Of a stretch of DNA of 24,589 nucleotides, positions 1 through 24,589 are shown piece after piece (positions within the stretch are counted from its first letter, which is position 1; each line of letters begins with the position of its first letter). The notes under the pieces are model-generated. The model searched no databases, was not told where the DNA came from, and saw nothing but the letters and a program-made list of their open reading frames with translations. The stretch covers positions 1 to 24,589 of the forward strand of contig JBDLRP010000005.1 in assembly GCA_039799905.1 (NCBI GenBank). Reading direction: 5' to 3'. Source of the stretch: Pseudomonadota bacterium (GTDB lineage Bacteria; Bdellovibrionota_B; Oligoflexia; Silvanigrellales; Silvanigrellaceae). The position numbers and the translations under genes are program-made.

Positions 1-2
1 CT

Positions 3-65
3 CTCGGTGCCGGAGATGTGCAGTCCGTAGGCCCCCGTCTCCTGCGGGAATTGAGTGTTTTGTGA
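3..65 (+). CDS. murC: 3' end of UDP-N-acetylmuramate--L-alanine ligase (partial, runs off the window edge)
   Basis: Not in the ORF track. Frame 3 reads LGAGDVQSVGPRLLRELSVL*, matching the MurC C-terminal (L)GAGD(I/V) motif. It lies directly upstream of ftsQ-ftsA-ftsZ. Confidence 0.7.
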   Translation, partial: LGAGDVQSVGPRLLRELSVL

Positions 66-71
66 GGAGTC

Positions 72-1193
72 ATGTCGCAACTCAAAAAGCAGACAATCGC
101 CGCGCGGAAACAAGCGCGACGTAGCAGCACCACAACAGCGAAGTCCGATGGCTCAGCTGTGCACTTTCGTTCTGTTGTTGCTTCCACATGGAGAGCATCT
201 GCGCGCCTTGCGTCATTTATTGCTAAACCTTGTCTTTCGGCAGCGAAAAAGTGGCCAAAATTCTTTTTGGTCGTTGGACTCAGCCTACTGACCATTACGG
301 CCGCTGGTTATGGCGCTTCGCGTGTCGTTGGTTCCATACGCCAGGCCCTTCCCGAGTCGTTTGAGGTCAACACACCACGCGCCGATTTGTTGGAGTCGAT
401 TTCCCGCATTTCACGTGAGACGATCGCAACAGCTCGGAATGAGCGCTGGAACCGCACTACACTCACCGACAAATTACTTTCCCGCATCAGTCTCGTCGAC
501 GGTGTCGATGAGGTGTCACTGCGTGCAGGACTCGATGGGAAGTTAAGAATTGAAGTTGCTGCACAGGCACCGATGCTCATCATCGAAGGCAAAGGCAGCG
601 AGCGAATCCTCGTGGGAAGTAAATTCAAAATTATTTCACGCAGTGTCGGAACAAGCGAGTACCCACAGCTGCCGGTCCTTGAAGCAACAGATCTTCCTCT
701 GAATGTAAACTCAAACAGAGAAAAGAGACGCACACAAACGGGAGTCTTCGTCCGTCCTGCATCGGTCTCGTCGGCAAACATCCGCTGGCTGAGCCAGCAG
801 ACGCTCCGGATCCATGGTCTTTTTGCGTCCGACAAGCTCAACACCGAGCTGGAGAAAATCAACTGGCGTGCAGGCACAGGGTTTTCGGTCGTGCTCAAAC
901 ACAAAGATCATCGACCTGCACAAGTTGAAAATTCCAGCCAGACTGCCATCGCCGTTCCGGCTTCTGCCCAACAATCCTTGCAAATGGTCGAGGCGCCTGC
1001 TGCGCCACTCCTCACGACTGTCATTCTTGGCGAAGGACAACTCAACGAAAAATATGAGCGGCTCGTTCAGGTCATGCAGGATTTGCGGCTCAAGAAGAAC
1101 GCGGTCGAACAGATTGATTTGGGGTATGCCGACAAGGCCATTATCCGCATGTCGGAAAATCTCTCGGAAGCAAAGCGCGGAGGAATCCAATGA
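72..1193 (+). CDS. ftsQ: Divergent cell division protein FtsQ/DivIB
   Basis: RBS GAGGAG just before the ATG. Basic N-terminus, one TM segment (FFLVVGLSLLTITAAGYGA), POTRA-like end (VDEVSLRAGLDGKLRIEVAAQAP) and C-terminal IDLGY (cf. DLRY). Position between murC and ftsA, with ATGA overlap into ftsA. Confidence 0.75.
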   Translation: MSQLKKQTIAARKQARRSSTTTAKSDGSAVHFRSVVASTWRASARLASFIAKPCLSAAKKWPKFFLVVGLSLLTITAAGYGASRVVGSIRQALPESFEVNTPRADLLESISRISRETIATARNERWNRTTLTDKLLSRISLVDGVDEVSLRAGLDGKLRIEVAAQAPMLIIEGKGSERILVGSKFKIISRSVGTSEYPQLPVLEATDLPLNVNSNREKRRTQTGVFVRPASVSSANIRWLSQQTLRIHGLFASDKLNTELEKINWRAGTGFSVVLKHKDHRPAQVENSSQTAIAVPASAQQSLQMVEAPAAPLLTTVILGEGQLNEKYERLVQVMQDLRLKKNAVEQIDLGYADKAIIRMSENLSEAKRGGIQ

Positions 1194-2533
1194 CCGAAAG
1201 CAAGGGCAAGAGCGACTTCTCAGTCGGCCTCAACATTGGTTCTAGTCAATCGCGAATTGTCGTCGGAATGGCTCACATCGATTCAAATGAGATGCTCAGC
1301 GGCTTCTCCGCGCACGGCGGATATGCGTTCGGCGAGGAAGAAGGCCCTGAACAGGCACGTCATTCGAGCAGATCGTTTCATATTGTCGCTGCGGCCGAGG
1401 CCTCGCACAATGGAATCCGGCGCGGCAGCATGGTGGATCTCGAGTCGATTGCGCAATCAATCCGTGAAGTGGTGGACGAAGTCGAAAGACAATCAGGACT
1501 CGAACTTGATCAGGTGCGCGTCAGCCTTTCGAGCACAAGCGCCGTGTCGGAGAATTTTACTGAATCCCTTGCACTCAAAGGCAGTGATGTTCGCGAAAGC
1601 GATCGCGACCGGCTTTTGCAAATGGCAAAGGCTCACGGCGTACAGCCGGGTCTTGAGCAGATTTCCACGCTGACCGGACACTTCATAGTCGACGGTCGCC
1701 CCGGCATCACCAATCCGGTCGGAATGTTCGGAAATTCTCTTGGCGGACTCTTTCATCGCATCGCCGTTCCCGAAGGAGACCTGCAGAACATCATACGTGC
1801 TGTGAACAAGGCCGGACTTCACGTCGAATCGGTTGGCTTCGAATCACTTGCAGCTGCAGAGGCCGTGCTGGATTCAGACGAACGTGAGATGGGCTCAGTG
1901 TGTATCAATTTCGGTGCGCATCTCACACATGTGGTGGTCTATTCGTCTGGCACACCGATCTTCAGCAAAGATTTCCCCTTCGGTTCGCACCACATTACCA
2001 AGGACATCGCGATCGGATTGCGCATTACTCAAACCGAGGCCGAAAGAATCAAGAGGGATTTCGCACAGGCATATTTCAACCCACAGGACGCACATGAAAC
2101 CTTTTCTGTGCAGACTGCCGAGCATTTGGGTGGCTCCCGGCAATTCACGCGTGGCCAACTGATGCACATTGTTGAACCGCGGGTTCGCGAGATCCTGTCA
2201 TTCATCCACACAGAGCTGCGTAAACTCAAGGTCACCCAGTTCATCTCAAAAGGAGTTGTTCTTACGGGTGGAGGCTCACTTCTCCCCGGCTTGTGCTGGG
2301 TTGCCGAGGAGGTGTTTGGTGTCAGTGCGCGTGTCGGCTATCCATTGAATTTGACAGGAGTTACTGAAGGTCTTCGTTCGCCCATGTGCACGTCCACAAT
2401 TGGTTTGCTCTCTCCCCTGTTCCAGTCGGAGGAGGAACCTAGCAACGGCTCCTGGAAAAATGTCCGCGGTGGTCTCATGGGTTGGGCCCGCTCGCTCATC
2501 GACAAGATACGAGAACCAAACGAAATTAGCTGA
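1190..2533 (+). CDS. ftsA: Cell division protein FtsA
   Basis: GIRRGSMVD, NPVGMFG, HITKDIAIGL, AERIK and GVVLTGGGSLL motifs; C-terminal amphipathic helix GLMGWARSLIDKI; directly upstream of ftsZ. Confidence 0.95.
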   Translation: MTESKGKSDFSVGLNIGSSQSRIVVGMAHIDSNEMLSGFSAHGGYAFGEEEGPEQARHSSRSFHIVAAAEASHNGIRRGSMVDLESIAQSIREVVDEVERQSGLELDQVRVSLSSTSAVSENFTESLALKGSDVRESDRDRLLQMAKAHGVQPGLEQISTLTGHFIVDGRPGITNPVGMFGNSLGGLFHRIAVPEGDLQNIIRAVNKAGLHVESVGFESLAAAEAVLDSDEREMGSVCINFGAHLTHVVVYSSGTPIFSKDFPFGSHHITKDIAIGLRITQTEAERIKRDFAQAYFNPQDAHETFSVQTAEHLGGSRQFTRGQLMHIVEPRVREILSFIHTELRKLKVTQFISKGVVLTGGGSLLPGLCWVAEEVFGVSARVGYPLNLTGVTEGLRSPMCTSTIGLLSPLFQSEEEPSNGSWKNVRGGLMGWARSLIDKIREPNEIS

Positions 2534-2586
2534 GTTTAAAGTTTTTTCTCAAAACTGACGAAGAGACGTGGTCTCTCCGGAATCGG

Positions 2587-2619
2587 GTCGGGTCAGCTCG
2601 CTGACTCGACTTTTTTTTT
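2587..2619 (+). terminator. Intrinsic terminator between ftsA and ftsZ
   Basis: 10-bp stem GTCGGGTCAG/CTGACTCGAC (one G-U pair), CTCG loop, then a T9 tract. Confidence 0.85.
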
Positions 2620-2682
2620 GCCAGTTTTTTGACAGTGAGAGTCAATTTTTGGACCTCTTTGTTAAGGAATTACGCTGAAATC

Positions 2683-2712
2683 TTTACACGGCAAAGTTCG
2701 CCCACCTATACT
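2683..2712 (+). promoter_or_regulatory. Putative sigma70-type ftsZ promoter
   Basis: TTTACA-N18-TATACT downstream of the terminator and about 60 nt before the ftsZ ATG; RBS GAGGAG before 2772. Confidence 0.55.
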
Positions 2713-2771
2713 TTCTAATATCCGCAGAAACAGTTCGACGTGCGCCTGTCGGCACAGAGGAGCAAACCACC

Positions 2772-4634
2772 ATGCTTGAACGTGATAAGTTTTCATCGAA
2801 TGCAGTCATTAAGGTTATCGGCGTCGGCGGTGCTGGCGGAAACGCAATCAACACGATGATCGAACAAGGCCTTTCGGGCGTTGAGTTTATCGCAGCGAAC
2901 ACCGACGTGCAGGCGCTTGCCTCCAATCTCGCGCCAGTCAAAATTCAGCTCGGCCGCGAACTCACCAAGGGCCTCGGAGCTGGTGCTAATCCGGAAGTAG
3001 GCCGTGATGCTGCTTTGGAAGATAAAGCAATTATTCAAGAAGTTCTCTCCGGTGCTGATATGGTCTTCGTAACAGCGGGTACAGGCGGCGGTACTGGTAC
3101 CGGTGCGGCTCCGATTATTGCCCAAGTCGCGCGAGAAATCGGTGCACTGACCGTCGGCGTTGTCACTAAGCCCTTTTCTTTCGAGGGCAAGCGCCGAAAA
3201 ATTCATTCCGAACAGGGAATTCAGTCTCTCAAAAGCTGCGTCGACACCCTCATCACAATCCCCAATCAGCGCCTGCTGAGCATCGCGCCGCCGCAAATGT
3301 CGATGCTCGATGGTTTCAAGCTCGCGGATGAAGTCCTGCTCAATGCGGTGAAGGGAATTTCAGACATCATCAATATTCCGGGCCGCGTTAACGTGGACTT
3401 CGCCGACGTCCGGACGATCATGTCCGAAATGGGTATGGCACTTATGGGTATCGGCACCGCCACTGGCGAAAGCCGTGCTATTGAGGCCGCACGTGCAGCA
3501 ATAAATTCACCTCTTCTCGAAGATGTCGACATCGAGGGAGCGACTGGAATTCTCATCAACATCACCGGCAGCAGCGGCATGACACTGCATGAAATCAGCG
3601 AGGCCTCTACGCTTATTCAGGAAGCTGTTCACGAAGATGCAAATATCATCTTCGGCTCGGTGGTCGACGAAACGATGGGCGACACTCTACGTGTGACGGT
3701 GATTGCAACCGGCTTCGATCATGCACGCGTCTCACTGCCAGACTCCCATAACAAAATGTATCCGACGGCCGGTGCTGGCTATGGTTACCAAAACGTGAAT
3801 GGAATGGCCGCGACAGGCCATAACCAGCCCTACGGTGCTGCTCAGCCTGCTCATAACCAACGCGGCGGCGTCAACAACTACGGTTATGGCAACGGCCAAA
3901 ATGACCCCCGCCATGCGTCGATGAATCAGAATTCGCAGGCTATGGGACGCAATGACGGCGGACACAATAGCCGCTCGCAAGGCAACCATTTGTCCAACCA
4001 CGGGCAAATAAACCAGCAGCAGCCACAGCATCCGGTCGCTGCGGGTCTCTCGCTTCGCGCACCGTACGAAGTTGGTCAGCCCATCAACAACAACTTCCGC
4101 CGGACGGACGGCTTTCATAACCAACAAACAGACTCCGCAAATCTGAGTTATGGTCGTCAGAATCAACAATCGAGCAACCTCGGCGGCGGCTCCACAACGT
4201 CCTCCAATCAGCAACAATCACATCAGGCCATTGCACTTCAAAACGCTGCGCAGACTGCACACCAGCTGCGCACGGCACTGGCAAGCAACTCGGGTAGCGA
4301 GAATCTGGAAACGAACGCGGGCGACCATGGCAATAACCGCACAACTCAGCTTGGTTCGAAGAACGAATTCGAGGAATTGACCCAATGGACACTCGAGCTG
4401 TCTCGTCAGGCCAACGGGGAAGCGTCGACGGTCTCTGAATCCTTAAGCCACAACGTTGCAGATCCGCTTGCTGGTCTCGCAGATGAACTCAGGAATTCGC
4501 CAAGCGATGAAAGCGATAACGACCGTGCGTTGCGACTCGCGCGTGAACTTGCAGACATCACTCCCGATGAAGGTGATTTCGAGACTCCGGCTTTCCTCCG
4601 CCGCAAAGATGATTCCCTCAATCGCCCTCTTTGA
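2772..4634 (+). CDS. ftsZ: Cell division GTPase FtsZ with a very long C-terminal linker
   Basis: [27 protein letters not shown] and TVIATGF motifs; conserved C-terminal peptide [11 protein letters not shown]. Confidence 0.99.
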
Positions 4635-4651
4635 GCGGCATTGAGTAGAAC

Positions 4652-4690
4652 AAAAAAAAGGGGGGCCGTGAGAGCCCCCCTTTTCTCTTT
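4652..4690. terminator. Bidirectional intrinsic terminator between ftsZ and the convergent gene
   Basis: A8, GGGGGGC, 7-nt loop, GCCCCCC, TTTTCTCTTT, located between convergent stop codons. Confidence 0.85.
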
Positions 4691-4703
4691 GCGAACACAA
4701 AAT

Positions 4704-5816
4704 TCAAACCAGAACACCCTCTTCAGCGACCGTTGGCTGATTTGATTCATAAACAGACGGAAAGGAAGTCGAGGAGCTCGCAGTCTTACCGTGCTTTTTG
4801 GCCGAAAAGTCGTTGGCGGGAGTCTGCTCCAGCGTACCGAGAAAATATAGCCAGCTGGCGGCTTCCGGCGAAGGAAAATCGAGTGTGCCGGTGCGTGAGA
4901 GCACCGCAGGAGGAAGGGTCCAGAACTGCTTTCTGGCAGCGTCCATTCGAAGATATCGGTCCCAGCGACATGACATGGTCAACAAGCCCTGATCCAGGAC
5001 TGGAGTGCGGCTCTGCACGCCAGCCGCAATAAGCTCGGGTGAGAGTCTGGACAATGCCGAACGACCATCGAGCCGCGGCTGAACAGGACCATAAATAATG
5101 TCTGAATCGACCGCACAAACCCAAGGCGCTACCGACTCACGATCGAGTTGCTCACCGGGACCTGGAATAGGCAGATTGAGAAAGCTGAGAACTTCGTGGG
5201 TCAGCTTCGCCACACTCGCAAGTCTGGAAGCATGGTTACGGCACTCTTTGGGCAACAAATGGACACCGAAAACCTTGCGTGGAACAAGCCCTGGCTGGCC
5301 TGTTGCTAGCTCCAACAATTCAAAAGTCGGCGCCGACTGCACACAATATATTTCTGGGCCGTCGGTATTCCAAAGTACCTCAAATGCTCCGACAAGTCGC
5401 TGGAAAAATAAATTCATCTCGGCTTTTTGCGTGCGTGAAAGCGATTGCGCCGCCTGCGAACCTTCCCACTGTCCCAGCCAGGGTTTCGGCATGAGAATCA
5501 AGGTCCGCCGTGCAAGATTGAACGCAGGACGCAAGTCCTGCATCAATTTCAAGAGATTTTCGGCAAACAAAAATCCCCAAAGATCCAGCACCAGAAGCGC
5601 AGGCTCACGACGCTCGACCAGCTTTCTTTCCAACGCATCAAAACTGAAGGCATCCACGCGAATCACTTCATCCAAATAGGGAGAGGAAAATTCTGTCGCC
5701 CTGACGCCGGGATCGACCTGAATGCAAATCTGCAGTTTGCGGGTTCCGTTGCTCAACTCGTTGACTACTGATTCAACCACTTTGGGGAGCATTCGCCCCC
5801 AGAAAATCACTCTCAT
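4704..5816 (-). CDS. Hypothetical protein
   Basis: 370-aa ORF. Its ATG overlaps the glycosyltransferase stop (ATGA) and it ends just before the terminator. No family motif recognised. Confidence 0.75.
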   Translation of the reverse strand: MRVIFWGRMLPKVVESVVNELSNGTRKLQICIQVDPGVRATEFSSPYLDEVIRVDAFSFDALERKLVERREPALLVLDLWGFLFAENLLKLMQDLRPAFNLARRTLILMPKPWLGQWEGSQAAQSLSRTQKAEMNLFFQRLVGAFEVLWNTDGPEIYCVQSAPTFELLELATGQPGLVPRKVFGVHLLPKECRNHASRLASVAKLTHEVLSFLNLPIPGPGEQLDRESVAPWVCAVDSDIIYGPVQPRLDGRSALSRLSPELIAAGVQSRTPVLDQGLLTMSCRWDRYLRMDAARKQFWTLPPAVLSRTGTLDFPSPEAASWLYFLGTLEQTPANDFSAKKHGKTASSSTSFPSVYESNQPTVAEEGVLV

Positions 5817-7276
5817 TCCGAAGCCTCCCCGAGAGGATTATTCTGAACCGGTGAAAACAAAACGGACAGCAGGCTTTCAGCTGCTCTCAGCCATCGGAAA
5901 TCTTGTCCACCGCCGCGCTGGCAGATGAACGAACGCGGATATACCGCTGAATTCATCTCCGTCATGAAACTGTCCAAGCCAGATTTGTTTCTCAGAACAG
6001 AAAGCACTGCTTGGCGCCATCGCCCAACGTCATCGGTATCGATGGACTGCCAGAAATCAGGATGAAAGGAATGACCCTTAAAATGCCCGTCAACCGCAGT
6101 ACCACTGCGGAACACAACAGGGAGTCCCGACAGGGCTGCTTCCACAGGTGGAAAGCCAAAACCCTCGGCCTGACTCGGATGAATCAAAACATCACCACAA
6201 CGATAAAGCTGAGCGAGCATCTCGTCAGGCAGCGACTCGATTGTCATCATCAGACCATTCTCGGAACGAGTGACGTTGAAACCTGATTTGGTGGCAGACT
6301 GTTCAGATTTTGCAACGCCCTTCGTATTCGACTTCGACGTTTTAGATTGTCCGTCCTCGTCACCGCCGACACGTATAAAAACAGCTCCCTCGGAGAGATC
6401 ACCGTGGAGTTGTGTGACAACATCCTCTGCCAGATCCCAGCCTTTGTATTTTTGCGCACGCCCGACGCCAATGATCCAACGACGCCTAACGAGTCCATCA
6501 AGCTCACTGCCTGAAGGTGATGCTGCCTGCTCAGAAACGTCGGAAAGTCCTTTGTTGCCAGCGAAAAGTATGTCGAGAAATGAACGTCTTGCGGAAAGCG
6601 AATCGGCAACCGAACGATGGCGGGGAAGCGAACCGAAAATAGACTCAATTCCACTCGGCAAAATATGCACAGGCTGAGTGCGCTTGGGGGCCAAGCGTGC
6701 AAGCCGTTCTGCAGAGTCCGACGAAACCGTAAAGACATATGGAAATTTTGCAAGCGTGCGGCGAACAAGAAAAGAAAACTGAGTTCGAAAGAGAAAGCTC
6801 ATGGAACGAGCCTGCTCTAAGGGAATTGTGTCATGAATGACCTGCACGATGTGATTGCGCAGCGCACGCGGCAACAGGAAAGAGGTCATCAACGGACGAT
6901 CAAAGTTTCCCGGTGCAATCCAGAAGAATTGCCCTTTCGACCACTTCAAAATCCAACTCAAAACTTTGCTGGACCAAAGATACTGCGGCTTGTCCCATCC
7001 CTGAGAAAGTGCGCCAGGTCCACCACTCCAAAACGAAACGATGGTCGGAAATTCCTGAATCAACTCGACAGCCCATGTAGGAGGTTCCGATTTTGCAACC
7101 AAAAGAACACGCACATGGCTCGTCGAGACATCACCGTTGTGCCTGCGGGCGGCAAGAGCTTCGCTCAGCGCGCGCGAAAGACCAATTGAGAATCTCGCGA
7201 CGCCCGAAAATTTCTCCATAGACGCCGAACGGATGTCGATGACCAGCCAAAACGGACGCACGTCACTGCCCGTCAT
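5813..7276 (-). CDS. Glycosyltransferase, GT-B fold family 4
   Basis: HPSQAEGFGFPPVEAALSGLPVV (E-x7-E), VIHDTIPL, GRAQKYKG and SGVARF motifs. Start moved to ATG 7276, which has RBS GGGAG; the longer ORF-track start lies inside a terminator. Confidence 0.88.
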   Translation of the reverse strand: MTGSDVRPFWLVIDIRSASMEKFSGVARFSIGLSRALSEALAARRHNGDVSTSHVRVLLVAKSEPPTWAVELIQEFPTIVSFWSGGPGALSQGWDKPQYLWSSKVLSWILKWSKGQFFWIAPGNFDRPLMTSFLLPRALRNHIVQVIHDTIPLEQARSMSFLFRTQFSFLVRRTLAKFPYVFTVSSDSAERLARLAPKRTQPVHILPSGIESIFGSLPRHRSVADSLSARRSFLDILFAGNKGLSDVSEQAASPSGSELDGLVRRRWIIGVGRAQKYKGWDLAEDVVTQLHGDLSEGAVFIRVGGDEDGQSKTSKSNTKGVAKSEQSATKSGFNVTRSENGLMMTIESLPDEMLAQLYRCGDVLIHPSQAEGFGFPPVEAALSGLPVVFRSGTAVDGHFKGHSFHPDFWQSIDTDDVGRWRQAVLSVLRNKSGLDSFMTEMNSAVYPRSFICQRGGGQDFRWLRAAESLLSVLFSPVQNNPLGEASE

Positions 7277-7291
7277 AGAAAACTCCCAGAC

Positions 7292-7321
7292 AAAAAAAAG
7301 GAGGGACACGAAAGTCCCCCC
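7292..7321 (-). terminator. Intrinsic terminator of the atp operon
   Basis: Minus strand GGGGGGAC-TTTCGT-GTCCCTCC-T8, 40 nt after the atpC stop. Confidence 0.85.
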
Positions 7322-7361
7322 ATTTTAGCACGACAAACAGAAAAATGAGCCCAATCGACGG

Positions 7362-7802
7362 TCAACGACCCGTCGCGTGCAGCGCGGCTGCCTCAATTCT
7401 GGCCATTGCACGTGACTGAGCGGCCACGGCCTCGTGAACCTCTTCCGGAGTCCCGTTGCCTGAACCCACAGTCAACTTCTCACGAGCTTTCTCCAGTGCC
7501 CTCTGAGCACGGCCGACATCGATTGAAGCCGCATCCTCAGCGACGTCCGCCAGCAATGTGACCGACTTGCCGTCAACTTTGCCGATACCGCCAGATATGG
7601 TCAGAAATGACGTCACGTTGTTTGTTTCATAATAAACAATGCCGGTACCCAGCGCGCAGACTAAATCCGCATGTTCGGGCAAAATTCCAAGCACACCCTG
7701 TGCACTTGGAAAGTGCACAGCCGAACAGCCAACCGACTCAACCACACGCCGCGTGGGCGTGAGGACTGTCAGTTGAATCGGGTATTGTTGCGTCGATTGC
7801 AT
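7362..7802 (-). CDS. atpC: ATP synthase F1 epsilon subunit
   Basis: LTVLTP, GVLGILPEHA, ISGG and LADVAE..IDV.RA motifs; follows atpD. Confidence 0.95.
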   Translation of the reverse strand: MQSTQQYPIQLTVLTPTRRVVESVGCSAVHFPSAQGVLGILPEHADLVCALGTGIVYYETNNVTSFLTISGGIGKVDGKSVTLLADVAEDAASIDVGRAQRALEKAREKLTVGSGNGTPEEVHEAVAAQSRAMARIEAAALHATGR

Positions 7803-7831
7803 GACAAGCTACCTCTCAGATGAAAAGCACA

Positions 7832-10207
<2,376 letters not shown>

Positions 10208-10218
<11 letters not shown>

Positions 10219-11728
10219 TGGCGTCAAACCTCTTGGCGAATGCCTCTAGGCCAGCTTTAACCTTGGCTTGAAGCTCATTGCTCATCTTCTTGCCATTGCC
10301 AATCTCGTCGAGGTCGGCACGGTGATTTCTTTCGAAATAATCGAGCATTTGTGTTTCAAATTTACCAACGTGACGCACGTCAACCTCGTCCATCGCACCG
10401 CTTGTTGCAGCAAAAATAACAAGGATCTGCTTCTCAACAGGCATCGGGTTGTACTGAGGTTGCTTGAGGAGTTCCATAAGACGCTGACCGCGGTTGAGCT
10501 GACGTTTGGTCACTGCATCAAGGTCAGAACCGAACTGCGCAAAAGCAGCCAATTCGCGGTACTGAGCGAGCTCGAGACGCAAGCTGCCGGCAACCTGCTT
10601 CATAGCGCCAATCTGTGCCGAACCACCCACGCGGGAAACCGACAAACCGGCGTTAACAGCTGGACGCAGACCCGAGTTGAAGAGATCCGCCTCGAGGTAT
10701 ATCTGACCGTCGGTAATCGAAATCACGTTGGTCGGGATGTAGGCCGACACATCGCCCGCCTGAGTTTCGATGATGGGGAACGCAGTCAAACTGCCCGCGC
10801 CAAGTTCGTCGTTCAGCTTGCACGCACGCTCAAGAAGACGGCTATGCAGATAGAACACGTCACCTGGGTATGCCTCGCGGCCTGGAGGACGGCGCAGGAG
10901 TAGCGAAAGCTCGCGATAGGCCTGAGCGTGTTTGGTCAAGTCGTCATAGAAGATAACGGCGTGTTGACCGTTGTCGCGGAAATACTCGCCCATGGTGCAA
11001 CCGGAATACGGTGCAAGGAACTGAAGTGGCGCGGGGTCAGATGCACCGGCGACGACGATAATGGTGTATTCAAGCGCGCCTGCTTTGCGCAGCTTTTCGA
11101 CGACCTGCGCGACTGTCGAAGCCTTCTGGCCGATAGCAACGTAGATACAAACGACGCCCTTGCCTTTTTGGTTGATGATTGTGTCGAGAGCAACGGCTGT
11201 CTTGCCTGTCTGACGGTCGCCGATGATGAGCTCACGCTGTCCGCGACCAATTGGAATCATGGCGTCGATGGATTTAAGACCCGTCTGGAGCGGCTCATGG
11301 ACGCTCTTACGAGCCATAATGCCAGGTGCCTTAACCTCAACCACAGAGGTTGCATCAGCCTTCACAGGGCCCATTCCGTCGAGCGGCTCACCCATCGCGT
11401 TCACAACGCGACCGAGCAAACCACGGCCGACAGGAACGCGGTTGATTTCAGAAGTACGCTTGACCGTCATTCCCTCGCGGATCTTGTCGGCCTCACCGAA
11501 GATCGCAACACCGACGTTGTCCTCTTCGAGGTTCAAAACCAGTCCCTTGGTTCCATTTTCAAACGTGACTGTCTCAGACGTCATGGCCTTATCCAGGCCG
11601 TAGACGCGTGCGATACCGTCTGCGACTGAAACAACTGTTCCGGTTTCGGCGACTTCAGCAGTCTGTCCGAGAGCCTGAATTTTTTGTTTCAGCAACTGGC
11701 TGATTTCATCAATGCGAATCTGTTCCAT
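10208..11728 (-). CDS. atpA: ATP synthase F1 alpha subunit
   Basis: [23 protein letters not shown] and SVSRVG motifs. Confidence 0.99.
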
Positions 11729-11731
11729 CTC

Positions 11732-12277
11732 TTAGACTCCCTGACTCAAAAATTCTTTAAGGTTTGAAAGACGCGTTTTAAGACTCGCATCAATCTGTCG
11801 TGTTCCAATTTTAACAACCATACCGGCACGCAATTGCGGTTCAGTTTCACACTCAAAGATCACAGTACGGCCCATGGCCTGCGACAACACTTTTTCAAGC
11901 TCGGAGATCTCTGCGGCAGACAACGGGGTGGCAGAGCTAATCTGGCCACGGACGACGTTGTTGTGAGTGTCGATTTTCTCCAGAACCTTCTTGAGAACTG
12001 TCTTGAGGTGCGACAGGCGGTTGTTTTGCGCCATCAACATGAGCGCACGCGACGTCTGCTGGCTCAAATTCAGTTTTTCTGAAATTAACTGAATCAGTTG
12101 TTCTTTCTCATTCTGGCTGCGTGCAGGGCTTGAAAAAAACAACTCGATTTCGGACGTCAAAATTGCAAGCAGTGCGCCGGCTTCCCGAGAAAGCGTATCG
12201 ACGCTTTTCGATTCAACCGCACTTTCAAACAGCGCCGTTGCATACCTGCGCGACAGCTGTCCAGAACTGACCTTCAT
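11732..12277 (-). CDS. atpH: ATP synthase F1 delta subunit
   Basis: RRYATALF, SATPL and IDASLKTRL motifs; position upstream of atpA. Confidence 0.95.
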   Translation of the reverse strand: MKVSSGQLSRRYATALFESAVESKSVDTLSREAGALLAILTSEIELFFSSPARSQNEKEQLIQLISEKLNLSQQTSRALMLMAQNNRLSHLKTVLKKVLEKIDTHNNVVRGQISSATPLSAAEISELEKVLSQAMGRTVIFECETEPQLRAGMVVKIGTRQIDASLKTRLSNLKEFLSQGV

Positions 12278-12298
12278 ATTCTCCCCTCTACCCGTCGT

Positions 12299-13303
12299 TC
12301 AGTGAGACGCAGAAATTTTTGTTGAACTTTTCAAGCTAACAAGCGCGTTTTGACGCAGTGACGCATCGATAGACGCAAGCGTTTCACCCTTGAGCTTGGC
12401 GTCAAGTGTTGCAACGACCTGATCGAAAATTTCTCTACGCAGTTGCTCTTTGCCCTCGGCTATCAACTGCCGTCCGATACGGTCCGCATCACGCAAAAGC
12501 TGTGCAGCTGACTCTTTCGCCTCACTGATCAGCTTGTCGCGCTGCGCGACTCCGTTATCCGCATATTCTTTACGAAGTGCGTCCAATTCGCTTTGCAGGT
12601 TCTTGAGCTTGGCCTCGTATTCGTCACTCTTCCTTTGCGCAAGTGTCATCGCTGAGCGCGCTTCCGACAACTTGGTTCTCAGTGCATCTCGACGGTCGTC
12701 GAGCATTTTCGAGACTGCTTTTTTTGCAAGAAACGTCAGCGCGGCTGCGAAGACAATAAATTGAAAGTAGGGCCAAAGAATTCCGTAAACCGGGTCGACG
12801 GCACCGCCTCCGCCGGCCGCAAGTGCGCTGCCAGCAACAACAGATGCGCCCACTGCGATGACAACAACAGAGTTCTTTGCAAGCTTGGCCAGAACCGTCT
12901 CAGACAAGTCCGCGACAATGCTTGGGATCTTGCCTCTCTCCTGCGTGACCTGAGAGCTGATTTGAGTTCTGACTTCCTGCAGTTTAGCCTTGGCGCTTTC
13001 GTGAGCTTCCTGAAGAATTCCGGATGCTTCAGCCTGTCCTGCGAGGATTTGATTGTTCAGCAGGTCGCGCGCCTCTGTCAAAGCCTCTTGGTGCGCGGAC
13101 GTATAGGTTTTCTCGAGACGTGCAAGCTTTGATTCCAAGCCCTTAGCTGCATCCACTGCCCCAGCTGTGCGCTTGCGGCGTTCGGCGGTCAGTGCCAAAA
13201 GTGGCTTTACTAGCAGGAAATAGGAACTGGCGAGGGCAGCGAGGTAGAACCCTCCCTCAACAACCATCGGAATAAGTTCGGGTTTTAGTTTTAGTTCCGC
13301 CAT
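12299..13303 (-). CDS. atpF: Fused ATP synthase peripheral-stalk subunits b' and b
   Basis: Two tandem TM + ER/DRR + coiled-coil units (aa ~10-140 and ~172-334) in one 334-aa frame, at the position normally held by atpF' and atpF. Confidence 0.88.
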   Translation of the reverse strand: MAELKLKPELIPMVVEGGFYLAALASSYFLLVKPLLALTAERRKRTAGAVDAAKGLESKLARLEKTYTSAHQEALTEARDLLNNQILAGQAEASGILQEAHESAKAKLQEVRTQISSQVTQERGKIPSIVADLSETVLAKLAKNSVVVIAVGASVVAGSALAAGGGGAVDPVYGILWPYFQFIVFAAALTFLAKKAVSKMLDDRRDALRTKLSEARSAMTLAQRKSDEYEAKLKNLQSELDALRKEYADNGVAQRDKLISEAKESAAQLLRDADRIGRQLIAEGKEQLRREIFDQVVATLDAKLKGETLASIDASLRQNALVSLKSSTKISASH

Positions 13304-13469
13304 TTATTTTCCCTTGTTTTGGGCATCTAACTAATTTGAATCAGGCGCCATGGGGCCGTTCGGCGGTTTCTTACTGTTTAGTTTTAAGCTGCGCAAGTGC
13401 TCGGAAGACGCAAGGCTGACAAAGATTTTCTGGCTCTTTTGCATGGACGGATGGCCAATCCGCCCATGC

Positions 13470-14336
13470 TCAGGCCGAGGGCGTTGACTCGGTAAAAAGC
13501 TCGGCAACATTGAGTAGTTCAGCCAACTGCAAATGAGCCTGGAGGGTGGACCGCGAAACCTTGAGGATTCGACTTGCCTCGGCTTGAGTCACGCGCCTCC
13601 CGTGAAACACGTAATGGGTCAAGGACGCCTTCAGCGCGTCATGTGGGTCGTTGCACCGGAGGACCCTGTCGAAGAGGCCTGCGACCGCGTGAGCTTTTTC
13701 TTCCGCCGCTGCGGTTTCTCTTGCTGCAATCCGGCGCCGCGTGGTTGCGGGCGGCTGCGAGAGGCGGCTTTCAAGAAACTCGGTCGCACCCTCGTCTTCC
13801 CCCCTGAAGCCCGAACGATAGGCAACCTGAACAATTGAGTCGAAGAATAATTCGTGACCATGAACGTCGAGGATTTTTCTGAGCGCGGTCATTTTTTTTC
13901 CGTCGAAGGCATCCATATATCGGCTCAGGTTGGCCCTCTCCAGAACAAGGGAAACCATTTGAGCTGCACTGGGAAAGAGACTCTGGAGCGGTGGGAGCTC
14001 AAAGGGAATTGAGCCACAGACAGGGTGTGGACTCTCTCGGACCAGGGAGAGCGTCGGCAAGCTCACGCGATTCGGGTCGGCTTTTAGGTGGGCGGACTTT
14101 TGCATCGATTGGACGCATTGTCCCTGCAGGTCATAAACTACGATCTGACAAGGGCTTCGCATGGTGAAGAAATCGTCGGTGGTAAGAAAATGAGCGACCG
14201 TCTCGGCCAATGCTTCCTCTTGGACGACAAGAACAACGTCAAAGCCGCTTTCGAGAGCCGAGCTCCAGCGCTGCAACTCCATTTCAAGGCGGCGTTTGAG
14301 GACTGGGAGCAGGTAGCGGGCGATTGATTGATTCAT
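13470..14336 (-). CDS. Hypothetical DNA-binding protein with a C-terminal Fis/NtrC-like HTH
   Basis: Strong RBS GAAGGAGA; C-terminal TQAEASRILKVSRSTLQAHL HTH pattern. Confidence 0.65.
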   Translation of the reverse strand: MNQSIARYLLPVLKRRLEMELQRWSSALESGFDVVLVVQEEALAETVAHFLTTDDFFTMRSPCQIVVYDLQGQCVQSMQKSAHLKADPNRVSLPTLSLVRESPHPVCGSIPFELPPLQSLFPSAAQMVSLVLERANLSRYMDAFDGKKMTALRKILDVHGHELFFDSIVQVAYRSGFRGEDEGATEFLESRLSQPPATTRRRIAARETAAAEEKAHAVAGLFDRVLRCNDPHDALKASLTHYVFHGRRVTQAEASRILKVSRSTLQAHLQLAELLNVAELFTESTPSA

Positions 14337-14448
14337 AGTGCTTCTCCTTCTGTGTTGAATCAGAAAGCGACAGTCTGCAGGAATGTTTTGAAATGGCGAT
14401 GGACATTTTTGGGGCGGTCAAGAATTTCGATCATTTGACTGGTTCTTA

Positions 14449-14464
14449 TGTTTCACGTGAAACA
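14449..14464. promoter_or_regulatory. parS: parS site 1
   Basis: Perfect 16-bp palindrome TGTTTCACGTGAAACA upstream of parAB. Confidence 0.95.
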
Positions 14465-14484
14465 CTTTTAGCCTCATTTAAGAG

Positions 14485-14500
14485 CGTTTCACGTGGAACA
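14485..14500. promoter_or_regulatory. parS: parS site 2
   Basis: CGTTTCACGTGGAACA, near-consensus, 20 bp from site 1. Confidence 0.9.
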
Positions 14501-14662
14501 ATGTCAAGCTTTTGTCTGGCCGCGAAACGACAGCAGAAAATAAATTAGGTCCCCGCCCGCCTTGCGAGTGCCCCGATCTCCGATGTAAGAAGGCCGTACA
14601 GACAAAAAATTCCATTCGGAATGACGATCGAATGCCAAGTCGGGCGACACGGAGGCAACCAC

Positions 14663-15493
14663 ATGGCAGATGCTAGAGTTATCGCGCTTTCCAATCAGAA
14701 AGGCGGCGTTGGTAAAACCACAACCGCGGTCAATATCGCAGCGTCCTTGGCAGCGGCTGAGTACCGCGTGCTCCTTGTGGACTTCGACCCACAGGGCAAC
14801 GCATCCAGTGCACTTGGAATAGAGGCTCGAACACTTAAGCCGAGCAGTTACGAGATGCTCATTCAGGAGGCCATGCCAGTCGATTGCATAGTCAAGACTG
14901 AACTGAGCTATCTAGACCTCATCCCGGCCAATCAAGAACTCATTGGTGCCGAGATTGAGCTTGTCTCAGCACTGGGCCGCGAACACCGTCTCAAGGACGC
15001 ACTGAACCTCGTCAAGGACAAATACGATTACATCTTGATCGACTGCCCACCGGCGCTCGGCCTTCTCACGGTCAATGCACTTGTAGCCGCCCACGGAATC
15101 CTCGTACCACTACAGTGCGAATACTTCGCGCTCGAGGGACTTTCGCAGCTGATGAAGACAGTCGAATTGGTCAAAAAATTCTTGAACCCAACCCTCGAAA
15201 TCGAGGGAATCCTGTTGACCATGTTCGACCGCCGCAACAACCTCTCCCATCAAGTCGAAGTCGACGTTCGTGAACACTTTAAAGAGATTGTTCTGAGCAC
15301 GAAGATTCCGAGAAACGTAAAACTGGGTGAAGCGCCGTCGCACGGAAAGCCGATCATCCTCTATGACATTTCCAGCCCCGGTGCGTTGTCGTACATGGAG
15401 GCGGCACAGGAACTACTTGCTCGCACCCAGCTCAAAAGAAGCGCGCGAAACTCGTCACACAACGTCAACCAAACTACAAACGCACATCCATAA
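14663..15493 (+). CDS. parA: Chromosome partitioning ATPase ParA/Soj
   Basis: NQKGGVGKTTT, DFDPQGNA, IDCPP and EAPSHG motifs. Start set at ATG 14663 after GGAGG. Confidence 0.97.
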   Translation: MADARVIALSNQKGGVGKTTTAVNIAASLAAAEYRVLLVDFDPQGNASSALGIEARTLKPSSYEMLIQEAMPVDCIVKTELSYLDLIPANQELIGAEIELVSALGREHRLKDALNLVKDKYDYILIDCPPALGLLTVNALVAAHGILVPLQCEYFALEGLSQLMKTVELVKKFLNPTLEIEGILLTMFDRRNNLSHQVEVDVREHFKEIVLSTKIPRNVKLGEAPSHGKPIILYDISSPGALSYMEAAQELLARTQLKRSARNSSHNVNQTTNAHP

Positions 15494-15508
15494 CCAGGGA
15501 GGTCATGA

Positions 15509-16651
15509 ATGCAAAAAAAACCGAATGGACTCGGCAGAGGACTTGGAGCGCTGCTCAACCCAGAAATGCTCAAGGCGCAGCAAGCAGCCAGCCTGAGTCT
15601 TGGAAATGTAAGTCCGAAAGAGGATGCCCCACTGGTCTCCCCAACCGAGCGCGCTCAGAAAATCAATACACTTCCGAGCAAACCAGCGAAGGCCACAAAC
15701 GAGCCTGCACAAGCCGAAGTCTTGGCTCATGCGAAGCCAATAACGTCACTTTCTGAAATCAAAACTGAAGACCTGATCTCCCAAACAACACACGGCAACC
15801 AAAAAAAAGAACAGGCCGTGCTTTTGATCTCGACGAGCCAATTGTCGCCGCTCGTCGACCAACCACGAACAGAGTTTTACAGCTCAACGCTCGATGAACT
15901 TGCTGTGAGCATCAAAAACTACGGCATTCTTCAGCCGATTGTTGTTGCGCCCACAGACCAACAGGGAAATTACACAATCATCGCCGGCGAGCGGCGCTGG
16001 AGGGCTGCACAGCTCGCCGGACTCGAGACTGTGCCCTGCATACTTCGTCAACCCACCGAACACAGTTCACTTGAGTTGGCCTTGATTGAAAATATCCAAC
16101 GCGAAGAACTCAGCTCACTCGATGAAGCGAGAGCTTTTTCGAGGTTGATTGACGAACACTCGTACACACAGGACACCCTGGCCTCGAAGGTTGGCAAAGA
16201 CCGTGCGACCATCGCCAACAGCCTGCGTCTTCTGAGCCTACCGCCTGAAATTCTCGCCGACCTTCAGGCAAAGGTGCTTACAGCCGGACACGCACGCGCA
16301 CTTTGTTCGCTCGATGAGAAAAAAATGCAGCTCAAAGTTCGCGACATGATTGTTTCAAAGAAACTCTCTGTCCGGCAAACTGAAGACATAGTAAAAGAAC
16401 TCAAAAAGGACCGTGACTCCAACGAGCCTGCTGGAACTTCCCAACTGTCCCCAGATTTGCGTCACCTCTGCGACCAATTCAAAGGACATCTCGGAACGAA
16501 AGTGCGAATCTCGGGAACTGCAGAACGCGGAAAGATTGAGATCAGCTACTATACATTTGAAGATCTCGAACGAATTGCGGAATTGATGCTTTCACCGGGT
16601 CTGAACCCACGCCGGCCTCTCGAGCCGACACACCGCGGGACAGCACCTTAA
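15509..16651 (+). CDS. parB: Chromosome partitioning CTPase ParB/Spo0J
   Basis: LGRGLGALL ParA-activating peptide, GILQPI, IIAGERRWRA, ENIQRE and the HTH TQDTLASKVGKDRATIANSLRLL. Confidence 0.97.
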   Translation: MQKKPNGLGRGLGALLNPEMLKAQQAASLSLGNVSPKEDAPLVSPTERAQKINTLPSKPAKATNEPAQAEVLAHAKPITSLSEIKTEDLISQTTHGNQKKEQAVLLISTSQLSPLVDQPRTEFYSSTLDELAVSIKNYGILQPIVVAPTDQQGNYTIIAGERRWRAAQLAGLETVPCILRQPTEHSSLELALIENIQREELSSLDEARAFSRLIDEHSYTQDTLASKVGKDRATIANSLRLLSLPPEILADLQAKVLTAGHARALCSLDEKKMQLKVRDMIVSKKLSVRQTEDIVKELKKDRDSNEPAGTSQLSPDLRHLCDQFKGHLGTKVRISGTAERGKIEISYYTFEDLERIAELMLSPGLNPRRPLEPTHRGTAP

Positions 16652-16674
16652 ACGAACGGAGTGAACCAGCGCCG

Positions 16675-17082
16675 ATGAAAAAGCCAGACACATCCTACAA
16701 CGACAGAGAAATTCGTGCATTTCTCGAAGAGGGTTGTGAATTCGAAGGCAAACTCAATTTCACCGGCGTGGTTCGCCTCAATGGGCGTTTTTTGGGTGAC
16801 ATCGATTCCGAAGACACTCTGATCATCGGCGAAACAGCCCTGGTAAAAGGCAACATTCGCGTCGGAGTCGCGATTATCGGTGGGCGCGTTATGGGCGACG
16901 TAGCCACAAAACACTGCACAGAAATACTCGCCACCGGAACAATCGAGGGTTCGGTCCATTCACCGACCATGATCACACATGAAGGCGCTCAAATCCTCGG
17001 TCACATCTCTGTGCTCCGTGAACAACCCACCCTCACCCTCGTCACGCCCGCTTCCGAACCAGCCAATCGAACTAGCGTATAA
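16675..17082 (+). CDS. Bactofilin (polymer-forming cytoskeletal protein)
   Basis: Beta-helix repeats (FEGKL, LNGRFLGDI, IIGETALVKGNI, GTIEGSV, EGAQILG); RBS GGAG. Confidence 0.9.
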   Translation: MKKPDTSYNDREIRAFLEEGCEFEGKLNFTGVVRLNGRFLGDIDSEDTLIIGETALVKGNIRVGVAIIGGRVMGDVATKHCTEILATGTIEGSVHSPTMITHEGAQILGHISVLREQPTLTLVTPASEPANRTSV

Positions 17083-17902
17083 AGTAGAGAAGAAATCCGG
17101 CCACCAGAATTCGATAATAAGCAAAAATCGTAAGCGGAAAGCGCTTGAGAAAAGCAACAAACCACTTCACGCAGATATAAGCCGTAACCCAGGCAATCAA
17201 AATTCCGATCAGCAATTGATGTCTCATTTCAGAGTCAATCAGATGCCACGAACTTTTAGCTTCGTAGAGCGCCGTGCCACAGAGCGTCGGCAATCCCACC
17301 AAAAAACTAATCTCGGCAGCAGCCGTGCGTGAAAAACCGCGCCAACGACCCGTGATGATCGTGGCAGCAGAACGACTGAAACCGGGCCACAGGGCCATAC
17401 ACTGACCCAAACCAATCAACATCGCATCAGCGAGCGAAAATTGTTCGACAGTGCGTTCCTTCCCTACCCGACGACGTGAAAAGAACCACTCATCCGCGAG
17501 AATGATCACCCCACCCGTCAACAAGGCATAAGCAACCACACGAACTTCAAAAAGCGACTTCACAAAATCCTTGAAGATAAAACCAAAAACAGCAAAAGGA
17601 AGAACTGACAGTGCGAAAAAGATCGACTGGATGCGGGATCCAATCAAAGCGGCGCTCTGATCGGACTTGCGCGAGAGCAAGGAAAACCATCCGCGCAGCC
17701 AACCAAGAAGGGTCGGCCAAAACACGGTCACCACCGCAAGAATTGCTCCGGCCTGCACAATGACAAGAAAGGCATCCATTGCCTCGGACTTCTCCAGCCC
17801 AAGAAAATGGCGCGCTAAAATCATGTGTCCAGTGGAACTTACCGGCAAAAATTCAGTGACGCCTTCAACAATCGAAAGCCAGACAGAATCAAGCAAATTC
17901 AT
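17072..17902 (-). CDS. uppP: Undecaprenyl-diphosphate phosphatase BacA/UppP
   Basis: VEGVTEFLPVSSTGH, QAGAILAV, PGFSRS and FAYYRI motifs. Confidence 0.96.
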   Translation of the reverse strand: MNLLDSVWLSIVEGVTEFLPVSSTGHMILARHFLGLEKSEAMDAFLVIVQAGAILAVVTVFWPTLLGWLRGWFSLLSRKSDQSAALIGSRIQSIFFALSVLPFAVFGFIFKDFVKSLFEVRVVAYALLTGGVIILADEWFFSRRRVGKERTVEQFSLADAMLIGLGQCMALWPGFSRSAATIITGRWRGFSRTAAAEISFLVGLPTLCGTALYEAKSSWHLIDSEMRHQLLIGILIAWVTAYICVKWFVAFLKRFPLTIFAYYRILVAGFLLYFIR

Positions 17903-17939
17903 GACAGAACCAACTCCGGCTGCGAAAAATGTCGAACGT

Positions 17940-19268
17940 TCAGAGCAGGTTGGCGGCTATCGTCGCCAATGCTGAACGTTCTCCCTTGACGAGTGTCACG
18001 TGCCCACCGATGGCCTCGCGCCGGAATCTTTCAACGACGTAGGTCAAACCATTGGAGGCCGCATCAACATAGGGATTGTCGATCTGGTAAGGATCTCCCG
18101 TCAGAATGACCTTTGTGTTGTCGCCCGCACGCGTGAGAATCGTCTTGATCTCATGAGGAGTGAGGTTTTGCGCCTCATCGACAATAAAAAACTGATTGGG
18201 AATTGAGCGACCGCGGATATATGTCAGCGGCTCGACTTCGAGAATCCCTTGCGAGATGAGCTCGTGATAACTCTGCGAGAGGCGCTTTCCACGACCCTGC
18301 GCATGTCCGCCCAGCAAGAGTTCAAGATTGTCGAAAATCGGCTGCATCCAAGGATTGAGCTTCTCTTCCAAACTCCCCGGCAGATAACCCACGTCACGAC
18401 CCAGCGGGAATATCGGACGGCTCACCAACAACTTTTGATAACGAGCCTCATCAGTGGTCTTTTCGAGACCCGCAGCGATTGCAAGAAGTGTCTTTCCGGT
18501 ACCCGCAGTCCCGACGAGCGTCACCATCTTTATGTCGTCATCAAGAAGCAAATCAAGTGCAAAACTCTGCTCGAGATTGCGCGGGTAAATGCCCCACACG
18601 TAGTCTTTGCCACCAAAATTCAACGGACGAAGGGATCCCGTCACATGGTCGAATTTACCATAGACGAATTGTGAAGCCTGCTCCGAATCGCGAAGAATGA
18701 CATATTGGTTGGGCATCAACTCGTAGCCTTCGAGTGACACCGAACCGTTCGCCAAAAAGTCGCGCAGCAGTCGACCGTCGACCTCGAACTCGGCGATGCC
18801 TGTGTACAGCTCGTCGATGTTGACCTTATCGGCTTCAAAGTCCTCAACGGCCACACCCAGAGCATCGGCCTTAATGCGCAGGTTGGAGTCTTTCGTGATC
18901 AGAACAACGGGCAACGTCGATTTGGATTTGAGCATCAACGCAACCGACAAAATTAGGTTGTCGGCCTTGCGCTCAAAATACGAGGGCAGCAATGCCATGT
19001 CTGAATCGAGCGTCACAAAAACATGACCGCTGTCAGTGCGATCGGGAAAAAGCGGAATTCCCGTGCTCAACGACCCTCGCGATCGAAGATCATCCATGAT
19101 TCTGGAAAGATGCCGCGCGTTGCGACCTGTCTCACTCAATCCCTTTTTGAAGGTATCGATCTCTTCAATCACGGATATGGGAATGTAGACGTCGTTGTCC
19201 TCGAACGAAAAAATAGCATTCGGATTCGACAACAAAACGTTGGTGTCTAACACAAATTTCTTTTTCAA
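17940..19268 (-). CDS. PIN domain + PhoH-like ATPase (YlaK/PhoH2 type)
   Basis: FVLDTNVLL and LITKD.NLRIKA (PIN); GTAGTGKT, RGRS, DEAQN and GDPYQID (PhoH). TTG start with RBS GAGGTG. Confidence 0.93.
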   Translation of the reverse strand: MKKKFVLDTNVLLSNPNAIFSFEDNDVYIPISVIEEIDTFKKGLSETGRNARHLSRIMDDLRSRGSLSTGIPLFPDRTDSGHVFVTLDSDMALLPSYFERKADNLILSVALMLKSKSTLPVVLITKDSNLRIKADALGVAVEDFEADKVNIDELYTGIAEFEVDGRLLRDFLANGSVSLEGYELMPNQYVILRDSEQASQFVYGKFDHVTGSLRPLNFGGKDYVWGIYPRNLEQSFALDLLLDDDIKMVTLVGTAGTGKTLLAIAAGLEKTTDEARYQKLLVSRPIFPLGRDVGYLPGSLEEKLNPWMQPIFDNLELLLGGHAQGRGKRLSQSYHELISQGILEVEPLTYIRGRSIPNQFFIVDEAQNLTPHEIKTILTRAGDNTKVILTGDPYQIDNPYVDAASNGLTYVVERFRREAIGGHVTLVKGERSALATIAANLL

Positions 19269-19386
19269 ATTCCAACACCTCGTATCAGGTCGTTTGGCAC
19301 AATGCGCTTACCTTGCCTTCGATATTAAACTATCATCACAGGAGAACAAGAGAGCGCAGCAGGACTTTCACAATCAGGACCCAATT

Positions 19387-21642
19387 ATGGCAACTTCAAC
19401 ACCGATCCGCGAGATTTTGGAGTCTATCAACGCCGACTCGAAAAAAGACTTCAAAGAAAAAAACTACATCCTTTCGTTTGACGAATACCTTGATTTGGTA
19501 TCGCGCAAACCGCAGCTGTTGCTCCGCTCCTCCGCACAATACATGAAGGACATGATTGACTCGTTTGGCGTTCAGGAACAGACGATTGGTCACGAAGGTG
19601 CACGCCGTCACTTCAAAGTCTTCGAACGCACCCGTGGTCGCAACCGGCCGCCAATCGTCGGACAGCACGAGGCACACGAGCACATCTACAAAATACTTGA
19701 GCAGTTTGTCCGGCAGGGACGAGTCGACAAACTTATTCTTCTGCACGGACCCAACGGTTCTTCAAAGTCATCCACTGCCGAGGCCCTTGCTCTGGCACTC
19801 GAAGAGTACTCACGCTCTGACGATGGCGCCATCTATCGCTTCAACTGGGTCTTCCCCAATGACAAACTAGGCCACGAAGGATTGAGCGGAACTGACATTG
19901 GAAAGAAAATAGGCTTCGGCGACGCAGCTCCGCAGTGGAGTAACAAATCAACCTTTGCACATCTCACGGACGATGAGCTCCTCTGTAAAATCATCAGCGA
20001 GCTGAAGGAAAACCCGATCTTCCTCCTGCCGGCTGCCAAACGCCTTGGCTTTCTGCAGATGTGTCTGAAAAAAACCGACTCCGAAGAAATTCCGGCGTTT
20101 CTCACCGATGGCGACCTTAGCACAAAAAACCGCAAAATATTTGAATCACTTCTCGTTGCATACCATGGCGATCTAGAAAAAATATTCCGACATATCCAAG
20201 TAGAACGCTTCTTCTTCAGCTCGCGATACCGAACAGGAATTGCAACAGTCGAACCGCAAATGACAATCGACGCGCAGGACAAACAGATTACCATGGAGCG
20301 CAACTTGCAGAACATTCCGACGGTTCTGCAGAACATTCGCTTTTACGAGCCTTCGGGCGATCTGATTGATGCCAGCCGTGGATTCATCGAGTTCGCCGAT
20401 CTGCTCAAAAGACCACTCGAGGCGTTCAAGTATCTGCTGACCACAGTGGAAAAGATGAACATCAACCTTACTTCGGGTTTTGCAGACCTCGACCTTGTCA
20501 TGATGGGCAGCGCGAACGAGAAGCATCTCGACGCGTTCAAAGCAAGTCCGGATTGGCCGTCGTTCAAAGGTCGATTTGAATTGGTCAGAGTTCCCTATCT
20601 TCTGTCGTCAAATCTTGAGAGCAAAATCTACGAGGAAGACGTAAAGACCATTTCGCGGAACCGGCCTGTCGGCCCGCATGCTCTCGACCTTCTGGCGAAA
20701 TGGGCCGTTTTGACACGCCTTCGTCCTCCGGATCCGGAGTTTTTTGATTTCAACAGCCGCAACCTGATTGCACGACTCGACCCGTTCGAAAAGCTTGCCC
20801 TTTACGATGGTCTGGAACCGTCCATGCATTTCTCGGACGCCGAAAAGAGTCAGCTTAAAAAACTCGTTCCGGAAATCAAACGCGAATCACAAGCATCACA
20901 CTTCTACGAGGGGCGTTTCGGCGCATCGCCGCGTGAAATGAAGATGCTCCTCTATTTTGCCTCGCAGCATCCGACACGTGACCAAGTCAGCGCGCTGGCA
21001 ATCTTTGACGAGATTGAGAATCTTATGCGCGACCGCTCCGTATATGATTATCTTCAGTTCGAGCCGCGCAACGGGTACCACGATTTTCGTGAATTCCATA
21101 AGTTCATCCGCTTCACTTATGCACAGAATTTTCACCGCGAATTCATGATCTCGATGAATCTCTTTGACGAGAGCCAATACAACCGCGCATTTGGCAATTA
21201 CCTCAAGCACATCGTCGCCTTCCTGAAAAAGGAAAATGTCGTCAACGAGATCACGCAAAAGCTTGAGCCCGCCAGTGAAAACATCATGGAGGAAATGGAG
21301 CAGCTGCTTGGCCTCAACGGCGAAAAACGCGAACTGCGCGAATCACTTGTTGCGAAAGTCGCCTCATGGCGGGTCGAGAATCCAAATTCCGAACTCGAAA
21401 TAACAAAGGTTTTCAAAGCCGAACTGCAGACAGTCGAACAGCGTATCTATGAAAGCAAGAAAGAGCTCATCGAGCGCGTGCGCGTGGCGATGCTCACCTA
21501 CGGTACCGAAGACTATGAAAAACTGCCGGCAGAACTTCTCAAAAGCTGCGAAGAAACCTTCACAAACCTGCAGGCGAGATTCGGTTACTCTTGGAAGACG
21601 ACTTGGGAGAGTTTGGTGTTTTTACGCACTCAGGGTATTTAA
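19387..21642 (+). CDS. PrkA/YeaG-family AAA+ ATPase (annotated serine kinase)
   Basis: LSFDEYL, LILLHGPNGSSKSS, ELVRVPYLL..E.KIY, WAVLTRL and EG.FGASPR motifs. Start set at ATG 19387 after AGGA, avoiding overlap with the divergent PhoH gene. Confidence 0.85.
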   Translation: MATSTPIREILESINADSKKDFKEKNYILSFDEYLDLVSRKPQLLLRSSAQYMKDMIDSFGVQEQTIGHEGARRHFKVFERTRGRNRPPIVGQHEAHEHIYKILEQFVRQGRVDKLILLHGPNGSSKSSTAEALALALEEYSRSDDGAIYRFNWVFPNDKLGHEGLSGTDIGKKIGFGDAAPQWSNKSTFAHLTDDELLCKIISELKENPIFLLPAAKRLGFLQMCLKKTDSEEIPAFLTDGDLSTKNRKIFESLLVAYHGDLEKIFRHIQVERFFFSSRYRTGIATVEPQMTIDAQDKQITMERNLQNIPTVLQNIRFYEPSGDLIDASRGFIEFADLLKRPLEAFKYLLTTVEKMNINLTSGFADLDLVMMGSANEKHLDAFKASPDWPSFKGRFELVRVPYLLSSNLESKIYEEDVKTISRNRPVGPHALDLLAKWAVLTRLRPPDPEFFDFNSRNLIARLDPFEKLALYDGLEPSMHFSDAEKSQLKKLVPEIKRESQASHFYEGRFGASPREMKMLLYFASQHPTRDQVSALAIFDEIENLMRDRSVYDYLQFEPRNGYHDFREFHKFIRFTYAQNFHREFMISMNLFDESQYNRAFGNYLKHIVAFLKKENVVNEITQKLEPASENIMEEMEQLLGLNGEKRELRESLVAKVASWRVENPNSELEITKVFKAELQTVEQRIYESKKELIERVRVAMLTYGTEDYEKLPAELLKSCEETFTNLQARFGYSWKTTWESLVFLRTQGI

Positions 21643-21670
21643 GAGGGAGAAAAACCAGGAGATCTCTCTT

Positions 21671-22990
21671 ATGAAAATCCCAAGTCCGGGCGTTTTTGTG
21701 CGTCCGATTCTGCTGTTGTCCGCCGTTTCTCCCGCTGCCTCTCTGGGCTCCTCTGAGCGTGTCGTTCTCGACAACGAAAGTTTCACACTCGTCGAACGCA
21801 CCATTCTTGATGTGCCAAAGCCCGGATACCTGAGTTTTATAACCGATCCAACAAACCAGCAGGCGCATCTGCTGGTTTCAAGTTTTCGCCCCTTCGGCAA
21901 TGACAGCCTGTTTTCCATCACTCATTGGGATAAAGGCCTCGCCGATCCCAAGCAGCTCGATGTTGCAATTCTCAACGGTCAAATCACATGGCCAAATGAA
22001 GCACGCATGGCAAATCCGACAACTTTCAACAAGGAAGGTATTCTCGTTTCAGGGGGCTTCCTCGTCCCGGGCAAATCTACTGGAGCCGTCAGCTTTGCAC
22101 CCTGGACACACCCCGAACAACATCTGACGCTCACCAGCCCGAAAAAGGGATGGTACTACCACCGCACCGAAGAGTGGGATGTCAATGGTGACGGCTTCAC
22201 CGATATCATCACCTCCCGCGGCACAATCCCGATGATGGGAAAACCCGATGGCGAACTGATCTGGCTCGAAAATCCGGGTCCGTCCACTGGATCGACGCCG
22301 TGGAAAGAGCATTTCATTGCGCGTGGACCAGACGTTCACTTCAGAATCCTCAATGACATTACATCCGCAACCTCTGATCAATCACCACTGACTATCATCG
22401 CAACCGAATTTTCCGCACGAAAACTGACCGCCTTTAAGCAAAATGCAGATGGTACTTTCCAACGCCACCTGCTGGATGAAACCCTTGGTGCAGGATTCGA
22501 CATTCAAATCATCGACCTCAATTCCGACGGAACGCGCGAGTTGCTTGTCACCAATCATGAACCAGACGCCAAGGCATCAGTTTTCGCCTATGAGTTCAAT
22601 CCAGCGACACTCAAAATCATCAGCCGGCGCACACTCCTAACCGGTATCGAAACCCGCCAGAAGGGCATCAAACAAGCATCTCCTGGTACGATTCATGCAT
22701 TTCAGCCTTCAGCCCGCAGGGGAGCCAACACACTAAAACCTTGGATCCTCGTCTCAGGAGACGGCTCACAGCGTGCTCATCTACTTGTTCCGGCAAGCGA
22801 CACGGACAGCAAAAATTGGAAATACAACGAGCACGAAATTTGGAACGCAAAGTCAACGGTCGGACAATCAGCAGTCGGGGATCTCGATTCAGACGGAACA
22901 ATTGAATTGATGATTCCTGCTTATGACGCCAACAAGGTGGCAATCTTCTCAATTACACCTAAGACCTTGCAACGCAGTCGCAGACGCTGA
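21671..22990 (+). CDS. Secreted FG-GAP/VCBS-repeat (probable beta-propeller) protein
   Basis: RBS AGGAG; signal-peptide-like N-terminus; Ca-binding-type loops DVNGDGFTDII, DLNSDGTRELLV and DLDSDGTIELMI. Confidence 0.8.
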   Translation: MKIPSPGVFVRPILLLSAVSPAASLGSSERVVLDNESFTLVERTILDVPKPGYLSFITDPTNQQAHLLVSSFRPFGNDSLFSITHWDKGLADPKQLDVAILNGQITWPNEARMANPTTFNKEGILVSGGFLVPGKSTGAVSFAPWTHPEQHLTLTSPKKGWYYHRTEEWDVNGDGFTDIITSRGTIPMMGKPDGELIWLENPGPSTGSTPWKEHFIARGPDVHFRILNDITSATSDQSPLTIIATEFSARKLTAFKQNADGTFQRHLLDETLGAGFDIQIIDLNSDGTRELLVTNHEPDAKASVFAYEFNPATLKIISRRTLLTGIETRQKGIKQASPGTIHAFQPSARRGANTLKPWILVSGDGSQRAHLLVPASDTDSKNWKYNEHEIWNAKSTVGQSAVGDLDSDGTIELMIPAYDANKVAIFSITPKTLQRSRRR

Positions 22991-23013
22991 TCCGCCAGAC
23001 ACCCGCAATTCAC

Positions 23014-23045
23014 AAGCCGGACGCGGACAGCGGGCCGGCTTTTTT
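23014..23045 (+). terminator. Intrinsic terminator
   Basis: AAGCCGG...CCGGCTT stem with an inner CGC/GCG pairing, followed by a T tract, between convergent genes. Confidence 0.65.
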
Positions 23046-23047
23046 AC

Positions 23048-24589
23048 TCACCACTCTAAGGGAGAAGTTGGACGCAAGGTGCTATTTTCCTGGATGGGAA
23101 AAACTCCCTCATCGCCAATCCAGAGAAGTGGCGCGGAGGTGAGAACATCGCCCTCTCCCGACCGAACAATTCCACCAACCAGTCCGCCAAAGCCTAGACC
23201 ATGCTGTGTGACTGGCGATAGCTTGACCTCGGACTCTCCGCGATACTCTCCCTCTGCGACCCTCTGCAAAGTCATTACATCCGATTCAATGACAATGCGA
23301 TCATCAGACAAGGTCGCAACCATCATCTCAATGGGAGCATTTTGCAGAACATTGGCACCCATCCACTCCGCTGCAGAGCTATCCACCGACTGCGATTGAT
23401 TTTCATTCAAACGATTGTAGTGAATCTGCAAAAAAATCTGCCCATTTCTGTTAGACAGCTGTCCGCTCAAACGACCATGTCGTTTTGCCAACGGAGGAAT
23501 CTGCAATGGACCAAGCAGCAAAGGTTCGTCGCCCAGTTTCCATTTCAATTGTCCCACAACGGCCGGCTTTTCAGTCTGTGCAGGTAAGGTCGACAAATAT
23601 CCACGCACCGCCTTCGGCAAACGGACACTCGATATCCATTGTTGCTTATCGGCAGACTTGTTGAATTGAACCGGCAACCAGACCACTGGCCCGTCGTGGG
23701 ATTCATCGAGTTTCAATCCCAAAAGAGCAGACATGGTAGCGTTTCGGATGGGATGACGAATCTCACCCGAAGCAAGTGAGAGCAGTATCTGCGAAGGGCC
23801 TTGCCATGCCATCAGGGCATTTGCCGACAATGAAACGCGGGAGGAAAAGAATGGCCACGCAAGACGCGAATCGCGCGTTCCACCCAGCACTCCAAACAGA
23901 CTCATAAAGTCACGGAAAGGACCGGACGTCGGCGATTTGCCGCCTCCCTTTGCGGATGAAGGCGCATTGTTATTTGCCGCAGCAACACGCGGGCCCTGTT
24001 GCGTGCCAGCCACCTGCCGTTCATCGGCTGATGTATCAAAAAAACCTTTTGGTAAATTCCGCCACACCGCGTCCCGCTTTGAGAATTGCGTCTCGAGCGA
24101 ACTCCTCAATATCTGTCCTTCTTCTGCCGACACTTTTTTGAAAGCGTCGCGCAGAGGTTTCTCAGTCAGTTTGCCTTGCAGCGGACGACCGCCAAAGACA
24201 GCCTGCCCCATGCGCAGCGCGACCCGAGCAATCGGATCTTCAGACAATCGGGTGATCGTCTGAGTGTTGTCTCCGACCGGATAAGAAAAATTCAGCGGAC
24301 GAAGCCCTTCCAAAACCTGTCCCTCGGGCTGGGCGAGAGCCCACATGCTCAGCATGATCTGGTGCGCAGCCGACGTCTGATTCTTTGCCTTCACAGGGTT
24401 GAGAAGGTGCGAAGCGAGGTGTTCTTCTCGATCGACCTCACTGCTGCCCGACATCCACAAATGGTCATCCTGAGGCTGTACGAGCTTGATCGAGATATGC
24501 GGCTCCACACCGACGCCCTGAAGACTTTGTCCGGCAGGGGTAAAATAGTGTGCAACGGTGAGCTTCAGTGCGGTGCCTGTTGAGAGTTC
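23048..24589 (-). CDS. S41-family carboxyl-terminal processing protease with long C-terminal extension (5' part outside the window)
   Basis: The frame stays open upstream of the ORF-track start to the window edge: ELSTGTALKLTVAHYFTPAGQSLQGVGVEPHI, the S41A LKLT.A.Y.TP.G..IQ..GI.PD motif, followed by REEHLASHL. Confidence 0.85.
   Translation of the reverse strand, partial: ELSTGTALKLTVAHYFTPAGQSLQGVGVEPHISIKLVQPQDDHLWMSGSSEVDREEHLASHLLNPVKAKNQTSAAHQIMLSMWALAQPEGQVLEGLRPLNFSYPVGDNTQTITRLSEDPIARVALRMGQAVFGGRPLQGKLTEKPLRDAFKKVSAEEGQILRSSLETQFSKRDAVWRNLPKGFFDTSADERQVAGTQQGPRVAAANNNAPSSAKGGGKSPTSGPFRDFMSLFGVLGGTRDSRLAWPFFSSRVSLSANALMAWQGPSQILLSLASGEIRHPIRNATMSALLGLKLDESHDGPVVWLPVQFNKSADKQQWISSVRLPKAVRGYLSTLPAQTEKPAVVGQLKWKLGDEPLLLGPLQIPPLAKRHGRLSGQLSNRNGQIFLQIHYNRLNENQSQSVDSSAAEWMGANVLQNAPIEMMVATLSDDRIVIESDVMTLQRVAEGEYRGESEVKLSPVTQHGLGFGGLVGGIVRSGEGDVLTSAPLLWIGDEGVFPIQENSTLRPTSPLEW

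Follow-up and report, generated by a model that had tools for sequence, protein, structure and literature searches.

The window, the whole stretch of 24,589 nucleotides analysed here, belongs to a freshwater member of the family Silvanigrellaceae (order Silvanigrellales) and carries on its reverse strand an ATP synthase operon of the arrangement atpF'F-H-A-G-D-C (Table 1). Its first gene encodes the b' and b subunits in one open reading frame (ORF), whose translation (P0001) runs over 334 codons with no internal stop and is matched twice by the profile PF00430, with 42 bits in the b half and 29.1 bits in the b' half (cut-off 28). The preliminary description of this DNA, which had placed b' and b in one frame with no separating stop, was thereby borne out. 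Each half comprises a transmembrane (TM) helix followed by a long helix and the gene lies upstream of atpH, as in the F-type b/b' family, with a single ORF in place of two separately translated chains. The NCBIfam b profiles fit residues 160-312 and the b' profiles residues 22-143, the latter being matched by positions 19-140/141 of the b' profile PRK08476. Residues P8, Q16 and P34 are conserved around the predicted b' TM helix, and W177, Y179, Q181, F182 and K195 are invariant around that of b. A profile search of the assembly, which is 94% complete, returned no other PF00430 gene, leaving the fused gene as the only one of the b family, and atpB and atpE were located on another contig (G000:C13; L151:1210-2061 and L151:2288-2599). 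Databases name fused proteins of this kind 'subunit b' or 'hypothetical protein', so that these genomes appear to be without b', an annotation that the fusion corrects.

Table 1. Features of the fused gene and of the atp operon in the window.
Feature	Position	Strand	Remarks
Fused atpF'-atpF ORF (P0001)	12299..13303	-	334 aa; first gene of the atpF'F-H-A-G-D-C operon
Shine-Dalgarno-like AAGGGA	13310..13315	-	precedes the single start codon
b' moiety, residues 1-141	12881..13303	-	N-terminal TM helix and long cytoplasmic helix; full b' length
Predicted b' TM helix, about residues 10-33	13205..13276	-	from sequence; boundaries estimated
Basic end of b', K140-L-A-K143	12875..12886	-	placed as n-region of the internal signal
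Hydrophobic core V146-V156	12836..12868	-	h-region of the linker
A160-L-A162	12818..12826	-	predicted signal peptidase I site, cut after A162
b moiety, residues 163-334	12299..12817	-	PF00430, 42 bits; predicted mature N-terminus AGGGG
Predicted b TM helix, about residues 172-193	12725..12790	-	from sequence; boundaries estimated
atpH (delta)	11732..12277	-	separate gene; PF00213
atpA (alpha)	10208..11728	-
atpG (gamma)	9271..10227	-
atpD (beta)	7832..9244	-
atpC (epsilon)	7362..7802	-

A purine run similar to AAGGGA precedes the start codon in 12 aligned genes of the genus. Further upstream, at about 13400-13370 on the reverse strand, the same 12 aligned genes share a TTGC-like hexamer followed by AAACT-AACAGTAAG, a block that looks like the promoter of the atp operon and was not among the sites listed by a consensus promoter scan. 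Directly upstream of the fused gene lies an ORF of 288 aa (13470-14336, reverse strand) with no Pfam match and a helix-turn-helix-like C-terminus, possibly encoding a lineage-specific regulator of the operon. Of 31 loci, 30 have a C-terminus of this type ahead of the fused gene, the L002 locus being cut short; in the genome with a split gene described below (G021) the homologue lies on the same contig at a distance of about 46 kb, and this query detected no homologue in three genomes outside the order. The parA-parB pair (14621-16651, forward strand) is transcribed away from the atp operon here, and in G026 and G052 parB shares the strand of atpF' and immediately precedes it. FtsZ (620 aa; 2772-4634, forward strand) has a low-complexity C-terminal region of about 290 aa, rich in Gln, Asn and Gly.

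The fusion is characteristic of the order Silvanigrellales, in which 33 of 34 genomes match the protein and 32 of these 33 are fused at the junction. One complete stop-free ORF over both halves is present in 31 of the genomes, at 21-74% identity to that of the window; in G003 the gene is broken by contig ends, with the junction intact and in frame, and G021 is the only matched genome with a split gene. No match to the fused protein was obtained in G048, which is 85% complete. Among the 97 other genomes of the class, of which 90 match, the matches listed, which are all but the 31 weakest rows, include no stop-free one across both halves; a 324-aa open frame in G052, outside the order, was rejected as a fusion, since a stop separates two genes there. 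In most of the split relatives inspected, b carries no leader; a separate b preceded by a leader was seen in G027 and in G029, where it ends ILA-AGGG. Other N-termini were also seen among separate b proteins: those of G064-G066 (L082-L084) bear a long acidic, His-rich extension, repeat-like and of variable length, with no hydrophobic leader, and in sister families (L042, L043, L045 and L047) many leaderless b genes appear to start with GTG or TTG (VEHF, LEEF, VENY).

The fused gene is found in two single-contig genomes (G041 and G045) and in the isolate Fluviispira multicolorata. Contigs of two sequencing runs from different studies, X2 (possibly near the source of the window) and X3, span the whole ORF with no indel; these are the two that do so among four other runs, X5 and the RNA run X14 falling short of the junction. 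Neither of two arrangements that had been named beforehand as speaking against a fusion was thus encountered: the spanning contigs of X2 and X3 show no stop or frameshift at the junction, and close relatives do not all have separate genes, 32 of 33 being fused.

The junction itself reads K140-L-A-K-N-S, then V146VVIAVGASVV, AGS and A160-L-A162, followed by AGGGG, at 12886-12803, just as first described, together with a TTG at L133 and a CTG at L138. In all its parts this linker resembles a signal peptide. The net charge ahead of the hydrophobic core is at least +1 in 30 of the 31 genomes with a complete fused ORF, giving a basic n-region; the 8-residue hydropathy of the core, 3.06 in the window and 2.79 in the median of the 31, is that of an h-region, and the core window holds no charged residue in 17 genomes, one in 13 and two in one. 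Alanine occupies position 160 (-3) in 29/31 and position 162 (-1) in 27/31 aligned genomes, and since all four Ala codons are in use at these two positions, the constraint acts on the protein. Across the 31 genomes the mean share of the top residue is 0.28 in core columns vs 0.53 in the b' helix and 0.58 in the b helix, the distance from K140 to A162 varying between 20 and 27 residues. Identity within the genus falls from 0.50 in residues 111-141 to 0.20 in 143-159, then rises to 0.58 in 160-162 and 0.86 in 169-195. These sequence comparisons show that the linker evolves like a signal peptide, its core drifting while Ala160 and Ala162 are held. In principle the A-x-A motif could have been inherited without being used, though its retention against the drifting core argues otherwise.

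The linkers were also scored with a custom signal-site rule (a hydrophobic stretch, small-x-small and a polar spacer), which is not SignalP. It was positive in 22 of the 31 linkers and negative in nine, compared with a mean of 4.6 (maximum 10) in shuffled sequences, a difference whose significance is overstated by the kinship of the genomes; after either true TM helix it was positive in none of the 31. A leader matrix was trained with 25 N-terminal leaders, all from separate b proteins. Its top-scoring site in the entire protein fell within the linker window in 29/31 genomes, of which two, with a score of 0.1 at the edge of that window, do not have a genuine site there. For the protein studied here the best site was ALA162-AGGG, with a score of 15.7; across the 31 genomes the best site is an A-x-A in only 12, so that the aligned register is picked only in part. 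A classical Sec/SPI signal peptide would stand at the N-terminus, and this element is internal (residues 140-162), so the linker works like a signal peptide at most. A lipoprotein (SPII) signal was not found, as A163 rather than Cys stands at +1 in P0001 and no Cys column is conserved in the 31 genomes; nor was a Tat signal, there being no RR in the P0001 junction and no conserved RR column.

A natural experiment is provided by G021, a genome of 1.8 Mb from the same genus as 11 fused genomes, which nests within the fused clade of the b'+b tree (clade support 98, inner forks 86-88; FastTree). Its b' ends three residues past the conserved KLG, and its b begins at an ATGA overlap with GGAG eight bases upstream; the core, A-x-A and spacer are missing, so that fission removed exactly the linker. 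A single sequencing error cannot produce this arrangement, and a second representative (P0058) has a 151-aa b' ending in the same way. The fission shows that the functional units can be two chains, with boundaries near those that the cleavage model described below predicts.

Fused proteins also occur far from this order. A profile search was run over 1.84 billion representatives, and 88 of the best 150 proved to be fused, 28 grouping with Silvanigrellales and 60 not. The latter share only 19-30% identity with the protein of the window and have the same type of linker; two PF00430 stretches each were found in the four scanned, and in a fifth. The leader matrix finds the linker in 23/28 and 58/60 of these two sets. 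An earlier site-picking rule gave A-x-A in 18/31, 9/28 and 29/60 (the 31 genomes and the two sets, respectively) vs 7.3, 4.3 and 15.3 in shuffles, often choosing sites within the core; its control after the b TM helix was positive in 0/31, 1/28 and 9/60. A further search with one distant group returned 120 hits, of which 83 are at least 290 aa long, some from metagenome-assembled genomes source-named Deltaproteobacteria or Thermodesulfobacteriota. All 83 pass the signal-site rule vs 9.0 in shuffles and none after TM helices, as members of one related clade, and an N-terminal leader was detected by the same rule in 26 of the 37 shorter hits. A cluster search (Atlas) on P0039 gave b-family clusters only. 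Three other forms were noted in passing: P0034 (180 aa, ending after a linker-like stretch) and P0232 (189 aa, beginning at the end of b') could each be a fragment or another split gene, and P0265 (261 aa, PF00430 and PF00213), among the relatives of the second fused group, is a b-delta-type fusion.

As to the number of origins, the tree of b alone needs eight fused/split changes, only two of which are forced by its starred branches, and a single clade of all fused forms was not rejected in the AU test (p 0.07). The free tree search was itself beaten by a constrained tree in a second test and was thus imperfect; with that p value, the trees do not establish a recurrent origin of the fusion. 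The b'+b tree, whose split references come from one class only, cannot count origins.

The arrangement can be compared with several known systems. It shares with the heterodimeric b'/b stalk (chloroplast 6fkf, chains b and p) the two PF00430 halves, each of one TM helix and a long helix, and the position at the head of an atpH-A-G-D-C operon, and differs in being one ORF. In the PDB no single chain aligns continuously to both halves; the b-family chains that match have 129-222 aa. With b proteins carrying a cleavable leader (P. denitrificans; P0242 of Geomonas sp. RF6; G029) it has in common the core, the A-x-A, a short spacer rich in Gly, Glu and His, and the b TM helix, but the leader here lies within the chain, lacks its own start codon and bears a whole b' on its N-terminal side. 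FbcH of Bradyrhizobium japonicum, in which cytochromes b and c1 are said to be encoded by one ORF and separated by signal peptidase at an internal signal, is the closest parallel: here too one bacterial ORF holds two subunits of a respiratory complex with an internal signal between them. The fission in G021 yields, by another route, the two products that cleavage would be expected to give. The upstream product of FbcH is polytopic and can keep a membrane tail, whereas the C-terminus of b' must reach the top of F1, so that a second cleavage step is called for, unlike in FbcH. The mycobacterial b-delta fusion links parts that adjoin each other at the stalk top, and it remains uncut. That protein (NCBIfam PRK13428, 'subunit B/delta') is likewise a gene fusion within the ATP synthase stator; in the present case delta has its own gene, and two parallel partners are joined head to tail. 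In the cleavage of RseA and of remnant signal peptides by RseP, a periplasmic cut leaves an N-in/C-out stub and a cytoplasmic domain is freed (PMC7728848, PMC9360617), as proposed here; the known outcomes are signalling or disposal, and here an essential enzyme would receive one of its structural subunits in this way. Signal-peptidase processing of a bacterial polyprotein is reportedly known already. No report of a b'-b fusion or of a signal-peptidase-processed ATP synthase polyprotein was found in literature whose coverage leaves out most subscription journals, and the terms ATP synthase and atpF are absent from the Spirobacillus genome paper (PMC12321486).

On the sequence evidence, we propose that the fused protein is a precursor matured by two successive cuts, a reading to which we give a probability of about 0.6. 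The chain would insert as three membrane segments (the b' helix N-out, the linker N-in/C-out with K140-K143 acting as its n-region, and the b helix N-out), and signal peptidase I would cut after A162 on the periplasmic side, releasing mature b (163-334). This first cut, which parallels bacteria where b carries its own leader, is very probable. The putative b' product would then be tied to the membrane at both ends, the stub being a remnant signal peptide of type II. Cleavage of this stub near the cytoplasmic face by RseP or a similar protease would give a b' of about 143-150 residues, and b' and b, made 1:1, would form the usual parallel stalk. The fusion probably came about when the stop codon of b' and the start codon of b were lost, the old leader of b being kept as the linker. 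Proteolytic maturation by signal peptidase I, possibly followed by RseP, had been put forward from the window alone, and it fits all the comparative tests as a predicted cleavage.

Background on each step is available in part. The b subunit of P. denitrificans loses residues 1-17 by intact mass, the protease responsible going unnamed in the paper (PMC4593670). RseP is described as removing remnant signal peptides (PMC7728848) and as cutting type II (N-in, C-out) substrates once a periplasmic cut has been made (PMC7728848, PMC9360617, PMC12445088). The topology of an RseP substrate, an N-in/C-out stub with little periplasmic tail, is also the one predicted for the linker.

Signal peptidase I is encoded in all five genomes tested, the split one included, and the same five exceed the cut-off for TIGR00054, which we take to be the RseP family. 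The control genomes encode RseP in 14/14 and signal peptidase I in 13/14 cases; both proteases being near universal, their presence is weak evidence and only permits the model. Further leaders of the same kind were read in Fo: subunits a and c of this genome start with basic-hydrophobic-AFA leaders, and a or c leaders occur in five other genomes read, with none on the a of G025 (the a of G041 and of G021 lay outside this comparison). Together with the linker of b, all three Fo subunit types would depend on signal peptidase.

When the b' and b halves were given as separate chains, a complex prediction weakly supported their pairing, with a score of 0.42 (best control 0.00) that may reflect likeness to solved stalks; the mark for such scores is reached by 116 of 157 solved pairs and two of 215 mismatched pairs, and scores over it of at most 0.60 comprise 18 solved pairs and both mismatches. 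The runs agree in at least 91% of contacts, with pLDDT of at least 78. In the AlphaFold model of the fused chain, helices cover residues 10-133, 181-304 and 307-332, pLDDT in the linker is below 50, and residues 139-182 are not placed. Foldseek found no match of this model in the PDB at E <= 0.001, only generic coiled coils.

The best-surviving alternative, unlikely in our view, retains the first cut and dispenses with RseP: signal peptidase I would free b, and the b' tail would be extracted during assembly and pack on F1, or be trimmed by some other protease. Everything that speaks for the A-x-A site applies equally to this case, the cores are short, with Ala, Gly and Ser often abundant in them, and RseP enters the two-cut proposal by analogy with its known substrates. 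A docking surface on F1 would be expected to be conserved, however, whereas core identity is 0.20 within the genus. Gene fission, moreover, deleted the tail from b' (G021, P0058), and remnant signal peptides are normally cut by RseP (PMC7728848).

That the protein is never cut and forms a non-canonical stalk, the third option of the preliminary description, is improbable. The top of b' would have to unfold back to the membrane, or a b2 stalk be built from two chains whose b' halves are held down along the membrane. In hydrophobicity the linker equals a TM helix (19-residue hydropathy, median 1.59 vs 1.51 for the real b TM helix), so that a lasting TM segment is possible on that ground, and the distal part of b' (111-141) is less conserved within the genus than the proximal part (0.50 vs 0.67). 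The held alanines at -3 and -1 in a drifting linker would nevertheless be left unexplained. The b' half is of full length, its end aligning gap-free with helix ends in solved structures of b and of mycobacterial stalk chains, and it is about as conserved as the b half (0.53 vs 0.58). Geometry also disfavours an uncut chain. In the established structure b and b' run parallel, anchored in the membrane by their N-termini and reaching close to the top of F1 with their C-termini. By helix-rise arithmetic, b' residues 34-141 span about 160 Å as a helix, and the 30 residues 142-171 reach at most about 110 Å; an uncut linker is therefore too short for the canonical arrangement.

It is very improbable that no protease is needed, b being made from an internal start codon or promoter, or b' being released by programmed frameshifting. 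A GTG at V169 is found in 6/12 genes of the genus and an ATG at column 172 in several, and the window has a promoter-like site at 13081-13052 inside b'. None of these signals is conserved, and internal starts, frameshifting and internal promoters were accordingly rejected. Between residues 105 and 178 every column has ATG, GTG or TTG in at most 11/31 genes, a value equalled by V119 inside b'; re-initiation at L133 or L138, considered at first, fails in the same way, with such codons in 9/31 and 6/31 genes, like other hydrophobic columns. The window's gene has GTC at V169 and GTT at V172, and its junction, where no good ribosome-binding site had been seen, indeed lacks a start codon with a good Shine-Dalgarno; 15/31 genes, this one included, have no such codon at a Shine-Dalgarno energy <= -4 in the junction. 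A strong internal initiation site, which would have spoken against maturation, is thus not conserved among the 31 genes, and even if b were initiated internally, b' would still emerge fused to b. Slippery heptamers occur in 6/31 junctions vs 25/93 background windows, stops in the other frames lie anywhere from 0 to 87 codons away, and conservation at third positions (0.31-0.37 vs 0.29-0.34) shows no clear rise. Promoter-like sites were found in 5/31 genes, at scattered places. An assembly or sequencing artefact joining two overlapping genes has a negligible chance, since, although the window comes from a 52-contig assembly and the b' and b genes do overlap in G021, the ORF is complete and stop-free in 31 genomes, among them the two single-contig genomes and the Fluviispira multicolorata isolate, and is spanned free of indels by two other runs.

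The wider reading, whose chances we consider even, is that several lineages build their stator as a two-cut polyprotein in which regulated intramembrane proteolysis (RIP) makes a structural subunit and can gate assembly, with repeated gain and loss of the fusion and precise deletion of the linker on fission. As b and b' are textbook parallel partners, an origin from a single chain is unexpected. If the two-cut model is true, membrane "clean-up" proteases help to build an essential enzyme: an intramembrane protease would gain a constructive role, the b':b ratio would be fixed at 1:1 by translation, and a viral-style polyprotein route would enter ATP synthase biogenesis. The model is accessible to experiment, as the cultured Fluviispira multicolorata carries the fusion, and, should it hold, these bacteria would be a natural setting in which to study the reason for the cleavable leaders on many Fo subunits.
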